64,000 nt of DNA from Candidatus Bathyarchaeota archaeon (GTDB taxonomy: Archaea; Thermoproteota; Bathyarchaeia; Bathyarchaeales; Bathycorpusculaceae), in assembly GCA_963720565.1 (NCBI GenBank), contig CAVRFW010000006.1, positions 25,944 through 89,943 on the forward strand, written 5' to 3'. Shown in pieces: positions 1-64,000 of this stretch. Position numbers and translations under genes: made by a program. The stretch's first letter is position 1, and each line of letters begins with the position of its first letter. A model generated the notes under the pieces. The model did not search any database and had not been told where the DNA came from. It saw only the letters and a program-made list of their open reading frames with translations.

Positions 1-3000
1 TGTTTCGCAAATGTAGAGTGTGTACTTGTCAGATTCCTCGAGTAATCTGTCTCTGAGCAGCATGGCTGCGCCGTGTCCGATGAGGCAGTCTCTTTCCATC
101 TCGCCGAACCTTAAACCGCCGCCTCGTGCTCTGCCCTCTGTGGGCTGTCGCGTAAGCATCTGTACTTGTCCGCGAGCGCGGGCATGGATTTTGTCCGCGA
201 CCATATGGTGGAGCTTTTGGTAGTAGACTACGCCTACGAAGATGTCAGCTACGAATTTTTCACCGGTTGTTCCATTATAGAAGACTTCGCTTCCAGTATT
301 GCTGAATCCGAGCTTGACCAGACTCTTCCGTATTTCATCAGGTCCTTCATTAGCAAACGGCGTGCCATTCGCGGGTCTTCCTCTTGCCGATGCAGCTTTC
401 CCAGCGAGTGATTCGATAAATTGACCGATTGTCATTCTTGACGGAATTGCGTGTGGGTTGATCACTATGTCGGGGACAATGCCTTCATCCGTGAAGGGCA
501 TATCCTCTTGGGGCACAATAAGACCAATGACGCCTTTTTGACCGTGACGAGAAGCGAACTTGTCGCCTAGCTCGGGAACACGCTGATCGCGAACGCGTAC
601 CTTGACGAGTTTGCTTCCCTCTCCGGATTCGGTAATGAAAATTCCGTCAACAACGCCAGTTTCTGATGGCCTCATATCTGCGGATGTATCGCGCATCGAT
701 GGTCCTTTGACTTCGAACTCTTTGTATTCTTCCAGGAATCTTGGTGGACTTATTCTTCCGATGAGAACGTCGCCGCCGACCACGCTGGATTCCAGGCTTA
801 TTATACCGTCAGGCTCGAGAAGTCTGTAGTATTGTTCTCCGCGATATCCTCTGGTTCCTGCTTCGGGAACGATAAACTTGTCTTTTAGCCCGCCTAGGTA
901 TTGTCGACACTCAGCTTCATATATTCTGTAGAAGGTGGAACGGGCTAGACCACGTTCTATTGAGGCTTTGTTGAAGATTAGGGCATCTTCCATGTTGTAG
1001 CCTTCGAACGAGAGCACTGCCACAACACAGTTTTGTCCTGTGGGACGTTGTTTATAGCCTATTACGTCCATCAGTTCAGTCTCTACCAAAGGCATCTGTG
1101 GATAATGCAGAATGTGAGATCGCGAGTCTACTCGGTGATGGAAGTTTGTTCCGTAAACGCCCAACGCTTGCTTTGCCATTGCGGCCTGGTAAGAGTTGCG
1201 TGGTGATTGATTGTGCTCGGGATAGGGTATCGTTGAAGCGCATATGCCCAATATCGTGTAGGTAGCAATTTCGGAGTGTGTATTTTGCGGTCCAACCTTG
1301 TCCAGAGAAACTGCCAGGAGCGCATTCTCTTCCTCTTCAGCATCCAAGTATTCAACCAACCCGTTCTTGACGAGATCTTCCCAAGTCCATTCTCCTAACG
1401 CTATTTTTTCGAAGTGATTGGGCTGAAGCTTCGAGACGCCGTTTTCAACGATAATTAGTGGTCTTCTTACTCTGCCCTCGTCGCAGTTTGCATGCACTTC
1501 TTCTGTTTCACTGAACTGCTTTGAGAAGTAGGTTATGTTAACTTCAGTTGAGATTTCGCCTGCCCTTCTCTTTTCTCTAAAGGACTTAACTGTGCGCTCC
1601 GCAGAATCGACGTATCCGATGATGTTGCCATCAACGAAGACTTTGGCTCCAGAGATTCTCAAATCCGTGGTGGCTTCGTAGGCTGGAATTGTGCCCATTT
1701 CAAAGAGCAGCTGCTTAATCTTGTCAGGGTTAACTCCAACGCTTATCGATGCAGACAACGCGAGGTTCTTTACCAGACCACAGTTAGATCCTTCCGGCGT
1801 TTCATTGGGGCACAAACGTCCCCAGTGGGTCGGGTGCAGATCTCGAGCCTCGAAGTTTGGCTGGCTCCTGCTCAGAGGTGACTGAAGCCTGCGCAAGTGA
1901 CTGAGTGTGGAAATGTAATTTGTTCTATCCAAGAGTTGCGTTATACCAACTCGGCCTCTTCCCCAGTTTCCAGTAGCAAGCGCATGTTGGAATCTCTCTG
2001 TAATTATTCCCGGACGAACTGCAGCGGAAACGGTAATTATTGGGCCTTTTACGCCGATTCGCTCAAGTTGGTACTTTATGTCCCGGGTTAAGTTTCTGAA
2101 GGAAACACGGAATAGGTCAGCAAGAAGCGGACCGGCAAGTCTTAGACGTTTGTTCTTGAAGTGGTCTTTGTCGTCTGGTTGCCTTCTGTTGAGTTTAAGC
2201 TGGATTATGCGGTAAGCCATTTCGCCCAGGAAAATGGCTTTGTCTTTTCTGTTCTTGTCGCTTCTACCCAAGTGGGGTAGGAAGTTCTTGTCAAGTGCTG
2301 TCTCAGCCTTTTGAAGACGGTACTCTTCCACTTGCCCATGAGCGACTCGATTCCCAATGAAAAGAATCGCTTCGGCGGGTGTGTCGACGCCTATAGCTTT
2401 TTCGAATGAGGCAGCAAGTTCATGCTGAATATCTTTATCGAGCGAAACCGCCTCAGCTATATCTTTATCTTTTTCCAAGGTCAGCGCGCGTAATATAACC
2501 ACAAAGGGAATCTCGGTTGGAACGCCTGGCATTGTGACGTAGATTGCATCATCAGATTTCAGTTTTAGTTCTATTCTAGCCCTGAAACCTACGGTGGTAG
2601 AGAATATTTTAGCTTGATAAACTGGCGATGTTCCTTTTTCATCTATGTCGACTATAACGCGGTTTGGTGCTAAGTCTTCCATAGCAACTATGACGCGTTC
2701 AGAACCGTTAACGACGAAATAGCCCCCTGTGTCATCTGGATCCTCTCCTGCAGCGATAAGTTCTTCTTTTGAGAGTTGAGAGAGGAAGCAAAGTTTTGAC
2801 TTCAGCATTACAGGTATATTTCCGATGTAAACAAGTTCCGTATCCTGTTCTCTTCCATCTATTACCGGCGTCATTTCCAGTGCAATGGGCGCTGAGTATG
2901 CTAGGTTACGCAATCGGGCTTCCGTGGGGTAAATTTCATGCTTTGTACCGTCAACTTCAGTGGCATACGGTCCTGTTATGCGCGATTGAGGATCAATTAC

Positions 3001-3204
3001 CCATATCTGTCCGAGCTTAACTTTGTAGGGGCTCTCTGGAACTTCTATCGGGATTTCGCCAACTTCGTCAACAACCTCTTGTAAACCGTGGTCTATGAAC
3101 TCGTTGTAGCTGTCAAGGTGCTGGCGGACAAGACCTTTTTCATTAAAGAATGTTTTTAGTAATGAACGAATATCTTCTTTCTGAATTTCAGTCAATTTCA
3201 TCAT
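1..3204 (-). CDS. rpoB: DNA-directed RNA polymerase subunit B, single unsplit gene, runs off the window edge
   Basis: Read manually on the minus strand (absent from the ORF track because no stop lies in the window). Starts MMKLTEIQKEDIRSLLKTFFNEKGLVRQHLDSYNEF and contains GYFVVNGSERV, ETPEGSNCGLVKNL, GYNMEDA, GDKFASRHGQKG and GGLRFGEMERDC. The two ends are in the same frame. Confidence 0.97.
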   Translation of the reverse strand, partial: MMKLTEIQKEDIRSLLKTFFNEKGLVRQHLDSYNEFIDHGLQEVVDEVGEIPIEVPESPYKVKLGQIWVIDPQSRITGPYATEVDGTKHEIYPTEARLRNLAYSAPIALEMTPVIDGREQDTELVYIGNIPVMLKSKLCFLSQLSKEELIAAGEDPDDTGGYFVVNGSERVIVAMEDLAPNRVIVDIDEKGTSPVYQAKIFSTTVGFRARIELKLKSDDAIYVTMPGVPTEIPFVVILRALTLEKDKDIAEAVSLDKDIQHELAASFEKAIGVDTPAEAILFIGNRVAHGQVEEYRLQKAETALDKNFLPHLGRSDKNRKDKAIFLGEMAYRIIQLKLNRRQPDDKDHFKNKRLRLAGPLLADLFRVSFRNLTRDIKYQLERIGVKGPIITVSAAVRPGIITERFQHALATGNWGRGRVGITQLLDRTNYISTLSHLRRLQSPLSRSQPNFEARDLHPTHWGRLCPNETPEGSNCGLVKNLALSASISVGVNPDKIKQLLFEMGTIPAYEATTDLRISGAKVFVDGNIIGYVDSAERTVKSFREKRRAGEISTEVNITYFSKQFSETEEVHANCDEGRVRRPLIIVENGVSKLQPNHFEKIALGEWTWEDLVKNGLVEYLDAEEEENALLAVSLDKVGPQNTHSEIATYTILGICASTIPYPEHNQSPRNSYQAAMAKQALGVYGTNFHHRVDSRSHILHYPQMPLVETELMDVIGYKQRPTGQNCVVAVLSFEGYNMEDALIFNKASIERGLARSTFYRIYEAECRQYLGGLKDKFIVPEAGTRGYRGEQYYRLLEPDGIISLESSVVGGDVLIGRISPPRFLEEYKEFEVKGPSMRDTSADMRPSETGVVDGIFITESGEGSKLVKVRVRDQRVPELGDKFASRHGQKGVIGLIVPQEDMPFTDEGIVPDIVINPHAIPSRMTIGQFIESLAGKAASARGRPANGTPFANEGPDEIRKSLVKLGFSNTGSEVFYNGTTGEKFVADIFVGVVYYQKLHHMVADKIHARARGQVQMLTRQPTEGRARGGGLRFGEMERDCLIGHGAAMLLRDRLLEESDKYTLYICET

Positions 3205-3659
3205 TCTCCCGCAAAATCATATTTTGAAACACACGTGTGCAATTTTTGGTTGCGGGTTTTCATCAAACTTTCGATTTCCTCCGATGTTGGATGGGTATCC
3301 AAATCGAAAAAGGATCTCCTATTTCTTAAGAGCACAAACCAATGCTTCATAGCTATCTAATAAACTTTTTTATGGAAGTACATACAAACTAAGGTCTTCT
3401 AAACTCTCTCAAAGTTATTACACGACAACTTCTTCCTAAGGTATATTTGTGCCCCGCAAAAGGCAAAAGAGAGAAGAAGTTCAACTAATCGCTTAAAATC
3501 ACATTTCAAGCATGCAGTTTTAGATCTTCGAATACTGAAAAAGGGTTTCAATTTTTTGTCAAGCGAGCGCAGAGCTAATTTGGAAGGATTATAGACAGCA
3601 CCGAGCTGATAAGCGGGAAATGATTAATAAGAAGAGATTCAGATTTTGTTAGACTGTGT

Positions 3660-3806
3660 GCAGCGGTAACCAAGCCAGGTCAAAGGTGAAAGAGCGCATC
3701 TAAGTGCGTTCCACTAAGGACTCAAGATCGACGCTTTGACTTGAGCGCCCTATGAGAAATCCTTTCCCGTAGGGGTTCGCAGGTTCAAATCCTGCCCGCT
3801 GCACCA
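3660..3806 (+). tRNA. tRNA-Leu(CAA) with two introns (3691-3717 and 3727-3758), CCA encoded
   Basis: Acceptor stem GCAGCGG/CCGCTGC, anticodon arm AAGGA-CTCAAGA-TCCTT after removing both introns, long variable arm, T arm GCAGG-TTCAAAT-CCTGC. Both introns have bulge-helix-bulge-like junctions. Spliced length is 88 nt. Confidence 0.93.
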
Positions 3807-3918
3807 TAAGTCACAACGACTTGCATATCACCCGCCACAGTTTTGGACGATACGCTCCAGTGAGTCTCCTATCGATGTTACAAATGCACACAAATAGTAT
3901 ACTCGTTTTCCAAAGCCC

Positions 3919-4516
3919 TCATGTTTTGCCGCCGACTTTTGAGAATGTGAGCCTTATTCTGCTTTTATGTTGCCTTGTCTGTCCTCCTGGGTAAACACAG
4001 AGGATGACACGGTAACCTGACAGCATTTTGTCATAGTCGTCGGTTACCTTATGGTATTGTAGATCTCGAAATTCTGGAAGTTGCTGCAGCACATGTTTTG
4101 CTGAGTTGCCAAGGACAAAAATCACTTTCGGGTCTAGCTCGGATATTTCTCTTCTCAAGAAACGGGCTGAACAAACTTCTAAAACCTTCAGATGGCACAT
4201 TTTTTCTGCTGACTCTTGTTCAGTCTGCATTTGATCGCATCGATGAGAGCAAATCCTTTGCCTTTGAATTCATCCAAAGAATTCAATCCCAGATGTTCAA
4301 GTACTTCTCTGCATAGGTTCGTGCGCTTGCGTCATCAACATCCTGACTGTAGAAGTACCGTTGCTTTCCATTCCACGGCGGAGATTCAGCAACGAACAAA
4401 ATTTCAACAGGCTTTCGTTGCCATTTCTCCTCCACCTTGTACTTGACATAGGGTTTTTCAGAAGGGTTAATTCTTTCCCGACTTTCGAATTTCAAGCATT
4501 CACTGGCAGAGGTCAA
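3919..4516 (-). pseudogene. Uracil-DNA glycosylase superfamily protein, broken across three frames
   Basis: ILFVAESPP (frame 1), GFALIDAIKCRL (frame 2), ELDPKVIFVLGNSA and CVYPGG (frame 3) are UDG-like motifs. Frame changes near 4320 and 4200. Confidence 0.7.
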
Positions 4517-4604
4517 TGTCGCGAGTGAGAGTCAAATGCGTCTCCTAACCGTTCTGAGTGAGCCAAGTTTTAATTATGCAGGGGCATTATTAAATTGAGA
4601 GAAG

Positions 4605-4955
4605 ATGAGGGAAGACACAAAAAACAAGGAATATACTGAGCAAGATTACCCAGAAGGAACTCTGGGTTGGAAAGCAAACAGAAAGCTGGCAGCTGTTGAG
4701 GAGCACGCGCTGAAAAGTGGAATAGTCTGCCTGTCTTTCGCCACTATTCTTCTGTTACCTGCCATTATCGAAATTCTATATTACAGCATGAACATGCATG
4801 GTCCTCTCCTGACATGGCGTGCAGGGGTAGAGCCTTACAGTTTGGCACAGTGGCATATGGTTGTATATGTTGTGGTTCTTCTAATGTTCGTCAGCGCCTT
4901 CTTCTACTTTGGCATAAGATTGGTTTGGCAAGGTCTTCATCAACGCAAGAAATAA
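4605..4955 (+). CDS. Hypothetical membrane protein with two TM helices
   Basis: 116-aa ORF with two hydrophobic segments and an AT-rich TATA-like element upstream. Confidence 0.6.
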   Translation: MREDTKNKEYTEQDYPEGTLGWKANRKLAAVEEHALKSGIVCLSFATILLLPAIIEILYYSMNMHGPLLTWRAGVEPYSLAQWHMVVYVVVLLMFVSAFFYFGIRLVWQGLHQRKK

Positions 4956-5297
4956 GCGTGTTCCCCTGAGCCCTAGAGCAAAAGAAATTTCAGATTTTAG
5001 TCAGACGATGCATTACGGTGGCTGGTTCAGAATGGATGAGTTCCACGGGGCAATTCCATTATAGGGGGCCTTGTTTGCAAGAAAAAAGAATAAATGTTTT
5101 CTCAGAGACTATTGTCTTTCTTCTTCTCCAGCAATGCTCTGTTGGTCCAGAAGCGAATCATCGAAGGGCGTAGTTGTCTTCTGCAGTGTAGATTATCTCA
5201 AAACGTTAATTGAATACCTGGAGTAGCCAACTAGAGCAGCTGTTCCAGCAATGCAATAGAGTGAGAGATGATTAAGAGGTGTTCTTTTGGGATTGAG

Positions 5298-5374
5298 TGG
5301 CGCCGCCTAAAGGACTCGAACCTTTGACCTACTGATTAACAGTCAGTTGCACTACCGGGCTGTGCAAAGGCGGC
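5298..5374 (-). tRNA. tRNA-Asn(GTT), intronless, CCA encoded
   Basis: Reverse complement folds as GCCGCCT/AGGCGGC acceptor, GCAC/GTGC D stem, ACTGA-CTGTTAA-TCAGT anticodon arm and AAAGG-TTCGAGT-CCTTT T arm. Confidence 0.96.
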
Positions 5375-5504
5375 AAAGCGTCACTTATTCAGTCTCAGCT
5401 TCACAAAAGTATTTAAGGTTAGTTATACAGAGCCGATAGGTTTCTAGAAAAATGTATATGAAGGTAATCCGCTATAAAACTAGAAAACCATCAAAGGGGA
5501 GAGA

Positions 5505-6074
5505 ATGGTGAGTTTGAAGGGAATAGTTGAGTTCAGGTGGCATGGCAGAGGCGGACAGGGCGCATGGACAGCTAGTGAGTTACTAGCGCGAACTGCGCTC
5601 CACGAGGGCAAATATATCCAGTCTTTTCCGGAGTTTGGCCCCGAAAGAATGGGAGCACCGGTGACTGCGTTCACTCGAATTAGTAATGAGGTTATCAGAT
5701 TACACAGTTCTGTTTACGAGCCAGACATCGTTGTGGTTTTGGATCCAACATTGCTAAAAACCGTTCCAGTAGCTTCCGGAGTGGATGACAAAGGACTTTT
5801 TATCGTTAACTCTGCAGATGAGCCAGTTAAGGTTCGAGAAAGCTTAAAAACAAAAAAAGGAAAACTCTGGACCATTCCTGCGACACAAATCGCTCTGAAA
5901 ATCTTGGGCATGTCTATAACCAATACGGCTATGCTGGGAGCAGTTGCTCGAGCCACTAACGTGGTATCTCTGGATAGTATTGAAAAGACAGTGAAGGAGC
6001 GGTTCAGAGCAGATCTGGCTGAGAAGAATTTCGCAGTTATTAAAGAGGCTTTTCAGGAGGCAAAACAAGAATGA
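5505..6074 (+). CDS. porC: Pyruvate/2-oxoacid:ferredoxin oxidoreductase gamma subunit
   Basis: WHGRGGQG and FPEFGPERMGAPV motifs; first gene of a gamma-delta-alpha-beta operon. Confidence 0.92.
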   Translation: MVSLKGIVEFRWHGRGGQGAWTASELLARTALHEGKYIQSFPEFGPERMGAPVTAFTRISNEVIRLHSSVYEPDIVVVLDPTLLKTVPVASGVDDKGLFIVNSADEPVKVRESLKTKKGKLWTIPATQIALKILGMSITNTAMLGAVARATNVVSLDSIEKTVKERFRADLAEKNFAVIKEAFQEAKQE

Positions 6075-6355
6075 CCAGCAATGAAGAGGGTTGGAAAGAA
6101 ACAGCGCCTGCAGCTGTATGCTCAAAATCGAGCAAACTTTTCTTAACAGGTGACTGGAAAACTTACATGCCTATCCGAGATAAGGCTAAGTGCACCATCT
6201 GTTTGACATGTGTACTTTTTTGTCCGGATGGAGCAATCCATTGGCACCCCGAGAAAGGAGACATCGAATTCGACCTAAGTTTTTGCAAAGGATGCGGAAT
6301 ATGTGCCAACGAGTGCCCAACTAAAGCCATAACGATGAAGCTGGAACAGGAGTGA
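6071..6355 (+). CDS. porD: Pyruvate/2-oxoacid:ferredoxin oxidoreductase delta subunit (2x[4Fe-4S])
   Basis: TGDWKT, CTICLTCVLFCP and CKGCGICANECP. Confidence 0.93.
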   Translation: MTSNEEGWKETAPAAVCSKSSKLFLTGDWKTYMPIRDKAKCTICLTCVLFCPDGAIHWHPEKGDIEFDLSFCKGCGICANECPTKAITMKLEQE

Positions 6356-6362
6356 ACGTGAA

Positions 6363-7592
6363 GTGAAGAAATCTGTTAAACAAGAAAGGATGGCTATGAG
6401 CGGAGACGAAGCCGTTGCTTATGCGGTTAAGCAGTCGGATGTAGATGTGGTTGCGGCCTACCCGATTACACCTCAGACGATAATTGTGGAGAAATTTGGT
6501 GAATATGTGGCTGATGGTGAGGTGCAAACTGAGTTTGTTTGTACCGAGTCTGAGCACAGCGCGTTGGCTGCTTCTCTTTCCGCCTCTGCGACGGGCGCTA
6601 GAACTTTCACGGCTACAGCCTCGGCTGGTTTGGCTTTGATGCATGAGATGCTTTTTGTGACTTCTGGTTGTAGAGCGCCAGTGGTTATGGCAGTTGCCAA
6701 CAGGGCTTTATCTGCTCCGCTTAACATTCACGGAGACCACTCAGATAGTATTGCTCAAAGAGACAGCGGTTGGATTCAGTTGTACGTTGAAAACGCGCAG
6801 GAAGCTTATGATTCGGTGATTCAGGCGTTCAGAATCGCGGAGGATTTTGGAGTGATGTTACCTATTATGGTGGGCTTGGATGGTTTCACGGTGAGCCACA
6901 CACTGGAAAATGTGGAAACGCTTCCGGATGAAGTGACCAAAGAGTTTGTTGGAACACGCCTTTTGCCGAATGTTCTTACACACGAGAACAAAAAAGTTCC
7001 TTTCAAACTTGACCCAGACAATCCTATGACTATGGGTCCAATGGCTTTGCCTAATTATTATTTTGAGTTTAAACGACAACAGGATGAGGCAATGAAGAAC
7101 GCTCTTGCTGTGATTCAGAAGGTAAACGATGAATACGCTGAGTTAACTGGTAGAAAATACGGCAATGGCCTGGTTGAAACTTATCGTCTCGAAGACGCGG
7201 AAATTGCAGCAGTCTGCATTGGCTCAACAGCGGGAACCATGAAAACTGTTGTTGACGAGCTGAGGCAAGAAGGCGTTAAAGCTGGGCTATTGAGATTGCG
7301 CGTGTTCAGACCTTTGCCGGTTGAAGAGATTAGAACGGCTTTGGAAAACGTGAAAGCAGTAGCTGTCTTAGATAAGAGCTTGAGTTTTGGCGGAAATGGT
7401 GGCGCGGTTTTTCACGAGGTTCGCCATATTCTCTACGATTCAAAAGCCAAACCCTATGTCGTAGACTATGTTTACGGCTTGGGTGGGAGAGATGCAAGTC
7501 CAAGAGAGCTTCGGGGCATATACCAAGACCTATTGCAGATAGTGAATAAGGGTGTGCAAAATCCGATTCAGTATCTGGGATTGAGAGAGTAG
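6363..7592 (+). CDS. porA: Pyruvate/2-oxoacid:ferredoxin oxidoreductase alpha subunit
   Basis: AAYPITPQT, ESEHSA, TATASAGL and NRALSAP. Confidence 0.93.
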   Translation: MKKSVKQERMAMSGDEAVAYAVKQSDVDVVAAYPITPQTIIVEKFGEYVADGEVQTEFVCTESEHSALAASLSASATGARTFTATASAGLALMHEMLFVTSGCRAPVVMAVANRALSAPLNIHGDHSDSIAQRDSGWIQLYVENAQEAYDSVIQAFRIAEDFGVMLPIMVGLDGFTVSHTLENVETLPDEVTKEFVGTRLLPNVLTHENKKVPFKLDPDNPMTMGPMALPNYYFEFKRQQDEAMKNALAVIQKVNDEYAELTGRKYGNGLVETYRLEDAEIAAVCIGSTAGTMKTVVDELRQEGVKAGLLRLRVFRPLPVEEIRTALENVKAVAVLDKSLSFGGNGGAVFHEVRHILYDSKAKPYVVDYVYGLGGRDASPRELRGIYQDLLQIVNKGVQNPIQYLGLRE

Positions 7593-7611
7593 ATGGAGGA
7601 AAGAGAAGAAA

Positions 7612-8586
7612 ATGACTAATCAAGAGTGGAAGTTTACTTCAAAAGATATTGCGGCAACGCCAGATTTGTTCTTGTCAGGCCACAGAGCTTGTGCTGGATG
7701 TGTACCTGCAACGGTATTGAGGCTTGTCATGAAAGCTACCCGTGGCCCAACTATAGTAACTGAAGCTACTGGTTGCATGGAAGTTGTTTCTGCGATTTAT
7801 CCGTACACATCTTGGGCTACACCATGGCTACACACTGCCTTTGAGACTGCTGCGGCAAACGCTTCTGGAATAGAAGCTGCGTTGAAGATAATGAAGAAGA
7901 AAGGCAAAGTCAAACAGGAGCATGTAGATGTTATCGCGTTTGCTGGTGATGGGGGTACATACGATATTGGATTTCAAGCATTATCGGGCGCCGTTGAGCG
8001 TGGTCACGATTTCCTGTTCGTGCTTTATGATAATGAGGCTTATATGAACACTGGAATCCAACGGAGCGGCGGAACCCCACATGGAGCTTCGACGACAACT
8101 ACACCTGCTGGCAGAGTTGTGCCAGGAAAGTTGCAATACAAGAAGCCCATTGCAGAAATTATGGTAGCCCATGATATGCCTTATGTAGCCACTGCTTCGC
8201 CATATTACTGGCGTGATTTGCTTACTAAGGTACGGAAGGGCTTGGAGGTTGAAGGACCGGCGTTCTTGCATGTGCTGGCACCTTGTCCTCGTGGTTGGCG
8301 AAGTGACCCGGCCAAATCAATCGAGTACTCGAAGTTGGCGGTGGAAACTTGTGTTTTTCCGTTGTGGGAATCGGTGAACGGACAGTGTCAGTTGTCAGTT
8401 CCAAGCAGGCTTGTCGCTCTTGCGCCGCAGAAGAAAAAGCCAGTTACTGACTATTTGCGGGGGCAAGGCAGATTCAGGCACATGTTTGGACCGCAAGGCA
8501 AGAAATTGCTGGAGGAAATGCAGCTAATAACGGATGAAAAATGGCAGCGTATACTTAAGAAATGCGGAATGGAAAAACAACCATAA
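7612..8586 (+). CDS. porB: Pyruvate/2-oxoacid:ferredoxin oxidoreductase beta subunit (TPP-binding)
   Basis: GHRACAGC, GDGGTYDIG...DNEAYMNTG and PCPRGW. Confidence 0.93.
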   Translation: MTNQEWKFTSKDIAATPDLFLSGHRACAGCVPATVLRLVMKATRGPTIVTEATGCMEVVSAIYPYTSWATPWLHTAFETAAANASGIEAALKIMKKKGKVKQEHVDVIAFAGDGGTYDIGFQALSGAVERGHDFLFVLYDNEAYMNTGIQRSGGTPHGASTTTTPAGRVVPGKLQYKKPIAEIMVAHDMPYVATASPYYWRDLLTKVRKGLEVEGPAFLHVLAPCPRGWRSDPAKSIEYSKLAVETCVFPLWESVNGQCQLSVPSRLVALAPQKKKPVTDYLRGQGRFRHMFGPQGKKLLEEMQLITDEKWQRILKKCGMEKQP

Positions 8587-8683
8587 CTTCTATTTTTCTT
8601 CTAAAATCAGTTGGACTGTATTCAGAGAAAAGACTGCTCGCCTTTTAGTCTGAATTGCGGACTGCGATGGTTGATTTTGTAGT

Positions 8684-8830
8684 CTAATCGTATCTTTTCA
8701 GCTTTATCATTTTGCGGTAATTCTTGAGGTCTTGTGAGACACTTCTTAGAAGGGTCAGTTCTTCCATTGTCTTTTCGAATTTTCTCATTTCTTCGTGGAC
8801 TTGTCTTTGCAGCATTTCTTCTTTGTCCAT
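8684..8830 (-). CDS. Small helical hypothetical protein (48 aa)
   Basis: Manual ORF MDKEEMLQRQVHEEMRKFEKTMEELTLLRSVSQDLKNYRKMIKLKRYD, with AAGGAG 6 nt upstream. Confidence 0.55.
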   Translation of the reverse strand: MDKEEMLQRQVHEEMRKFEKTMEELTLLRSVSQDLKNYRKMIKLKRYD

Positions 8831-9071
8831 ATTGTGCTCCTTCTTAGTGATTGTTATGTTTTGGAGGGGTCGTCATTGTTTGTTGGCTATCCAAGGGCCA
8901 ATCCGTCATCGAGGAGAAAGGAGAAGGCTTCGAGAACGGAAAAATCCTATTGGCTTGTTTGGTTTAGCCTTCAACCTCAAAGTTCCCTCCGCAACATCGT
9001 AAATCTTACGATGCGAGACTATTATAAAAGAATTATGGATTACTGCTAAACAAAGAACTAACTGAAAGTGC

Positions 9072-9638
9072 TCAGCTTATCGCCAGAACGCCTTCCAAAA
9101 TCTTCTGATCAGAAACATCTAGTTGCTTAGCCAACCACATCTTCAAAAGCGAAGACAATTTTGGAAGCTCGCCATTATAAGTAATAACCTGATTGCCCTT
9201 GAGCGCGTCAGCCTGAAAAGTCTTTTCTGTCTCCTTAACTATAAAAGACAGATTATTAGCCTGACAAGCCAACGTTTGAAAGTCTTCCCACTGTTTACAA
9301 CGCATAATCACAGACGGACTATACATCACACCAGTCTGCACCTGCGGAACCATAGTCTTTGGCTCGTTCACAACCGCAATCGGAGTCTCACTTTTGGGAG
9401 AGGTTGATAAGTAGCTAATCAGACTAGTGATCTCGTTCTGCAAACCACTTATTTTCTTCTCAACTTTCTCGACCTTGCCGCTAAGCTCTCCAGTTTGGCC
9501 TAACTGCTCTGTAACCGTGCCTAGTTCGTTTATCAGTCGGTCTAGGTCCTTCTCATGCTCTTTGAGAACATTAACTATGAAGTCTAATGCTTCCAATGCT
9601 TCATCTTTCGACTGTGGGTTCTTCGACATTAGTCCCAT
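9072..9638 (-). CDS. Hypothetical protein with N-terminal coiled coil and C-terminal alpha/beta domain
   Basis: 188-aa ORF with a heptad-rich N half and TTTATTTATA upstream. Confidence 0.75.
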   Translation of the reverse strand: MGLMSKNPQSKDEALEALDFIVNVLKEHEKDLDRLINELGTVTEQLGQTGELSGKVEKVEKKISGLQNEITSLISYLSTSPKSETPIAVVNEPKTMVPQVQTGVMYSPSVIMRCKQWEDFQTLACQANNLSFIVKETEKTFQADALKGNQVITYNGELPKLSSLLKMWLAKQLDVSDQKILEGVLAIS

Positions 9639-9877
9639 CTCTAACTTATAGCTAATTCAATACAGCTTACTATAAATAAACGTAGCGAATCCTCAAAACT
9701 TATCCATACGACGACACAACCATATTTATTCCCAATATGCACAACACTTGTACGGGTCGAAATGTCCTCATTTCACTCAGATTAGCTGTCTTCTGTCGTG
9801 TTCAACTGTGGCTGGGAGCTGCCCACTATCAGAAAAATACATCTGCAAACAATGCAACTGACGTATAAACAGAGTTT

Positions 9878-10165
9878 TTAGCGTGGATTCCAAATGCACC
9901 TAATCGCATCCTGCGTGCAGGCTAAGACACATGGTGTTTTCCCGTTCTCAGGCTTGCAGGACGAGCAGACATATTTTATGTTTTTGCGATCGTGCTCCGT
10001 GACCGCTGCTACAGTCTTATCTTCAAGATCTATCAACAGGGTTACCAATTCCAAGGCTGATTTTGGACACTGGTTTACACAATTGCTGCAACCAGTGCAT
10101 TTTCCAGCGTCAATTACAACGTAGTACTCGCCCGAACCGTCACTGTATCCATAATGGGTGATAAT
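9878..10165 (-). CDS. BzdM-like ferredoxin (start unresolved)
   Basis: Manual translation IITHYGYSDGSGEYYVVIDAGKCTGCSNCVNQCP...YVCSSCKP...PCVLACTQDAI. No in-frame ATG/GTG/TTG at the N-terminus; the ATG at 10172 is off by one base. Confidence 0.85.
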   Translation of the reverse strand: MITHYGYSDGSGEYYVVIDAGKCTGCSNCVNQCPKSALELVTLLIDLEDKTVAAVTEHDRKNIKYVCSSCKPENGKTPCVLACTQDAIRCIWNPR

Positions 10166-10184
10166 AAAGCATCAATCCCTTGTC

Positions 10185-11079
10185 CTATCTTTTGTGTTCT
10201 TTCTCATATAATGCCTTGGCAAGAAGTGCTGCGCCAATGGCACCTGCAACCATTGGATCTAATCCTTGGTCTCTCCAATTTGGCGTAGGGAGACACTTAA
10301 CACCCAGAATAGTCTCTATTCTGGAAACGATTCCGATGTTCTTAGATTGCCCACCCGTGATAACCAGTTCTTTCTCGAGGCCCACCCTGTTGATGAGGTT
10401 GCCCATCCTGACTGCCATTGCACGTGTGTAGGCTGCCAAAACTTTCTCCTTAGACCAGCCTTTGCGCAGCAGTCCCACTGCCTCAGTTTTCGCGAAGGCT
10501 ACACAAGTGCAGCTTACTGGAGGAGGTTCCTCGTCAACACTCAATGATACGGAACCCATGTCTTCAATCGGGATTTTCAGCAGGTCAGCAAACACTTCCA
10601 TGCCCCTACCGGTGCCGGCAGCGCACTTGTCATTCATCAGAAATGAGGTGACCCGACCGGTCTCGTCACATCGAATCGCTTTTATGTCTTGGCCGCCAAC
10701 ATCCAGGACAGTTCTGACACTCGGTCCCCAAATGTAGTTCGCGCCTTTCGCGTGGCAGGCAATTTCAGTGATAGCTTTATTCGCCATAGGAACGTTAACT
10801 CTTCCATAGCCAGTTCCGACTATATACTTGAAATCGACTAGTCCTAAGATCAGTTCCTTCCATTGCCCAGCTCAGAGCTTTCTTGGCACTTTCGGGACTG
10901 TTGGATCCTGTCCGCATTATTCCCCAAGAATAAACTTCTCCGTCGATCAGTATAGCGGCCTTGGAGCCCACTGAACCGACGTCAACGCCTGCGGTGATAA
11001 TTTCCTTGTTTTTCCATTTCTTATTCGAGAAGACTCGATGATATTCCTGCCATCTCCAATACTCAACATCTTCTTTCAC
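10185..11079 (-). CDS. bzdQ: BzdQ-type ATP-dependent activase subunit (ASKHA, BcrAD/BadFG family), frameshift near 10843
   Basis: EYWRW...ITAGVDVGS joined to GTGYGRVNVP, TEIACHAKGANY, DVGGQD and MNDKCAAGTGRGMEV. Removing one base fuses the two ORFs. Confidence 0.85.
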
Positions 11080-11089
11080 TGGTTTTTAC

Positions 11090-11875
11090 TCATTTCTGCG
11101 ACCTCTTGACTTTGTCGGCAGCTACTAAAGCTGCTCCGAGCGCTCCAGCGAATTCAGGATACGCAGGTATCAATACGTCGATACTTAGCTTTCTTTTTAA
11201 TGAAGCGAGGAATCCGACGTCTTTGGCGACGCCACCCACCAGAATGACTTCAGGGTTTACTCCAAGTCTGTGAACCATGGATGAGACGCGGTCAGCCATT
11301 GCGTCAAAAACCGCGCGCGCTATCTCGGGTTTTGATTCTTGACGATGAATCAAAGTCACAACATCCGACTCTCCGAAAATAACGCAGCTTGCGTTTATCG
11401 GGCTTGCTCGTTCCGCTTTAAGCGAAAGGGGCCCCATCTCTTCCAGTTTGACCTCTAATGCCCTCGCCATGGCCTCGATGAACGCGCCGGCACCCGCAGC
11501 ACATCGCTCATTCAGCACAAACTCCACCATAAGACCTTTGTCGTCGCATTTTACTGCTCTTGCTTCTTCTGCTCCAACGTCTATTATCGTTCGGGCTTTC
11601 GGAAACAGGAATACACCTGCTTTCGCGTCTGCACCCATCATGCTTATGGTGCTGTTTGCGTTAATTGCCAACGCCATGCCTGAACCGGTGGCAGCGACGT
11701 GATCAACATCACAGAGTGATAATTTCGCCTTTTTCAGCGCTTCCTCGAGAGCTTGCTCTGCGGCTTTTGTTGGGTCAAATCCCGAAAAAGTTTGACTACG
11801 AGAAATGACCTCTCCGTCTCTCAGGACTACAGCTTTTACGCTTTGTGTGCCTAAATCAACTCCTGCAGTTATCAT
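11090..11875 (-). CDS. bzdP: BzdP-type ATP-dependent activase subunit
   Basis: ITAGVDLGT, DVGAEEARA, NERCAAGAGAF and ASCVIFGESDVV. Confidence 0.8.
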   Translation of the reverse strand: MITAGVDLGTQSVKAVVLRDGEVISRSQTFSGFDPTKAAEQALEEALKKAKLSLCDVDHVAATGSGMALAINANSTISMMGADAKAGVFLFPKARTIIDVGAEEARAVKCDDKGLMVEFVLNERCAAGAGAFIEAMARALEVKLEEMGPLSLKAERASPINASCVIFGESDVVTLIHRQESKPEIARAVFDAMADRVSSMVHRLGVNPEVILVGGVAKDVGFLASLKRKLSIDVLIPAYPEFAGALGAALVAADKVKRSQK

Positions 11876-11886
11876 TGACGCAGCCT

Positions 11887-13263
11887 CTAGAAATCAATCC
11901 TTGCCGTAAGCATTTCCAAAAAAGCTTCGACTCTCGTCTTCATTTGTCCAACATCTTCTCGTGTGTACTCTGTATCCAAATAATAAACGGGCATATTAAT
12001 CCGGTCTAAGACCTTCTTGACACGAGTATATTCCATTGCGTAGAGCATACAGCCGCGAACAACATAGTAAATTACTCCTTGAATATTCCACTCCTTAACC
12101 TTGTTTAGGAGCCAGTTGATTCGATCTTCGTTTCCGTCTGCAGATGTAAAGCAGGGGCATGTTGAAGCCATAAGATAACGTTCACCGATGGCGTTAAACA
12201 TATCATCCATTGACCATTCATCAACGCCTACAGGATCATAGAGCAGTCTCTCGCCTGAGCATAGTTCGTCAGCAATAAGGACGCCTTGAGGAGTGGCTTC
12301 CTCGACTAAACTGGGCAGTTTCCAATTGTCAGGCCATATCATAGGTGTGCCTGTCACCATTACCCTGGGGGTTTCTGGCGGGCACGCCCATTTCTTTTCT
12401 TGAACTAGTTTTTCAAGCTCGTCACATAGTGTTTCCGTCTTTTCAGTCCAACGTGTTATGTCATCCCACATGTAAGTTTGATTGACAAGCATTGCGTCTC
12501 TGCCCATAATTACGGGATTGCCTTTCCTGAGATCTTGCAGTCGGCGAAAAGCTTTTGTTGCCTTTTGGGTTTTCTCTATTGCCGCTTTGAGTTTCTTAGC
12601 CGTTATCTTGTTTCCAGTTAGCGCTTCGATTTGTCCTTTGAGAGTCATTATTTCTTCTCTCCAGAAACGCATGGACTGCGCCGAATCCTTCACTCTCGGT
12701 AACGGCATAGACCAGACCGTCTGGTAGTCGCTCAGGATTTCGCCCATTTTTGTCATGCCGTCACAGGTTAGCACACTGATTAGTGCATCGCTCATTTCAA
12801 GATAAGGGGATAGGCCTATCATCTTGGCGCCTATGGTGGATCTTACAACTGGGCAGACTTCCACGGGCACGACGCGGTCTCCGAGTTTGGAGGTGTCATA
12901 CCAGCCAGAGTTGACCCGAACGGGGATGGCATCCGCAGCCAAAATCAGTTCGGTAGGGGCGAACAAGCAAGTGTAGCCGATGACTTTTTTTCCGGCTTCT
13001 TTTGCTGCGCGAATCTCTTTTTCCCGCATGCCAAAAAAGTCCGCGACCTCATCGAAGTACTGCATTGTTTCAGGACGATGTTTTGAGGTTTTTTTCATTC
13101 TGGCGATGTTTTCAGCCATGACTTTTTGGGAAGCAGCCTTGATTGATTCCCTGAGTTCGTCTATTTCTTTTTGAGAGATTTCAGGTACGTATTTTCTTTC
13201 TTGTTGTTTTTCTTGTTGTTTTTCTTTCATCCTTCTCACTCGCTGTCGGTCGGCTTGAGCCAA
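11887..13263 (-). CDS. 2-hydroxyacyl-CoA dehydratase family protein, double-cubane-cluster (DCCP) type
   Basis: Cys motifs YTCLF, VCPVV, TCDG, DELCSG, TCPCF and RGCMLY, plus the C-terminal GQMKTRVEAFLEM. Confidence 0.85.
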   Translation of the reverse strand: MAQADRQRVRRMKEKQQEKQQERKYVPEISQKEIDELRESIKAASQKVMAENIARMKKTSKHRPETMQYFDEVADFFGMREKEIRAAKEAGKKVIGYTCLFAPTELILAADAIPVRVNSGWYDTSKLGDRVVPVEVCPVVRSTIGAKMIGLSPYLEMSDALISVLTCDGMTKMGEILSDYQTVWSMPLPRVKDSAQSMRFWREEIMTLKGQIEALTGNKITAKKLKAAIEKTQKATKAFRRLQDLRKGNPVIMGRDAMLVNQTYMWDDITRWTEKTETLCDELEKLVQEKKWACPPETPRVMVTGTPMIWPDNWKLPSLVEEATPQGVLIADELCSGERLLYDPVGVDEWSMDDMFNAIGERYLMASTCPCFTSADGNEDRINWLLNKVKEWNIQGVIYYVVRGCMLYAMEYTRVKKVLDRINMPVYYLDTEYTREDVGQMKTRVEAFLEMLTARIDF

Positions 13264-14231
13264 TTCCTAGATTTGAAGATTGTTTTCCTGCCCATGTTTA
13301 GTTTCAGACATCCTTCGTAGGGGCACATTTCTACGCATCGGAGGCATAACGTGCACATTGAGGTGGTTATTTTTCCTCCTTTCTGTTCGTAAATTTCGGT
13401 TACTTGTACGGGACAGACTCTTTTGCATATTCCACATTTTGTGCATTTTTCTTCGTCTTTGTCAAGATGAAGTGCTGGAGCCCACTTGAACCCTCTAAAC
13501 CTGTTTACAACGGCGATAGACGAACCAGTTGGACAGAACCTACACCAAACGCGTCTTACCAGGAAAGATCCTGCCACAGTCAATGTAACAAAAACTACTG
13601 CCAACACTAAGCCTATAGTACCGCTAAGATCTATTGCGCTGGAGTAATCAAGTATTTCCTGGATGTAAGGATAGCTGAAATATAAACCGCCGATTTCCAA
13701 CGGGCCTTTCCAAGGTACAATCAGAGTTATTATTGGCCCAAGCAAAACGCTTAGTGGTTTGAACGGTCCCGCAAGGATTAGGGCCAAAACGATCCCGAAG
13801 TCTAATGTCGGCGGAGGATCTATTGCATATAGGACAAAGGGTATAATCAGGAAAAATAGGAATAGCACATACCTGAAATTGTGCAGGTACTTGTTTAGTT
13901 TTTCTGGGAGGTTTCGGTGGCGTATTTTGAAAAGCTTCCGGACTACTGTAATCAAGTCCATGTAGAATGCGAATGGGCAGAGCCAACCGCAGAAGAGGCG
14001 CCCTAGAACAAGCGGGATTAAGAAAATTACTCCTATCACATAGAGCAGTTGTATGGGATTCGTGAAGATGTAGAAAATCGCGATAAAAGACACGGCCTGA
14101 ACAACAAATCGTAGGTAGGTTACTTTTGTGGCGAGACCTTTTTTCCATATAAGGATAACGAGGATCCCCGCTATGGCAATTCCTGCGAGAACGGTTATCT
14201 TGAGTATTTCCGCCAGGATTTCTATCATCAC
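13236..14231 (-). CDS. Membrane 4Fe-4S protein (NapH/MauN/YccM-like)
   Basis: Several TM helices, GRLFCGWLCP and RVWCRFCP motifs, and two C-terminal CxxCxxCxxxCP motifs. Confidence 0.9.
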   Translation of the reverse strand: MMIEILAEILKITVLAGIAIAGILVILIWKKGLATKVTYLRFVVQAVSFIAIFYIFTNPIQLLYVIGVIFLIPLVLGRLFCGWLCPFAFYMDLITVVRKLFKIRHRNLPEKLNKYLHNFRYVLFLFFLIIPFVLYAIDPPPTLDFGIVLALILAGPFKPLSVLLGPIITLIVPWKGPLEIGGLYFSYPYIQEILDYSSAIDLSGTIGLVLAVVFVTLTVAGSFLVRRVWCRFCPTGSSIAVVNRFRGFKWAPALHLDKDEEKCTKCGICKRVCPVQVTEIYEQKGGKITTSMCTLCLRCVEMCPYEGCLKLNMGRKTIFKSRNWLKPTDSE

Positions 14232-14241
14232 TTTTAGCCGC

Positions 14242-14934
14242 CTATGTGACCAAGATTGCGCTTATCAGAGTGCTAAATCCGAGAACCACCAAGAACACAC
14301 CGCCAAGTATGGATATCCACCTTCTAAAATGTGGTGCCTTATTTAGAAGCCAGCCTGTGACTCCGGCTACAATCAGCATTGGAGACAGAGCTGTGCCTAT
14401 TCCGAACAGTATGGCTACGATGAGACTGTCAAACTGAGTTGCAAATGCTGTAGAGTAAGTGACCAGGAGCAGTAGTAATGGTGGACATACAATTAGACCT
14501 CTGCTTAGACCAAGCGAGAAAGCGTGTAAATCGAATTTTCGGTTAGTACTGTTCAATGTTAAGTTTGTCTTGCCCGTTGGGACGCAATTGTCGCAGGAAT
14601 GCAATGTTTGTCTGCTCTTGAGTAGTATGTTAACGCCGATTGCGATTGTAACAAAGGCGAAGGCAAAGGAAGAGTATGTTTGGAATGAAGAGAGAATTTG
14701 ATCGCTCAAGATAATTTTAAACAAGCCAATTGCTGCACCAATGAGCGCATAAGCTGTCACGCGACCTGAATTATATAAAAGTGTTACAAATATTCCCTCC
14801 CGGAACCCAGCTCCTATGCCTGCAATATAACTTGCTAGGTATGGCAAACATGCTGAGGTACAGAATACGAATCCATACGAAAGCCCTACTGCAAAAGCGG
14901 CAATATACGGATTTGTGATTCCAAGCAGGGACAT
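14242..14934 (-). CDS. CcdA/DsbD_2-like transmembrane protein
   Basis: About six TM helices, FCTSACLP, YNSGRVTAY, GLIVCPP and FGIGT motifs. Confidence 0.8.
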   Translation of the reverse strand: MSLLGITNPYIAAFAVGLSYGFVFCTSACLPYLASYIAGIGAGFREGIFVTLLYNSGRVTAYALIGAAIGLFKIILSDQILSSFQTYSSFAFAFVTIAIGVNILLKSRQTLHSCDNCVPTGKTNLTLNSTNRKFDLHAFSLGLSRGLIVCPPLLLLLVTYSTAFATQFDSLIVAILFGIGTALSPMLIVAGVTGWLLNKAPHFRRWISILGGVFLVVLGFSTLISAILVT

Positions 14935-15086
14935 TGGTTGTGTCTCTTTTGATTTTTGGTTAAAGGAAATAGATAAGAGAGCATTTAAAGCTTACACAAT
15001 ATAGCACAATTTACGGATTCAAAGGATTACAAGCTCTTGACAAATATTCTTCTGCACAGGGGTTCAGTGTGAGACCCATTCTCTCT

Positions 15087-17327
15087 CTACGGCGAAGTAA
15101 TTACTCTGGTGTTGTACTCTTGCAGGTAGTTCAGGTGTTCTTGATCATATGGGTAGCTTTCTGTTGATGGATAAGGGAAGCCACTCATGTTGAGGAAGGG
15201 CAACGGGTCTACAGTCCAGTTGAATCCGTAACCCCAGTTTCCTGGTGGGTCCTTAAACCAGCAAGCGACGAACAGGAAGTAGTCTCTTTCCATGCCCTCT
15301 TCAAGTGGCGATAGGTTCTCGGTTGAGAACTTCATGGAGACTTTGTCACCTTGCATTCCGATTACGTACATGTCATCAGCTTCCAGAAGTAAGGGGGTTA
15401 CATCGCCATACTTGGTGAATGCTCCTGAGGCGGTCGACTTTGTGTCGCCGAAGCCAATCTGCTCCAGAACGGCGGTAGGGTTGATTCTCTGGATTATGAC
15501 GGCTTCTTGGGGAGAAGTGTCTATTGCTATGTAGTCGAAGGTTACATTCCAGTAATTGTTAATTCTGATTTGGTATTCGTTAACGTCTTCTGGGAAGATT
15601 CCTGTCAAGTCAACGACGAAACTTCTTGGAACATAATCCGAGGGTATGGGCATCGGCTTATCTTGGGAAACGCGCACCCAATGACCAGTTGAATTTTTAA
15701 CTTCCATGTAAGTAGACGGACAGAGTTGCGTGCCGCTTGGCACTAATCCTTCATCGAACGCTGCCTTAAAGCTGTCTATCCACTCGTAGTAGGGTTCAGC
15801 TTGACCCCAATCGACCATTCCGCGGACTACAAGTTTGATTTCTTGTGCACCAGATAAATCGCCAAGGTTCAATGTCAACTGATTCATTTTGATGTTATCC
15901 CAGGACGGACTGAGAAGCCCATTCAGTCCTGGTGTAAAAACGCCGTCAGGCTCTAGTATTTGACCCAAGACGTCCTCTCCTTTTTCATTGGTGGCTGAGA
16001 GTGGAGATGACAGGTCGTTTTTGCTTACGGAGTAGACTTGACCGTTGAAGAATTGGTTGACATAATTTACCATAGTTGTGTAGACATCCGTTCCAGCTGG
16101 GTGGTCAGCTACTATCAAATAAGCTGCATCAAGGTAGAATATTTCGTCCCATTGCTGAAACAGGACCAAATCATAATAGCCATCTCCGTCCACGTCTCTT
16201 GTCGCTAGCTGGTTTTTATCAAGTTTAACGAAGTCCCATGGGTTTCCGCCGCTGAATACGATATCGCCGTTTTCATCGATGTAATCGATGTAGCCTAGCC
16301 AGCCAGCATTTGAGACCTCGGTGACGTAGACATAATTTGTTCCATTCCAAAAATACAGAGAAGGACAAGATGCATATCCACTGATTAAAGTGTATGAGGC
16401 AACTACGATTAATCGGCTCTCCAGAGTTACCGTTGTCGTAGTGCTAGTAACGCCGTTGCTCCAATAGTCAAACTCGAACACGGCAGTGTCGGTTGTGAAT
16501 GGATTAGGCACTGTAAGAGTATACTGTCCAACAGGCATGAGAGCTGAATATGGAGTCTTATAGGTTTCTCCGTTTAAGGTGAAGGGCAGGGCGGTTGAGC
16601 CTCCTCCTGACCTGTTTACTGTTAGTGTGTGATAGCCTGTTTTCACTATTACAAAGCTCCCACTTAGGCTGTTTACTCTGACTGTGTGCTTTCCTTCGGT
16701 TGTCGCGTTTACCGTGAATGCCACTGTTGTGGTTTCTCCCACTGCTAACTCAATTCTTCTGTTTTCCACCAGCGAATCATCCACGAAAAGTTTAACCGAA
16801 AGGACGTCTGTTTCGGTTCCCGTGTTGCTGGCTACAACTGAGATGGTTATGGGTTCATCAACCCAGCCTTCATAGGGATTTGTAAGTAGGTTTGACAAGC
16901 GTATGCTACTTGCCGTTGGAGGTGCTTCTTTGATCAGGAATGAGCCAGTTAATCCGTCTATTTCAACCGTGTAGTTCCCTATGGCGGAAGCTAGATACAT
17001 GAATTCTACAATGGTTGAGGTGTGGTTACCGGCGAGTATGATTGTTTGGTTTTCAATCAGCACATTATTGATTGTAAGGTTAGCAATGTGGGTGCCCTCA
17101 AGGTCACCTATGTTGGTAACGTTGACCGAGAAGAAAGTTGGCTCACCTTCTTCAGCTTCAACCGGATTAATAGTGAGGTCAGTTACCTTGAATTCACTCG
17201 GTTTCAGTTCGGCAGCGATTAAGCCTTCATTCTGAAGATAAATGTAAGTCCCAGCAGCCACAGCTACGATTATTATGTCAATTATTAGAATCGCTTTCAT
17301 TTTGGTTATGCCTGAGCGGGACAGCAT
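15087..17327 (-). CDS. Large surface protein: N-terminal anchor, two CARDB/Ig-like domains, SCP-motif C-terminal domain
   Basis: RSG-ITKMKAILIIDIIIVAVAAG leader, NVTNIG and ASNTG Ig-like repeats, SCPSLYFWNG, and C-terminal PLPF...YP...EYNTR. ATG at 17327 preferred over the ORF-track start. Confidence 0.8.
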   Translation of the reverse strand: MLSRSGITKMKAILIIDIIIVAVAAGTYIYLQNEGLIAAELKPSEFKVTDLTINPVEAEEGEPTFFSVNVTNIGDLEGTHIANLTINNVLIENQTIILAGNHTSTIVEFMYLASAIGNYTVEIDGLTGSFLIKEAPPTASSIRLSNLLTNPYEGWVDEPITISVVASNTGTETDVLSVKLFVDDSLVENRRIELAVGETTTVAFTVNATTEGKHTVRVNSLSGSFVIVKTGYHTLTVNRSGGGSTALPFTLNGETYKTPYSALMPVGQYTLTVPNPFTTDTAVFEFDYWSNGVTSTTTTVTLESRLIVVASYTLISGYASCPSLYFWNGTNYVYVTEVSNAGWLGYIDYIDENGDIVFSGGNPWDFVKLDKNQLATRDVDGDGYYDLVLFQQWDEIFYLDAAYLIVADHPAGTDVYTTMVNYVNQFFNGQVYSVSKNDLSSPLSATNEKGEDVLGQILEPDGVFTPGLNGLLSPSWDNIKMNQLTLNLGDLSGAQEIKLVVRGMVDWGQAEPYYEWIDSFKAAFDEGLVPSGTQLCPSTYMEVKNSTGHWVRVSQDKPMPIPSDYVPRSFVVDLTGIFPEDVNEYQIRINNYWNVTFDYIAIDTSPQEAVIIQRINPTAVLEQIGFGDTKSTASGAFTKYGDVTPLLLEADDMYVIGMQGDKVSMKFSTENLSPLEEGMERDYFLFVACWFKDPPGNWGYGFNWTVDPLPFLNMSGFPYPSTESYPYDQEHLNYLQEYNTRVITSP

Positions 17328-17591
17328 GAACGTTCGCACTGACAGTAATTGAATCAACGAATATTTATTTGTAACCTTCCAAGATCTGCTTTGACGTTCT
17401 CTCTTCTCAGGAGAAAATGGTTGCTGGCAAACCTTTGACACGAGTATTAAAAAGACAAAGTCTATCCAGAGAGGGAGGTCTACTATCAGTAAATATCACA
17501 GAATATTTAGTCAATTGCTCTTTCAGCGTCAAGGTAAAGAAATGCTTATAGGGTATTGTTGTGGCTTAAAACTTCAGAAGCGCATTGTAAT

Positions 17592-17669
17592 GGGCGGGTA
17601 GATCAGCCTGGTACGATCGCCACGTTGGCATCGTGGAGGCCGCGGGTTCGAATCCCGCCCCGTCCACCA
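17592..17669 (+). tRNA. tRNA-Ala(GGC), CCA encoded
   Basis: Cloverleaf with CCACG-TTGGCAT-CGTGG anticodon arm and the G3:U70 alanine identity pair. Confidence 0.96.
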
Positions 17670-17686
17670 ATCAGATGTTTCATTGG

Positions 17687-18046
17687 TTATGCTTCTTTAG
17701 CAGGTATTCTTCCGCCTATGGCTCGGTTGATGACCTTCGCGTACTTGTTTGTAAGGTTCACTATGTCTTTGTCTGTTTGGTCAGAACCACCGTAGAGGAG
17801 GCCGTTTTGACTGCGTCTGAAAATCACCGACATTTCTTTTCCATCTTTAAGTTTGATTCTTAGCTGAGTAAGGTTGGTGAGAAAGTGCGTTTCGACGATA
17901 GCACCGGAGATGTTTTCAAGGAGAGTCTCTCCTATTATGTTGTCTTTATCGAGAATAAGTAAGCGTTGGTTGGTTACAGCGATGGTGTTTCCCCAACCGG
18001 TTTTGCCTTTGTCTATTATAAGGTGTTCGCCAGGTTTAAGCCTCAC
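17687..18046 (-). CDS. Hypothetical protein, bacterial PH-domain-like
   Basis: IAVTNQRLLI and LRIKLKDG beta pattern; GGGGGCG upstream of the GTG. Confidence 0.6.
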   Translation of the reverse strand: MRLKPGEHLIIDKGKTGWGNTIAVTNQRLLILDKDNIIGETLLENISGAIVETHFLTNLTQLRIKLKDGKEMSVIFRRSQNGLLYGGSDQTDKDIVNLTNKYAKVINRAIGGRIPAKEA

Positions 18047-18151
18047 CTTTTCGCCCCCTTACAGTGTAATATGTTCAAAGATGTTATTATAAATTGAGAC
18101 ATACTTCGAGGTTTTTAATCGAAAAATTATTAGTCTGAGTCGTTCTATAAC

Positions 18152-18586
18152 TTGTTTGGGGAAGTTGGGTGCCCGCGTATGTGCGCCTCCAGTGATTCTT
18201 CAAAGTTTGCAATGCAAGAGAAGAGAAAAGTGCTCAGCATGTTAAGAGAGATGTGGCTAGAAGGAGATTCCCCCTTGCGGCGCATATACTCTTCGTGGGA
18301 GCAGCTTGAGGAAAATTTGGAGTTAACTTCGGAAGCGACAAGCACAGAGAAGCGCACACTCAAGCCATGCCCTTACTGCGGCGCAAACCAGAATGTAGCT
18401 GTACCGATAGCGGGGATTTTTCCATATCAAAACTGCAAATCATGCAAAAATGCCTTCCATGTCAGCAAGAACTTGATTGTAAGAGAGCTAACTGATGAAG
18501 AGAAAAGAGAAATACCCAACGCGTGGTTTCAGGTCATCGAAGATTTGAGCAGGAAAAAAGTGGCAGTGGTTTTCAGAATAGAGTGA
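18152..18586 (+). CDS. Zinc-ribbon hypothetical protein (start uncertain)
   Basis: CPYC...CKSC pair. Confidence 0.6.
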   Translation: MFGEVGCPRMCASSDSSKFAMQEKRKVLSMLREMWLEGDSPLRRIYSSWEQLEENLELTSEATSTEKRTLKPCPYCGANQNVAVPIAGIFPYQNCKSCKNAFHVSKNLIVRELTDEEKREIPNAWFQVIEDLSRKKVAVVFRIE

Positions 18587-18900
18587 AATAACGGCAGACG
18601 CTCTCCTATCGCACTCTTGTAAATCCCTTCAATTCACCTCTTTGATTGCTGTTTCTTTCGCGTTTGACTTCGGAACTGCAGCAATTCGTCAAATGCGCGT
18701 GCGCTAACTTGATTAAGAATCCTTTAGAGATACATAAAAACTTGCAAAACTACTTTGCTTTTTAGGCGTTAAATGAGTTTGAAGATTTCTTGGGAAAGCA
18801 TTTCTACAGACTATTATTCGGGGTACTAAAATGTCGCGTAAAAACTGAAGTAAGCTTCAAACGAAGAGTGAATAAAAAGAAAAAAGTGGGTGCAGTTGGC

Positions 18901-19482
18901 TTAGTAGTTTTCTACCCAGACTTCGAAGTAGCTTTGCTCGTGGCTACAGACGGGACACGGTGATGGTGCTTCGCTGCCCTCGTGCACGTAACCGCAGTTT
19001 CGGCATTTCCACTTGATTGGTGCATCTTTCTTGAAAACTTTGCCTTGGCGTACATTGGCCAGAAGCTTTAGGTAGCGTTTCTCATGGTAGGCCTCTACTT
19101 TAGCCACATTCCTGAAAGTTGAGGCAACATCCGTGAAGCCTTCTTGGTCAGCTACTTCTGCAAACTGAGGGTACAAAGTGCCCCATTCCAGATTCTCACC
19201 ATCGGCGGCTGCCTTCAAATTCCCCGAAGTTGGTCCTATGATCCCTGCTGGATAAGACGCGGTTATTTCAACATCTCCGCCTTGCAGATGTTTAAAGAAA
19301 AGTTCTGCATGTTCTTTCTCGTTGTCCGCAGTCTCCTGGAATATTGCAGCTATCTGCTCGTATCCTTCTTTCTTGGCTTTGCTGGAAAAGAAAGTGTACC
19401 TGGTTCTAGCCTGAGATTCGCCTGCAAACGATGCCAAAAGATTCCTCTCTGTTTTGCTGCCTTTCAAATCCATGACGTTCAA
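18901..19482 (-). CDS. rbr: Rubrerythrin
   Basis: FAGESQARTRY, NEKEHA, VEAYHE and the rubredoxin-like WKCRNCG...CPVC. Confidence 0.95.
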   Translation of the reverse strand: MNVMDLKGSKTERNLLASFAGESQARTRYTFFSSKAKKEGYEQIAAIFQETADNEKEHAELFFKHLQGGDVEITASYPAGIIGPTSGNLKAAADGENLEWGTLYPQFAEVADQEGFTDVASTFRNVAKVEAYHEKRYLKLLANVRQGKVFKKDAPIKWKCRNCGYVHEGSEAPSPCPVCSHEQSYFEVWVENY

Positions 19483-19635
19483 TCTCCTATTGGCAGTCTA
19501 TTGGAATTGAACAATAAAAGGGTTGCTTGGACTGCCTATTTACCTTAATTGGAAAACTCGTTTCACATGGACCATGGTTCTTAGCAAAAGATATTGAGGT
19601 AATTCTCTATTTTCCGTATGTTTTTTTCTCATTAG

Positions 19636-20319
19636 TTGACGCAATGTTCAAAAGAAACCGCTAATCATGATACGGTAACAATGATACCCTTATTGAATGT
19701 TAACTGGCAAGATCTTTCCACGCCTTATTCACCGGGCTACCGAGACACTGAAGTATTAGCCTTCATAGAAGAGGAAGACATGACCACGTTCACATTTGAT
19801 GGCCTGAAGCGCAGACTTGGCTTGCATCCTGAGACGCTTTCGCGTATACTTAATAGGCTAGAGCAAGAGGGTATAGTCAAGAAAAACTCGGATGGTTACA
19901 CGGTAACTCCGAAAATCACCAAACTCGGACTCCGCCTTCAACACAATGAAGAACCAAGCACACCATTATTGCAGACATTTCTACCCTCCGATGTGCTTCC
20001 TCATCACCTTATTGCCAAGATCAAGGGAAAATGGTTCGGGAGCCTTCGTTGGTTAGGCGTATCAGAGAACAGTGAAGGCGTCAGATTGAAGTGGATAACA
20101 GAAGACGGCGGTATCCAGCTGAATGCAAAAATTCAGGGAACCGAGCTTAGCATAGAGGCGAAGTTTTTAACGTGCAGTGACCTTGACTTGGCTTTGAAAG
20201 CTGCGTACCAGCTGATGGCATACATAAGCAGACAGTGCGCGGGTACAAGACTGGCGAGGCATGTATCAATCTACGGCAACTCAAATGCGTATCCTTACGC
20301 TTACTTCACTGTTGCATAA
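19636..20319 (+). CDS. Winged-helix transcriptional regulator with an uncharacterised C-terminal domain
   Basis: FDGLKRRLGLHPETLSRILNRLEQEGIV. Start may be the ATG at 19681. Confidence 0.75.
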   Translation: MTQCSKETANHDTVTMIPLLNVNWQDLSTPYSPGYRDTEVLAFIEEEDMTTFTFDGLKRRLGLHPETLSRILNRLEQEGIVKKNSDGYTVTPKITKLGLRLQHNEEPSTPLLQTFLPSDVLPHHLIAKIKGKWFGSLRWLGVSENSEGVRLKWITEDGGIQLNAKIQGTELSIEAKFLTCSDLDLALKAAYQLMAYISRQCAGTRLARHVSIYGNSNAYPYAYFTVA

Positions 20320-20396
20320 TTTTTGTGACTGACTTTCATGGTTCCTTAGTCAACAAATACTTTTTCGTCATATTCAATTTTAAGGTGAAAAACGAA

Positions 20397-21329
20397 ATGA
20401 GTCAATTAGTTAATCCATTAGAAGTGTTGAAATCACTTTCTGAAGCTACGAGTACACTTGTCCAGCAAACCTCCCAGTCGGTTGTCAGCATAAACTCCAG
20501 AATGTCCCGAGGTACAGGAATAATCCTGAATTCTGAAGGGTACATAATCACCTGCAACCACGTCCTCCAAGGATGCAACATAGTGAAAATAGGGCAAGGA
20601 CAAAAAACATTCAACGCAAAAATAGTTGCCACGGATCCGTACAACGATATTGCGTTGCTCAAGGCAGAAAACGGAAAGTTCCAACCAGCAGAACTTGGCG
20701 ACTCAGACAAACTCAAAGTAGGTCAATATGTTATAGCAATCGCTAACCCCTTTAACAGGGAACAGGCAACAGCCACGACGGGAACAATAACAAGCGTAAA
20801 CGGTACTCTCAGAGGTTGGCAGGGAACGCATATGGAGAACATTATAAGTACAGACGCGAAACTCATTCCAGGCTTTTCAGGTGGACCCTTGGCAGATGTT
20901 GATGGCAAGATAGTAGGAATAAACACGGCATATGTTTGGCAACGTGGCATAGCGATTCCAATAAACAAAGTGAAAGCCATAGCTGACAGACTAATGACCG
21001 GAAGAGCAGCTAAAAAAGCCTACTTGGGCGTAATCGCAAACACTATAGCCATTCCAGAAGAGCTCGCAACGCAATTGGAAACAGACCAAGAAACCGGAGT
21101 CATGATTTTCTCAGTGGAGCCCAATTCACCTGCAAGAAAAGCAGGTTTAATGATGGGTGATGTAATAATGAAGTTCAACGGAAAACCCATTGTCAACTTC
21201 TACGACCTACCAAGATGCTTAGCCGAAGATATAGTCGGAAAAGAGACACAACTAACAATCTTGCGCGGAGAAAAACTACTCGAGCTCAGTATCACACCAA
21301 AAGAAGCCGAAGATGAAAACGATGAATAA
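20397..21329 (+). CDS. htrA: HtrA/DegP-family serine protease with PDZ domain, no signal peptide
   Basis: TCNHV, DIALL and GFSGGP triad motifs; YLGV...SPARKAGL...GDVI PDZ domain. Confidence 0.9.
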   Translation: MSQLVNPLEVLKSLSEATSTLVQQTSQSVVSINSRMSRGTGIILNSEGYIITCNHVLQGCNIVKIGQGQKTFNAKIVATDPYNDIALLKAENGKFQPAELGDSDKLKVGQYVIAIANPFNREQATATTGTITSVNGTLRGWQGTHMENIISTDAKLIPGFSGGPLADVDGKIVGINTAYVWQRGIAIPINKVKAIADRLMTGRAAKKAYLGVIANTIAIPEELATQLETDQETGVMIFSVEPNSPARKAGLMMGDVIMKFNGKPIVNFYDLPRCLAEDIVGKETQLTILRGEKLLELSITPKEAEDENDE

Positions 21330-21471
21330 CCAATCACCAACAAAACTTGAACCGCCACAACCACTAAGACCACTACCGAACCGCCCATTTCCATTTCCAA
21401 ACCCAAGAATCAGCAAAAACACACACGAAACACTTTCTCCCTTTCCTCTTATCCGAGAGTACTGGAACTAG
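21322..21471 (+). CDS. Putative small proline-rich peptide (49 aa)
   Basis: Manual ORF overlapping the htrA stop: MNNQSPTKLEPPQPLRPLPNRPFPFPNPRISKNTHETLSPFPLIREYWN. Confidence 0.4.
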   Translation: MNNQSPTKLEPPQPLRPLPNRPFPFPNPRISKNTHETLSPFPLIREYWN

Positions 21472-21596
21472 CCAGAGGGTAATATAGCAATAATCTCAGT
21501 GGCAAAGAGGATTATGCACAGAACCAACTGATGCGCAACTTGTGTTCATCCTATTGGGTATTGAGCATAACCTTGAGACGCTGTTGTTTACTTGCT

Positions 21597-22616
21597 CTAA
21601 TTGCCCTTAACGGCTGCAACTGTCCTCTTCAATAGCAACTGGGCTGCTTCTTGGGAAGGCCAGCCTCCAAGTCCGCAGTCTGGACCTGCAAACGTCATCC
21701 TGTCGCCATATTTCGCCTTGGCACTTAGATATCTTTTCCTAATGTTTTCTTTGTCTTCTGCCAACTGCTCTGACGTAGGCTTCGCAATATTTCTGTCTTG
21801 GAGTTCCGCAAGGATAGAGTCTATATCCGTTCTTGCTATACCAACCCGAATTTGCTTGTCGGCGCCATCCAACATTTTTTTGGAAACCGAATCGATATTC
21901 CTCGGGGAACCAGCATATTCGAAAGACAGGACATCTATGTTCTTCACACAGAGTAAATCCGGTAATCGTGTTGCCGAGTGTAGGTGAATCTGGCGAACTG
22001 CCCCGTGAAAACTAAAAGCTTTTTCCAGAACATCACTTAGAACATCAGTTCCAGCGGCAATGTTCATGAAACCATAACTTGGCTCATCTATCGAAACAAC
22101 CTCAGTCTTCACGTACTTGGTGTTTAAGACCGCGTTTTTAGCGAAACGTTTTATCGTCTCCGCGAAGTTTTCAAGAACATCGCTGTATGGTACGGTGCCA
22201 ATTTCCTTCAGATACTGCTCCATGGGACCAAAGAGCGAAATTCGCAACAGAATCTTTCCAAATTCCTCGCTGAGATTTTTAGCTTCTTCTTTGATAACGT
22301 ACACTTCTGGCAGAAACGCTTCCTTGTCCTCTACTAGAAAGGATCCCGCGTTCATTGCAATGTGAATAGCGTCGCCAACTTGTTTTATTCCATCATACTG
22401 CTGAGGATAGGTTACGGCGTCCAAGCCTGAAGAGAGCTTTGTTTTAAACGATTCGAGAGTTACTCTATAAAAATTTTCCAATAAAAATTCGTCTTTTCGG
22501 ATGTCCTTTCCGTTGCGTATGGCTTCCCTTGAAAGGCCATAAGCCTTGTTGAATGTCTCCCTTTCAACCGTAGGGGATAAAGGGAAACTTCCTACATCGT
22601 CAACTATCGTTTCCAT
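21597..22616 (-). CDS. Core (MetE C-terminal type) methionine synthase-like protein
   Basis: DDVGSFP, VSIDEPS, QIHLH and GPDCGLGG. Confidence 0.8.
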   Translation of the reverse strand: METIVDDVGSFPLSPTVERETFNKAYGLSREAIRNGKDIRKDEFLLENFYRVTLESFKTKLSSGLDAVTYPQQYDGIKQVGDAIHIAMNAGSFLVEDKEAFLPEVYVIKEEAKNLSEEFGKILLRISLFGPMEQYLKEIGTVPYSDVLENFAETIKRFAKNAVLNTKYVKTEVVSIDEPSYGFMNIAAGTDVLSDVLEKAFSFHGAVRQIHLHSATRLPDLLCVKNIDVLSFEYAGSPRNIDSVSKKMLDGADKQIRVGIARTDIDSILAELQDRNIAKPTSEQLAEDKENIRKRYLSAKAKYGDRMTFAGPDCGLGGWPSQEAAQLLLKRTVAAVKGN

Positions 22617-22782
22617 GACAACATAGTGCAGTTTGAATTCTTTAAAGATATCCACAAAGTAAGTGTTTTTTGGGCATTGTAGCAAAGCCACGGTAAATGG
22701 ATTCTTGCTTAGAAAACTTCCATTCAGGAGCACCTATAAAAGGGGGAAAACATATGTGTCAATAGCAAAAGCTTGGGTTAGA

Positions 22783-23115
22783 ATGACTGAAGAACCTGGT
22801 ATCAATGAAGCGCCCTCTCCTGAGAAACTCCTGATTGACGAACAAATGAATTTTCCATTTCATGCTGCTTATCTTGTTTACTCTGAAGCATTTGATAATG
22901 TGACCAGCAACGATGCCAAGAAAGAACTAAACAGCAATATTGAAGCGCTCAAACAAAACAAGATTGACCACGAAACATTCTACATGAATATCTCCAAATA
23001 CCGAAAACAAAACTCCATTCCACACCAAGAGAGGTTTTCCCTGCAAACGCAGAGAAAAAGAGACTGGCGCATGAAAACCCAGAGGCAAGACAGAATAAAA
23101 AGACACAAGAAATAG
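22783..23115 (+). CDS. Hypothetical protein with basic C-terminus
   Basis: 110-aa ORF from the ATG at 22783, CTATAAA upstream. Confidence 0.7.
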   Translation: MTEEPGINEAPSPEKLLIDEQMNFPFHAAYLVYSEAFDNVTSNDAKKELNSNIEALKQNKIDHETFYMNISKYRKQNSIPHQERFSLQTQRKRDWRMKTQRQDRIKRHKK

Positions 23116-23327
23116 AAAAAATGTTCTAGTTTTGGCTTTTCCACTTATCAGAATCTGGACGTTAGTTTGAAGAATCTTCTCGAGAGTTTGGAGATTATCA
23201 TACAGAAAATATGCTTTTTTGCGCAACGAAAAAATTGCCATTCGTGTAACTGGGAGTTGCAGATAATTTGCGGAAATTCTTAACGAACAACAAGTTCGCG
23301 AAAAGGTTTTTGATTGACGGTTAATGC

Positions 23328-24191
23328 TTAAGCTTTTGGTGTTGCTTTCTCAACGGCTTTGTTTAGGCTAAGTAATTCTGCTTGTGCTTTTCTTATCAAA
23401 TCTCCAATGGTTTCTTTAGTCGGTATAGCAGCTCCCAGCGACAAAGCAAATGCTTTCTGATGTGCAATCTGCAGAAGGGCAGCAATGTTTTCAGAGGTGG
23501 GGTATGCGAGGGTTAAGGACAAAGCGAATGCTTCAGCAGTGCTTTGTTCGAGATTTTTGCGCGTGCCATCAACATCCACCTTAAGCTGGTTTCCGACAAT
23601 AATCAGACCTTCATCATAAACTGCCTGCATTGCCAAGCCCGCTTCAACTGCTTTAACGCCTAATTTTGATAAGACTCCAGCAAGCCTTTCGTTAATGGCT
23701 TCGCCCTTTCGCACAACCAAGGTGTCTTTGCTTACCCAGACGCTTCCAGATTCGATTCTTGTTGGCAAGCCAGCAGCATTGAGTTGACTGATGATTGGAC
23801 CAGGGGGTTGCCCGGTGTTTCCAGCGGGAATCACTACGTCCATAGCCGCTATATCGCCTGATTTCGCTGTGGTCTTAACTTTTCCGCGTTCTAATAGAAG
23901 AGCTAATTTGAACGGGTTAAGGTTAGTAAAAAGCAGTATGTTTGATCCGGCTAAGTAGGCTTCAAGTTTTTGTAAGTTCTCTTTTCCAAGCTCGTCAATG
24001 GCTAGTTTCATGAGGGTGTTCTTGAGAACCCTCATGTAGACCTTGCCCGATAGGTTCTTCTTTAGTTCTTGAAGTTGGGTTGCGCGGACTTTCTGTAGGC
24101 TTGCAACACCTATGAACTTGTATTCTTGAAGCAGGTCTTTGATTGCTTCAACCTCAGCAGATTTTGCGTCTAATACTTGTTGAGAAGGCAT
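23328..24191 (-). CDS. rpl10: 50S ribosomal protein L10/P0
   Basis: KNTLMKLA and PAGNTGQPPGP; ribosomal operon context. Confidence 0.96.
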   Translation of the reverse strand: MPSQQVLDAKSAEVEAIKDLLQEYKFIGVASLQKVRATQLQELKKNLSGKVYMRVLKNTLMKLAIDELGKENLQKLEAYLAGSNILLFTNLNPFKLALLLERGKVKTTAKSGDIAAMDVVIPAGNTGQPPGPIISQLNAAGLPTRIESGSVWVSKDTLVVRKGEAINERLAGVLSKLGVKAVEAGLAMQAVYDEGLIIVGNQLKVDVDGTRKNLEQSTAEAFALSLTLAYPTSENIAALLQIAHQKAFALSLGAAIPTKETIGDLIRKAQAELLSLNKAVEKATPKA

Positions 24192-24207
24192 TAAATTCCA
24201 CTTCGCA

Positions 24208-24858
24208 TTATGGTTTAATCTTCACAGGGGAGCCCATAGATGTCTTGATAAATGCGAACTTGACATTTTTCAGACCACGTTTGAGTTTTCCCTCTAGAAG
24301 TCTCAAAACCGCTTGAATGTTGTTAACTAGTTCTTCGTCACTCATCTTTTCAGAGCCAACGGAAACCTGGATGATTGGTTGGTTACGCATACGTACAACA
24401 ACCGTGTTCCGGTTCTTTGTTATGACGGTCGCTATGTCGGCATTAGGAGGAACAGGTACAGGCATTTTTCCTCTTGGACCCAAGACTGGACCTAGAATTT
24501 TTCCGACTAGGGGCATTAATGGGGTTTCAGAAATGAACACGTCATAACTGCTTGCGAGTTTCCGCAGGTCTTTCTTCTTTCCGGCTAATCCTTCCAAGTC
24601 AACGCGTTCTATAACTTTGTCAGCCTGCGCATTACGTGCTTTAAGCGCTAGCTCTCCAGATGCGATTATGCAGATTTTATTAGGTTTTCCAGTAGCATGA
24701 GGCAGCTCGAGAACCGCTTGAATCTTGCCCTCAGGAGCCTTCATGTCAATCTCCTTAATGTCGAAAATTAAATCCACTGTCTGGTTAAACTTTTTCTGTC
24801 CAGACTTGGATTTCGCTTCTTTTACCGCTTCTAATAGTGTCTTGTTATCTAAGGGCAT
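24208..24858 (-). CDS. rpl1: 50S ribosomal protein L1
   Basis: KFNQTVDL, LGPRGKMP and KTSMG. Confidence 0.97.
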   Translation of the reverse strand: MPLDNKTLLEAVKEAKSKSGQKKFNQTVDLIFDIKEIDMKAPEGKIQAVLELPHATGKPNKICIIASGELALKARNAQADKVIERVDLEGLAGKKKDLRKLASSYDVFISETPLMPLVGKILGPVLGPRGKMPVPVPPNADIATVITKNRNTVVVRMRNQPIIQVSVGSEKMSDEELVNNIQAVLRLLEGKLKRGLKNVKFAFIKTSMGSPVKIKP

Positions 24859-24915
24859 CTTTATGGCCTCGTGCCAATGAGGTGTTGGAACCCAGTTATA
24901 AAAATATTCACTTAT

Positions 24916-25407
24916 TTATTCGTCCTTTCTGAACAACTCTTCATAGCTGCCAGCGTCAATTTCTTTCTGGATATCACGGGGATCTTTGCCTTCAACCGTT
25001 ACGCCTAGGCTGACACAAGTTCCTAGAATCTCCTTCGCGGCAGACTTCAAATTCGGCGATAGGAGCTCCGGGCGCTTGATTTTTGCTATGCGGGTGACTT
25101 GATCCATTGACAAGTCACCTACTTTGACTGTGTTTGGTGTTCCAGAACCCTTCTCGATCTTCAATTCGCTTACGATAAGAGCTGAAGCGGTTGGAACTCC
25201 AATGCTAACATCAAAGGTTTTGTCTTCAGTATCAACTGAAATCTTCACTGGAACTTTCATTCCAGCGTAGTCTTTCGTTAGCTCGTTAATCTTATTCACA
25301 ACAGCCATGATATTAATACCTAGAGGACCGAGTGCAGGACCCATTGGTGGACCAGCGTTTGCTTGTCCGCCGCTTACGAGCAACTCTACAATTTTTTTAT
25401 CAACCAT
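24916..25407 (-). CDS. rpl11: 50S ribosomal protein L11
   Basis: GGQANAGPPMGPALGPLG and GTCVSLGV. Confidence 0.97.
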   Translation of the reverse strand: MVDKKIVELLVSGGQANAGPPMGPALGPLGINIMAVVNKINELTKDYAGMKVPVKISVDTEDKTFDVSIGVPTASALIVSELKIEKGSGTPNTVKVGDLSMDQVTRIAKIKRPELLSPNLKSAAKEILGTCVSLGVTVEGKDPRDIQKEIDAGSYEELFRKDE

Positions 25408-25408
25408 T

Positions 25409-25897
25409 TTATGATTCACTACTTCTACTTTTTGCTTTTTCCACTAACTTCACGTAGTCTGAATGAACTGTGATGGGTAAAGTAAACGTTGCCTCCAGCA
25501 ATTCAAGTGTGACCTCGCCCTTGGATTTGTCAAGACGCGTGATCTTGGCGCGCATGCCCTTGAAAGGTCCACCTGTAATTTCGACGACATCATCCTCGTA
25601 CAGATCTTCGAGAACTGGCTTCCTAACTATGTACCGCTCGATCTCAGGGAAACTTATCAGACCAGGAATGCGGGAGCGGACATGTCTTACCCCAGTTATA
25701 GCTTCTTCTACGAGGTGCGGCCCGTCGGCTTCTATGAATACATAACCTTTGAGTGTATCCGGAACAAGAATGGCTTTTATCGGGACATGTGTCATTTCGA
25801 CTTTTGCAGCTATCAGACGAGCTACATTGCGTTCTTGGCCGGTTGTGGTTTTAATAGCGAAAATCTTGGGTGTAAATTGTTCCTCTTTTTTCTCCAT
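25409..25897 (-). CDS. spt5: Transcription elongation factor Spt5/NusG
   Basis: KTTTGQE, KGYVFIEA and KOW motif VEITGGPFKG. Confidence 0.96.
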   Translation of the reverse strand: MEKKEEQFTPKIFAIKTTTGQERNVARLIAAKVEMTHVPIKAILVPDTLKGYVFIEADGPHLVEEAITGVRHVRSRIPGLISFPEIERYIVRKPVLEDLYEDDVVEITGGPFKGMRAKITRLDKSKGEVTLELLEATFTLPITVHSDYVKLVEKAKSRSSES

Positions 25898-25909
25898 TTT
25901 CTTTTCCTT

Positions 25910-26092
25910 CTAACTCGCTGCTGTTGCTCCACCCAAGGCAAAAGATAAAAGTCTAATTACGAATCCGACCAGACCCACTACGCCTATGCCAAGCACGCTA
26001 ATTTTTATTGACAGCCACAGCTCGCTTCTGTCAGGTTTTACTGCCAGTTTCAAGGTTCTAGATGCTTGAGATAGCCATGATCTAATGCCCAT
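25910..26092 (-). CDS. secE: Protein translocase SecE/Sec61-gamma
   Basis: LAVKPDRSEL followed by one TM helix; directly upstream of spt5. Confidence 0.92.
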   Translation of the reverse strand: MGIRSWLSQASRTLKLAVKPDRSELWLSIKISVLGIGVVGLVGFVIRLLSFALGGATAAS

Positions 26093-26184
26093 TTTTAACC
26101 GCACACTCAAGATTTCACTTAGTGATAATAAACGTTACTGTGGCTTTTAGACTTTAAAGCTTGCTTTGGAACCGCTGTTGAAGC

Positions 26185-27009
26185 TCATATCTTCACGTAT
26201 GGTAGTCCAATCTCTTGTAGAGAACTAATTAGATTTTCCTTGTTCTCACTTTTAATGCCTTTCCAATCAAGGAGTGCACAGTCGACTTTTTCCACAGTCT
26301 TTTCTACACATTGACTGAGAATTTCAGAGTCAGCATAGCCAACAGCATACTTTGGTATCATGTGACTGAAAATTGCTTTGCCTTCAAGTGCCATTCGGGT
26401 GAAACGCTGATTGTAATGTGTTCCGCCTATGCCTAACGCTGCAGAATTTTGAGTGTGACCGAACTTTGAGATTGCCTCCATTGTTGCGTGGGCAACAGTT
26501 TCTGCAGCATCCATATCACTCCATTGGGGAGGCGAGCTACCTAGTTCCACAAACATTGTGGGGACGTTTAAGGAAGGGCCATGATGGGTACATTCGTAAG
26601 ACACCTCATATTCAGCGCTTGAAATTGTCCTGTAACGCAACAAAGCTGCTAGTGTGTCTCGCATGGCTGTGGCTGGCGAGATGGAAACGCTTCGAGGTAA
26701 TCCGCCAAGTTCTGCCGGTCCAAAATTGCCCGGTGTGTGGACTGACAAAGTAGGGGTACCGCTTTGGCTACTGTGGCGGGAGATGAAAACAACCAGACTC
26801 AAATTGTGAAAATGGTCTGAAAGGTACTGTGCCTTTATGGCTTCCTCGTTTAGAGTGATTAATTTGACCTCAGCGCCCTGCAATTTGGCATAGAATACAG
26901 GGTTTTCTTGATAAGTTACTTTTGTTTCGTTGAATGGGTAGTTTTTGAGTACTTGCTTTTTGATGTTCAATCCTGCAGGGTCTTTGCGTGAGGAAACTAT
27001 CAAAATCAT
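26185..27009 (-). CDS. dtdA: D-aminoacyl-tRNA deacylase (archaeal DTD2)
   Basis: SRHSS, HTPGN, ECTHHGPS, FVELGS and GGTHY. Confidence 0.92.
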   Translation of the reverse strand: MILIVSSRKDPAGLNIKKQVLKNYPFNETKVTYQENPVFYAKLQGAEVKLITLNEEAIKAQYLSDHFHNLSLVVFISRHSSQSGTPTLSVHTPGNFGPAELGGLPRSVSISPATAMRDTLAALLRYRTISSAEYEVSYECTHHGPSLNVPTMFVELGSSPPQWSDMDAAETVAHATMEAISKFGHTQNSAALGIGGTHYNQRFTRMALEGKAIFSHMIPKYAVGYADSEILSQCVEKTVEKVDCALLDWKGIKSENKENLISSLQEIGLPYVKI

Positions 27010-27114
27010 TTTTTGTCCTTCCAAAAGGATAGTGTGATTGCACTAAAAGCGTTTTCCATAAAGTTTATAATCGTTAGGCGGGGTTCACCATTTCTTGTTA
27101 GAGGCTGGACAAAG

Positions 27115-28035
27115 ATGCATTTGATTAGCTTTAGAGAGTTGTCTGGAAAACAGCTCAACCAGTTAGTTGATATGGGAATTGAGGTAAAGCACAATCCCGA
27201 GAAATTCGTGGAAAAATTGCACGGCAAGTCATTAGCTTTGGTTTTCCAGAAAACCAGCACCAGAACCCGTGTGGCTTTCGAGGTTGCTATGACGCAACTA
27301 GGCGGTCACGGATTGTATATAGACTGGAGAACGACGAACTTTACTCTTGCAGACATTTTTGATGAAACCAAGTACTTATCGCGCAATGTTGACTGCATAA
27401 TGGCAAGACTGTTGTTGAATGAAGATTTGCAGAAAATGGCTAAGGCTTCAATAGTTCCAGTGATTAATGGTTGCGACGAGAAATATCATCCAAGCCAAGC
27501 ATTAGCTGATCTGATAACTATTAAGGAAAAGATTGGCAAACTTAGAGGCACGAAGCTTGTTTACATAGGCGTTCACAACAATGTTTGCAACTCTTTGATT
27601 GAGGGTTGCACCAAAACCGGCGTTGAAATTACAACAGTAGCGCCGCTTTTTAACGAACCCGCGCGTGATGACGAACTAATGAAATCCGCAGAGAAAACTG
27701 GGTTGTGGCATCAAACTTTGGACATTGAGAATGCAGTTAAAAACGCGGATTTCGTTTACACTGACACTTGGATAGACATGGAGTTTTTCACCAATCCGAA
27801 ATTTGCAGTAGAGAAGGAGAAACGTTTGAAAATCATGATGCCTTACCAAATCAACAAGGATTTAATGAAAGAAAGCAAAGGATACATTATGCATGATATG
27901 CCGATCCACAGAGGATACGAAATAAGCAAAGACATGATTGATGATGGGCGTTCTGTTATTTACGAGCAAGCTGAAAATAGGCTTTACTCAGCAAAGGCCA
28001 TACTCTTAGAGCTTGCAGAGAAGAAAACAAAATAG
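27115..28035 (+). CDS. argF: Ornithine carbamoyltransferase family enzyme
   Basis: FQKTSTRTR, HPSQALAD and QAENRL; variant HDMP in place of HCLP. Confidence 0.82.
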   Translation: MHLISFRELSGKQLNQLVDMGIEVKHNPEKFVEKLHGKSLALVFQKTSTRTRVAFEVAMTQLGGHGLYIDWRTTNFTLADIFDETKYLSRNVDCIMARLLLNEDLQKMAKASIVPVINGCDEKYHPSQALADLITIKEKIGKLRGTKLVYIGVHNNVCNSLIEGCTKTGVEITTVAPLFNEPARDDELMKSAEKTGLWHQTLDIENAVKNADFVYTDTWIDMEFFTNPKFAVEKEKRLKIMMPYQINKDLMKESKGYIMHDMPIHRGYEISKDMIDDGRSVIYEQAENRLYSAKAILLELAEKKTK

Positions 28036-28119
28036 AAATTGGCAGTCCGACAAATCTTAGCATAAAACCTTTGTATTTCTCGAACTGAAGGTAAAAGTGA
28101 AAAAAGGAAGCGTAGAATA

Positions 28120-29007
28120 TTGAAAATTGCGAGATACCGATACGGATCCGAGGAAAGCTATGGAATTATTGATGGAAAAACTATTTTGTCCTTGCCATTA
28201 CTTTCAAGACTCCTCAAGAAACAATTACCCCATAACCTCGAAGAATTCATAGCCCAAGGAGAAAGGGCAACAGAGACCGTGGCAGAGCTACTTACAAAGA
28301 CAAAGGACGTCGACATTGAAAAAGTTTCAACACCATTAAACGCGGTTTCCTTTCTTGCACCAATAGCTTTTCCGCCGAAAATTATCTGTTTGGGATTAAA
28401 TTATCTCGATCACGCTGCAGAAACCAACTCCCGTGTCCCAGATGAACCCATCATATTCATGAAGCCTCACACCGCTATAATAGGTTCAAACCAGAAGATT
28501 TTGAAACCAAAATTCGTGAAGGAACTCGATTATGAAGGAGAACTTGGTGTAGTAATCGGAAAGAAAACTAAAAACATCGGTGTGAAGGAAGCGAAAGAAA
28601 GCATTTTTGGATATACGATCTTTAACGATGTTTCAGCACGGGATTTCCAGTTTAAAGATGGACAATGGACCAGGGGGAAAAGCTTTGATACGTTTGCTCC
28701 AACAGGACCGTGCATAACCACCGAGAGTCAGCTTTGCACCGATGACTTAGCTATTCGCACTTGGGTTAATGGGGAAAAACGCCAGAATGGAACTACACGA
28801 AATATGGTTTTCAACGTTAGTCAAATCGTGCATCAACTCAGCCGGGTTATGACGCTTGAACCTTGCGATATCATTGCAACGGGCACACCCGCAGGGGTCG
28901 GGCACGCGATGAAACCCAGAAGATACCTCCAACACGGCGATAGAGTCCGAATTGAAATCGAAGGAATCGGTGTTCTAGAAAACACTGTTGAAGAACAAGA
29001 AGGGTAG
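28120..29007 (+). CDS. Fumarylacetoacetate hydrolase family protein
   Basis: GLNYLDH, DYEGEL, NDVSARD, GKSFDT and TGTPAGVG. Confidence 0.93.
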   Translation: MKIARYRYGSEESYGIIDGKTILSLPLLSRLLKKQLPHNLEEFIAQGERATETVAELLTKTKDVDIEKVSTPLNAVSFLAPIAFPPKIICLGLNYLDHAAETNSRVPDEPIIFMKPHTAIIGSNQKILKPKFVKELDYEGELGVVIGKKTKNIGVKEAKESIFGYTIFNDVSARDFQFKDGQWTRGKSFDTFAPTGPCITTESQLCTDDLAIRTWVNGEKRQNGTTRNMVFNVSQIVHQLSRVMTLEPCDIIATGTPAGVGHAMKPRRYLQHGDRVRIEIEGIGVLENTVEEQEG

Positions 29008-29010
29008 CAA

Positions 29011-31099
29011 CTATCTTTCTATAGAGATTTTGCTGATTCCAGCTTCTTTTTCAAGTGTTATTACGTGTTCAGCTTTTTCTGCGAAGACTTCGCTATGGGT
29101 TACCGCGATAATCTGTTCTATAGCTTTGAATCGAGAAATCGCTTCGGCCAAATGCTCGATACTGCCGTCTTCTCTGCCTAGGCTTTCAGTAGGCTCATCC
29201 AACAGCAACATGCTCAAGCCATGACCTGTCCGTGATTGCATGATGAGTTGACCTAAGCCTAAGCGATAAGCAAAAGCGAGCAACGTGCGCTCTCCACCAG
29301 AAAGGTTTGAGACTTCCCTTTCAACTCCGCTTTCGCTTTTCACGCAGGGCGTGTACGTTTCATCTATCATGACGTTCAACAGTGGTGCCTCCCCGCCAAC
29401 TAGACTGTCAAGCACTTGCTGCACGAAGTTCCTAAGCACTTTCACGAATTCACTGCGCAGTTTAGGCTGTATGCTTCTGTACGCATCACGGATTCCGCCC
29501 AAAATCTCAAGAGTCTTGGAGATTTTTTGAATTCGTTCAAACTTTTCTTGAGCATTGTCTATCCTATCTTTGGTCTCGTCTAAACGTTTGAGAAGATCTT
29601 TCTTGCGGTTTTCTCTGAGTCGCAAGTCAGATTCCAAATGAGAATACTGCTGGAATGCTTGTCTGCTTTGTTCCCGTGCGGCTTCGAGATCCGATGAATC
29701 GAATCTGCCAATCTCAAAACGCAAATCATCAAGCTGCGTTTGCAGTTCTGCTGCAAGACGCTGTTTTGCCTCATATTCGGCGGACAAATCGTTCATAGAT
29801 TTCTCTTCTTCGTTTATTCGAACTTTCAGGTCTTCATTTCGCGCAGTAAGAGTAGGCAGGTTCGAGCATGCTTCGAAGGCTACAGCTTTGACTCGTTGTA
29901 CCTCTTCAAGTTCACTTCTTAATTGTTTGAGGACTTTTTGCCTGTCTACATTTTCTTCTTCGATCCTCTGGACTAAACCATTCTTGTATTCTTCATTCAA
30001 CGATTGCAGGCAAAGTGGACAACGGTTTTCGGCGGAAAGAGACTTGGTTCTTTTTTGATCAACTTGCATGTTTTGAAGAATAGCTTCTTGCTCGGCTTTC
30101 AGGTTGGAGATTCGATCATCAAGGGTTGCCAAATGCTGCTGCAGTTTTTCTATTTGCTGGTTTGGCTGTATTCCAACTTCCTCAAGAAGCCTATGGCTTG
30201 CTTTGATCTGTATGTTAATTGAGCTTTGTCGTTGTTTGAGGTTTTCGATGATTGTCTTTTTTCCCTCAATTCTTTGAGTCAGAGATGCCGATGCATCTAT
30301 CGTGTTTGTTATGTTCGTTTGGACTTTTGCTTCGCGCCTCTTTAGGTCGTCGATTAAAAGCTTCTTTTCTTCGAGCTTCTTGAGCTTTGCATCTGCGTCC
30401 TCCAGCACTCTTCTTGCCCTGGCTACTTTTTCGACGGCCCCCTGCAGCTCAATCTCCAGGACGGTGAACTCTTCGGTAATACGGTTGTGCTCATTGCTAG
30501 AGTTTCTCCAGACTGACCACGTCTGGATCTTTCTCGTATACTCTCTTTTCTGTTTCGTATTCGCGCTGGTACTCGGCTATGCTGCTCCACGCAGTTTCGT
30601 AATCCGATAGCCCGAATAACTCGTCCAAACGCCTTTGCCTTTCCCGGGGTGCTGAATCGATAAGTTCTTTCAAATGCTCCTGCCTAACCCAGATGATTTC
30701 GCGGTAAAGGTCCCTGTCCACCCCCGTTATGGCCTTAAACTGTTCGGACACAGCGTCAGTCTTCATGCTTGCCATCAAGGTTTCATCTTGGAAGAGTTTC
30801 AGCTCTTCCAGGTCTTGGCTTATGCCTTTGGAGCGTCTTTTTAGCCCACGAGTTAGCTTGTAGGTGTTCCCGTTGTGAGTAAACTGAACTGTCACTTTTC
30901 CGGAATCTGCGCCTTCACGCAGCAGATACTCAAAGCTCCTGCCGATTGGCTCTCCGAAAAGAGCAAAGTCGATGGAGTATAGAACGCTGGATTTTCCGCA
31001 GCCTAAACCGCCCACTAAACAATTAAAACCCCTTGTAAATGGCACCGTGGATTTGACATGTGAGCGGATGTTTTCAAGCTGAACGATCTCGATTTTCAA
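29011..31099 (-). CDS. rad50: Rad50/SbcC ATPase, frameshift near 30499
   Basis: NIRSH, GGLGCGKSS, zinc hook CPLC, LSGGE, LLDEPT and VTH. Removing one base at CTCTAGCAATGAG joins the two ORFs into about 695 aa. Confidence 0.9.
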
Positions 31100-32301
31100 C
31101 GGGCCATTTCCTCCACGGTTTGCCGCACTTTGTCTGCTTGTTTCTTCGTCAGCGGTTCAATCAGAGCAAGGGCGGAGCGAGATATTTTCTCAGCATCTTC
31201 GCGGCTGTAACGGTCGCTGAAAATCTGCATGAAATACTCAAAAGCTTTGGTCTTTAAATCCTTAAACTCGCTCTCAAAAATAGAACGCGCAATCTCCTCT
31301 GAAACTGCACTCTCCTTCAACAAAATGACAGGATGCACAAGTAAAGCTTTCTCAGCAGCACTTCTAATATGCGCGATGTCGATTTCAACACGGCTAGCTT
31401 CAACTGGTAAAGTGCCTTTCAAAACTGGAATTATTATCGCGTTTTCCTCATCTGCATTCTTGACAAGTTGGGCAGCTAATTCAGTGATTTTAGCTGAGTT
31501 CATGCCCGAGAAATCCTGATCTACAACAACAAATTTCCTCGGGGAATCGAGCTCTATGAACTCTGGAGAAAACGCGCCCTTTTCGTTGACTTTGACGTGG
31601 CAGAATCCTTTCTTGTACTTTGCTTCGTCGTAACTAACGGTTTCGGTGCATCCACTGTAGACAAGTAAGCCGTTTTTGAACTCTCCGATGTAACGTTCAT
31701 GCACGTGTCCAGCTGCGTAGTAGTTAAATCCAGCAGGTAGAAGATCAGGCGGAATTTCAGCCTCGATGTAAGGTGGCTTGAGGCTGGGCAAATCCACTGC
31801 AGCATGGAATACGAAAATGTTGCTTGCTACTGGATCTGGTGTAGGGGGGTTTTGTTCGAAAAAAACTGGAAGGGCTTCTTCAGTTTTTCGTCTGCTTCGA
31901 TAATTAGGCACTCCATAAACATAGCAGCGATCTGGTAGACGCCAGCAGGCACCTTCCCGTCTAGGCAGATGTATTATCAAACCTGCACTGTCTAGAGGAT
32001 TCAGTATTGTACCAGTTATCATGTTGGGTGCCGAGTCATGGGATCCGTCAACAGTCAAAACGGGAATTCCAGCATCCCTAATCTGTTTGAAGCATCTTAT
32101 TGCATTCTCCAATGTTGTGTTTGAGGGACGCGCTTGGTGAAATATGTCTCCTGCGATAATCATGAAATCTGGCTTTAACTCGATTGTTTTCTCGACAATC
32201 TCAGCGAATACATCGTCAAAATCTTGCCTTCTGGCTTCTAGTCCGTATTGTGCGTATCCTAAATGCAGGTCACTGACGTGAACGAAGCTGAAAGCTTTCA
32301 A
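31096..32301 (-). CDS. mre11: Mre11/SbcD nuclease
   Basis: SDLHLG, AGDIFH, GSHDS, GHVH and YSGCTE. Confidence 0.93.
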   Translation of the reverse strand: MKAFSFVHVSDLHLGYAQYGLEARRQDFDDVFAEIVEKTIELKPDFMIIAGDIFHQARPSNTTLENAIRCFKQIRDAGIPVLTVDGSHDSAPNMITGTILNPLDSAGLIIHLPRREGACWRLPDRCYVYGVPNYRSRRKTEEALPVFFEQNPPTPDPVASNIFVFHAAVDLPSLKPPYIEAEIPPDLLPAGFNYYAAGHVHERYIGEFKNGLLVYSGCTETVSYDEAKYKKGFCHVKVNEKGAFSPEFIELDSPRKFVVVDQDFSGMNSAKITELAAQLVKNADEENAIIIPVLKGTLPVEASRVEIDIAHIRSAAEKALLVHPVILLKESAVSEEIARSIFESEFKDLKTKAFEYFMQIFSDRYSREDAEKISRSALALIEPLTKKQADKVRQTVEEMAR

Positions 32302-32466
32302 TTGTAGTTGGATTCTCCTTCTTTCATTAGCTGTATCGTCTGGCTTTAGACTGTGGAGTTGCAGGTTTTAAGCGTTTACGTAAAAAGAACAGTGGGTTTT
32401 TCCGGTTTCAAGGAATAATGTTTAAACATTCAGAGTATGTGTTGATTCTAAAAGTACGGGTAAAAC

Positions 32467-33279
32467 ATGAAATGTCAGAAATGCGGGCAGGAAACCTATC
32501 TTCCATTCCAGTGCCAGTACTGCGGTGGTCAATTCTGCAATGTTCACCGCTTGCCAGAGAACCACCTTTGCCCAAACATTGATCTTGCTCGAGCACAAAA
32601 AAACGAGAAAGTTATGGTGAAGAGTGATTCCACTTCGTATGAGTACACGGTTTCGCTTGGACAACCTCTGCAAACCAAAGGGCATGTTTACTTCAGTCCT
32701 AAAGAGCTGAAACATTTGGCTGCGGCAGCGTTGCTTGTGATAGGCGTTGGGTTTTCTGCAGGTCTTTACATGAGTAGCGTGGTATCTTCGTTGATGCTTG
32801 TCTTGACTGCTTCAGCAATCATTTTAGCAACATCTTTTTTTGTTCACGAAATAGCCCATAAGGTCACTGCGCAGAAACGAGGATTATGGGCAGAGTTTCG
32901 TTTGACAACTTGGGGAGCGTTGTTGACTTTGGTTTTCATGGTTTTGCCTACCCCGTTTAAGTTAATCTCTCCAGGCGCGGTTATGATTTCTGGATCTGCT
33001 CGAAGTGACGATATAGGAAAAATATCGATTGCTGGACCCATAACCAACATTGTTTTGTCGGGCACACTCTTGTGCGCTGCTTTGATTCCGAGTTCGATTT
33101 CCTCGATTTTGCTCTTGGGTGCGCTTATCAACGGGTACATAGCTGTCTTTAATCTGATCCCGATTGGAATCCTTGACGGTTTTAAAATCTTTAGTTGGGA
33201 TAAGAAGATTTGGGTTCTGGCTTTCGGTGCAAGCGCAGTTCTATTGGCGATCTCGTACGTTATGTTCTACTCTTACTAG
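32467..33279 (+). CDS. AN1-type zinc finger fused to an M50 intramembrane metalloprotease
   Basis: CQKC...CQYCGGQFCNVHRLPENHLC, HEIAH, AGPITN and FNLIP...LDG. Confidence 0.9.
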   Translation: MKCQKCGQETYLPFQCQYCGGQFCNVHRLPENHLCPNIDLARAQKNEKVMVKSDSTSYEYTVSLGQPLQTKGHVYFSPKELKHLAAAALLVIGVGFSAGLYMSSVVSSLMLVLTASAIILATSFFVHEIAHKVTAQKRGLWAEFRLTTWGALLTLVFMVLPTPFKLISPGAVMISGSARSDDIGKISIAGPITNIVLSGTLLCAALIPSSISSILLLGALINGYIAVFNLIPIGILDGFKIFSWDKKIWVLAFGASAVLLAISYVMFYSY

Positions 33280-33313
33280 AATGGATATGGATGAATTCTA
33301 AAATTCTAGATTG

Positions 33314-33622
33314 TTAGACTAGTTCTATTGTCACATGGACTTCTTCTGGAACACGGATACGCATTATGCGCCTCATGACACGTTCTTCAGAGTCAATTTC
33401 AATAAGGCGTTTGTGGATTCGCATCTCCCATCTGTCCCATGTGGCTGTACCTTCACCGCAAGGAGACTTTAACACGGGTACGCGGAGTCTTTTTGTCGGC
33501 AGTGGCACCGGACCATTAATTTTGACGCCTGTTTTGAGGGCTATGCTGCTCAGTTCTGAACATACCTCTTCAAGCTTCTTGTAATCTGTGCTTGTTAAGC
33601 GGATTCGCGCTTTTCTTACCAT
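33314..33622 (-). CDS. rps10: 30S ribosomal protein S10
   Basis: [14 protein letters not shown] and MRIHKRLI. Confidence 0.97.
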
Positions 33623-34058
33623 TTTTCGCCAATCAATCCGTGCTCTGTCATTTTAAGGTGACTACCTTAGGAATTTAAGCGGCACATAAAAACCTATCGA
33701 CCGACAAAATGTCGTATCAACCCAGATTTCCAAGATGGTTGAACCAGTTCTAGCTTGTGCAAAATTCACCCGTGTTCTGTTCACAAAATGGCTAGTGTAT
33801 TTCCAGCAACTTTGCGCCGCTTATCGTAATTACACCTGATTTTATTTGCATAACGGCAAGAGTGATATAAGATGGAAACCTGAATCATGATTTTCTTCTT
33901 CCACCAGTCAATATGGATGGAAAGGATTCAGAGGCTGCTTTGCGTCTTGTGAGTTAAGAGTTCCAATTTGAGGTCGCCCAACAGGTTTTAAATATTGTTT
34001 GAAATTCATATAGCACGCTGTACACAGGATTGTGTGTTATTGTTATAGGCGAGAAAGG

Positions 34059-36461
34059 ATGAGCCGAAATGGAACTGTCTTGGCGATTGCTTTGCTTCTA
34101 ACTTTGGCTATTGCAGAGTCTTTGGTTGCGATCCCACGCGTTGAGGCGGTTGATGTTGGAACCAGGGCTTTCCTCTCTGTTGCGCCAAACCCTGTCGGTG
34201 TTGGCCAAAAAGTTCAGGTTACAATATGGGTGAATCCTATTGTGCCTACGGCAGGAGAAGTATTTCACGGTTTCACGGTCGACATTACCAGGCCTGACGG
34301 AACCACAGAAACTAAAGGACCGATGGACTCTTTCGTGATGGGGGGAGTATTCTTTGAGTATACGCCCAATGCCACGGGAATTTACAGATTAGTGTTCAAG
34401 TATCTGGGACAGACAGTTTCCACAGGTGACGATTATTTGCCCTCCGAGTCTCCGGCTGCAGAACTCACAGTACGGCAAGAACCAACTCCATCATTGCCTG
34501 AGAGCCCGATTCCGACCGATTACTGGACACGGCCAATAAACAGTGAAAATAGGGGTTGGGCTTCAATCGCGGGCAACTGGTTGATGCTCGGCTACAACTC
34601 CACTTACAGCATGGGCTTTGGCGACTCGACTTCGGGGTTTAATCCGTACACGCAGGCCCCGAGATCTGCTCATGTAATGTGGACAAAGGAATTAGCTTTG
34701 GGAGGACTAGTAGGGGGGGAACTTGACTCCTTCGGGTATTATACTGGTCAATCCTATGATCCTTACTTCGCTCCTCCGATAATATTGAACGGCAGAATAT
34801 ACTACAGAATGGGCAAGAGCGGATGGTTGGGACAGGGATACTACCCAGGCTTTGTCTGTGTTGACTTACGCTCCGGAGAGGAGTATTGGAGAAACGAAGA
34901 AGGGTATATTGATCTGGCTCAAATCACGAAATCCTCTTCGTTTGATGGGCAAGGAGGGATACCTTACCTCTGGGATGTGACAGGGTCAACTTGGGATGTG
35001 TACGACCCTTTCACCGGGAAATGGGCTTTCGCTTTTGACGGAGCAGTTTCCGGCTTGGATTTTGGGAGCAAGTGGTGGCCTGATGCGATTACTCTGGACA
35101 GTGAGGGAAAGCTTGAAGTTTTCATTCTCAATGGAAAAGCAAACTGGCTTGCCAAGTGGTCACAAGCCAAGGCTGAGAAAGAAAATGTAATGTATTTTAT
35201 TGGGCAGCTGCCAGACACCTACGATTGGAAGCTCGGCGTCGAATGGAACGTCACAATTCCAAACAGGCAGGCTGCAGATCCATTGGGCAACATTGTTGGA
35301 CCAGTAAAGCAAGTTTTAACGGGTAACGTGTTGATAGCAAAAGTGACTGATGGCGGTAACTGGGTCAAGTATGAGGTTGCCTACAGCCTAACCACAGGAG
35401 AAGAACTCTGGGTCAACGAAAACCCGGTGCAGACGTGGTTTTGCGTCGCTGGAGATGGAGTCTACGCTTCCTTCAGCTACTCAGAGATGAGGTGGACCGG
35501 GTATGATGCCCAAACAGGAATTCAACTATGGATAAGTGACCTAAACTCGTACCCCTGGGGAAGCTATGTAAGCTACGCTCCAGCCATTGCACGCGGAAAG
35601 CTGTATTCGGGGTCCTTTGATGGGTACATGCACGCTTTCGACATTAAAACGGGCAAGGAAGTCTGGAAAGCCGGAGGCGGAGTTAACCCTGAAATCGGGG
35701 TTGGAATTTGGCCCATGTGGTCTGGCCCCATCATCGGCGGCAACATTGTTTTTTGCGGCAACGGCGAAGAAACCCCAACTCAGCCCCTGTCCAAAGGAAA
35801 CAGGATATTCGCGTTCGACGCTGAAACCGGAGAAGAAATTTGGAGCATGGGCGGGTACATGAGTCTGAGAGCTATAGCAGACGGCTATCTGGTAGGATAC
35901 AATGGATATGACAATCGAATCTACTGTTTCGGGAAGGGACCAAGCGCTACAACAGTAACAGCGTCGCCTAAAGTCACTCTTAGAGGAGCCGGCGTGTTGA
36001 TTGAAGGCACAGTTACTGACCAGTCAATAGGTACGAAGAATACTCCAGCCATTGGGGATGAATATATGAGCGAGTGGATGGAGCATGTTCACATGCAGAA
36101 GCCTTGTCCAGAAAACGTGGAAGGCGTAGAAGTAGTTTTAACTGCTATTGACCCTAACGGTAACCTGCAGGAAATCGGGAGGGTCAAGAGTGATTCAAGT
36201 GGATTGTTCAAAAAGTTGTTCACCCCAGATACCCCGGGGGAATACGTTATCACGGCAACCTTCAAGGGGTCAGAATCCTACGGCAGTTCTCGCGCGACAA
36301 CAGCTGTTGGAGTGTTAGGCGCGTCTTCAAATGGAGATCAATCAGACTCTTTCTTTGAATTTAAGCTGTACATAATCGTCGCTACAGCAGCAATTATCGC
36401 GGCCATAGCAATAGTTGGATGGTTATTGCTGAGGAAAAGTCGGATGACAACACGTGATTAG
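34059..36461 (+). CDS. Secreted, C-terminally anchored PQQ-like beta-propeller protein with Ig-like domains
   Basis: Signal peptide, repeated [DS]xxTGxxxW motifs and a C-terminal TM helix with basic tail. Confidence 0.85.
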   Translation: MSRNGTVLAIALLLTLAIAESLVAIPRVEAVDVGTRAFLSVAPNPVGVGQKVQVTIWVNPIVPTAGEVFHGFTVDITRPDGTTETKGPMDSFVMGGVFFEYTPNATGIYRLVFKYLGQTVSTGDDYLPSESPAAELTVRQEPTPSLPESPIPTDYWTRPINSENRGWASIAGNWLMLGYNSTYSMGFGDSTSGFNPYTQAPRSAHVMWTKELALGGLVGGELDSFGYYTGQSYDPYFAPPIILNGRIYYRMGKSGWLGQGYYPGFVCVDLRSGEEYWRNEEGYIDLAQITKSSSFDGQGGIPYLWDVTGSTWDVYDPFTGKWAFAFDGAVSGLDFGSKWWPDAITLDSEGKLEVFILNGKANWLAKWSQAKAEKENVMYFIGQLPDTYDWKLGVEWNVTIPNRQAADPLGNIVGPVKQVLTGNVLIAKVTDGGNWVKYEVAYSLTTGEELWVNENPVQTWFCVAGDGVYASFSYSEMRWTGYDAQTGIQLWISDLNSYPWGSYVSYAPAIARGKLYSGSFDGYMHAFDIKTGKEVWKAGGGVNPEIGVGIWPMWSGPIIGGNIVFCGNGEETPTQPLSKGNRIFAFDAETGEEIWSMGGYMSLRAIADGYLVGYNGYDNRIYCFGKGPSATTVTASPKVTLRGAGVLIEGTVTDQSIGTKNTPAIGDEYMSEWMEHVHMQKPCPENVEGVEVVLTAIDPNGNLQEIGRVKSDSSGLFKKLFTPDTPGEYVITATFKGSESYGSSRATTAVGVLGASSNGDQSDSFFEFKLYIIVATAAIIAAIAIVGWLLLRKSRMTTRD

Positions 36462-36463
36462 CA

Positions 36464-36703
36464 TTACCCTAGATTTTCTAAGTAATCCAGAAATTCACTC
36501 AATTCTTCTTTGTTCATGCTAGATATGGAAGTGCGTTCTGCCTTGATGTATTTGCGAAGGGCATCCAAGCAGTCTTTTGCTCTTACGTCTTTCCTAACGG
36601 TTTGGATTTGGTCACGTTCTATTTTTATTCTGTAGAGTGTCGCCAAGAAGGTTGCGAAGACGACTAGAGTGTTGCTCACTATGACTATGATTTCCAAGCT
36701 CAT
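36464..36703 (-). CDS. Small hypothetical protein with an N-terminal TM helix
   Basis: 79-aa ORF with GGGGCG upstream. Confidence 0.6.
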   Translation of the reverse strand: MSLEIIVIVSNTLVVFATFLATLYRIKIERDQIQTVRKDVRAKDCLDALRKYIKAERTSISSMNKEELSEFLDYLENLG

Positions 36704-36829
36704 ATTAATCGCCCCGTGTCCCTACCATGTAGAAAATCAATCTGTAATGAAGGGATATATCATTTTTTAGGTGTGTGAAATCTTATTAGCCGTCAATATA
36801 GTATATCCAGTATATTCTCGGGGGTTTCC

Positions 36830-38599
36830 TTGTTGGAATACACGATAATCGCAGATGCTTACGAAAGAATCGAGGCGACTACGAAAAGGCTGGAAATGAC
36901 TGATTTACTGGTGGAACTGCTGAAAAAAACCCCAAAGAGCACAATTGGCAAAGTTGTCTATTTGACACAAGGAAAGATATACCCAGATTTTGTCGGTTTA
37001 GAGATAGGTGTAGCTGAAAAACTTGCTGTCAAAGCCCTATCACGTGCTTCAGGGATAAAAAATGTCGAGCTTTCTAAACTCCTTGCCAAAATCGGTGACG
37101 TCGGCGAGGTGACAGAAGAAGTCATAAAAAGAAAAAAGCAAGCCACGTTAGGAGCACCGAAAACCCTGACAGTTGAGCGAGTTTACGAAGTTCTAGACAA
37201 AATGGCTAAGACGCTGGGTTCAGGCGCCGTAGACTCCAAGATGGCGCTTTTGGCCGGATTGCTGTCACATGCATCGCCTAAAGAGGCCAAATACATAATG
37301 CGAACCGTCACAGGCAACCTGCGCTTGGGCATCGCTGACATGACTGTTCTGGATGCTTTAGCGATAGCATACGGAGGCGGCAAAGAATCTCGCGAACTTG
37401 TAGAACGTGCTTACAACATCTCTTCTGACCTTGGCAGAGTGGCAAACGTCTTGGTTGAGAAGGGATTGGATGGAATAAAGAAGTTTCAAGTGATGGTTTT
37501 TGAGCCGATTCGGCCTATGTTGGCTGAGAGGCTGCCTTCTCTCGAAGAGATTTTGGAAAAACTTGGGGGAAAATGTATTGCCGAGTACAAGTATGATGGT
37601 GAACGCATCCAAGCGCATAAGAAAGATGACAGAGTAGTGTTGTTTTCCAGACGTTTGGAGAACATTTCCGACCAGTATCCAGACGCAGTTGAACTCATCA
37701 AAGATAAGATAAAAGCAAAGGAAGCTATACTAGAAGCTGAATGCGTAGCAATGGATCTTGAAACAGGCGAAATGAGACCATTCCAAGAGTTGATGCACCG
37801 CCGGAGAAAATACGGGGTTGAAGCCGCTATGGAGCAGTACCCCGTTTCGCTTTTCATGTTTGACGCCCTCTACTTGGATGGGAAGGATTTGACGTTCGAA
37901 ACTTATCCAACTCGACGAAAAGCTCTTGAAAACACGCTCAGGGGTAACGACACTGCCAAAGTGGCTAAACACATAATCGCGCATAGCACGAAAGAACTTG
38001 AGGAATTTTTTGAGGAAGCCATAGAGAACGGATGCGAAGGTTTGATTTGTAAAGCCATAGGAAAAGACTCAGTATACCAAGCGGGAGCTCGAGGATGGCT
38101 CTGGATAAAGTACAAACGTGATTACAAGAGTGAGATGACGGACACGGTTGACCTCGTGGTCGTGGGCGCTTTTCACGGGAGAGGAAGACGTGCTGGAACC
38201 TATGGTGCCTTGCTTCTAGCCACGTACAATAAAGAAAGAGATGTTTTTGAAACAGTCACAAAGTGCGGGACCGGTTTCACTGACAAAGACTTGGCGGGTT
38301 TCCCCGAGATTCTGAAGAAACATGAAGTCCCTCGCAAACACTCACGCGTTCTGTCCACTCTTGAGGCTGATATTTGGTTTGAACCTGCCGTAGTTCTGGA
38401 AATACTTGGGGCTGAAATCACGCTGAGCCCTATCCACACAAGTGCTATGGATTCCGTAAGAAAGAGAAGCGGTTTAGCTATAAGGTTTCCAAGATTCACT
38501 GGAAAGTACAGAACGGATAAAGCAGCAGAAGACGCTACCACTTCTGAAGAAGTCTTGGAAATGTACCATAAGCAACTCAAGAAAATCAGCGACACATAG
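36830..38599 (+). CDS. lig: ATP-dependent DNA ligase
   Basis: EYKYDGER, EGLICK, WIKYKRDY and IRFPRF. Confidence 0.97.
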   Translation: MLEYTIIADAYERIEATTKRLEMTDLLVELLKKTPKSTIGKVVYLTQGKIYPDFVGLEIGVAEKLAVKALSRASGIKNVELSKLLAKIGDVGEVTEEVIKRKKQATLGAPKTLTVERVYEVLDKMAKTLGSGAVDSKMALLAGLLSHASPKEAKYIMRTVTGNLRLGIADMTVLDALAIAYGGGKESRELVERAYNISSDLGRVANVLVEKGLDGIKKFQVMVFEPIRPMLAERLPSLEEILEKLGGKCIAEYKYDGERIQAHKKDDRVVLFSRRLENISDQYPDAVELIKDKIKAKEAILEAECVAMDLETGEMRPFQELMHRRRKYGVEAAMEQYPVSLFMFDALYLDGKDLTFETYPTRRKALENTLRGNDTAKVAKHIIAHSTKELEEFFEEAIENGCEGLICKAIGKDSVYQAGARGWLWIKYKRDYKSEMTDTVDLVVVGAFHGRGRRAGTYGALLLATYNKERDVFETVTKCGTGFTDKDLAGFPEILKKHEVPRKHSRVLSTLEADIWFEPAVVLEILGAEITLSPIHTSAMDSVRKRSGLAIRFPRFTGKYRTDKAAEDATTSEEVLEMYHKQLKKISDT

Positions 38600-38678
38600 C
38601 TAAATATAGATACTTTTTGATTGATGCTGCAAACCTTGATAAACACAATTAACACAGAATAGTACTTGTGTGGAAGGA

Positions 38679-39284
38679 ATGTCCCAAGACTCAGAAAGAA
38701 TGAAAGCTCTCGTTGCATTCAAAAAGAAACTGGAAAAGAGAATTGAGGAATTAGACTCTGAGACTAAGGAATTTCAAGCTACTCTAGACACAGTCAATTC
38801 TATTCTACTCGAAAAAGGATTCAAACGAGGAGATATTAAAGAGATACCCACCACGCCCAAAGATGTTGCACTGCCAAAGGAAGCACCCGTAGTTACGCGT
38901 GAAAAGCCCGCTTTGCAGCCTGCAACTGAGCCAGAGAGTGTCATACCATTGAAAACGTTTGATGATGAACCCCTAGCGATAATATACGTTGACAAGCATT
39001 CTCTGCATGTATTACCAGACGAGAGCAAAAACTTCAGCGTTAACACGCCCCCTTTCAGCAATTTTCTTATTGAAAGAGTTCTGGCGAAGATGCAGGAGAA
39101 AGACAACGAACTTGTTCGAATGGGCCAGCTAACTCCTGAAAAAATGTTTGCGTATAACATCGTGCGTGAATCCGATTTGATACGTGAAATAGTTATCAGG
39201 AATGTCGATGAAGAGCGTTTGAGAGAGCTGAAATCCAGCATTAGATGGACTTTAGAAAAGATGTACGAAAAAATGAAGAAGTGA
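38679..39284 (+). CDS. Hypothetical protein with an N-terminal coiled coil
   Basis: About 200-aa ORF: coiled coil, Pro-rich linker, alpha/beta domain. Confidence 0.75.
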   Translation: MSQDSERMKALVAFKKKLEKRIEELDSETKEFQATLDTVNSILLEKGFKRGDIKEIPTTPKDVALPKEAPVVTREKPALQPATEPESVIPLKTFDDEPLAIIYVDKHSLHVLPDESKNFSVNTPPFSNFLIERVLAKMQEKDNELVRMGQLTPEKMFAYNIVRESDLIREIVIRNVDEERLRELKSSIRWTLEKMYEKMKK

Positions 39285-39292
39285 AGCGAAAC

Positions 39293-39619
39293 CTACTCAA
39301 GATATTTCTTGAGGAGGGCTTCAATGTTTTTCTTGGGGCACATACCCACAAGCCTCTCAACTTCAACGCTATCCTTGAAAACTACCATCGTAGGTATGCT
39401 AAAAACCTGAAATTTCTCGGCGGTATTCGGGTTCTCATCAACATCTAGTTTGGCAACAAGAACCTTACCTGCGAATTCTCTAGCCAATTCCTCAATCGTA
39501 GGCGCTAAGGCTCTGCATGGACCACACCATCCTGCCCAGAAGTCCAGCAAAACCAAATTGTTTTTCCTAAGGGTTTCATCAAAACTTGCGTCTGTTACGT
39601 GAAAAGGACCATTAACCAT
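39293..39619 (-). CDS. trxA: Thioredoxin
   Basis: FWAGWCGPC and SIPT. Confidence 0.96.
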   Translation of the reverse strand: MVNGPFHVTDASFDETLRKNNLVLLDFWAGWCGPCRALAPTIEELAREFAGKVLVAKLDVDENPNTAEKFQVFSIPTMVVFKDSVEVERLVGMCPKKNIEALLKKYLE

Positions 39620-39880
39620 TTAGTTTGTTCTCCTTGATTTAATGTTTTAATCCTTTTGCATTCTTTGATATAAACCGTTCGCGCTAGATAACTTGCAGGA
39701 ACAAAAGTTTCAATCAGACTAGAAAATTCTATGAACTTCCCTCATTATCAGTTTTGCTCTGCCGCGTTCTCTAAAATCGATACATTGGAATTCTGTCTTA
39801 ATCAATAATGCTTGTCGAAAAACTCTTTCCTATTCATAGCCCGTCTCGTTTCTATCTAGCAAAAGCTCGGCAAATTAACA

Positions 39881-40735
39881 TCAGGGTTTTCTGAAGACTA
39901 CAGCGGCATATCCGACGACGCTGGAGAACTCTTCTATTATGTCTCCACTGGTCTTGTGAGATAACACTACCGCAGCCTTCACGCCCAAAGCTTTAGATAA
40001 AGTCATCAAAGAGGCTATAGGACCATACCCGCAGGCGCTCACATCTTGCTTCTCAATTATCGAATAAAGCTGTTTCACGTCCAAGTCTACAATGGCTTTC
40101 AAAGCCGCTAAGTCCTTTTTGTTTACGGACGCCTGAGGTTCATAGTGTGTGAAATCTGAGGAAGAAACAACCACAGCATTTCTGTCAGCCAAGACCTTAG
40201 TCAAAACGGTGCCAATCTCCACGGCGGACTGCAAATCCTGCATTAGAAAAGACATCGGCACGAATTTGAAGTTCTTTCCATAGATGTATTGCAGGAAAGG
40301 CAGTTGAACTTCTATAGAATGCTCAAAACGATGTGCAGTACTATCAACATCGACAATTCCTGATTCCTCAACTATCCTGTTAGCTGTTTCCACGTCAATC
40401 TCCACGTTCCCAAGAGGAGTACGCCAAGAGCCCTCATTCACAAGGGCTAAACCGCTGCCGTGTCCAGTGTGATTTGGACCCAAGATTACAACAGTGTCAG
40501 GTCTACCGTCTGATGCCAATTCGTAGTAAGCTTTAGCCGCAACTGGGCCAGAATACAGGTAACCTGCATGGGGACAGACTATTCCCACGATCTTTCGGGA
40601 ACCGTCGCCATCAATTTTTGGAAGTTGCCCAGGACCGAATTTGTGTAAAAAACAGTTCTCGATTTGAATTTTTAGCGCTTCGGCGTCTCCCTCGTAGAAT
40701 TGTCCTGCTACGATTGGACGCCGAACCGTCGCCAT
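39881..40735 (-). CDS. MEMO1/AmmeMemoRadiSam protein B
   Basis: VAGQFY, PHAGYLYSG, GPNHTG, EHSIEVQLPF, SSDFTHY and ACGYGP. Confidence 0.93.
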   Translation of the reverse strand: MATVRRPIVAGQFYEGDAEALKIQIENCFLHKFGPGQLPKIDGDGSRKIVGIVCPHAGYLYSGPVAAKAYYELASDGRPDTVVILGPNHTGHGSGLALVNEGSWRTPLGNVEIDVETANRIVEESGIVDVDSTAHRFEHSIEVQLPFLQYIYGKNFKFVPMSFLMQDLQSAVEIGTVLTKVLADRNAVVVSSSDFTHYEPQASVNKKDLAALKAIVDLDVKQLYSIIEKQDVSACGYGPIASLMTLSKALGVKAAVVLSHKTSGDIIEEFSSVVGYAAVVFRKP

Positions 40736-40739
40736 TCGG

Positions 40740-41435
40740 TCAGGTGTCCTCCTCGTCTTCCCGCGAAATCTTGGCTTCAAAGTCTTCAATTGTCGCTGTC
40801 GGATCTTTGTCGGTGGCTAGTTCGCCTTTTTCCCGTAGCATTTGTCTAGCGAGGAGCCAGAAGATAACTGCCAGTGCTCTTCGGCCCTTGTTGTTTGTGG
40901 GGATGACTAAGTCTACACCTGCGAATTCGTTGTCACTACTGCATAATGCAACTATGGGTATGCCTACTCTCCCAGCTTCTTTTACAGCTTGAGCATCAGC
41001 TCGAGGATCAGAAACCAGAATTACTTCAGGGTCAATGCGACTTGAGTATTGAGGGTTTGACAATAGTCCCGGGATGAAACGGCCAATTATGGGTGTAGCT
41101 CCAGTCAACTCGCAGAACTTCTTTATTGGTTCGTGAGCGTACAGTCTGCTTGCGGCCACAGCTACTCTTGCTCGCTCAAAACGTGCTAAAAACTTGGCAG
41201 CGGTTCTAATGCGGTCATCAGTTTTTTTCACGTCCAAGACGAATAGTCCGTCGGGTCTAACGCGGTAAATGAAGGGTTCCATATCAAGGGTTTTCATTCT
41301 TGTTCCGATGTGTATTCCCGCTGACAAAAGTGTGTCTCGCGGTAGAAGGAGCCCTTCGTCGGGTGCTGATGGTGTTTCAGGTTCGACTGCAGGCTCTGCT
41401 TCAGTCGGATTTTCTTTTATTTCATCTTCTGACAT
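40740..41435 (-). CDS. rps2: 30S ribosomal protein S2
   Basis: AGIHIGT, GRFIPG and IPTNNKG. Confidence 0.97.
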   Translation of the reverse strand: MSEDEIKENPTEAEPAVEPETPSAPDEGLLLPRDTLLSAGIHIGTRMKTLDMEPFIYRVRPDGLFVLDVKKTDDRIRTAAKFLARFERARVAVAASRLYAHEPIKKFCELTGATPIIGRFIPGLLSNPQYSSRIDPEVILVSDPRADAQAVKEAGRVGIPIVALCSSDNEFAGVDLVIPTNNKGRRALAVIFWLLARQMLREKGELATDKDPTATIEDFEAKISREDEEDT

Positions 41436-41453
41436 TGTTTTTCCTCTTATTTA

Positions 41454-42698
41454 CTATAAATCTGCCATTTTGGCTCTGTTTCCAAGGAAATGTTCGATCC
41501 TAATCAGCTCATTTAGCTTTGCGATGCGTGTCCCTTCCACTACTCCAGTCTTTATTATTGGGCACTTGAATGCTACTGCTAAATGGGCTATGTGCCAGTC
41601 GCACGTGTCGCCTGAGCGATGTGAAACCACACACGTGTAACCGTTCCTCTGCGCGTTTTCTATTGTCTCTGCCGCGTCTGAAAGCGTACCGATTTGATTG
41701 ACTTTAATTATTATGGCGTTTGCAGCGTCGAGTTTGATTCCTTGGTTTAGTCGTTCGTTGTTTGTAGTGAATAAATCGTCACCGCAGACCAGGCAGTTTC
41801 GAGCTTTTTTTGTAAGTTCTGCAAAACTTTCGAAGTCTTCTTCGTGGAACGGATCTTCAACATACGCTAGATGGTATTGCTCAATCAGGTCCAACATGAA
41901 ATCCAATTGTTCGGAAGCATCTCGTTTCTTACTTCCATTCTCGTAAACGTATTTTTCTTCTTTCTCCTTCCATAAAGAGGAGGCAGCTACGTCTATTCCA
42001 AATCCACATTCGAAATCCAATTCGTTGCCCACTTCTTCACAGGCCTTGGCGATAGTTTCAAACGCGTCTTCGTTTCCGATGTTGGCAATCCACGCGCCTT
42101 CAGAGCTTGTACCGCCACTGAATAGCTTGTCTTTCTTTTTCAATGCGTCTCCGATTTTCTTGTGAATTTGAGTGTTCGCGGTTAAAGCTTCCAGAAAAGT
42201 CTCAGCCCCATGAGGAAGCGTCAAGAATTCCTGAATGTCGGGTGCTTTGCCGCGTGCGTGCTGACCACCACTTATGCAATTCCCAAGTGGGTAAGGAAGC
42301 GTGTTGGCAATGTTTCCACCTAGAAACTGGAACAGCAGCAACCCATGCGAGTTTGCAGCTGCCTCAGCATTTGCTAGCGAAACGGCAAAGGCCGTATTTC
42401 CGCCTATGACTCGGAAGTTTGTTGTACCGTCGACCTCATGAAGTGTACCATCAATTTCCTCTTGGAAATCACTGTTTAAGCCCGCAAGTTCAGGAGCTAT
42501 TAGGTCGTCGATTTTTTTAATCGCCTGTTCAACTCCACCTTGGGGGTAGTAAACAACTTCGGCTTTGCCCCGGCTTTTTCCGGCTGGGGCTGATGCACGT
42601 CCGAAACCGTTTGCTGTTATGACGTCAACCTCTATAGTTTCCTCTCCGCGATTGTTGAATATCTTTCTCGCGATGAGGTCTTCGATTATTGACGACAC
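41454..42698 (-). CDS. eno: Enolase
   Basis: EDPFHEED, GDDLFTTN, KVNQIGT and SHRSG. Confidence 0.95.
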   Translation of the reverse strand: MSSIIEDLIARKIFNNRGEETIEVDVITANGFGRASAPAGKSRGKAEVVYYPQGGVEQAIKKIDDLIAPELAGLNSDFQEEIDGTLHEVDGTTNFRVIGGNTAFAVSLANAEAAANSHGLLLFQFLGGNIANTLPYPLGNCISGGQHARGKAPDIQEFLTLPHGAETFLEALTANTQIHKKIGDALKKKDKLFSGGTSSEGAWIANIGNEDAFETIAKACEEVGNELDFECGFGIDVAASSLWKEKEEKYVYENGSKKRDASEQLDFMLDLIEQYHLAYVEDPFHEEDFESFAELTKKARNCLVCGDDLFTTNNERLNQGIKLDAANAIIIKVNQIGTLSDAAETIENAQRNGYTCVVSHRSGDTCDWHIAHLAVAFKCPIIKTGVVEGTRIAKLNELIRIEHFLGNRAKMADL

Positions 42699-43062
42699 GT
42701 GAACACCTTCAAGCGCTATACCTTTTGTTTAGCTCTTATTTACTCTTTCGGAAAACAACATTTGCAGTTCATAACTTTCTGCGAGTTTAACACTTTCAAT
42801 AAAACTAGCTTTTGTTCTCAAGCGTTGCGTAATATATCAGAAATCCCTATCAACAGGGTTTGATTCGTCCGTAGTCGAAGCGAACCCCTGAAAGCAGGGT
42901 GAAAATACGAGATTTAAGATTAAAGTGCTAGCCAAGCAAAAGTCTACATACTCTAAGGGAATCTGACGCTTGTATCCAAAACAGAAGCAAAAAGCCCGAG
43001 TTAGACAACCTCAAGTCAACATGTTTGTCGAGAAAGGAAATTTTGAACACTTGAAGAAAAAG

Positions 43063-43293
43063 TTAGTAATACTTGCGGGCTTCTTTCCTTTTCTCCGCCT
43101 CTTCGTAGAAACGAAGAACTTCGTCTATTATCTCAACATTTGAGAGCAGCATACGTCTGCAACAGTAGCGTTTGATGCCCAAACTATCCAAAACGTCACG
43201 TGCATTTTCCCCTGTTTTTACTCTTCTGGCAAATTCCTCCCATCTATCACCGATCAGTTTGCCGCACGTGAAGCATCTTACCGGAATGATCAT
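43063..43293 (-). CDS. rpoN: RNA polymerase subunit N (Rpo10)
   Basis: [12 protein letters not shown]...RYCCRRML. Confidence 0.97.
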
Positions 43294-43308
43294 CTCTGCT
43301 GTTCTCCT

Positions 43309-43719
43309 TTACCTGTAGCTCTTCTGTCCCTTAGCGCGTGCCCCTGGGCCGCCGACTTTTTTCGATTCTTTGCGGCGTGAATCTCCGACAATCATGGTCC
43401 TATCATATTCCGCAAAAACGGTACGCAGGTGACTGCTTTTTGTCCATTTTAGCATTGCGTTCGCAACCGCCATCCGAGCAGCTTCAGCTTGCCCCATGTA
43501 TCCTCCTCCCTGAGTTCGAACGTCCATGTCCAATTGATTCCAGACATCAGCGCCAGCCTGTAGAAGAGGTTCCATGATCTTCTCGCGTGCGATTTCAGGC
43601 TCATAAATCTCTACAGGAGTCATGTTAACCCGGACTCTTCCCATGCCTGACTTGACAACTGCACGGGCTACGGCGGTTTTCCTTTTTCCACTTACTACCA
43701 AAACTTTCTTAGCTGGCAT
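43309..43719 (-). CDS. rps9: 30S ribosomal protein S9
   Basis: GKRKTAVAR, GGGYMGQA and QKSYR. Confidence 0.97.
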   Translation of the reverse strand: MPAKKVLVVSGKRKTAVARAVVKSGMGRVRVNMTPVEIYEPEIAREKIMEPLLQAGADVWNQLDMDVRTQGGGYMGQAEAARMAVANAMLKWTKSSHLRTVFAEYDRTMIVGDSRRKESKKVGGPGARAKGQKSYR

Positions 43720-43722
43720 TAA

Positions 43723-44175
43723 TTAGTCACCTTGATTCCATCCTATTTCTTTTGCAAGTTCGCCAAGGGTAAAATGAGGTCCCTTCAGCTTTTCTGATTT
43801 AGCCTGGTCTAACGTTGTGGTTTGAAGGTCTTGATAATCCCTTGGCACACCCATGAACACTTTCAGCTTTCCAAGAGCTGTCTTTCCTTTGGGCTGTTTG
43901 ATTGGCAACATTCCCCTGACTGTTTTCTTGACCATCTTGTCCGGTCTTCTGTAGTGAAAGGGACCTCTGTCTGGAGCTCCAACCTCCAAGAATACTTTGG
44001 CTTCTGCCACTTTGACCTTTTTCTTTCCCGAGATTATTGCTTTTTCAGCGTTAAGTATTATCACTTCTTCTCCGTTTAGCAAGCGTTTAGCGACTTTGCT
44101 TGCCATTCTGCCGAGAATCAAACCGTTGGCGTTGATTAGAACAGGGTGCTTCTTAGCTGTTTCCACTTTCTGCAT
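43723..44175 (-). CDS. rpl13: 50S ribosomal protein L13
   Basis: ILGRMAS and VRGMLP. Confidence 0.96.
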   Translation of the reverse strand: MQKVETAKKHPVLINANGLILGRMASKVAKRLLNGEEVIILNAEKAIISGKKKVKVAEAKVFLEVGAPDRGPFHYRRPDKMVKKTVRGMLPIKQPKGKTALGKLKVFMGVPRDYQDLQTTTLDQAKSEKLKGPHFTLGELAKEIGWNQGD

Positions 44176-44182
44176 TCTTTGT

Positions 44183-44545
44183 TCACCGAATAATTGTAAT
44201 GTTTGACCCTTTCGGGTTTTTCTCTATCAACTCTGGAATCGAAATGTACTTTGCCCTGGCAGCTTTCAATTTTTCTTGGGCTCTTTCTGAAGCACCGAAG
44301 GCAGCTACGGTTACTGCATGATTTAAGGTACCTGTCGCTAAAATTTTGCCTGGAACTACGATTGTGCTACCTTTTTGCGTGTTTCTGTTTATCCTGCTTA
44401 GGTTTACAGCAATGCGCTGCCTGCTGGGTTTGGATAAATGTTCTGCTACATCCAGCCAGATTGCAGCATCTTTTTCGCGGCTCTGCTTTTTCAGGAAACG
44501 AATAAGCTGGATGAGTTCAGGATTTGGTGTTTTGGTGTCTCTCAT
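44183..44545 (-). CDS. rpl18e: 50S ribosomal protein L18e
   Basis: VNLSRINR, VVPGKIL and NPKGS. Confidence 0.96.
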   Translation of the reverse strand: MRDTKTPNPELIQLIRFLKKQSREKDAAIWLDVAEHLSKPSRQRIAVNLSRINRNTQKGSTIVVPGKILATGTLNHAVTVAAFGASERAQEKLKAARAKYISIPELIEKNPKGSNITIIR

Positions 44546-45357
44546 TATTCTTCCACCTTCAGTTGTTCTTGAAAATCTTCTAATTGCTTGTCAAGTATTT
44601 TTGTAGCTTGTTGAAGCACTCTCTCCGGAGGCAACGCACCTGACGATTCAATACTCATAATGAAAGCGTTCTTCTCCCAATTTACCTTGATGGCTTTAGG
44701 CTCTTTTGGGCAAGCATCAACGCAGTCCATGCAAAGGTTGCACGCCAACAAATCGCGGATTTCAACTTTATTTTCCTTCATGGCTAGCACTTTTTTAGGA
44801 CATATGGTCACACATTTCTCGCAATCGCCGCAGTCTTTGATTGGAACTTCTATCTGGGGGTAATATTTGTAAACACACATGCACACTGGCTGCCACTTAG
44901 CATGGTTCTTCCCTTTGCCAAGCCTTGCGTAAGCTTCAAGTTTCAGTTTTTGCCCCTTAGCAAGCTTTATGATGGGCACCTTGTCTGACACTGGAACTAT
45001 GTTAGTGTTTTCCGAAACAATTTCTCCGGAGTAAACTGTCCTTGTTCCCTCCTTCGCCTCTGCGTCCAGCGTCAAGGTTACTCGACATAGAGAGCAACCA
45101 AACTCACTGTGGCACTCGCAGTCTTCCGGAAGGTTGTAAGTGTCCAGATCAGTTTTCATTGGAGTGAGACCTAGCCTGTGAGCTATAATCTCGTCCTGCA
45201 AAATAGATGAGTTCTCGATCATAACCACTTCATCTATTGCCATGCTAGGAACCTCAGCAAGTGCTATGCGCCGCAAGGCATTAATCAAAGGAACTTCTGC
45301 CTCACGTATGACTACGCGAAGGTTCATCTCATCTTTTTCCAGCACTTCAATCTTCAC
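44545..45357 (-). CDS. rpoD: RNA polymerase subunit D (Rpo3) with a ferredoxin-like insertion
   Basis: NALRRIALAEVP, AHRLGL and HAKWQP. GTG start at 45357 preferred. Confidence 0.96.
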   Translation of the reverse strand: MKIEVLEKDEMNLRVVIREAEVPLINALRRIALAEVPSMAIDEVVMIENSSILQDEIIAHRLGLTPMKTDLDTYNLPEDCECHSEFGCSLCRVTLTLDAEAKEGTRTVYSGEIVSENTNIVPVSDKVPIIKLAKGQKLKLEAYARLGKGKNHAKWQPVCMCVYKYYPQIEVPIKDCGDCEKCVTICPKKVLAMKENKVEIRDLLACNLCMDCVDACPKEPKAIKVNWEKNAFIMSIESSGALPPERVLQQATKILDKQLEDFQEQLKVEE

Positions 45358-45462
45358 TTGTTTGGGACACTCCATAATGGTAAGGATAATGACTGTGCGG
45401 TTCAATAGAAGCGCAAGTGCATTATTTCAATTTTTCTGTTTGACACATTCAGACTAAACTAA

Positions 45463-45864
45463 CTATACGCGTCTTCCTCTTCTGCCGCCTGGTCTTCTCG
45501 TTCCGTCGTGTGGAATCGGCGTGACTTCCTCAATACGTTCAATGCGAAAACCAAACCTAGCTAATGCGCGTATGGCTGCTTGTGCACCAGGGCCTGGCGT
45601 TCTTGGACCTGACCCTCCTGGAGCTCGGACCTTTATGTGTATCGCTGTTATGCCTTTGTCTCTAGCAGATTCTGCAGCTGCTGTGGCAGCTCGCATTGCT
45701 GCGTAGGGCGAGGACTCCATTCGGTCAGCTTTAACGAACATTCCGCCACTTGTGCGAGAAATTGTTTCGGCGCCTGATATGTCGGTTACATGGATTAGGG
45801 TGTTGTTGTAACTGCTGAAGATGTGGACGACACCCCACTTCTCTGTTTTCTTGCTACTGCTCAG
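45463..45864 (-). CDS. rps11: 30S ribosomal protein S11, probable CTG start
   Basis: [14 protein letters not shown] lies upstream of the first ATG; also TPGPGAQAA and [14 protein letters not shown]. Confidence 0.95.
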
Positions 45865-46452
45865 AACCTGCCGCCTCCTCTTCCGCCTCTTCTACCCCGA
45901 CTTGGAGGTCTTATTTCTGGCTGTTTCGCCACAAATGACAAGCCTTGGCGCAGTGGATGTGTTTCTTTTGCAATGTCGCTCTGTTGGTTGTAGGTGATTT
46001 GTGCTTCTTCCTCTTTTGATACTAGATAACCTGGAATTGTCACTCTTCGGTTTCCAATAGTCACGTGTCCATGCGTTATTAGTTGTCTGGACTTGGAAGA
46101 TTGTCCTGGTTAAACCTTTTCTGAACACAATTGTCTGGAGTCTGCGTTCAAGAAGGTCCTCAATGGATAAGTCCAAAACATTGTCCAAAACTGCGGTTTC
46201 TTGTAGAACGCCCCGTTTTTTCAGTTTTGTTAGCAATTCGTTCTCCATTTTGGCGCGTTCTTCAGCTGATTTACCGATCAGTGAGCGGGCTATGCCCCTA
46301 GTTTTTGACAGAGTTGTTTTGAGACGCCACAACTCATGCTTGTTGCGTAAGCCGTACTGACCTAGATACTTCAGTTCTTCCTCCAGTACGTCTTTGCGCC
46401 AGCTAAAACGTGGAGTTTGAAATTTCTTACGTTGTTTCTTTGGATCGCCCAT
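45861..46452 (-). CDS. rps4: 30S ribosomal protein S4, frameshift near 46094
   Basis: MGDPKKQRK and ERRLQT. Removing one A gives the conserved [10 protein letters not shown]...IPGYLV. Confidence 0.95.
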
Positions 46453-46462
46453 TGTTCATACC

Positions 46463-46945
46463 TCACTTTGCTGGAGGTGCGGCTCCAGGTTTCTGCATAA
46501 GCGTCTTCTTCTTGACCCCAAGGGCTTTTCCCGCTCTGCCCGTGGTTTTTGTATGTTGCCCACGCACTTTCAAACTGTATGCATGGCGATATCCGCGCCA
46601 AGACCTTATTTCCTTGGCTTGATCAATATCCATTTTCGTTCTAAGCACAAGATCTGCGCTTAAGAGGTGAGAATCTTTGCCTGTTTCTGCGTCTTTTCGT
46701 CGGTTAAAAAGCCAAGCTGGCAGACCATATTTTGCTGGTTCTCTAATTACCGCTTCAATTTTGCCAATTTCCATCTCGGTTAGGAAGCCGACTCTTAAGT
46801 CAGGATTCACGCCTGCCTTTTTAATTATGGCGTTTGAGAGGCTCAGGCTAATTCCTTTGATAGCTGTTAATGCGTAAACAGTTTTCAGGGTACCCTCCAT
46901 ATCTGTACCCATAATACGAAGTATGTAACGATATTCCTGTGACAT
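46463..46945 (-). CDS. rps13: 30S ribosomal protein S13
   Basis: PAWLFNRRKD, RGYRH and VRGQHTKTTGR. Confidence 0.97.
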   Translation of the reverse strand: MSQEYRYILRIMGTDMEGTLKTVYALTAIKGISLSLSNAIIKKAGVNPDLRVGFLTEMEIGKIEAVIREPAKYGLPAWLFNRRKDAETGKDSHLLSADLVLRTKMDIDQAKEIRSWRGYRHAYSLKVRGQHTKTTGRAGKALGVKKKTLMQKPGAAPPAK

Positions 46946-47094
46946 TCTAACTTTTCATCCGTTTAAAGTCTGGAGCTACCTACGAAAGTGAAACGTAATT
47001 TATTTAAACCTTCCTTCTCCGGAACGAGGGAAAATCATTTGCTTTCAATTTAATGTTTCGTCTTAAACTATGAAAGGAAGGGAACTTTCGCATG

Positions 47095-48867
47095 TCAGAT
47101 TTGGAGCACGAGTCTTCGTGTTTTTTCTTTTTTCCAGGTATAGAATATGGCGGTTAAGGCTGAAATCGCTACTATTGCCCAGTTAGCGTATGGAACAAAT
47201 GTTTCGGTGTTGATTGTTGGGTTTGTGTTTCTATCTATTGGTTGCAGGGGCTGGTTCACGGTTTCGATTCTTAAGTTTTTGAAGGCTACGGCTTTGTTTG
47301 TGTTGTTTGCTACTAATATTCCGATTTCTCCTATGCTTGCAGCTTCATTTCTGATTGATAAGCTTTCTAGAAGAGCCCCTTCTGCATCAAACAGTTGGGC
47401 GTATATCTCGGTTTCAGACAGTTTTGCTTGCATCTTATACCATGTGTTCTCGCTGATGCTTCCTGATGCATTCAGTAAGACAGTTTTGTCTTTGTGAAAT
47501 TCCTGTATTTGGGACACAGCATAGTCGTCTATTGCCTTGACATGTACTTTGTAGTTGCCTTGGCCATAGTTTTGCAGTATGAAACAGAATTGATCATTCT
47601 TTACTATATTGAGTGGCAGTCTCAATGGTTGCTCGCCTAGCTGTACTTCAGGTTTCCCCTTAATCGACACTGTTTCCCCGCTTTTCATAACGATGAAATC
47701 TCCGGTGATCGTAACGCCAGTTCCTTCCAAGTTGAAATTAAGGAAGTCTTCTATGCCCTGTCTAATCCGAAGTTCATATGTCGCAGCGCCTGGATTGCCG
47801 AGTATGTAAATATAGTTAGGCGACTCGAATTGAACCGTTGATTTAGGGAAACCTATAAAGACTGTTATTATTTCGCTGTCTGCGCCTGCGTAGCCTGCGG
47901 TTCCGCTCCAGCTTGTTTGAATGTAATATATACCTGTTGTGGTAAAATTCCAATCAAATGAGTATTCTCCATCATCTCTTGTTTCTGTGCTGAATACATC
48001 CCAAGTGGCTCTGTCTCGGCTGAGATACATTGTTACGTCTTCCGCCCTGTATGCTGGAGAAATGAAGCCTGAGATTGCTATGTTTGACTCTCCATATTCA
48101 ATGGTTGATAGGGGTGAAGAAAGATCAATCGATATGGATGAGGAGTTGAGTGGTCTATCTATTTCCGATGCTATCTTTGCTGGCGGCGATTTCTCGCAGT
48201 TATTGATGGGAATGATTAGAGGTCGCTCTCCTCCAAGAGAGTCAGGTTGATCGCCAACGCGCCATTGTGCTTTGGGTGTGCATTCTGCAACCCAGTATTC
48301 TTTGCCTTTGTATTCGTAGCTAGTAGGTGGTGTCCACCATAGACTTGAGGGAGTGCTCGATAGGTGAATCCCTATGTTCATGTGGGCAGCTTCTTTATAG
48401 TATAACAAGACAACATCCAAGTCTCCTGCTATGAGGATTGAAGCTGCAAGCAGTGAAACTGTGTCGCAGTCCCCTTTGTTGTCCACTATGGTTTCAATCG
48501 GGTATTTGATGTCAATTTCAACGTACGGGATTTGTTGGACGAGCGCCAAGACTGCATTGGCGAATTCTTCGTCGCCATAGGTGTCTTTGGAAGTGAGGTT
48601 GCGTATGCTCTGCGCTATGGGAGCGACCGCGGTTGGTGTTACAAAGTTTGAGTATTGAGATTCGTCAGTGACGACGTGTGTCTTGCCTTGGTAATAATTG
48701 TAGAGAGATGGGGGTATGGAAACGTAGAGTTTGTGGTCGTTTAGTCCGAATTGAACGGTACAGTTGTATGTGAGATCGTAATTGGCTGCAATGGAGAAGG
48801 GCATGATTAAACCTGTTAACAATATGCTAATTAGCAGTATGCTGGTTTTTTGTAGACTAAAATGCAT
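47095..48867 (-). CDS. Secreted, membrane-anchored transglutaminase-like cysteine protease
   Basis: Signal peptide, KYPIET...GDCD, HMNIGI, AECT and a C-terminal TM helix. Confidence 0.8.
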   Translation of the reverse strand: MHFSLQKTSILLISILLTGLIMPFSIAANYDLTYNCTVQFGLNDHKLYVSIPPSLYNYYQGKTHVVTDESQYSNFVTPTAVAPIAQSIRNLTSKDTYGDEEFANAVLALVQQIPYVEIDIKYPIETIVDNKGDCDTVSLLAASILIAGDLDVVLLYYKEAAHMNIGIHLSSTPSSLWWTPPTSYEYKGKEYWVAECTPKAQWRVGDQPDSLGGERPLIIPINNCEKSPPAKIASEIDRPLNSSSISIDLSSPLSTIEYGESNIAISGFISPAYRAEDVTMYLSRDRATWDVFSTETRDDGEYSFDWNFTTTGIYYIQTSWSGTAGYAGADSEIITVFIGFPKSTVQFESPNYIYILGNPGAATYELRIRQGIEDFLNFNLEGTGVTITGDFIVMKSGETVSIKGKPEVQLGEQPLRLPLNIVKNDQFCFILQNYGQGNYKVHVKAIDDYAVSQIQEFHKDKTVLLNASGSISENTWYKMQAKLSETEIYAQLFDAEGALLESLSIRNEAASIGEIGILVANNTNKAVAFKNLRIETVNQPLQPIDRNTNPTINTETFVPYANWAIVAISALTAIFYTWKKEKTRRLVLQI

Positions 48868-49041
48868 GCTTGCTCTACATTAGAGTTTTTGCGGTAGAAC
48901 TGAAATAAATACTTGATGAATTTTGTGTAATTTTCTTTTGTTTTTCTCTGAGAGCAGAAAATTGGATTGCCTTATTCGGAATTGCAAAATGAGTAGTGGA
49001 AGTCGGAGGCAAATTGAAGCAATAAAGGTCTTGTGCCAGGG

Positions 49042-51346
49042 TTATGTCTCGTAGTTTGATAGTTTCTTCTGTTTCTGTCCCTTGATTGCGTCGTAAACTG
49101 ATTCGGTCGTGTAGTCTGCAAAGCTCAAAAGGCTGGCCCCAGAGGCATAGAGCAAAAGCAGATATTTCTTGATGTCGGGGTTCACACCTTTCTCTATGAG
49201 TTGTGCTGCTTTAACTCTGCGGTCATAGCGTTTGTCTTTGGCATGAGTGAAAAGGAAGCGTACATTGTTTCCCGCGTGTATTTGGGCGCCTTCCTTTATG
49301 AGTTGCTCGGCAGCTATGACTTGGCTGACGTGTTGCCTATAACGCTTCGGGTTTTTTGACATATGTTTTGTGACTATTAGGTCCCAGAGAGGTACCTGGC
49401 CGTCCAGCAGTTTTCGCCGATATTTTTTAACAATTTCTAGGGCGTCAGGAATTTTTTTGTACAGTTCACTGGTGTTGTTTGCGGAAGCTAGGGTTTTTAT
49501 CATTTCTGTTTGGGCTTCAAACACGAAGTGTGGTGTGTCTCTACGGCGAATTTCTAAGCCGCGGACTTTGATTTTTCCGTTTTCCATTACACCGTAATAC
49601 CGGTTCAATACGCCCACGCGTGGATGCATTTTCGAAGGCAAAAAAACTATCCATTTATAGCGTCCCTCAAATGTTATGGGCACTCCAACTTGCTCCGTTA
49701 TTGTTTTGCACAATGTATTGTATTCTTCGAGTACTAGCGTCTCGTTTCTTTAGCCATAGAGAATCAACGATGCCGTGGACCACCTCAAATCCATATTTCT
49801 CAGCCTTGTGTGCTGCCTTCAATAGGGCTTCTCTGCCGAAAGCACAGACGCCCATGTGACCGTCAACTGTGCCGAACTTTGCATTCCGATAGCCCAAATA
49901 GCCGAAACAAGTGACTAAAATCCACTTCAGTGCGGCCTGGCGTCTGTCGTAAACTTCCTTAAGCTGTGGATCGTCTGTTTGGTCCTTCATACGTTTGTAG
50001 AACAAGCGTTTATCTACGATCAGCCTTAGGGTTTTGGGGACTATGCCTTCCCGTTTCGTGCATATATTGTAGTTCAGGTCTGGGATTCGTGAAGTCGAGT
50101 TTGGGCAGCATTCACAGAGAACGGTTTCTGCCGATATGTTGTTGTCCACCATCAAAACAGGGTACATCGAAGAAAAATCAATTTCGCCCACAAAGTCGTG
50201 AGCTCCTACTCGTGGTTCGAAGACTATGCCGCCTCGGTCGCCTACGAGCAGTTCGTAGGCGGTTTTGAAGGCTTCAGGGATGCTCTTGTTCCGGGGAATT
50301 AGCACATCGTCTTTAATCGCCTGATAAAACTGGAGTGAAGACATGCTTGAGCCTATGGAGTTGCGGGCAGCGGTGTGTAGGGGTACGCGGCATGTTCTGG
50401 CGACTTCTATTAGACCTTCGAATCCGGCTTCAGATAAGATGAACGTGTTGTTTTCGTCGATGTGTATTCTGCCGTAGAGTCGAATGGCTCCGGCTCTGTA
50501 GAACGTACGACCGTAGGAGAAGAATGTTTTTCCTGAAGGGGGTTTCGGCGAGAAAGGTGTTTTGTCTCGGCTCAGGATGAATTCGCTCAGGACATTATTA
50601 AGGGTGGCTCGTTGTGTGAGGTAGGGGAAAAGATAGGAGTCGCCGCCTTGGGTTATTATGATGTCTGGGTCAAGTTCTTTGACGACTTTGGCGATTTGAA
50701 GTATTTTTTCTGCTTCCTCGTCTGAATCGATGCATATTTCTTTCTGGTTTTGAGTTATGCAAACTGAGGATATGGAGTCTTGGAAATTGGGTATTTTTCC
50801 TTTTTTGTCGATTTCCACTCTCAGCTTCATCACTCGCAACTCTGGAACAGCATAATCTGTGCTGGTTGCCGAATCTAGGAGTGTATAGTGCAGTCCTGTC
50901 TCTTCTGTTCGGATGTCTACAAACGCCAAAGGGAAAATGTCGTGGCTGAAGAAGTAGGCACGATCTCCTTTCAAATCGCAGTTGTGGATCTCATAATTCA
51001 GATAGTCACCTAATCTCAGAATGTTGAGAGTGAGAGATTGTGTTTTTCTACAGTCTTTCAGCGTAAGCTCTAAGACTCTGGATTTCATGGCGTCTGTGGG
51101 GTGCGCGTACTTGTACGCGAAATTCCATGAGGATAGTATGCTGTTGTTACAGAGTCGGCTGACTAAGCGTTCTATTTCATCCTGCTTGGCTGAAACGTAA
51201 ATTTTGGGTTGGAAATTATCTGCGAGTTTTATTCTTTCGCCGTTTTCGGTTATGATCCAAACGGCGATTTTGCCGGGGCCGGAAGGGTAAGCGTCAAGTA
51301 TCCAGCCTCTAACATGGTCTGGAGCTACCTGTGTTTTTGACTGCAT
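49042..51346 (-). CDS. polB2: Family B DNA polymerase, PolB2 group, frameshift near 49733
   Basis: DRGG, DFSSMYP, KWILVTCFGYLG, altered motif C HGIVDS, and KVRGLEIRRRD in the second ORF. Confidence 0.9.
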
Positions 51347-51584
51347 CTAATTCCTTCTGTAGTTTTTGCAGTCGTATTTGCTGCGAGAGGAGGATAGACA
51401 TAACCATCGGTTCGAAGATTATTGGTTGAACGTTGTTGTTGCATGCATAAGCGTAGCTTCGGCCAGCTTCCATTAACGCGTCAAATGCTTCTCGGTCTTT
51501 GTTCCGTAAGGCCTTTGCGAAGCCATCCCATCTTCGGATTTCATCGTCTAAAGCCAGGCGGTAAGATTTGATGGTTTCATCCAC
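51309..51584 (-). CDS. Small helical PolB2-associated protein (arCOG07300-like)
   Basis: SYRLAL...RWDGFAKALR..DREAFDALM pattern; lies directly upstream of PolB2. Confidence 0.8.
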   Translation of the reverse strand: MDETIKSYRLALDDEIRRWDGFAKALRNKDREAFDALMEAGRSYAYACNNNVQPIIFEPMVMSILLSQQIRLQKLQKELDAVKNTGSSRPC

Positions 51585-52308
51585 TATAATGTCCCTCTAT
51601 GAAGGCTGTTAAGGGCAGGATTTCGGTAGGTAACTCGGCAGAGCCAAGCGTGAATGCAGGATGTTTCTCTAAAAATATCTCTCTTTCGTATTTTGTCTGT
51701 TTAAAAGCCATGACTACATTTGCCCTTCCGTAAGTCAAAGTTTGAAGGTGCAGGTTGCGTTGGCTGTCTTGGTGGGGTGGGTAAGTGGCAACTACTATGA
51801 CGTCTTGTTCTCGGGCGAAGTTCAATAGTCTAGTGGTGACTTGGCTGAAGATTCTTTTTGCTTCTTCGTCTTGCACATCCTTGTCCAGAAACATGGCGGC
51901 TATGTCTGAAATTATTACGAGTTTTGCGTTGCAGCTTTTAACGGCGTCTTCGAGTTTCTGCAGTATAAGTGAAGTCATTTGGTAAGCAGTGAAGGCTCTG
52001 GAGAGGTATATGCGGTCCAGGACTTGTTTTGGGTCAAGTTGGTGAAGCTTGGCTAACCGTGTTATCTGGTATAGTTTGAAGGTGTTTCCGCCGTCGATGA
52101 AGACTACGTTGCTTCCTAACCCGCCTAGTTGAGGTGGCAATTGAGCTCTTACACATAGAAGCGAAGATAAGGATAATACGGCGTCAGAACCATACAGGAC
52201 TGCAAAGTCGCCTGTTCTAAATCCGGGAAACAGCTGATTTATGTTTCGCATGTTAAACGAAAGCAGATTTTTGCACGGCGCGGTCTTGAATAGTGTATTT
52301 TGGGACAT
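51577..52308 (-). CDS. RadA/Rad51-fold protein with a degenerate Walker A
   Basis: QLPPQLGGL, VFIDGGNTF and SRAFTAYQ. The P-loop position reads LYGSDAVLSL, with no GKT/S. Confidence 0.85.
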   Translation of the reverse strand: MSQNTLFKTAPCKNLLSFNMRNINQLFPGFRTGDFAVLYGSDAVLSLSSLLCVRAQLPPQLGGLGSNVVFIDGGNTFKLYQITRLAKLHQLDPKQVLDRIYLSRAFTAYQMTSLILQKLEDAVKSCNAKLVIISDIAAMFLDKDVQDEEAKRIFSQVTTRLLNFAREQDVIVVATYPPHQDSQRNLHLQTLTYGRANVVMAFKQTKYEREIFLEKHPAFTLGSAELPTEILPLTAFIEGHYSG

Positions 52309-52410
52309 GTCTCTCACTTCTCCCACTTAATGAATAATTAACAAAGATTGCCGAATCCCCTTTTTAGGCTGTCATTGAAACGACTCTCTGGTACCCGTGG
52401 GAGAGTACAG

Positions 52411-52421
52411 TGAAAGTGAAA
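52411..52421 (-). promoter_or_regulatory. TTTCACTTTCA box upstream of the RadA-like/PolB2 operon
   Basis: TGAAAGTGAAA on the plus strand, about 100 nt upstream of the first start codon. Confidence 0.55.
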
Positions 52422-52585
52422 CATTCAAATGAAATTAATTCAACCAGTTTAGTTTTACGCTGGATGAATTGTTTTACGTGATTGTCAGCGCAAACTCACT
52501 GAATTAGAATACCGTGTTTGAAGCAAACTTGTCTTTGATTTCGCAGTTGAAAAAAGAAAGGGGGATTGGGGAAGATTACGACTGT

Positions 52586-53425
52586 TTATGCTTTTTCTTT
52601 GGACATTCTCTTTGCTAGGGCGTAGGCTATTGGGATCAGCATTATTGCCAAGGCTATTGCGAAAGCCCATGATATGTTAGCCACTATGTTTGTAACTCCT
52701 GGGAAGGTTGCGAATATTGCGCCTGCGCCGATTATGAGGAAGATGCTGTAGAGGACGAATTTTGCGTATCCTGCGACTTCTCGGAATTCTGCGTGGTCAT
52801 CGTTTATTGATTTTATCAGTCCGTCTGTTAGTGATATTCCTGCGCCGATTATTACGAAGCCGAGTATCAGCGGGTATATTGTGTCGCCTGATAATAACAT
52901 AAGGTTTAGTGCGAGGAGCAGTATGAACGCTATCAAGCCGATTTGCAGGAGGCTCGTTAGCATGTCAGCGATTTCGGATTTGGCTGCGGGGAAGATTGGC
53001 TTTATCATTTTTCCGATGAATGTTGCTAGGAGTTCAACGAAGACGGCGCCGAAGACAATGATGAGGATTCCGCCCAGAAGTCTCGGTAAGTAGTCTGCTA
53101 TGCGTGTTAAGTATGTGCCGATTACGCCTCCAACGTTGAGAATGCCTATTGCCATGATTACTGCAAGGATTATTATGAAAGCCTTTACTATTCCGGCGAT
53201 GAAGTCTGACATGTCTATGCCTGCTGACTTGAAAGATTTGCCTGCGACGGTTCCGTCAAATGCTTTTTCGATGCCGAGTTTCGTTACGATTTTGTTCACA
53301 GCTTTGCCGACTATTGTTCCGATGAAGTATCCGAGTAGAATCACGATGATTGCGGCGAGAATTGATGGTATTGCGTTGATTATGTCTCCAACCATGTTAG
53401 AGAGAACTTCGACTAAGTCTGCCAT
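52586..53425 (-). CDS. CmpX-like membrane protein with conserved TM-helix repeats (MscS-associated family)
   Basis: IPSILAAIIVILLGYFIG and YLPRLLGGILIIVFG repeats; no cytoplasmic MscS cage domain visible. Confidence 0.75.
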   Translation of the reverse strand: MADLVEVLSNMVGDIINAIPSILAAIIVILLGYFIGTIVGKAVNKIVTKLGIEKAFDGTVAGKSFKSAGIDMSDFIAGIVKAFIIILAVIMAIGILNVGGVIGTYLTRIADYLPRLLGGILIIVFGAVFVELLATFIGKMIKPIFPAAKSEIADMLTSLLQIGLIAFILLLALNLMLLSGDTIYPLILGFVIIGAGISLTDGLIKSINDDHAEFREVAGYAKFVLYSIFLIIGAGAIFATFPGVTNIVANISWAFAIALAIMLIPIAYALAKRMSKEKA

Positions 53426-53750
53426 GTTTTTCACTCGCATTTGTTATCTTAAGATATTTTATAAAAAACTTTCGTAGATGTTGAAATGGGTCTGGCTAGA
53501 AATGGCCAGTGTTCGGCGAATTTCTTCTACGGAGTTTGTTGCAGAGAGCAACTTTGTTTCAGATGATAATTCCCAAGCAAACATGTCTTAGAACTGTAAG
53601 AAATAGCCTACGTTTCTCCCGAAAATGCCAGGGATATGGTGAAAATCCACATATAGTCCCGTGTAATGTGTCATAAATCGTAATATAGGTTAAATCTTAA
53701 AAGGGGACTCTGCTATATTCAGAAACAAAAATAAGGTGTGAATACTGGTC

Positions 53751-54086
53751 ATGAAAAAAAGTGGAGACGAGGAGAAGATTAAGCACGTTCTAACCGACCC
53801 GAGACTTTCAGCGATAAAGACTATGCTTGAGAAGGACCACGCTATAGATTGCCTCTTCTTGCTGTACGTTGGCCGTGGGAAATGGAAGGAAGCAAAGGAT
53901 TTCATGCGCAAAAACAAACTGACGCTGAGCGATGGCACTTTCAGGGCGCGGATGATTGAGATCGAAGAGTTGGGCTTGGCTAAGAGCGAACGGATTGATC
54001 CGTTGAAGAAGTATTATTTGAAGACGGAGTTGGGTGAGAAGGTCGCGAAGCTTCTTCTTGGATTCTTTGACGAATTCGGTGCTTAG
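53751..54086 (+). CDS. Winged-helix DNA-binding protein
   Basis: LSDGTFRARMIEIEELGL...YYLKTELGEKVA. Confidence 0.8.
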   Translation: MKKSGDEEKIKHVLTDPRLSAIKTMLEKDHAIDCLFLLYVGRGKWKEAKDFMRKNKLTLSDGTFRARMIEIEELGLAKSERIDPLKKYYLKTELGEKVAKLLLGFFDEFGA

Positions 54087-54286
54087 TCTTAGCCGGCGCA
54101 TTGGCGCTTGAGTGTTGCACAGTTTCTTTTTCAACGTTTCTTTAAACTTGATTTTGTTTGGTCATCTGTGGTTTTTGTGTAGTTGTGTTTTACACATAAT
54201 GAATATGGTGTAGTAAGTCATAAGATTTAAATGGGTAATTTCGTCTAACATACTCGTTAATCCCAAAAGGAGGGATAAAAGAGAAA

Positions 54287-54713
54287 ATGAAAACACTAAG
54301 AAAAATAAGAAAAAGCACAAAAGCCCTTAGCCCCGTAGTCGCATCAATCATACTCATCGCAGTCACCGTCGCAGTCAGCATCGCAGTAGCCGCATGGATG
54401 GGAGCACTAACCGTCGGATTCATGGGAACAGAAGAACTCAAAATCACAAGCATGACTTTCACTGGTCAAACAGCATAACTATTGGTCGCCAACAACACAG
54501 GAACATCTCCAGTAACAATCAATGAAGTGTGGGTAAACAATTCACCAATTGCAGCAGCGTAGTGTTACTGGCGACGGGACGAATCAATATCTGCAAACTC
54601 AGGACAACAATTCGTTATAACCACTGCTGTAACTGACGGCTACAACTATCAAGTCAAGCTCGTCTCAACCAAAGGCAACACTTTCATGTACACTGCAGTC
54701 GCTCCAGCATTAA
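54287..54713 (+). CDS. Type IV pilin/archaellin-like protein, interrupted in this sequence
   Basis: Class III signal RKSTKA/LSPVVASIILIAVTVAV. After TAA (54476) and TAG (54560) the same frame resumes with NNTGTSPVTINEVWVN and YNYQVKLVSTKGNTF. Confidence 0.85.
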
Positions 54714-54815
54714 ATTCCCCCATTATCTTTACGTTAGAAATCGAGGGGTAGGGTGAAAAAAATCACTCTCAATTTCCCTTTCTCTTAGTTTCCTCTTTGG
54801 AGGTGCAAAAACAAA

Positions 54816-55244
54816 ATGGTAGTACAAATAAAAGAATATGGATCAGCTGAAAATATAGCCGAAACCTTAGACAAGGAAATAGCCGAAACCAAGAGCACGT
54901 TAGGCGAATACTTGCGAAGGCTAGACGAAATTCGCAACTTGGCGGAGAAATCAAAGAAGATCCGCGAAGTAGTAATGAAACTAGCTGGAAAAGCAAAAGC
55001 AGGCAGCGAAGGCCTAGGCGAAATCAACGTCGGAAGCCTAAACATCATACTAGACGCTAACCCATTCCACGAATTAACAGCGATAGAATCCGTTGTTCGC
55101 AGCCACCAGGAACGCCTACTCGTCCTCCAGAAGGCACGTGAAGCTCTTAAATGGCTAGATCAACTCGGCGATACTGAAGGCTTGAAATACTTAGTGGTTG
55201 AAAGCGAAGGAGTCCCAGAACGCATTCTGTTCAAGATCTCCTAA
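54816..55244 (+). CDS. Hypothetical helical-hairpin/coiled-coil protein
   Basis: 142 aa: two long helices around a beta hairpin; strong GGAGGTG ribosome-binding site. Confidence 0.8.
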   Translation: MVVQIKEYGSAENIAETLDKEIAETKSTLGEYLRRLDEIRNLAEKSKKIREVVMKLAGKAKAGSEGLGEINVGSLNIILDANPFHELTAIESVVRSHQERLLVLQKAREALKWLDQLGDTEGLKYLVVESEGVPERILFKIS

Positions 55245-55285
55245 ACGCTGGACACCACGAAAGACCATGAAGGAGCCATTAAGAC

Positions 55286-56195
55286 ATGAGTAATCAAGTA
55301 TACGCTTTGGCGCTCGATAACACGCTGCGAGAAATCAAGAACGTTTGCCCAGATGTGACTAGCATCTTCGTCTTCGAAGAAAACTCGCAAACCATCGCCA
55401 AAGACGACGACACAACCCAGGAAACCATAAACAAAACCGTAGACGCATTCCAAGCTATCAAATCAAAATCAGAAACCTCAGGCGGCTTAGAAGCGGTAAC
55501 CATACAAGGCTCCGAAGGTCGAGTAAACATAGCCTCCATCAACAACTTTTATTTAGCAACCGTCACTTCGAAAGAAGCTGACGAAAAATTCGTAAACTCA
55601 TTAACCCGCATTCTGATTCCTACAGTCGTCAAAATCGTCGATCAAATCCAGCCTGCCCCCACAAGAAGCGACGAACCAACCATGACCGCAGAACTCGAAC
55701 TCGTACAGGAATCAATACAAGAGCCCATACAAGAACCCGTTGAATACGCCTACCAAGAAGAGGCCGTTGAAGAAGCTGAACATACCGAACAACCTGAAGA
55801 AGAAATGCCGACCGTTGAAGAAACCGTTGCAGAAGAACTTGATTGAATCCGTCCAAGAAGTTCAGGCTGACAATGTTGAGGAAAATGGTCTGGTGCTTCC
55901 GGAACCTCCTGTAACTCAAGTGATTGTTGAGAGTCTTGGACGTTTGCAGTTCAAGTCAGACACGGTTCGCGTCGACAACTCAGTTATTGAACAGTGGAAA
56001 GATCTTTACGGTGACAGGATAATCGAGGAAGTTGAGCTGGATGCTCTGAACGGGAAAACAATAAGGTGCAAATTCAGTCCGATTAAGGATTCGAAATATC
56101 AGGGAAAAGGCGTGATCCAAATACCCGATAAGATCCAGGCTGCAATGGAAACCAGTAAAGGCAAGCTTGTGATGGTAAAACCGGTGGTTGAGTAG
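55286..56195 (+). CDS. Roadblock/LC7-like domain + acidic linker + Cdc48N-like beta-barrel, frameshift near 55840
   Basis: N-terminal alpha-beta-beta-alpha-beta-beta-beta-alpha pattern, Glu/Pro-rich linker, C-terminal DTVRVD...GVIQIPDKIQ...GKLVMVKP. Removing one T fuses the two ORFs. Confidence 0.65.
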
Positions 56196-56206
56196 AAAGA
56201 GGGAAA

Positions 56207-56623
56207 ATGATGGCTAAGAAAAAGAAAAGCATGAACGAAACTGCTGATACAGTATTCGCTGAAGAAAGCGCCCCGATAGTAGAGGCAGTAGAGGAAAAAC
56301 AGGTTTCCCAGGATTTGGCTACTCGCTTGTCAAAAATGTGCGAACGGCCAGGAGTCTTAGGCTTCATACTGCGAGATGCAACCACCGCAACGATAAACCT
56401 TAAAGAACCCGAGAAAATTGTCGATTATGCCCTCTTGACATCTCAGACGCTGGAATCAAGCCAAGAAATTAGTCAAATGTTCAACCTAGGCGATTTCGAG
56501 AGCACGCTAATTGAAGGAAAAAACATGAAAACGCTCTGCTTTGTTCTCGATGAGAATAGAGTAAACATATTCATGGAAAAAGATGTAGACCACGCAGACA
56601 TACTAAACAGCGTTAGGCAATAA
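56207..56623 (+). CDS. Roadblock/LC7 domain protein
   Basis: PGVLGFIL...YALL...FNLGDFESTLIEGK...LCF pattern. Confidence 0.75.
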   Translation: MMAKKKKSMNETADTVFAEESAPIVEAVEEKQVSQDLATRLSKMCERPGVLGFILRDATTATINLKEPEKIVDYALLTSQTLESSQEISQMFNLGDFESTLIEGKNMKTLCFVLDENRVNIFMEKDVDHADILNSVRQ

Positions 56624-56660
56624 CAAGATAAACGCTACCAAGACTTGCAAATCCCGCCTT

Positions 56661-56876
56661 TTAAGGCGTTGTTAAATCCAACAATTTTTGAAAAGCCTTA
56701 TTGATTTTAGCTTTTCCGTTTTCAAAATCAACCTTTGCAAACTCATACTTGTCTAAGAACGAAAGAATCTCTTCCATCTCCCGACCATCTAGGCTCGATT
56801 TCCTGCTTAGTCCTGCAATGCTATGCCACTTTCCGTCACTAAGCAGGTCCAGAATCATCGAGATCTTGGAAGCCAA
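56661..56876 (-). CDS. Small winged-helix protein
   Basis: ILDLLSDGKWHSIAGLSRK...ILSFLDKYEF. Confidence 0.7.
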   Translation of the reverse strand: MASKISMILDLLSDGKWHSIAGLSRKSSLDGREMEEILSFLDKYEFAKVDFENGKAKINKAFQKLLDLTTP

Positions 56877-57147
56877 AGGTCGTTTCTCCTAACCATCCTT
56901 TGTTGTCGCAGTACTTAAATGCCTTATGAGATTATCATTTAGAATACTGCTATAGAAAAAACCCCAAGTTTATCCACCCAAAGCTAGATAGGCAACCGAC
57001 TAGAAATTTATCATCTTTTTGCCTTTGCTGTCGTATTCCATGAAGGTAGAAAGCATAAAAGAGAAAAAGAAGACACATAAAGCATTAAGATACAGCATAC
57101 GTTTACAGGTGTCTCAAGAGAGCAGGACAGATAGGAAGAAAGAGAAG

Positions 57148-58228
57148 ATGCATAAGAAACTATTGATTCCGGGTCCCACAGAAGTAAGCCAAACCATACT
57201 TCAAGAGCAAACCCATCCATTGATAGGTCACAGAAGCAAAGAATTCTCTGAGCTTTACGCTGGAATAACTGGAAAAATCTGCCAAGTACTTTGAATTGCC
57301 CGCAGATTGCAAACCGACCGTTACTACGTCTTCAGGTACCCTATGGTTTGACATCGTAGGCAGAAGCATCGTGAAAAATAAAGCCCTTGCATGCACCAAC
57401 GGAGCTTTCTCGCAGCGATTCTCTCAGACAATTCAAGCCTGCGGCAAACAGGCTGACGTCATAGAAGTGGAGTGGGGCAAAGCCGTGAAGCCGGATATGA
57501 TAGCGGAAAAGCTCGAATCAGGCAAATACGACACGCTAACCATATGCCACAACGAGTCTTCAACGGGGGTACGCAACCCGATCCATGAGATTGGAAAAAT
57601 AGTGCGCAAAGACTATCCTGACGTTATGCTTGCTATCGACAGCGTCTCAGCCATGGCGGGAGATAAAACACTTCCCGAGGAAATCGGCTGCGACATCATC
57701 TTTGCTTCAACACAAAAATGCTTCGCGCTGCCTCCGGGGTTGGCTGTCGGTTTGGTCCATGATAGAGCATTGGAAAGGGCTAGAGAAGTTCCCAACCGAG
57801 GTTGCTACACAGATCTTCTGGAGATTTTCGAGTTCGAAAAGAAGAACCAGACGCCTTTCACACCGTGCATTCCACTGTTGTACGCTTTGAACAAGCGCAT
57901 GGATTTGCTGCTTGAAGAAACCTATGAAGCTGTTTATCAAAGGCACAAAGATATGGCAAAGTACACGCAGCAATGGGCTAAAAACCATTTTGCGATGTTT
58001 TCTGAACCCGGCTACGAATCAATCACTGTGAGCTGCATCCAGAATACAATAGGAAAGAGCGTGAAAGAACTTAACGCGAAACTTGGAGAACGAGGATACA
58101 CCATTTCCAACGGTTACGGAAAATTAGCGGAGAAAACCTTCCGCATAGGCCATATGGGCGAATGGAACCTCGCAGCAATTAAAGAAGTCCTAGCTAACAT
58201 CGACGACATCTGGGGGCTCAAAAACTAA
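57148..58228 (+). CDS. Class V PLP aminotransferase (serine/alanine-glyoxylate type), frameshift near 57282
   Basis: LLIPGPTEV...IGHRS, HNESSTG, DSVS, STQKCFALPPG and FRIGHMG. Confidence 0.9.
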
Positions 58229-58295
58229 CGTTCAGTTTCCAAGTCGGAAACGAAAGCTCAGATGAAGTAGTTGGAAAGACTGTGGGCTGAAAATC

Positions 58296-59574
58296 TTGGT
58301 TGATATCAGACCTTTCAGAGCAATACGGTATACAGAAAAGGCCGGTGACCCACAGAACCTGATAACCTTGCCCTATGACAAGATCGACTCTGCATTGCAG
58401 AAGAACCTACTATAGCAAGTCACCATACAACTACTGCCGCCTGATTCTGCCTATGGAAGAAAACAAGTATGAAGTCGCTGGACAACGAATCGACCAATGG
58501 ACAAGAGAAGGCATACTGGCCAAAGAGGAACAGCCTGCAGTTTTCGTTTCAAGACAAGAATTCACGCTGTCAGGAAAAACACGTGTTCGCACGGGATTAA
58601 TCGCCGCCTTGCGATTATACTCGTACAGCGAAGACATGGTTTTTCCTCATGAAATCACATATTCCGAACCGAAAGCCGACAGACTAAACATGCTAAGGAA
58701 AATTCAAAGGGATCTCGAACCCGTTTTTCTAATATACTCAGACCCCGAGAACAGGACAGTAGACTTGTTCGCTGAAATTGCAAAGAAGAAACCGACAACA
58801 GAGGTTGTTGATTCGTATGGGGTGAAGCATACTGTTTGGAAAATCTCAGATCCGCAGAAATTGGAGTTTTTAAGGAAAGAGATGGAAGACAAAACTTTGG
58901 TTATCACGGACGGCCATCACAGGTATGAGAGCGCCATTGCGTACCGGGACGAAAGACGCAGCGAGACGGAATGGACAAAGGATTCAGCTTTCAATTTTCA
59001 CATGTGCTACATGGTTCCAGTCCAGGATGAAGGGTTAGTGGTTTTGCCCACTCACAGACTGCTGAAAGGATTCAGACTTTCCAAAAGCGTTCTGGCAGAG
59101 TTGAACCGGTTCTTTACCGTTTCAGAAATCGGGTCAACTGTTGAAGTTGCGGAAGCGTATCTTGAGAGACATAATCGAGAACATGGATTTTGTGTCTATG
59201 ATGGGTCAAAAGTTTATGGCTTGCTCCTGAAGGACGAAAAAAATGTAGTCGAAATTATCGATGCTGGCTGCCCCAAGGAGGCATGTGTATTGGATGTGGT
59301 GATACTTCGGGATCTCATCTTCAAACATGTGATTAAGACCGGTGAGATGCAGATGGACAAGCATATCGTCTACGCCGGGTCAACGAAGGAAGCCTTTGAA
59401 AAAGTCCAGACTGGAGAAGCGGAGCTGGCATTCTTGGTTAATCCCATAAACCCGAAAATGGTTTGGAAAATAGCTCTAAAACGTTGGAGATTACCCGAAA
59501 AATCAACAGATTTCTATCCAAAGCCAGTTTCTGGCTTAATGATGATGGATATCTCATCTGATGAGAAGCTCTAG
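58296..59574 (+). CDS. DUF1015 family protein, frameshift near 58407
   Basis: IRPFRAIRY...PYDKI, PHEIT, DGHHRYE, PTHRL and KSTDFYPK. Confidence 0.88.
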
Positions 59575-59609
59575 CTTTCAGGAAAAGTTTGCAGTGTTTG
59601 TCTGGCGGA

Positions 59610-59753
59610 CTATTTTACGAATTTTGTTGCGTGCCGCTTGAATCGTTTCTTGCATGTCACGCTGCAAAAATGGAAAGTTTCACCCTGATATGTTATTTTG
59701 AATTTAGCCGTGTTTTCATCAAGAACCATGCCGCAGACTGGGTCTCTGAACAT
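59610..59753 (-). CDS. YHS/TRASH metal-binding domain protein (47 aa)
   Basis: Manual ORF MFRDPVCGMVLDENTAKFKITYQGETFHFCSVTCKKRFKRHATKFVK. Confidence 0.88.
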   Translation of the reverse strand: MFRDPVCGMVLDENTAKFKITYQGETFHFCSVTCKKRFKRHATKFVK

Positions 59754-60022
59754 ATTCCCTTTTCTCTACCTCAGTGAAAAGTATGTCTTCCGCCTTTTAT
59801 GGTTAGTGGTATGATACCCACTATACAAAGTTCTGTTGACATATTTGTGATTCCTCGGGAAACCAACAAGCATATTTTGCCTTGTTTATTGATAAAACCC
59901 ACGGGGACAAGTCTGGAAGATTTTTGTTTCAAACTTGGTGAAGCTATCTTTTTTTGTCTTCACTGTTTCTTAATAACAGAAGAAAAGTTGAGGATGCTCA
60001 GATTCGTTCGCGGGTTGGTGGT

Positions 60023-61171
60023 TTAGAAAAAGCCAACCACGGGCGAATCTGAATCTTGATGAGAGCCTATCTCTTCGATTTTTGTCTTTGTTAGTGCTTT
60101 GATGTTGTTGAAGTTGCTGAGTTCTCCGTAGCTAACTAGAGTGATAGCTGTGCCGTCGCCTCCCATGCGGGCGGTTCTGCCTACCCTGTGGAAGTATACT
60201 AACGGATCTTCTGGTACATCGTAGTTGATTATGTGCGTTATCCCTTGTATGTCTAAACCGCGTGCCGCAACGTCTGTTGCAACAAGTAGATCTAATCGTC
60301 CATTGCGGAAATCGGCTATGACATGTTCTCTCTGTGATTGAGTGAAGCCTGCGTGCAGCGCTTGTGTGTTGTGTCCTTTTGCGTATAGTCTATCAGCTAT
60401 TTTGCTTGTTTCGTGGCGTGTTCTGCAGAAGATTATGGCTCTTTCCACATGGCTTTCCTTTAGTAGGTTGCAGAGGGTTTCGAATTTGCCGTGCTGGTTG
60501 ACAACGGTGTAGTACTGTTTCATCTGTGTTAGTCCGATTTCGTCTTTGCTTACAAGGATTTTAATAGGGTTGCGCATGTAACGGTTGCAGACGCCCATAA
60601 CTGTCTTGTCTATGGTTGCGCTGAAAAGGCTTGTCTGCCTATCAGTCGGTACTCTTGATATTATGTAGCTTATGTCTTCTATGAATCCCATGTCGAGCAT
60701 CCGATCGGCCTCGTCTAACACCACGACTCTAACGTTGGACAGGTCTAGCACGCGTCTTTCTAGAAGGTCAATTACTCGACCTGGTGTGCCAACGACGATT
60801 TGAGCGCCGTATTGAAGCTCGCGTACTTGCCTCTCAATTGAGGCTCCGCCATAGACTGGCAAGACCTTGAGCTTGGCGTATTTCGCGAATAGGCTCATTT
60901 GCTGTGCCACTTGAACGGCGAGTTCGCGTGTAGGGACAAGAATTAATCCTTGAACTTTTCTAATTTGCGGTTTTAGGCGTTCCACCATTGGAACTCCGAA
61001 CGCAGCTGTTTTGCCCGTTCCTGTTTGTGCTTGCCCGATGACATCCTTGCCATCGAGGAGCGGAACTATCGCTTGAGCTTGAATCGGAAAAAGACTGTCA
61101 AACCCAAGTTCTTTAATGCTTCTTAAGACTTCCATGCTCAATGGTAAGTCTTTAAACGACTGTATTTCCAA
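60023..61171 (-). CDS. deaD: DEAD-box RNA helicase
   Basis: AQTGTGKT, PTRELA, DEAD, SAT, ARGLD and HRVGRTAR. Confidence 0.95.
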   Translation of the reverse strand: MEIQSFKDLPLSMEVLRSIKELGFDSLFPIQAQAIVPLLDGKDVIGQAQTGTGKTAAFGVPMVERLKPQIRKVQGLILVPTRELAVQVAQQMSLFAKYAKLKVLPVYGGASIERQVRELQYGAQIVVGTPGRVIDLLERRVLDLSNVRVVVLDEADRMLDMGFIEDISYIISRVPTDRQTSLFSATIDKTVMGVCNRYMRNPIKILVSKDEIGLTQMKQYYTVVNQHGKFETLCNLLKESHVERAIIFCRTRHETSKIADRLYAKGHNTQALHAGFTQSQREHVIADFRNGRLDLLVATDVAARGLDIQGITHIINYDVPEDPLVYFHRVGRTARMGGDGTAITLVSYGELSNFNNIKALTKTKIEEIGSHQDSDSPVVGFF

Positions 61172-61384
61172 TATATCTTATTTCTCCTGCCACAGAAATG
61201 TTCATGCTTTTCCAAAAGCTTTTCAGGAGCTTAGTTAGGTACATGAGTTAATGTGACACTGCAGATGGACGAGTTCGCCTATAAAAAGGTTTAGCACACT
61301 CTTAACAAAAAGAAACGAGAAGGCTGACTCTTTAGCCTTAAGAAGAAGAAAACGGGCTTTTTAGCGGCGACCGAAAAAATGTTG

Positions 61385-61894
61385 TCAGCTTGGTTGCAAG
61401 GGAATTACCCAGAAGCTGATAATGTCGCCTTTAACCCATTTGCCCCCTACGCTTTTCACAACATCATTTATTTCATCCCATTCAGCCTTCAAGTACTGAA
61501 CAGGCTTAACCACCACATAATCGCCTTCCACAGTGAAGCTTAGCAACGCGCGTTGTTCGGCACTGAATTCCTTCTCCACTCCGCCTGTGCCCTGACTTAT
61601 CTGAGTCCTGGTTCTTTCCACGGGTTTAGGCTCAGGCTTAAGACTTGTCTTGGGCTGCGACACAGACTTAGAGGTTTCAGGATATATTATGTTTAATTCT
61701 GGAATCGGGAAGGATTCTCCAACATCTTCAAAGCTGTCGCTTCTAACTACCGCAGAGACCTGCTTCGAAAAAGGATCGTACTTTATCGCAAGAAGCTCAA
61801 GATCACTCGGCAGGTTAGAAGGGCAACATGACGTTTTTCCCCGCAATGCGTCCAAAAGGAATTCAGGGCTAAGTTTTATCATCCTCGTCTTCAT
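61385..61894 (-). CDS. Hypothetical two-domain protein with a Pro/Lys linker
   Basis: 169-aa ORF; GAGTGA and TTTTAAG upstream. Confidence 0.7.
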   Translation of the reverse strand: MKTRMIKLSPEFLLDALRGKTSCCPSNLPSDLELLAIKYDPFSKQVSAVVRSDSFEDVGESFPIPELNIIYPETSKSVSQPKTSLKPEPKPVERTRTQISQGTGGVEKEFSAEQRALLSFTVEGDYVVVKPVQYLKAEWDEINDVVKSVGGKWVKGDIISFWVIPLQPS

Positions 61895-62212
61895 ATTTCA
61901 ATCACTCTCAAAGTCACGTTTCTAACTGCAGTCAAACAACTTAAAAGTATTGTCAACAACTCGGCAAACCTACTTGCATAATCTAGATTATTGGCTGCAG
62001 ATACAGAAATGAAGTCAGGCCTATATCTATGCGATTTCTCATCGGACTTGTACGACAAGTCGTAAATTTCGGATTATGTGTCTTAGTTGGCAGAACAAAA
62101 ACAGGCTAGAAACATTGTTCTTTTTCTACCAAGCCTAAGCTAATGCAATGGTAAACTCATGTTTATCATATAGAGATACTTAGTATCTGTAAAAGCGAGC
62201 GAATCCGGAAAT

Positions 62213-63005
62213 ATGGAAGTCTCAAAATTATCGAGTGCATTTGATATTGAAATTGTTTTTCCAGAGGGCTTCTCGTTTTTTGAACCTTATCTTCAATACT
62301 TTGTCAGGGAGGTTCTTGAGATAGGAGGCGAGGCCTACGTATCTATGGCTCTCTGACGGTAATATTTCTGGATTATTCATCTATGATGACTTTGAGAAGT
62401 CTGGAACGGTTTTCACGAGATCGAGGGAAGTATTTGACTACTTTTACGGATCGAAGCCGTTCAATTTTCTTTTTGCAGAGCTGAAAACTGAAGCCGAACA
62501 CGAAATCTACAACATACATAGTATAAACCTGGAAAAACACGACATCGTTCACAGGTTCAGCCATGAAATCTCAATGGCTAGCGATGAGCAAACAAGTGAA
62601 ATAGAACGGTTCATGGTTCTGGCGCACCCTGAAATAAACAGGAAATGGACAAGAGTCGCGCTAAAGTACGGAGACAAATGCTTCACTGTCAGGTTAGACA
62701 GCGAGATTGCCGGTTTAGGCTGGGCTTCATGTGTTAACGGCACCGGAAGAGTTCACTCTCTTTTTGTGCAACCTCAATTCAGGAAACTAGGCATAGGCGA
62801 GGACATCCTCTACGCACGACTTCTGTGGTTGAAGTCAAAACATGCACGCCTAGTATTCTCAGAAATAGCCCACGACAATTCTCCCTCTTCAAGAATCGCC
62901 ACGAAAGCGCAAATGATGGTGTGTGGGCAAGTTTACCAATACTTCAAGAAGAAAACAGCAAGCAACGAACCCGCCAACGTCTATCTTCGGGGAGCCCCAC
63001 AGTAA
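62213..63005 (+). CDS. GNAT-family acetyltransferase, frameshift near 62351
   Basis: LFVQPQFRKLGIG and NSPSSRIA. The frame is open upstream of 62574 and joins the ATG at 62213 after removing one base. Confidence 0.8.
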
Positions 63006-64000
63006 GGACAATTCGTAACGCGTGAATCTATCAATGCTCCGCAGTATTGGCAGTTTACTTTTACTATTTCTTTGACCACGATTTGCTGTACTGGAGCCTG
63101 CTTCGGAGTCAGATCAATATCCTCCCGCGGGGGCGGTGGCGGCTGATCACTCGGAGGCGTATAAACCGGACGCTGAGCTGGGTGTCTTGGAAGCCTTCTT
63201 CTACCTCTTGAAACAGCGTAGACAATCAAAACAACTCCAACGACTACGAGTACTACCACAATGAGAACAGCATACTTCAGCAACTCTGAGAAGAAATCAG
63301 GCACGGTTGGCGGGCCCGTCTGCAACTGATAACTTGCTTCGTTGATGTACAGCTTTTCAGTGTAGGTGAATCCTGTTCCCGAAGGATTGGTATCATGCTC
63401 AGTGTAATCGTAACCTATGATGTAGCCTGAGACAGGATCAAAATATGCACTCCAAGTATACGTAGCGGTGAATTGCCCGTACTCGTCGTTTCTCTGGTAA
63501 CTCCCGTCGCCCTGAGTGAAAATCGCATACACATTTCTGTCCTCTGATGGAAGGAAATAACTATACTCCTTAGACTTCACAGTCATCAGAGTGTCCAGAA
63601 GATAGAAGGAGCCGCTTTCAGGAATTGCAGTATCCATGCAGAACCACACAGTTGGATTCACGTATCCAACTTGGTCGTCAGTTCCGTTGACGTATCGAAA
63701 CGTGTTTGAGGAAAAAGTAAAGTCGCCCGATGAACTGCCACTGTCGGTTGAACCGTCATTGCTGCTGAAATCCCAACTGTAACTGAAGTGAACAGATACG
63801 ATTCCGTCCCCAGTCACTCCGTTAACATTTTCCGTTCCAGTTACCACAGTGTGCTCTGTGTATCCGGCATAATCTCCCGAACCGCTTCCCACGTCAATAA
63901 CCTCATAGTAGCTGAAATAGTCCCCTTGATGAGGAACAAATGCGGAGAAGGCGTGACTCGGTAACAGAACAAAGCACAGCAAGAGTGCGATCATAACAAT
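62981..64000 (-). CDS. Membrane protein with extracellular domain, TM helix, Pro-rich linker and zinc ribbon; 5' end probably outside the window
   Basis: Signal-like N-terminus, TM AVLIVVVLVVVGVVLIVY, and CQYC...CPYC. Confidence 0.8.
   Translation of the reverse strand: MVMIALLLCFVLLPSHAFSAFVPHQGDYFSYYEVIDVGSGSGDYAGYTEHTVVTGTENVNGVTGDGIVSVHFSYSWDFSSNDGSTDSGSSSGDFTFSSNTFRYVNGTDDQVGYVNPTVWFCMDTAIPESGSFYLLDTLMTVKSKEYSYFLPSEDRNVYAIFTQGDGSYQRNDEYGQFTATYTWSAYFDPVSGYIIGYDYTEHDTNPSGTGFTYTEKLYINEASYQLQTGPPTVPDFFSELLKYAVLIVVVLVVVGVVLIVYAVSRGRRRLPRHPAQRPVYTPPSDQPPPPPREDIDLTPKQAPVQQIVVKEIVKVNCQYCGALIDSRVTNCPYCGAPRR

Follow-up and report, generated by a model that had tools for sequence, protein, structure and literature searches.

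A double-cubane protein operon of Bathyarchaeia with a Bzd-type ATPase pair and a predicted membrane docking partner

Double-cubane cluster proteins (DCCPs) carry an [8Fe-9S] cluster and are served by an ASKHA-type ATPase, as in DCCP and its homodimeric reductase DCCP-R from Carboxydothermus hydrogenoformans (6ENO, 7YYL, 7YZM; PMC7317905, PMC9351452). DCCP reduces acetylene at its cluster (PMC7317905) and, without ATP, resists dithionite and Ti(III) (PMC9351452); what double-cubane proteins do in nature has yet to be settled (PMC7317905, PMC11971306). BzdN of the Bzd class I benzoyl-CoA reductase, BzdNOPQ with BzdM (8S02), likewise holds an [8Fe-9S] cluster, for electron transfer or storage (PMC11971306), and bcr genes have been cited as a sign that Bathyarchaeia degrade aromatic compounds (PMC12694404, PMC6472368). 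The membrane proteins NapH, NosR and the cupric reductase CcoG each have two [4Fe-4S] clusters and a pair of Cys motifs, the last as reviewed in PMC7558416. In bacteria, cassettes of DsbD_2 and Fer4_5 proteins, a DCCP-like protein and one activase lie beside TonB receptors, for example on the Sulfurovum mangrovi plasmid NZ_CP087125. No characterisation of these cassettes, and no description of the module reported here, was found in the open-access literature searched.

The window, a 64-kb stretch of a Candidatus Bathyarchaeota genome, contains six co-oriented minus-strand genes with spacings of 13, 5, 11, −4 and 19 nt (Table 1), in the order given by an earlier note on this DNA. Their Pfam matches are DsbD_2, Fer4_5, HGD-D and BcrAD_BadFG (twice), together with a two-cluster ferredoxin. 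The reductase, P, Q and ferredoxin genes occur together on one strand in 53/53 ortholog loci that have enough downstream DNA, an order that is not due to chance, and each of these loci encodes two different ATPase genes instead of one homodimeric activase. The six-gene operon is thus real, with corrections. The reductase, previously read as 458 aa, starts at ATG 13230 and has 447 aa; the longer reading overruns into the gene upstream, and homologs at 98% identity have 443–447 aa. The ferredoxin has no ATG, GTG or TTG start, and an ATT at 10165 aligns with the starts of its homologs. Upstream in 28/42 ortholog loci lies a seventh gene (15087–17300 in the window), which encodes a surface protein with a CARDB domain and is often part of the operon, as a frequent first gene. 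The por operon, suggested before as the supplier of reduced ferredoxin, is adjacent in just 2 of the 42 ortholog loci and is not supported as a dedicated donor. A promoter and terminator scan, of a kind ill suited to archaea, gave results at chance level.

Table 1. Features of the operon and its neighbours, with positions counted from the first nucleotide of the window
Feature	Coordinates	Strand	Basis
Surface protein, 737 aa, CARDB	15087..17300	-	PF07705, hydropathy
DsbD_2/TauE-like membrane protein, 230 aa	14242..14934	-	PF13386, 77.9 bits
NapH/CcoG-like membrane polyferredoxin, 330-331 aa	13236..14231	-	PF12801, Fer4
Double-cubane [8Fe-9S] protein, 447 aa	11887..13230	-	38% to 6ENO, E 8e-80
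BzdP-clade ASKHA subunit, 261 aa	11090..11875	-	Trees
BzdQ-clade ATPase, ~302 aa in relatives, split here	10185..11093	-	TIGR03192 in intact orthologs
BzdM-like ferredoxin, 95 aa, ATT start	9878..10165	-	Cys pattern, homolog identity
porCDAB 2-oxoacid:ferredoxin oxidoreductase	5505..8586	+	Neighbour, outside system

The bzdQ gene is not intact in the window, where it lacks a base near 11077 and carries a surplus one at 10842, the two changes compensating each other. Eight sequencing runs of relatives (95–98%, not the same strain) were compared, two without cover at 10842 and three without cover at 11077; the extra base was absent in 6/6 and the missing base present in 5/5 of the runs with a covering contig. 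Both halves of bzdQ lie in a single frame in 55/55 other loci. Indels are frequent in this assembly: the window also has frameshifts in rpS4, rad50 and a polB gene, and 7/94 genes tested look broken. The bzdQ indels in the assembly are probably errors. It is very improbable that they record true breakage in an operon decaying in this one strain, a reading favoured by the two indels themselves and by comparison runs that come from relatives and never from the exact strain, but opposed by the intact gene in every covering relative, the same kind of lesion in essential rpS4 and the wholeness of the remaining five operon genes.

Judged by sequence and predicted structure, the reductase is a DCCP-type double-cubane protein and not BzdN/O. 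Its cluster ligands C88, C126, C156, C324, C358 and C394, aligned to 6ENO, are present in 58/58 orthologs. On the NF040772 profile (curated cutoff 350) it scores 336 bits and three orthologs score 343, 363 and 333, compared with 93 bits on the BzdN profile (cutoff 454), on which archaeal BzdN sequences score 388–425. In the tree it falls in a clade separate from BzdN, and with DCCPs instead of ordinary dehydratase subunits. The model (pLDDT 95.7) matches 7YZM with a VIA Z of 52.8, a TM score of 0.88 and an rmsd of 1.7 Å over 408 residues; its residues 25–442 align with 11–421 of 7YZM, so that the channel-closing N-terminal extension of class I DCCPs is present. A 2-hydroxyacyl-CoA dehydratase pair (HadBC/HgdAB) was rejected on the single HGD-D gene of the genome and on six Cys instead of three-Cys subunits; the reductase scores 91 on HadC (cutoff 700) and 20 on HadB (cutoff 750).

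The reductase shares its fold, six ligands, N-terminal extension and ASKHA-type ATPase neighbour with Carboxydothermus DCCP, but the two are 38% identical. The seventh Cys of DCCP classes I and II (Cys94) is replaced by N107, with N, S or G in 58/60 sequences and Y in L083, and R105, which matches Arg53 of BzdN, has been gained. The operon also adds its own ferredoxin and membrane and surface partners, and where DCCP-R is one homodimeric reductase it uses a heterodimeric Bzd-type P/Q pair with a degenerate P.

P and Q are placed inside the Bzd clades, with Q nested in the BzdQ clade, and their branching broadly agrees with the reductase tree. Intact Q orthologs score 372–398 on TIGR03192 (cutoff 380). 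P, Q and the ferredoxin are orthologous to the components of the Bzd class I system and of the archaeal bzdNOPQM operons (L018, L086), with identities of 48–54%, 67–74% and about 50%, respectively; the ferredoxin carries two [4Fe-4S] motifs and is 49–53% identical to that of the archaeal operons. In P the catalytic Glu (DCCP-R E69) is replaced in 57/57 sequences, by M in 56 and I in 1, whereas archaeal BzdP has E or D there in 10/10. P also lacks the GTGYGR Arg and retains both cluster Cys. From these residues P appears likely to be the catalytically weak half of the ATPase, and the BzdM-like ferredoxin is the likely electron donor for P/Q.

The earlier note had placed one DCCP-type subunit beside a Bzd-type P/Q/M module with no BzdN/O, and this arrangement is borne out beyond the window. 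The catalytic subunit gene bzdO was found in 0/45 carrier genomes (controls 5/5), and neither bzdO, a second HGD-D gene nor a match to oah (TIGR03200) was found in the operon's own genome, which is 88.8% complete. A BzdV-like gene is likewise lacking from the operon, in contrast to the Bzd system. Because bzdO was found in none of the 45 carriers, the operon enzyme is very probably not a benzoyl-CoA reductase and very probably does not degrade aromatic rings. The database labels say otherwise, since orthologs are named BcrC/BadD/HgdB by JGI and NCBI, and P, Q and M are of Bzd type while R105 and the six-Cys pattern are common to BzdN and the operon reductase. A class I benzoyl-CoA reductase or 2-hydroxyacyl-CoA dehydratase is nevertheless extremely unlikely in view of the missing genes and the profile scores and grouping given above. 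Furthermore, genuine bzdNOPQM operons, which include had genes and genes for enoyl-CoA hydratase, are present in other Bathyarchaeia, and Bathyarchaeum tardum is inhibited by benzoate (PMC10477458).

The NapH-like protein has two membrane motifs (CxxxCP/CxxCP) and two [4Fe-4S] motifs, as in the CcoG, NapH and NosR family, and 12 of its Cys are invariant in 50 aligned rows. It nevertheless falls far below the curated cutoffs of TIGR02163 (NapH; 73, cutoff 213) and TIGR02745 (CcoG; 27, cutoff 317). We know of no member of this family that receives electrons from an ATP-driven double-cubane protein, and none was found in the literature searched; in nitrate respiration NapH itself works on the donor side. 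Docking of the NapH-like protein on the reductase is predicted: the complex, folded with one reductase chain, without clusters and from custom alignments, scores 0.67, and the best of three controls scores 0.00. Of the solved complexes 116/157 attain that mark, as do 2/215 mismatched pairs. At least 95% of contacts agree between runs, and the partner pLDDT is at least 64. The patch D337-E338-W339/D343 is kept in 59–60/60 DCCPs of the Bathyarchaeia clade and in 23–28/32 other membrane-linked DCCPs, but is not conserved in 38 classical DCCPs, and a natural NapH-DCCP fusion exists (P0208). The DsbD_2 protein has about six helices with invariant C25, C29, C114 and C150-x-P in an alignment of nine, and is likely a metal or thiol-redox permease. 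ArsG was rejected as its identity (33.5 bits, cutoff 200).

The NapH subfamily, often in several copies, occurs in 32/32 carriers and 0/36 non-carriers, and DsbD_2 in 28/32 and 0/36, counts that are not independent of kinship and that come from search profiles built from carriers. The operon's own genome has three NapH copies, and every one of them is next to a gene for an exported protein. The CARDB surface protein, with one N-terminal hydrophobic helix and a C-terminal domain bearing an SCP motif, is likely an exported partner of the NapH-like protein. Its C-terminal part resembles unnamed bacterial clusters (0.90 in the Atlas), a lead only. The membrane link suggested earlier is stronger than was guessed, given the docking model, the fusion and the co-occurrence in carriers. 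Since the predicted docking is on the reductase itself, the flow is suggested to run outward to the membrane, not inward.

In a set of 80 metagenome loci, 37/43 membrane-linked ones are flanked by NapH and/or DsbD_2, as against none of 37 classical ones; TonB receptors (16/43) and a His-rich DUF4198-like protein (21/43) are also confined to the membrane-linked set (0/37 classical each). The best matches of the receptors are to models for siderophore, heme or copper, and 1/19 passes a curated siderophore cutoff. CobN, NosL and MntP are found near bacterial loci, and L110 has sulfur-transport genes as neighbours instead. A selenium link was discarded, the SelD neighbours belonging to the classical DCCP clade and not to that of the operon. 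The bacterial cassettes share the operon's DCCP subclade, NapH-like and DsbD_2 partners, DEW patch and R105, but have a single activase, usually keep the seventh Cys, and are partnered by DUF4198-like proteins and TonB receptors instead of CARDB/NosD surface proteins. The module of DCCP, NapH and DsbD_2 predates Bathyarchaeia and extends beyond them, and therefore the Bzd ATPase is the add-on.

We tentatively favour an ATP-charged relay that docks on NapH-like proteins and delivers very low-potential electrons to membrane Cys sites, most likely for the reduction and release of a metal that the neighbouring surface protein has captured. The relay architecture is quite probable; an outward direction is slightly favoured, and a metal chelate as the substrate is a more hesitant proposal still. 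The ferredoxin would reduce a [4Fe-4S] cluster bridging P and Q, by analogy with BzdM/BzdPQ. ATP hydrolysis, presumably for the most part at Q, since the catalytic Glu of P is lost, would then drive the electron into the [8Fe-9S] cluster of the DCCP homodimer, as suggested by 7YZM. In the model, the NapH-like protein would contact reductase residues 332–357 and 369–379 through its first [4Fe-4S] motif (C263/266/269/303); this site is next to ligand C358, at a distance from the C-terminal helix by which DCCP binds its reductase. Electrons would arrive at the CxxxCP sites, as in CcoG. As the weakest step, the DsbD_2 protein may move reduced metal or relay thiol electrons. One cytoplasmic unit could serve several NapH/surface-protein pairs, such as the three in the operon's own genome. 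The resistance of DCCP to dithionite and Ti(III) without ATP would make a docked ordinary [4Fe-4S] protein a better acceptor than donor. Against the relay, passing ATP-energised electrons to such a protein wastes energy unless it or its acceptor has a very low potential, and DsbD_2 was not found in 4/32 carriers. Archaea have, to our knowledge, no TonB system, and the metal argument is therefore carried over from bacteria. R105 may raise the potential of one sub-cluster, as in BzdN (PMC11971306), allowing inward flow.

An alternative is a terminal reductase, in which catalysis on a small cytoplasmic substrate takes place at the double cubane, and the membrane proteins either supply electrons to it or deliver the substrate. 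The class I N-terminal extension, the reduction of acetylene by DCCP and the donor-side role of NapH all agree with it. We consider it unlikely, as the modelled NapH docks on the reductase through a patch specific to membrane-linked DCCPs, the cluster no longer has the seventh Cys above it, and one reductase is common to several NapH/surface-protein pairs. Of the hybrid very-low-potential reductase proposed in the earlier note, the hybrid architecture stands, and the terminal-reductase direction ranks below the outward relay. The relay might instead activate or maintain exported Cys/metal proteins, or reduce an external acceptor in the manner of NosR, and not serve metal uptake. NapH copies are paired with NosD-like or other exported proteins having conserved Cys, L110 has ApbE and a protein resembling NosR, some bacterial partners contain fused NosL domains and DsbD_2 has invariant Cys. 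This is nonetheless rather improbable given the TonB/ExbBD import machinery at bacterial loci, and among the annotated loci none showed a recognisable exported enzyme with catalytic function.

The unit could also serve corrinoid reactivation or salvage in place of RACE/RACo, which activates the corrinoid protein of the Wood-Ljungdahl pathway. Intact RACo is present in 1/31 carriers compared with 12/27 non-carriers among CoFeSP-positive genomes, B. tardum has adjacent bcrACD with neither bcrB nor an activating enzyme (PMC10477458), and CobN lies beside one bacterial locus. However, 15 of the 27 CoFeSP-positive non-carriers have neither system, kin among these genomes not being independent, two carriers have RACo without CoFeSP, and the membrane and surface partners are left unexplained, which makes this role very doubtful. 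B12 control of the operon was rejected, as no cobalamin riboswitch at the Rfam gathering score was found in the window or in 32 loci searched to at most 8 kb from the gene, a reach that a more distant leader could escape.

With a DCCP joined to an ATP-driven booster and to a membrane Fe-S protein predicted to dock on it, the operon likely pushes high-energy electrons into the membrane, possibly for the freeing of metal. More speculatively, throughout a large subfamily of bacteria and archaea the double cubane may be an ATP-charged electron hub, not an active site, for interchangeable NapH-like proteins, every one paired with a surface or periplasmic protein for capture, reducing strongly bound metals or exported targets. 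Such a hub, if real, would carry out ATP-driven outward electron transfer and give DCCPs a first physiological role; in Bathyarchaeia it would be driven by a half-active ATPase that came from benzoyl-CoA reductase. The named partner, predicted docking patch and cultured bacterial carriers make DCCP function testable, and a one-sided ATPase would be a natural probe of the coupling of hydrolysis to electron transfer. The operon genes are common, Bathyarchaeia being themselves common archaea of sediments. Databases label these genes benzoyl-CoA reductase subunits; the presence of bzdO distinguishes true bzd operons from the DCCP operons so labelled. Close Q orthologs were found in 19/25 sampled genomes of the window's family.

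The six-gene operon is real and conserved, and represents a variant within the DCCP/BCR/HAD family (DCCP, double-cubane cluster protein; BCR, benzoyl-CoA reductase) of which no description was found in the searchable literature. As the earlier note described, its genes are co-oriented and overlapping or closely spaced; they lie on the minus strand, with intergenic gaps of 13, 5, 11, -4 and 19 nt. The 458 aa given there for the HGD-D-family reductase needs correcting, as its ATG start yields 447 aa and its closest homologs have 443-447 aa.

Genes of the operon in the window and further NapH-subfamily genes of the same assembly (G000)
Feature	Position	Strand	Remark
DsbD_2 protein	14242-14934	minus	
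NapH-like polyferredoxin	13236-14231	minus	
HGD-D protein (reductase)	start ATG 13230	minus	447 aa
Two BcrAD_BadFG ATPases (P, Q)		minus	followed by ferredoxin
Ferredoxin	9878-10165	minus	
NapH-subfamily gene	C9:36089-37795 (L195)		besides the operon's copy
NapH-subfamily gene	C1:41164-42435 (L196)		besides the operon's copy

Across 60 de-duplicated ortholog loci, the gene order that was to be checked proved stable. The reductase, P, Q and ferredoxin genes occur together in all 53 loci with at least 2.3 kb downstream, while all 52 whose upstream sequence spans at least 2.3 kb have NapH or DsbD_2 on the same strand (NapH in 45, DsbD_2 in 30, both in 23). A CARDB gene is present at 28/42 loci. 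The por operon, suggested earlier as the supplier of reduced ferredoxin, is present at 2/42, and that suggestion is not borne out. Apart from a few exceptions, one of them a Bacteroidetes bin, the titles of the related loci name Bathyarchaeia, and the operon is also found outside the class Bathyarchaeia (genomes G095 and G235). Locus L062, from a record titled uncultured Bacteroidetes, holds a copy of the operon (86-90% identity) with por adjoining it; this contig was probably mis-binned and belongs to Bathyarchaeia. Seven loci encode a cation-diffusion-facilitator transporter with three ZT_dimer domains, in one of them (L010:2872-4254) directly before the CARDB gene. In the window, tRNA genes at 5301-5374 and 17592-17666 flank the por and reductase operons on either side, and 9072-9638 encodes a coiled-coil-like protein (188 aa) that belongs to no family. 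The latter is downstream in 29/42 ortholog loci, with its distance and orientation varying.

The Q gene is split by two indels, a base missing near 11077 and an extra base at 10842. Among eight runs examined from relatives, the extra base is absent in 6/6 and the missing base present in 5/5 with a contig there. The halves share one frame in 55/55 other loci (52 orthologs, three bzd operons), L054 being broken elsewhere. The window also holds frameshift-split rpS4 (45405-46452), rad50 (29011-31099) and polB (family-B DNA polymerase, 49042-51346), and 7/94 genes tested genome-wide appear broken. The assembly is therefore indel-prone and, given the intact Q of relatives, the split is likely an assembly error. 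The ferredoxin start, assigned by alignment position alone, is mostly non-canonical in 56 matches (ATT 14, ATA 13, TTG 9, ATG 6, GTT 5, ATC 4, GTG 2, and GTA, TTT and GTC one each) and often preceded by a GAGGTGA-like motif. This pattern suggests that start selection is relaxed or expression deliberately low.

The best solved relative of the reductase is DCCP (E 6e-80), followed by BzdN (E 3e-24). All six cluster ligands are invariant in 58/58 orthologs, and a seventh Cys has been lost. Its predicted structure (pLDDT 95.7) has a TM-score of 0.88 to 6ENO and superimposes on 7YZM with Z 52.8 and an rmsd of 1.7 Å over 408 residues. The aligned part takes in the N-terminal extension, which in DCCP is described as blocking the CoA channel (PMC7317905). 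For BzdN, Z is 44.6. In the phylogenies proposed earlier (the first by FastTree, 114 rows after thinning), the reductase groups with DCCPs, separate from BzdN, BzdO and Had-type subunits, and a second tree places it in a 41-row clade (SH-aLRT 96) of DCCPs with NapH/DsbD_2 neighbours, hereafter membrane-linked. R105 is present in 60/60 orthologs and 32/32 other membrane-linked DCCPs, but in 0/38 classical ones. Its alignment counterpart, BzdN Arg53, is reported to contact a cluster serving electron transfer or storage (PMC11971306).

In quick trees, Q is nested in the BzdQ clade, its sister being Thermoproteota bzdQ (support 93; 71 rows, 46 of them from the 120 search matches that lack gene-context information), and P has archaeal BzdP as its sister. 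The catalytic motif residues are retained in Q (54/54). P retains both cluster Cys, but the residue matching E69 of the DCCP reductase (DCCP-R) is Met in 56/57 and Ile in 1/57, and the Arg of GTGYGR is missing in 57/57; in archaeal BzdP, the two positions are conserved as E/D and R/K (10/10). Since E69Q/N reportedly lowers DCCP-R ATPase about tenfold (PMC9351452), we infer from these residues that P/Q may be a one-sided ATPase. Two activases are also present in L107-L109, where the pair is unrelated, and in L110, where they belong to a BzdPQM set with the Glu kept. L110 (2476-11965) represents a second lineage in which BzdPQM lies close to NapH and DCCP; ApbE and a NosR-like protein are encoded there too, as are divergently oriented sulfur genes (TsuA/YeeE, TusA-like, DsrE-like).

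The membrane module is the system's older component. On a Sulfurovum plasmid, DsbD_2, two Fer4_5 proteins, a DCCP-like gene and one activase are flanked by TonB receptors, and protein P0208 is a NapH-DCCP fusion. Among the best 80 of 499 metagenome loci, drawn from 7/64 parts of the collection and placed by rank where too short for the tree, NapH and/or DsbD_2 flank 37/43 membrane-linked loci (in the other six, the contig is short or the gene sits at its edge) and 0/37 classical loci, 19 of which are at least 8 kb. With search profiles built from the membrane-linked group, TonB receptors were detected at 16/43 versus 0/37 loci and a His-rich DUF4198-like protein at 21/43 versus 0/37. Most receptors match siderophore, heme or copper models best, and 1/19 exceeds the cutoff. 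The NapH subfamily is found at E 2e-98 or better in 32/32 genomes carrying the operon, whereas the best match in 36 non-carriers is a distant paralog (5e-52); DsbD_2 is in 28/32 carriers and 0/36 non-carriers. In the own genome, NapH is present three times, against one copy each of the reductase, P/Q, ferredoxin and DsbD_2. Each NapH copy adjoins an exported protein (CARDB; a NosD-like protein bearing a CxC motif; 236 aa), and the same pairs recur in four other genomes (G033, G061, G064, G069). Of the L195 and L196 genes, one has an exported Cys/His N-terminal domain and precedes a NosD-like gene, and the other lies behind the 236-aa protein, which has no Pfam family.

Prediction of a complex between NapH and one reductase chain (residues 20-447) scored 0.67, against 0.00 for the best control; the score mark, reached by 116/157 solved complexes and 2/215 mismatched pairs, is roughly applicable as own alignments were used. 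At least 95% of contacts recur between runs, with partner pLDDT of at least 64. NapH 260-272 and 302-304 are predicted to contact reductase residues 332-357 and 369-379, adjoining C358. Conservation of D337, E338, W339 and D343 in the membrane-linked clade, but not in classical DCCPs, provides a check that does not depend on the score. The model lends support to a putative binding of NapH to the reductase.

By analogy with known systems, electrons would pass from ferredoxin via P/Q into the double cubane. Reduction of DCCP requires ATP, so the docked [4Fe-4S] NapH protein would fit best as their acceptor. We tentatively favour reductive metal release as the role, given the uptake context in bacteria and the precedent of CcoG, described as showing that a protein of this type is able to reduce metal at membrane Cys sites (PMC7558416). 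A DCCP link to organometallic import has been proposed, but as outlined there it concerns the classical, selenium-linked group and does not cover the membrane-linked subclade (10.1101/2022.07.06.499078). That the protein is instead a terminal small-molecule reductase seems rather unlikely, and activation of exported proteins more so. Corrinoid reactivation would agree with the distribution of RACo among CoFeSP-positive genomes (1/31 carriers versus 12/27 non-carriers), and the Bathyarchaeum tardum report describes finding no corrinoid activating enzyme (PMC10477458); however, 15 CoFeSP-positive non-carriers have neither system, and we consider this role very unlikely.

A BCR is so improbable that we largely discount it. 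The earlier observation that a BzdN/BzdO partner is missing from the window extends to the own genome (88.8% complete), where the reductase is the single HGD-D gene. It is the only one in 20/25 carriers; the other five have an additional classical SelD-linked DCCP, and one of these also an unclassified HGD-D fragment. bzdO was detected in 0/45 carriers versus 5/5 controls, where 20 of the 45 count as carriers because their Q matches at 79% or more (gene context examined in five) and at least one pair, G064 and G341, is the same genome. B. tardum is reported to have adjacent bcrA, bcrD and bcrC without bcrB and to be inhibited by benzoate (PMC10477458), and judged by layout alone its genes fit the operon. 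Other Bathyarchaeia and Thermoproteota (L018, L019, L021, L086-L092) have bzdNOPQM operons, complete or nearly so, together with a BzdV-like oxidoreductase and had/enoyl-CoA hydratase genes. In some Bathyarchaeia (L072-L076, L016), selD has a classical seven-Cys DCCP as its neighbour, frequently accompanied by a DsrE-like gene and a LysR linked to selenium, and L016 additionally encodes SepSecS and an aSelB-domain protein.

Follow-up and report, generated by a model that had tools for sequence, protein, structure and literature searches.

A conserved pilin and Roadblock gene cassette of Bathyarchaeia as a candidate accessory module of one type IV pilus system

Results

Genes and gene order

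All seven reading frames that the initial annotation had placed in the cassette are present where it had put them in the window, by which we mean the whole stretch of 64,000 nucleotides that was analyzed. The forward strand carries a wHTH-like gene (53751..54086, 111 aa), the predicted transcription regulator of the cassette, followed by a conserved 31-base promoter element (54202..54232) upstream of a type IV pilin-like gene (54287..54751), which encodes a class III signal peptide and then a beta-rich domain and is broken in the window. Next on the same strand come the gene for a helical hairpin protein of an unnamed family (54816..55244; 142 aa, with short beta elements) and the coding region for a Roadblock domain, an acidic disordered linker and a double-psi beta-barrel (55286..56195). 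The latter is a single gene in relatives; in the window, the Roadblock part (55286-55846) and the barrel part (55838-56195) are separate open reading frames in different frames. A second Roadblock/LC7-like protein (56207..56623, 138 aa), the predicted dimer partner of the first Roadblock, also lies on the forward strand, and a convergent gene on the reverse strand (56661..56876) encodes a small wHTH-like protein of 71 aa.

Of 98 related Bathyarchaeia loci, nearly all preserve the order wHTH-like, pilin, helical hairpin, Roadblock-linker-barrel, Roadblock, an arrangement that is far beyond chance. Both the gene set with its positions and its co-location in related genomes, which the initial annotation had named as a check, are thereby confirmed. 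In 49 loci, a third wHTH-like gene, HTH_45, lies 3' of the cassette on the same strand.

Interrupted frames in the window

Two features were absent from the initial annotation, namely the interruption of the pilin frame and the distribution of the Roadblock and barrel parts over different frames. The read-through translation of the pilin gene contains two in-frame stops (TAA at 54476-54478, TAG at 54560-54562) and a shifted 3' end, and the fusion gene has a 1-base frameshift near 55839. A close-strain contig from a public run (X1) has T instead of A at 54477, turning TAA into TTA. Positions 54558, 54575 and 54580 are each one base shorter in contigs of runs X1, X3 and X5, and 55839 is one base shorter in X1, X2 and X5. 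With these differences both pilin stops are gone, and the Roadblock and barrel frames are fused. Unbroken versions are found in close-strain contigs from DNA runs (X1, X2, X3, X5) and RNA runs (X15, X18, X19). Since the breaks are missing from these contigs, the pilin stops and the fusion frameshift are, judging from the sequence comparison, assembly errors or very recent damage.

The motor ATPase of the source genome, which is described below, is also in two pieces (101 and 389 aa). As the pilin gene, the fusion gene and this ATPase all look broken, the source genome's copy may not work, and one could regard the cassette in this genome as a decaying remnant, a group of pseudogenes of a pilus system that is being lost. 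This would agree with the situation in genus g17, where only some genomes have the cassette and its ATPase, and with the degraded copy in the genome G009. However, the same window also contains split housekeeping genes (family B DNA polymerase, Rad50, class V aminotransferase), which indicates errors of assembly, and the close-strain contigs from both DNA and RNA carry the genes intact. Moreover, the frames are otherwise undegraded, and the residues past the breaks still align with those of relatives. We consider decay unlikely, but worth taking seriously.

Two Roadblock proteins, one of them with a barrel

The Roadblock-barrel protein is one open reading frame in 92 of 94 related loci (median 279 aa). 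An AF2 model of an intact homologue from the same genus (pLDDT 81.6) has, in its first part, the elements H2-20, E24-31, E36-39, H45-63, E71-75, E79-86, E89-96 and H101-122, and thus contains the alpha-beta-beta-alpha-beta-beta-beta sandwich of Roadblock/LC7 proteins. Foldseek aligns this part with 3kye, 9jue, MP1/p14 (1veu) and MglB (6hjm) at TM 0.68-0.76 and E values of about 1e-5. The barrel part matches VCP-like DPBB domains (TM 0.77-0.86; 7dg9, 7dbo and 7dg7 at 0.77-0.81, designs up to 0.86), and its PDB profile finds DPBB designs with an E value of 4.7e-5. Among 80 members of the fusion family, Pfam CDC48_N (PF02359) matches 15 and Robl_LC7 (PF03259) matches four at E <=0.01 (best 8.5e-5). 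The predicted structure thus confirms a Roadblock domain joined to a double-psi barrel of the Cdc48/VAT-N type.

The second Roadblock protein is matched by Robl_LC7 in 44 of 84 relatives at E <=0.01 (best 4e-6; window copy 0.002), as well as by Roadblock chains of the PDB (7yh1, E 0.005; 3l7h, E 0.008), and hhalign aligns it colinearly with the first Roadblock over 95 columns (E 0.0015). Both window copies are below the Robl_LC7 gathering cut-off of 23 bits, with 13.8 and 18.3 bits; by sequence, the two proteins are divergent members of the Roadblock/LC7 family. The Roadblock folds proposed initially are therefore backed by AF2 and Foldseek for the fusion protein and by profiles for the second protein. 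The proposal was to be given up if the folds were not Roadblock or if the genes were not co-located in relatives; neither is the case, as the Roadblock folds hold up and relatives keep the genes together.

The initial annotation had also suggested that the two Roadblock domains be modelled as a heterodimer, and pairing is indeed predicted: three runs of the heterodimer give ipSAE values of 0.84, 0.84 and 0.85, against 0.01 for the best control. Among solved complexes, 116 of 157 come up to the heterodimer's mark, and among mismatched pairs 2 of 215 do. At least 99% of contacts are the same from run to run, with partner pLDDT of at least 86. Each chain contributes its helix 2 and strand 3 to the predicted interface (chain 1, residues 47-60 and 60-80; chain 2, residues 70-89 and 91-109). 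We regard the heterodimer as predicted, with the reservation that it may pass through likeness to solved Roadblock dimers.

The hairpin protein

The hairpin protein has 62 relatives across the order, with 71-96% identity, and belongs to a family with 243 representatives among 1.84 billion proteins. Its AF2 model (pLDDT 70.5) consists of a strand, a 47-residue helix, a hairpin, a 35-residue helix and another hairpin, which confirms the predicted helical hairpin fold at moderate confidence. Neither Foldseek nor VIA-align found a specific fold match for the model. Foldseek ranks prefoldin subunit 6 first (E 0.13, TM 0.61), from a family in which two long helices around beta hairpins build a hexamer barrel, VIA-align returns only generic helical hairpins (Z <=8.9), and the Pfam prefoldin models do not match the window protein. 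Distant homologues in other classes are near pilus genes in 3 of 18 loci, adjoining T2SSF in two (L130, L142) and lying near T2SSE and a pilin in the third (L140); the other 15 are not beside pilus genes.

Association with one pilus motor

The source genome has an assembly ATPase, a platform protein and a prepilin peptidase. There are two T2SSE ATPases (122 and 115 bits), both adjoined by T2SSF homologues, which were assigned by likeness to T2SSF-positive proteins, and one prepilin peptidase (Peptidase_A24, 49.2 bits). One of the ATPase types, which we call C5-type and define by E <=1e-160, serves as the motor marker; the second does not track the cassette. The hairpin protein occurs in 32 of 200 sampled genomes of the class, all 32 of which also have a C5-type ATPase, while two genomes have the ATPase only and 166 have neither. 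Within genus g17, five genomes have both, five have neither and one has the ATPase only. Outside this genus, the co-occurrence is mostly a matter of one order versus the rest. Among 40 relatives, 25 have both cassette and ATPase, two the ATPase only, five the cassette only and eight neither. The ATPase without the hairpin protein is seen in G099 and G330. Four of the five cassette-only relatives are under 77% complete; G009, at 94% completeness, has a cassette without the ATPase, and this copy looks degraded. Because related genomes share ancestry, joint presence overstates the independence of these cases.

In two genomes of one other genus (G030 and G295), the cassette is divergent to the operon of the C5-type ATPase and T2SSF. 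Counted over 5-kb flanks, it adjoins pilus genes in 1 of the 98 loci, with G295 as a second case, and elsewhere its neighbors are housekeeping genes. At the motor locus, the ATPase and T2SSF are accompanied by five pilin-like genes (161-937 aa) and the peptidase, and a small pilin is absent. In relatives, some stretches of the cassette, among them the junctions hairpin/Roadblock and barrel/Roadblock, are represented in RNA-library contigs from four studies; as DNA can be present in such libraries, we give this little weight.

The promoter element and the wHTH-like genes

The 31-base element (AATATGGTGTAGTAAGTCATAAGATTTAAAT) ends with a TATA-like TTTAAAT and lies 54 bases 5' of the pilin start codon. 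Its core is found, with at most four substitutions, in 71 of 84 pilin loci. When a matrix built from pilin promoters alone is scanned against the 4.18 million positions of the source genome, the pilin promoter is the top site (50.8 bits), and only three sites reach at least 10 bits, at the pilin gene, at one other gene and at the motor operon. The third site, with 22.9 bits, is 67 bases 5' of the start of the motor ATPase. The same variant of the element precedes the ATPase in G012, G030, G040 and G295 (13.9-18.6 bits), and the loci of these four genomes have no further sites of at least 8 bits besides those of the pilin and ATPase promoters. Together with the co-occurrence of cassette and ATPase and their adjacency in two genomes, this rare shared element strengthens the option of pilus control, one of three that the initial annotation had offered.

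The 111-aa wHTH-like gene lies 5' of the pilin gene wherever the locus flank reaches far enough. In 46 relatives from across the order its product has 63-94% identity, with a mean of 73% per column. Language-model (Atlas) features place it at 0.93 to a cluster with 65% HxlR members and at 0.91 to a cluster with 13% WHD_ArnR1 members, and Pfam EarA matches 2 of 47 members of the family (E 0.005). Pfam and PDB profile searches gave no match for the window copy, nor did the EarA model match this gene in the source genome. A homologue of the convergent 71-aa protein is found at the same place in 68 of 98 loci. Several wHTH families of Pfam match 2-5 of 38 members of its family each (best HTH_IclR, 2.6e-6), and none matches the window copy at E 0.01. 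Of the two wHTH assignments of the initial annotation, the convergent one thus gains from scattered Pfam matches of family members, and the first draws on language-model features only. The 111-aa protein, with its putative wHTH fold, may read the shared promoter element.

The cassette could also act in transcription signalling only, and not in assembly. In that case, the three cytoplasmic proteins would respond to a cue by binding or freeing the wHTH-like regulator (partner switching), and so control expression of the pilin and motor operons. Two wHTH-like genes bracket the cassette, with the HTH_45 gene as a third in 49 loci, the element and the 111-aa protein are both unusually conserved, and the gene of the latter sits between both promoters in G030 and G295. 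Against this, the barrel of Cdc48 type, on its long acidic tether, seems better suited as an arm for grabbing peptides or partners than as a sensor, and distant hairpin homologues directly adjoin T2SSF, so that we find a purely regulatory role quite unlikely.

The pilin

In relatives, the pilin is intact, has about 140 aa and contains an invariant KALSPVVASIILIAVTVAVS stretch. Its N-terminus (MKTLRKIRKSTKA/LSPVVASIILIAVTVAVS), an invariant K-A-L-S-P-V followed by a hydrophobic stretch, does not vary from K12 to S31 in 40 relatives, whereas the outer domain is variable. Judged by the motif rule for class III signal peptides, the N-terminus has all the features of a type IV pilin: a short, basic leader, then a cleavage motif and a hydrophobic helix. 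Pfam Pilin_N (PF07790) matches 8 of 40 relatives at E <=0.01 (best 3.6e-4); the window copy, with 14.7 bits (E 0.056), is below its cut-off of 25.2 bits. Since the pilin-like genes of the motor locus are all large, the protein of about 140 aa is predicted to be the major subunit of the fiber.

It could also be a membrane anchor or stator that tethers the three cytoplasmic proteins, in the way that ArlF/ArlG serve as anchor and stator in archaella, while the large pilin-like proteins encoded at the motor locus would make up the fiber. The invariant N-terminal helix next to a variable outer domain and the presence of five pilin-like genes in the motor locus itself would allow this. Yet size, variable outer domain and a strong dedicated promoter seem to fit a major pilin better, and pilins with class III signal peptides have almost nothing on the cytoplasmic side after cleavage, which leaves nearly no part for tethering soluble proteins. 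We consider an anchor very unlikely.

Discussion

Few uncultured archaea are as abundant in sediments as the Bathyarchaeia, and to our knowledge nothing is known about how they build or control surface filaments. We think that the cassette is, somewhat more probably than otherwise, a fiber-gene cassette together with a GTPase-free pilus accessory complex, both belonging to one type IV pilus system of one Bathyarchaeia order. As the cassette and a distant motor have presence and promoter element in common, an undescribed control or assembly kit for one pilus is likely. According to this model, the wHTH-like protein would drive the promoter element shared by the cassette and the distant motor operon, and the cassette would supply the predicted major pilin. 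An accessory complex would be made up of the hairpin protein and of the predicted Roadblock heterodimer, in which one subunit bears a Cdc48-type barrel on an acidic tether. This complex would control the assembly of the pilus, or assist in it, with no small GTPase involved, presumably by acting on the prepilin, the motor or the platform protein.

A more specific version, which is speculative and has only a slim chance of being right, has the GTPase-less heterodimer dock on a PilB/ArlI-type motor or platform, with the hairpin protein as scaffold, while the Cdc48-type barrel on its long acidic tether seizes the basic prepilin leader or a tail of the motor. If true, it would amount to a new kind of archaeal pilus-assembly gate and to a Roadblock scaffold that acts on an NTPase other than a GTPase.

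As far as we know, Roadblock proteins are understood almost solely as partners of small GTPases. In Myxococcus, the polarity of type IV pili is under the control of MglB, the Roadblock fold here matches structures of MglB, MP1/p14 and Asgard Roadblock proteins, and the predicted dimer uses the canonical interface; nevertheless, a switch of the MglA/MglB or Rag/Ragulator type, in which the pair regulates a distant small GTPase and sets polarity or pilus placement, is highly improbable, because the Ras (best 17.3 bits), Arf (17.0) and Roc (22.3) models find nothing over their curated cut-offs in the 88.8%-complete source genome, and no GTPase family occurs among the window ORFs or the 32 commonest flank gene clusters of the 98 loci. 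The best Ras, Arf and Roc matches each fall in long ORFs of 442-748 aa. The remark of the initial annotation that no GTPase gene is visible thus holds for the window and is extended by the genome search, while no finding speaks for the GTPase-type switch, or for the roles in cell polarity or as cytoskeleton adaptor that it had considered.

A conserved Roadblock pair that is tied to a pilus motor, with no small GTPase found, offers a concrete and testable case of GTPase-free Roadblock function. As all five proteins are small and either soluble or easily truncated, in vitro tests are feasible without culturing. The 31-base element and the adjacent, nearly invariant wHTH-like gene are a ready pair for studies of archaeal promoter activation.

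Comparison with known systems

The Roadblock proteins resemble MglB of Myxococcus xanthus (6hjm, 6h5b, 6izw) in the Roadblock fold, to which a further helix is added at the C-terminus (TM 0.62-0.69 by Foldseek), in the predicted dimer by helix 2 and strand 3, and in the link to type IV pili. They differ in that no MglA-like GTPase was found, in that a heterodimer of diverged paralogues, one with a barrel, is predicted, and in sequence (10-12% identity). With MP1/p14 (LAMTOR3/LAMTOR2 of Ragulator) and Asgard Roadblock proteins (1veu, 3cpt, 9jue, 7yh1, 7f8m), which are among the best fold matches (TM 0.64-0.76) and give weak profile matches, they share the Roadblock heterodimer scaffold, which is predicted here; unlike Ragulator, the cassette comes without Rag GTPases and without a LAMTOR1-like wrapping protein, whose part the hairpin protein may conceivably play.

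The C-terminal domain of the fusion protein resembles the N-terminal double-psi barrel of Cdc48/VAT/VCP (7dg9, 7dbo, 7dg7; TM 0.77-0.86). Here, the barrel stands alone on a Roadblock protein that ends with it. As both the second N-subdomain and any AAA+ module after the barrel are missing, the protein is related to Cdc48-family ATPases through this domain only and is not one of them.

In contrast to ArnR, which has a membrane segment, the cassette's wHTH-like protein has none. EarA of Methanococcus and Pyrococcus and ArnR/ArnR1 of Sulfolobus are activators of archaellum and pilus operons (PMC5512572, PMC10665913, PMC6396743). The wHTH-like protein, a putative DNA-binding protein, likely works in a similar way, with a type IV filament operon whose promoter it would serve specifically.

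A published precedent qualifies the claim of the initial annotation that the module is undescribed. Roadblock genes in archaeal type IV pilus loci (arCOG02603) have been reported before, the mention found in print being one sentence and Supplementary Table S4 of Makarova, Koonin and Albers (2016; PMC4858521). Like the proteins described here, they are small Roadblock-fold proteins encoded with archaeal type IV pilus genes, with no GTPase partner stated. In 16 rows of the table, they are single genes of about 115-127 aa from methanogens and a few Crenarchaeota. Compared with these entries, the Bathyarchaeia cassette has two Roadblock genes, one of them fused to a barrel, in a fixed arrangement with pilin, hairpin and wHTH-like genes and away from the motor.

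A conserved gene order

The gene set proposed in the initial annotation was recovered as seven reading frames. They encode a wHTH-like protein (gene 1; 111 aa, 53751-54086), a type IV pilin-like protein (starting at 54287), a helical hairpin protein (142 aa, 54816-55244), the Roadblock part of a Roadblock-barrel fusion (186 aa, 55286-55846), its barrel part in a frame that overlaps the Roadblock frame and ends at 56195, a second Roadblock protein (138 aa, 56207-56623) and a small convergent wHTH protein (71 aa, 56661-56876). Pfam searches with these seven proteins returned sub-threshold matches only. The remainder of the window is ordinary chromosome, with genes for RNA polymerase, ribosomal proteins, pyruvate:ferredoxin oxidoreductase, DNA ligase and enolase, and neither a pilus ATPase nor a GTPase is encoded within the window. 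Two large surface-type proteins are also present, one of 809 aa with a PQQ-like propeller and Ig-like domains (34032-36461, +) and one of 784 aa with CARDB (15087-17441, -).

Used as a query, the second Roadblock protein found matches in 31 of 41 related genomes: in 22 of 24 of its own family (the window's genome not counted) and in several sister families. Across 98 related loci (18 fetched neighbourhoods plus 80 public loci retrieved by a search with the hairpin protein), the genes keep the order wHTH-like gene, pilin, hairpin protein, Roadblock-barrel fusion and second Roadblock wherever the contig extends far enough, which bears out the neighbourhood conservation that the initial annotation depended on. 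Within the taxonomic order, identity is 71-96% for the hairpin protein and 63-94% for the wHTH-like protein; it falls to 24-60% for the pilin and for the Roadblock proteins. The flanks are variable housekeeping genes, and the convergent wHTH gene is found in 68 of the 98 loci. In 49 of them an extra gene for a small wHTH protein (Pfam HTH_45, E 1.4e-19), which is absent from the window, lies on the same strand directly 3' of the second Roadblock gene and is followed by inositol monophosphatase, metallophosphoesterase and HSP20 genes. For gene 1, a profile search of the PDB gave nothing useful (best E 0.59). Comparison with the convergent wHTH protein by hhalign gave a probability of 7%, and the EarA model had no match to gene 1 in its own genome.

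Breaks in the reading frames

The copy of the cassette in the window is interrupted. The pilin gene contains two in-frame stops (TAA at 54476, TAG at 54560), and its alignment with relatives continues past both. The Roadblock and barrel parts, separate frames in the window, form a single ORF in 92 of 94 related loci (median 279 aa). None of the public runs screened for sampled words of the stretch holds half of them (best 0.39); the contigs compared come from four DNA runs and belong to close strains (mostly 90-99% alike). The differences between these contigs and the window fall exactly at the breaks. A contig of run X1 has T in place of A at 54477, contigs of X1, X3 and X5 lack single bases at 54558, 54575 and 54580, and those of X1, X2 and X5 lack one at 55839. 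Two additional bases at 54709/54710 in close-strain contigs let the pilin end 13 codons earlier, matching relatives. Contigs from RNA libraries differ from the window in the same way as those from the DNA runs; their depth is high across the conserved 5' part of the pilin, but many organisms contribute to it and depth cannot rank genes, so we claim no expression level.

Several other genes are likewise split into two frames: a family B DNA polymerase (559 + 223 aa, 49042-51346, -), a Rad50-like SMC_N protein (200 + 465 aa, 29011-31099, -) and a class V aminotransferase (91 + 310 aa, 57019-58228, +) in the window, and the pilus ATPase on contig C5 of the same genome (101 + 389 aa, 285042-286686). 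Together with the close-strain contigs, this suggests that the breaks stem from an error-prone assembly; true decay of this copy of the cassette ranks below that explanation.

Association with one pilus system

Two pilus-like loci of type IV and a single prepilin peptidase were identified in the genome (2.09 Mb in 13 contigs, completeness 88.8%). The locus on contig C5 comprises genes for an ATPase, the platform protein T2SSF and the peptidase, together with five pilin-like genes (161-937 aa); it has no small pilin, and its gene order is kept in two relatives, G012 and G040.

Among 40 relatives, orthologues of this C5-type ATPase (at least 72% identity) occur together with the cassette in 25 and both are missing from 8, while 2 have only the ATPase and 5 only the cassette. 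Four of those five are less than 77% complete, and the fifth, G009, has a degraded copy. An even sample of 200 genomes drawn from the class contained 32 with the hairpin protein, every one of which also encodes the C5-type ATPase; a further 2 encode only the ATPase and 166 encode neither protein. The holders all belong to one order. Within the genus g17, the two occur together in five genomes, are both absent from five and are split in one. The other ATPase type of the genome does not track the cassette. A pilus ATPase or T2SSF gene lies within 5 kb of the cassette in only one of the 98 loci, that of G030. In G030 and G295 the cassette is divergent to the C5-type ATPase-T2SSF operon. At the G030 locus (L028), an insertion of two toxin-antitoxin-like pairs also separates the pilin from the wHTH-like gene (8530-9927); read by eye, the pairs consist of PIN-domain-like proteins (133 and 151 aa) and small partner proteins (71 and 88 aa).

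A shared promoter element

The pilin genes are preceded by a nearly invariant 31-base element (54202-54232, +, in the window) that ends in TTTAAAT, its core being present in 71 of 84 loci. A matrix built from the pilin sites alone was run over both strands of the genome (4.18 million positions) and gave only three sites of at least 10 bits, the next best scoring 9.6. The pilin promoter ranks first (50.8 bits). The second site precedes a gene on contig C13 that encodes a 578-aa coiled-coil protein (37.6 bits), and the third lies upstream of the C5 ATPase, 67 bases from its start (22.9 bits). This third, variant form of the element also precedes the orthologous ATPase in G012, G030, G040 and G295 at 13.9-18.6 bits, and these loci contain no sites of at least 8 bits besides this variant and the pilin promoters.

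The 578-aa protein (C13 65915-67747; L154 916-2748) is rich in lysine and arginine and has no Pfam match. It was rejected as a conserved member, since its occurrence, in 51 of 201 genomes and with paralogues, does not follow that of the cassette, and the element is missing from five orthologous loci. In G006, G441 and G453, distant paralogues are oriented divergently from the C5-type ATPase; in G190 the two lie 6 kb apart. The window also has a second copy of TGTGTAGT within 54160-54200, some 30 bases upstream from the 31-base element and next to a TGTG-TTTTA-CACA palindrome. Several relatives retain the two, which may form a second operator half-site.

The cytoplasmic proteins

AlphaFold2 models the intact fusion protein of the same genus in three parts (pLDDT 81.6): an N-terminal alpha-beta-beta-alpha-beta-beta-beta-alpha domain, an acidic disordered linker (about 85 residues) and, at the C-terminus, a barrel. 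By Foldseek, the first domain resembles Roadblock proteins (Streptomyces 3kye, Prometheoarchaeum 9jue, MP1/p14, MglB; TM 0.62-0.76) and the last the double-psi barrel of VCP-like ATPases (TM 0.77-0.86), and profile searches agree. The second Roadblock protein has Pfam support in 44 of 84 family members, matches PDB Roadblock chains at E 0.005-0.008 and is colinear with the first in hhalign (E 0.0015). The Roadblock fold given in the initial annotation is upheld by the model for the first protein and supported by profiles for the second. The heterodimer proposed there is also predicted: the complex model of the two domains scores 0.84 against 0.01 for the best control. Scores this high were obtained for 116 of 157 solved complexes and for 2 of 215 mismatched pairs; at least 99% of contacts agree between runs, with partner pLDDT of at least 86. 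The two domains meet through the canonical helix 2/strand 3 interface, and the pass may therefore reflect likeness to solved dimers.

The hairpin protein is modelled as a strand, a 47-residue helix, a hairpin, a 35-residue helix and a further hairpin (pLDDT 70.5). No named fold could be assigned: Foldseek gave no match at E ≤0.001, VIA-align against 48,161 chains gave generic helical hairpins only, and likeness to YlqD (Atlas 0.81) fell below the Atlas's own lead threshold. The family is small, with 243 representatives among 1.84 billion proteins, and no Pfam domain was found in its extended members. The samples contained no hairpin protein in other orders of Bathyarchaeia, and full-length homologues occur in 26 genomes of other classes (out of 300 genomes of the phylum), mostly at E 1e-13 to 4e-26, with two weaker.

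These distant homologues have no Roadblock partner beside them in 18 loci, and for 17 of the 18 no adjacent partner emerged from searches with HMMs of the pilin family and of both Roadblock families. In L130 and L142 the homologue directly adjoins a T2SSF gene, followed by pilin-like genes, and in L140 it is flanked by a pilin and a T2SSE ATPase. In seven loci of other classes (L131, L133, L134, L139, L140, L143, L146) it adjoins a large secreted protein; such neighbours have 459-1242 aa and beta-propeller or CarboxypepD_reg domains. In the f19 group it sits between succinyl-CoA synthetase and pyrophosphatase. A 310-aa neighbour in L131 was ruled out as a relative of the fusion protein (hhalign E 0.13).

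Interpretation

The cassette is best explained as a fibre-gene unit of the C5-type pilus. Its pilin is the predicted major pilin of that pilus, a dedicated cassette regulator likely reads the element common to the pilin and motor promoters, and the cytoplasmic trio around the Roadblock heterodimer likely acts on pilus assembly. The step from being tied to the C5-type pilus to acting on its motor is one that we infer.

Three rival readings are less probable. The cassette could be a transcription-signalling unit; it is flanked by wHTH-like genes, and its promoter element and wHTH-like protein are unusually conserved. Its pilin could be a stator-like anchor rather than the fibre subunit, the fibre then coming from the large pilin-like proteins that the C5 locus itself encodes. 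Finally, it could be an MglB-like GTPase switch, MglB being among the structural matches of the first Roadblock domain; the Ras, Arf and Roc models found nothing above cut-offs in the 88.8%-complete genome, their best matches lying in ORFs of 442-748 aa, in line with the earlier remark that no GTPase gene is visible.

As a fibre-gene unit, the cassette touches on one known theme. The initial annotation called the module undescribed, which holds for the cassette as such, for which the literature, as far as covered, gave no description beyond a single statement on Roadblock proteins. [quoted passage not shown]
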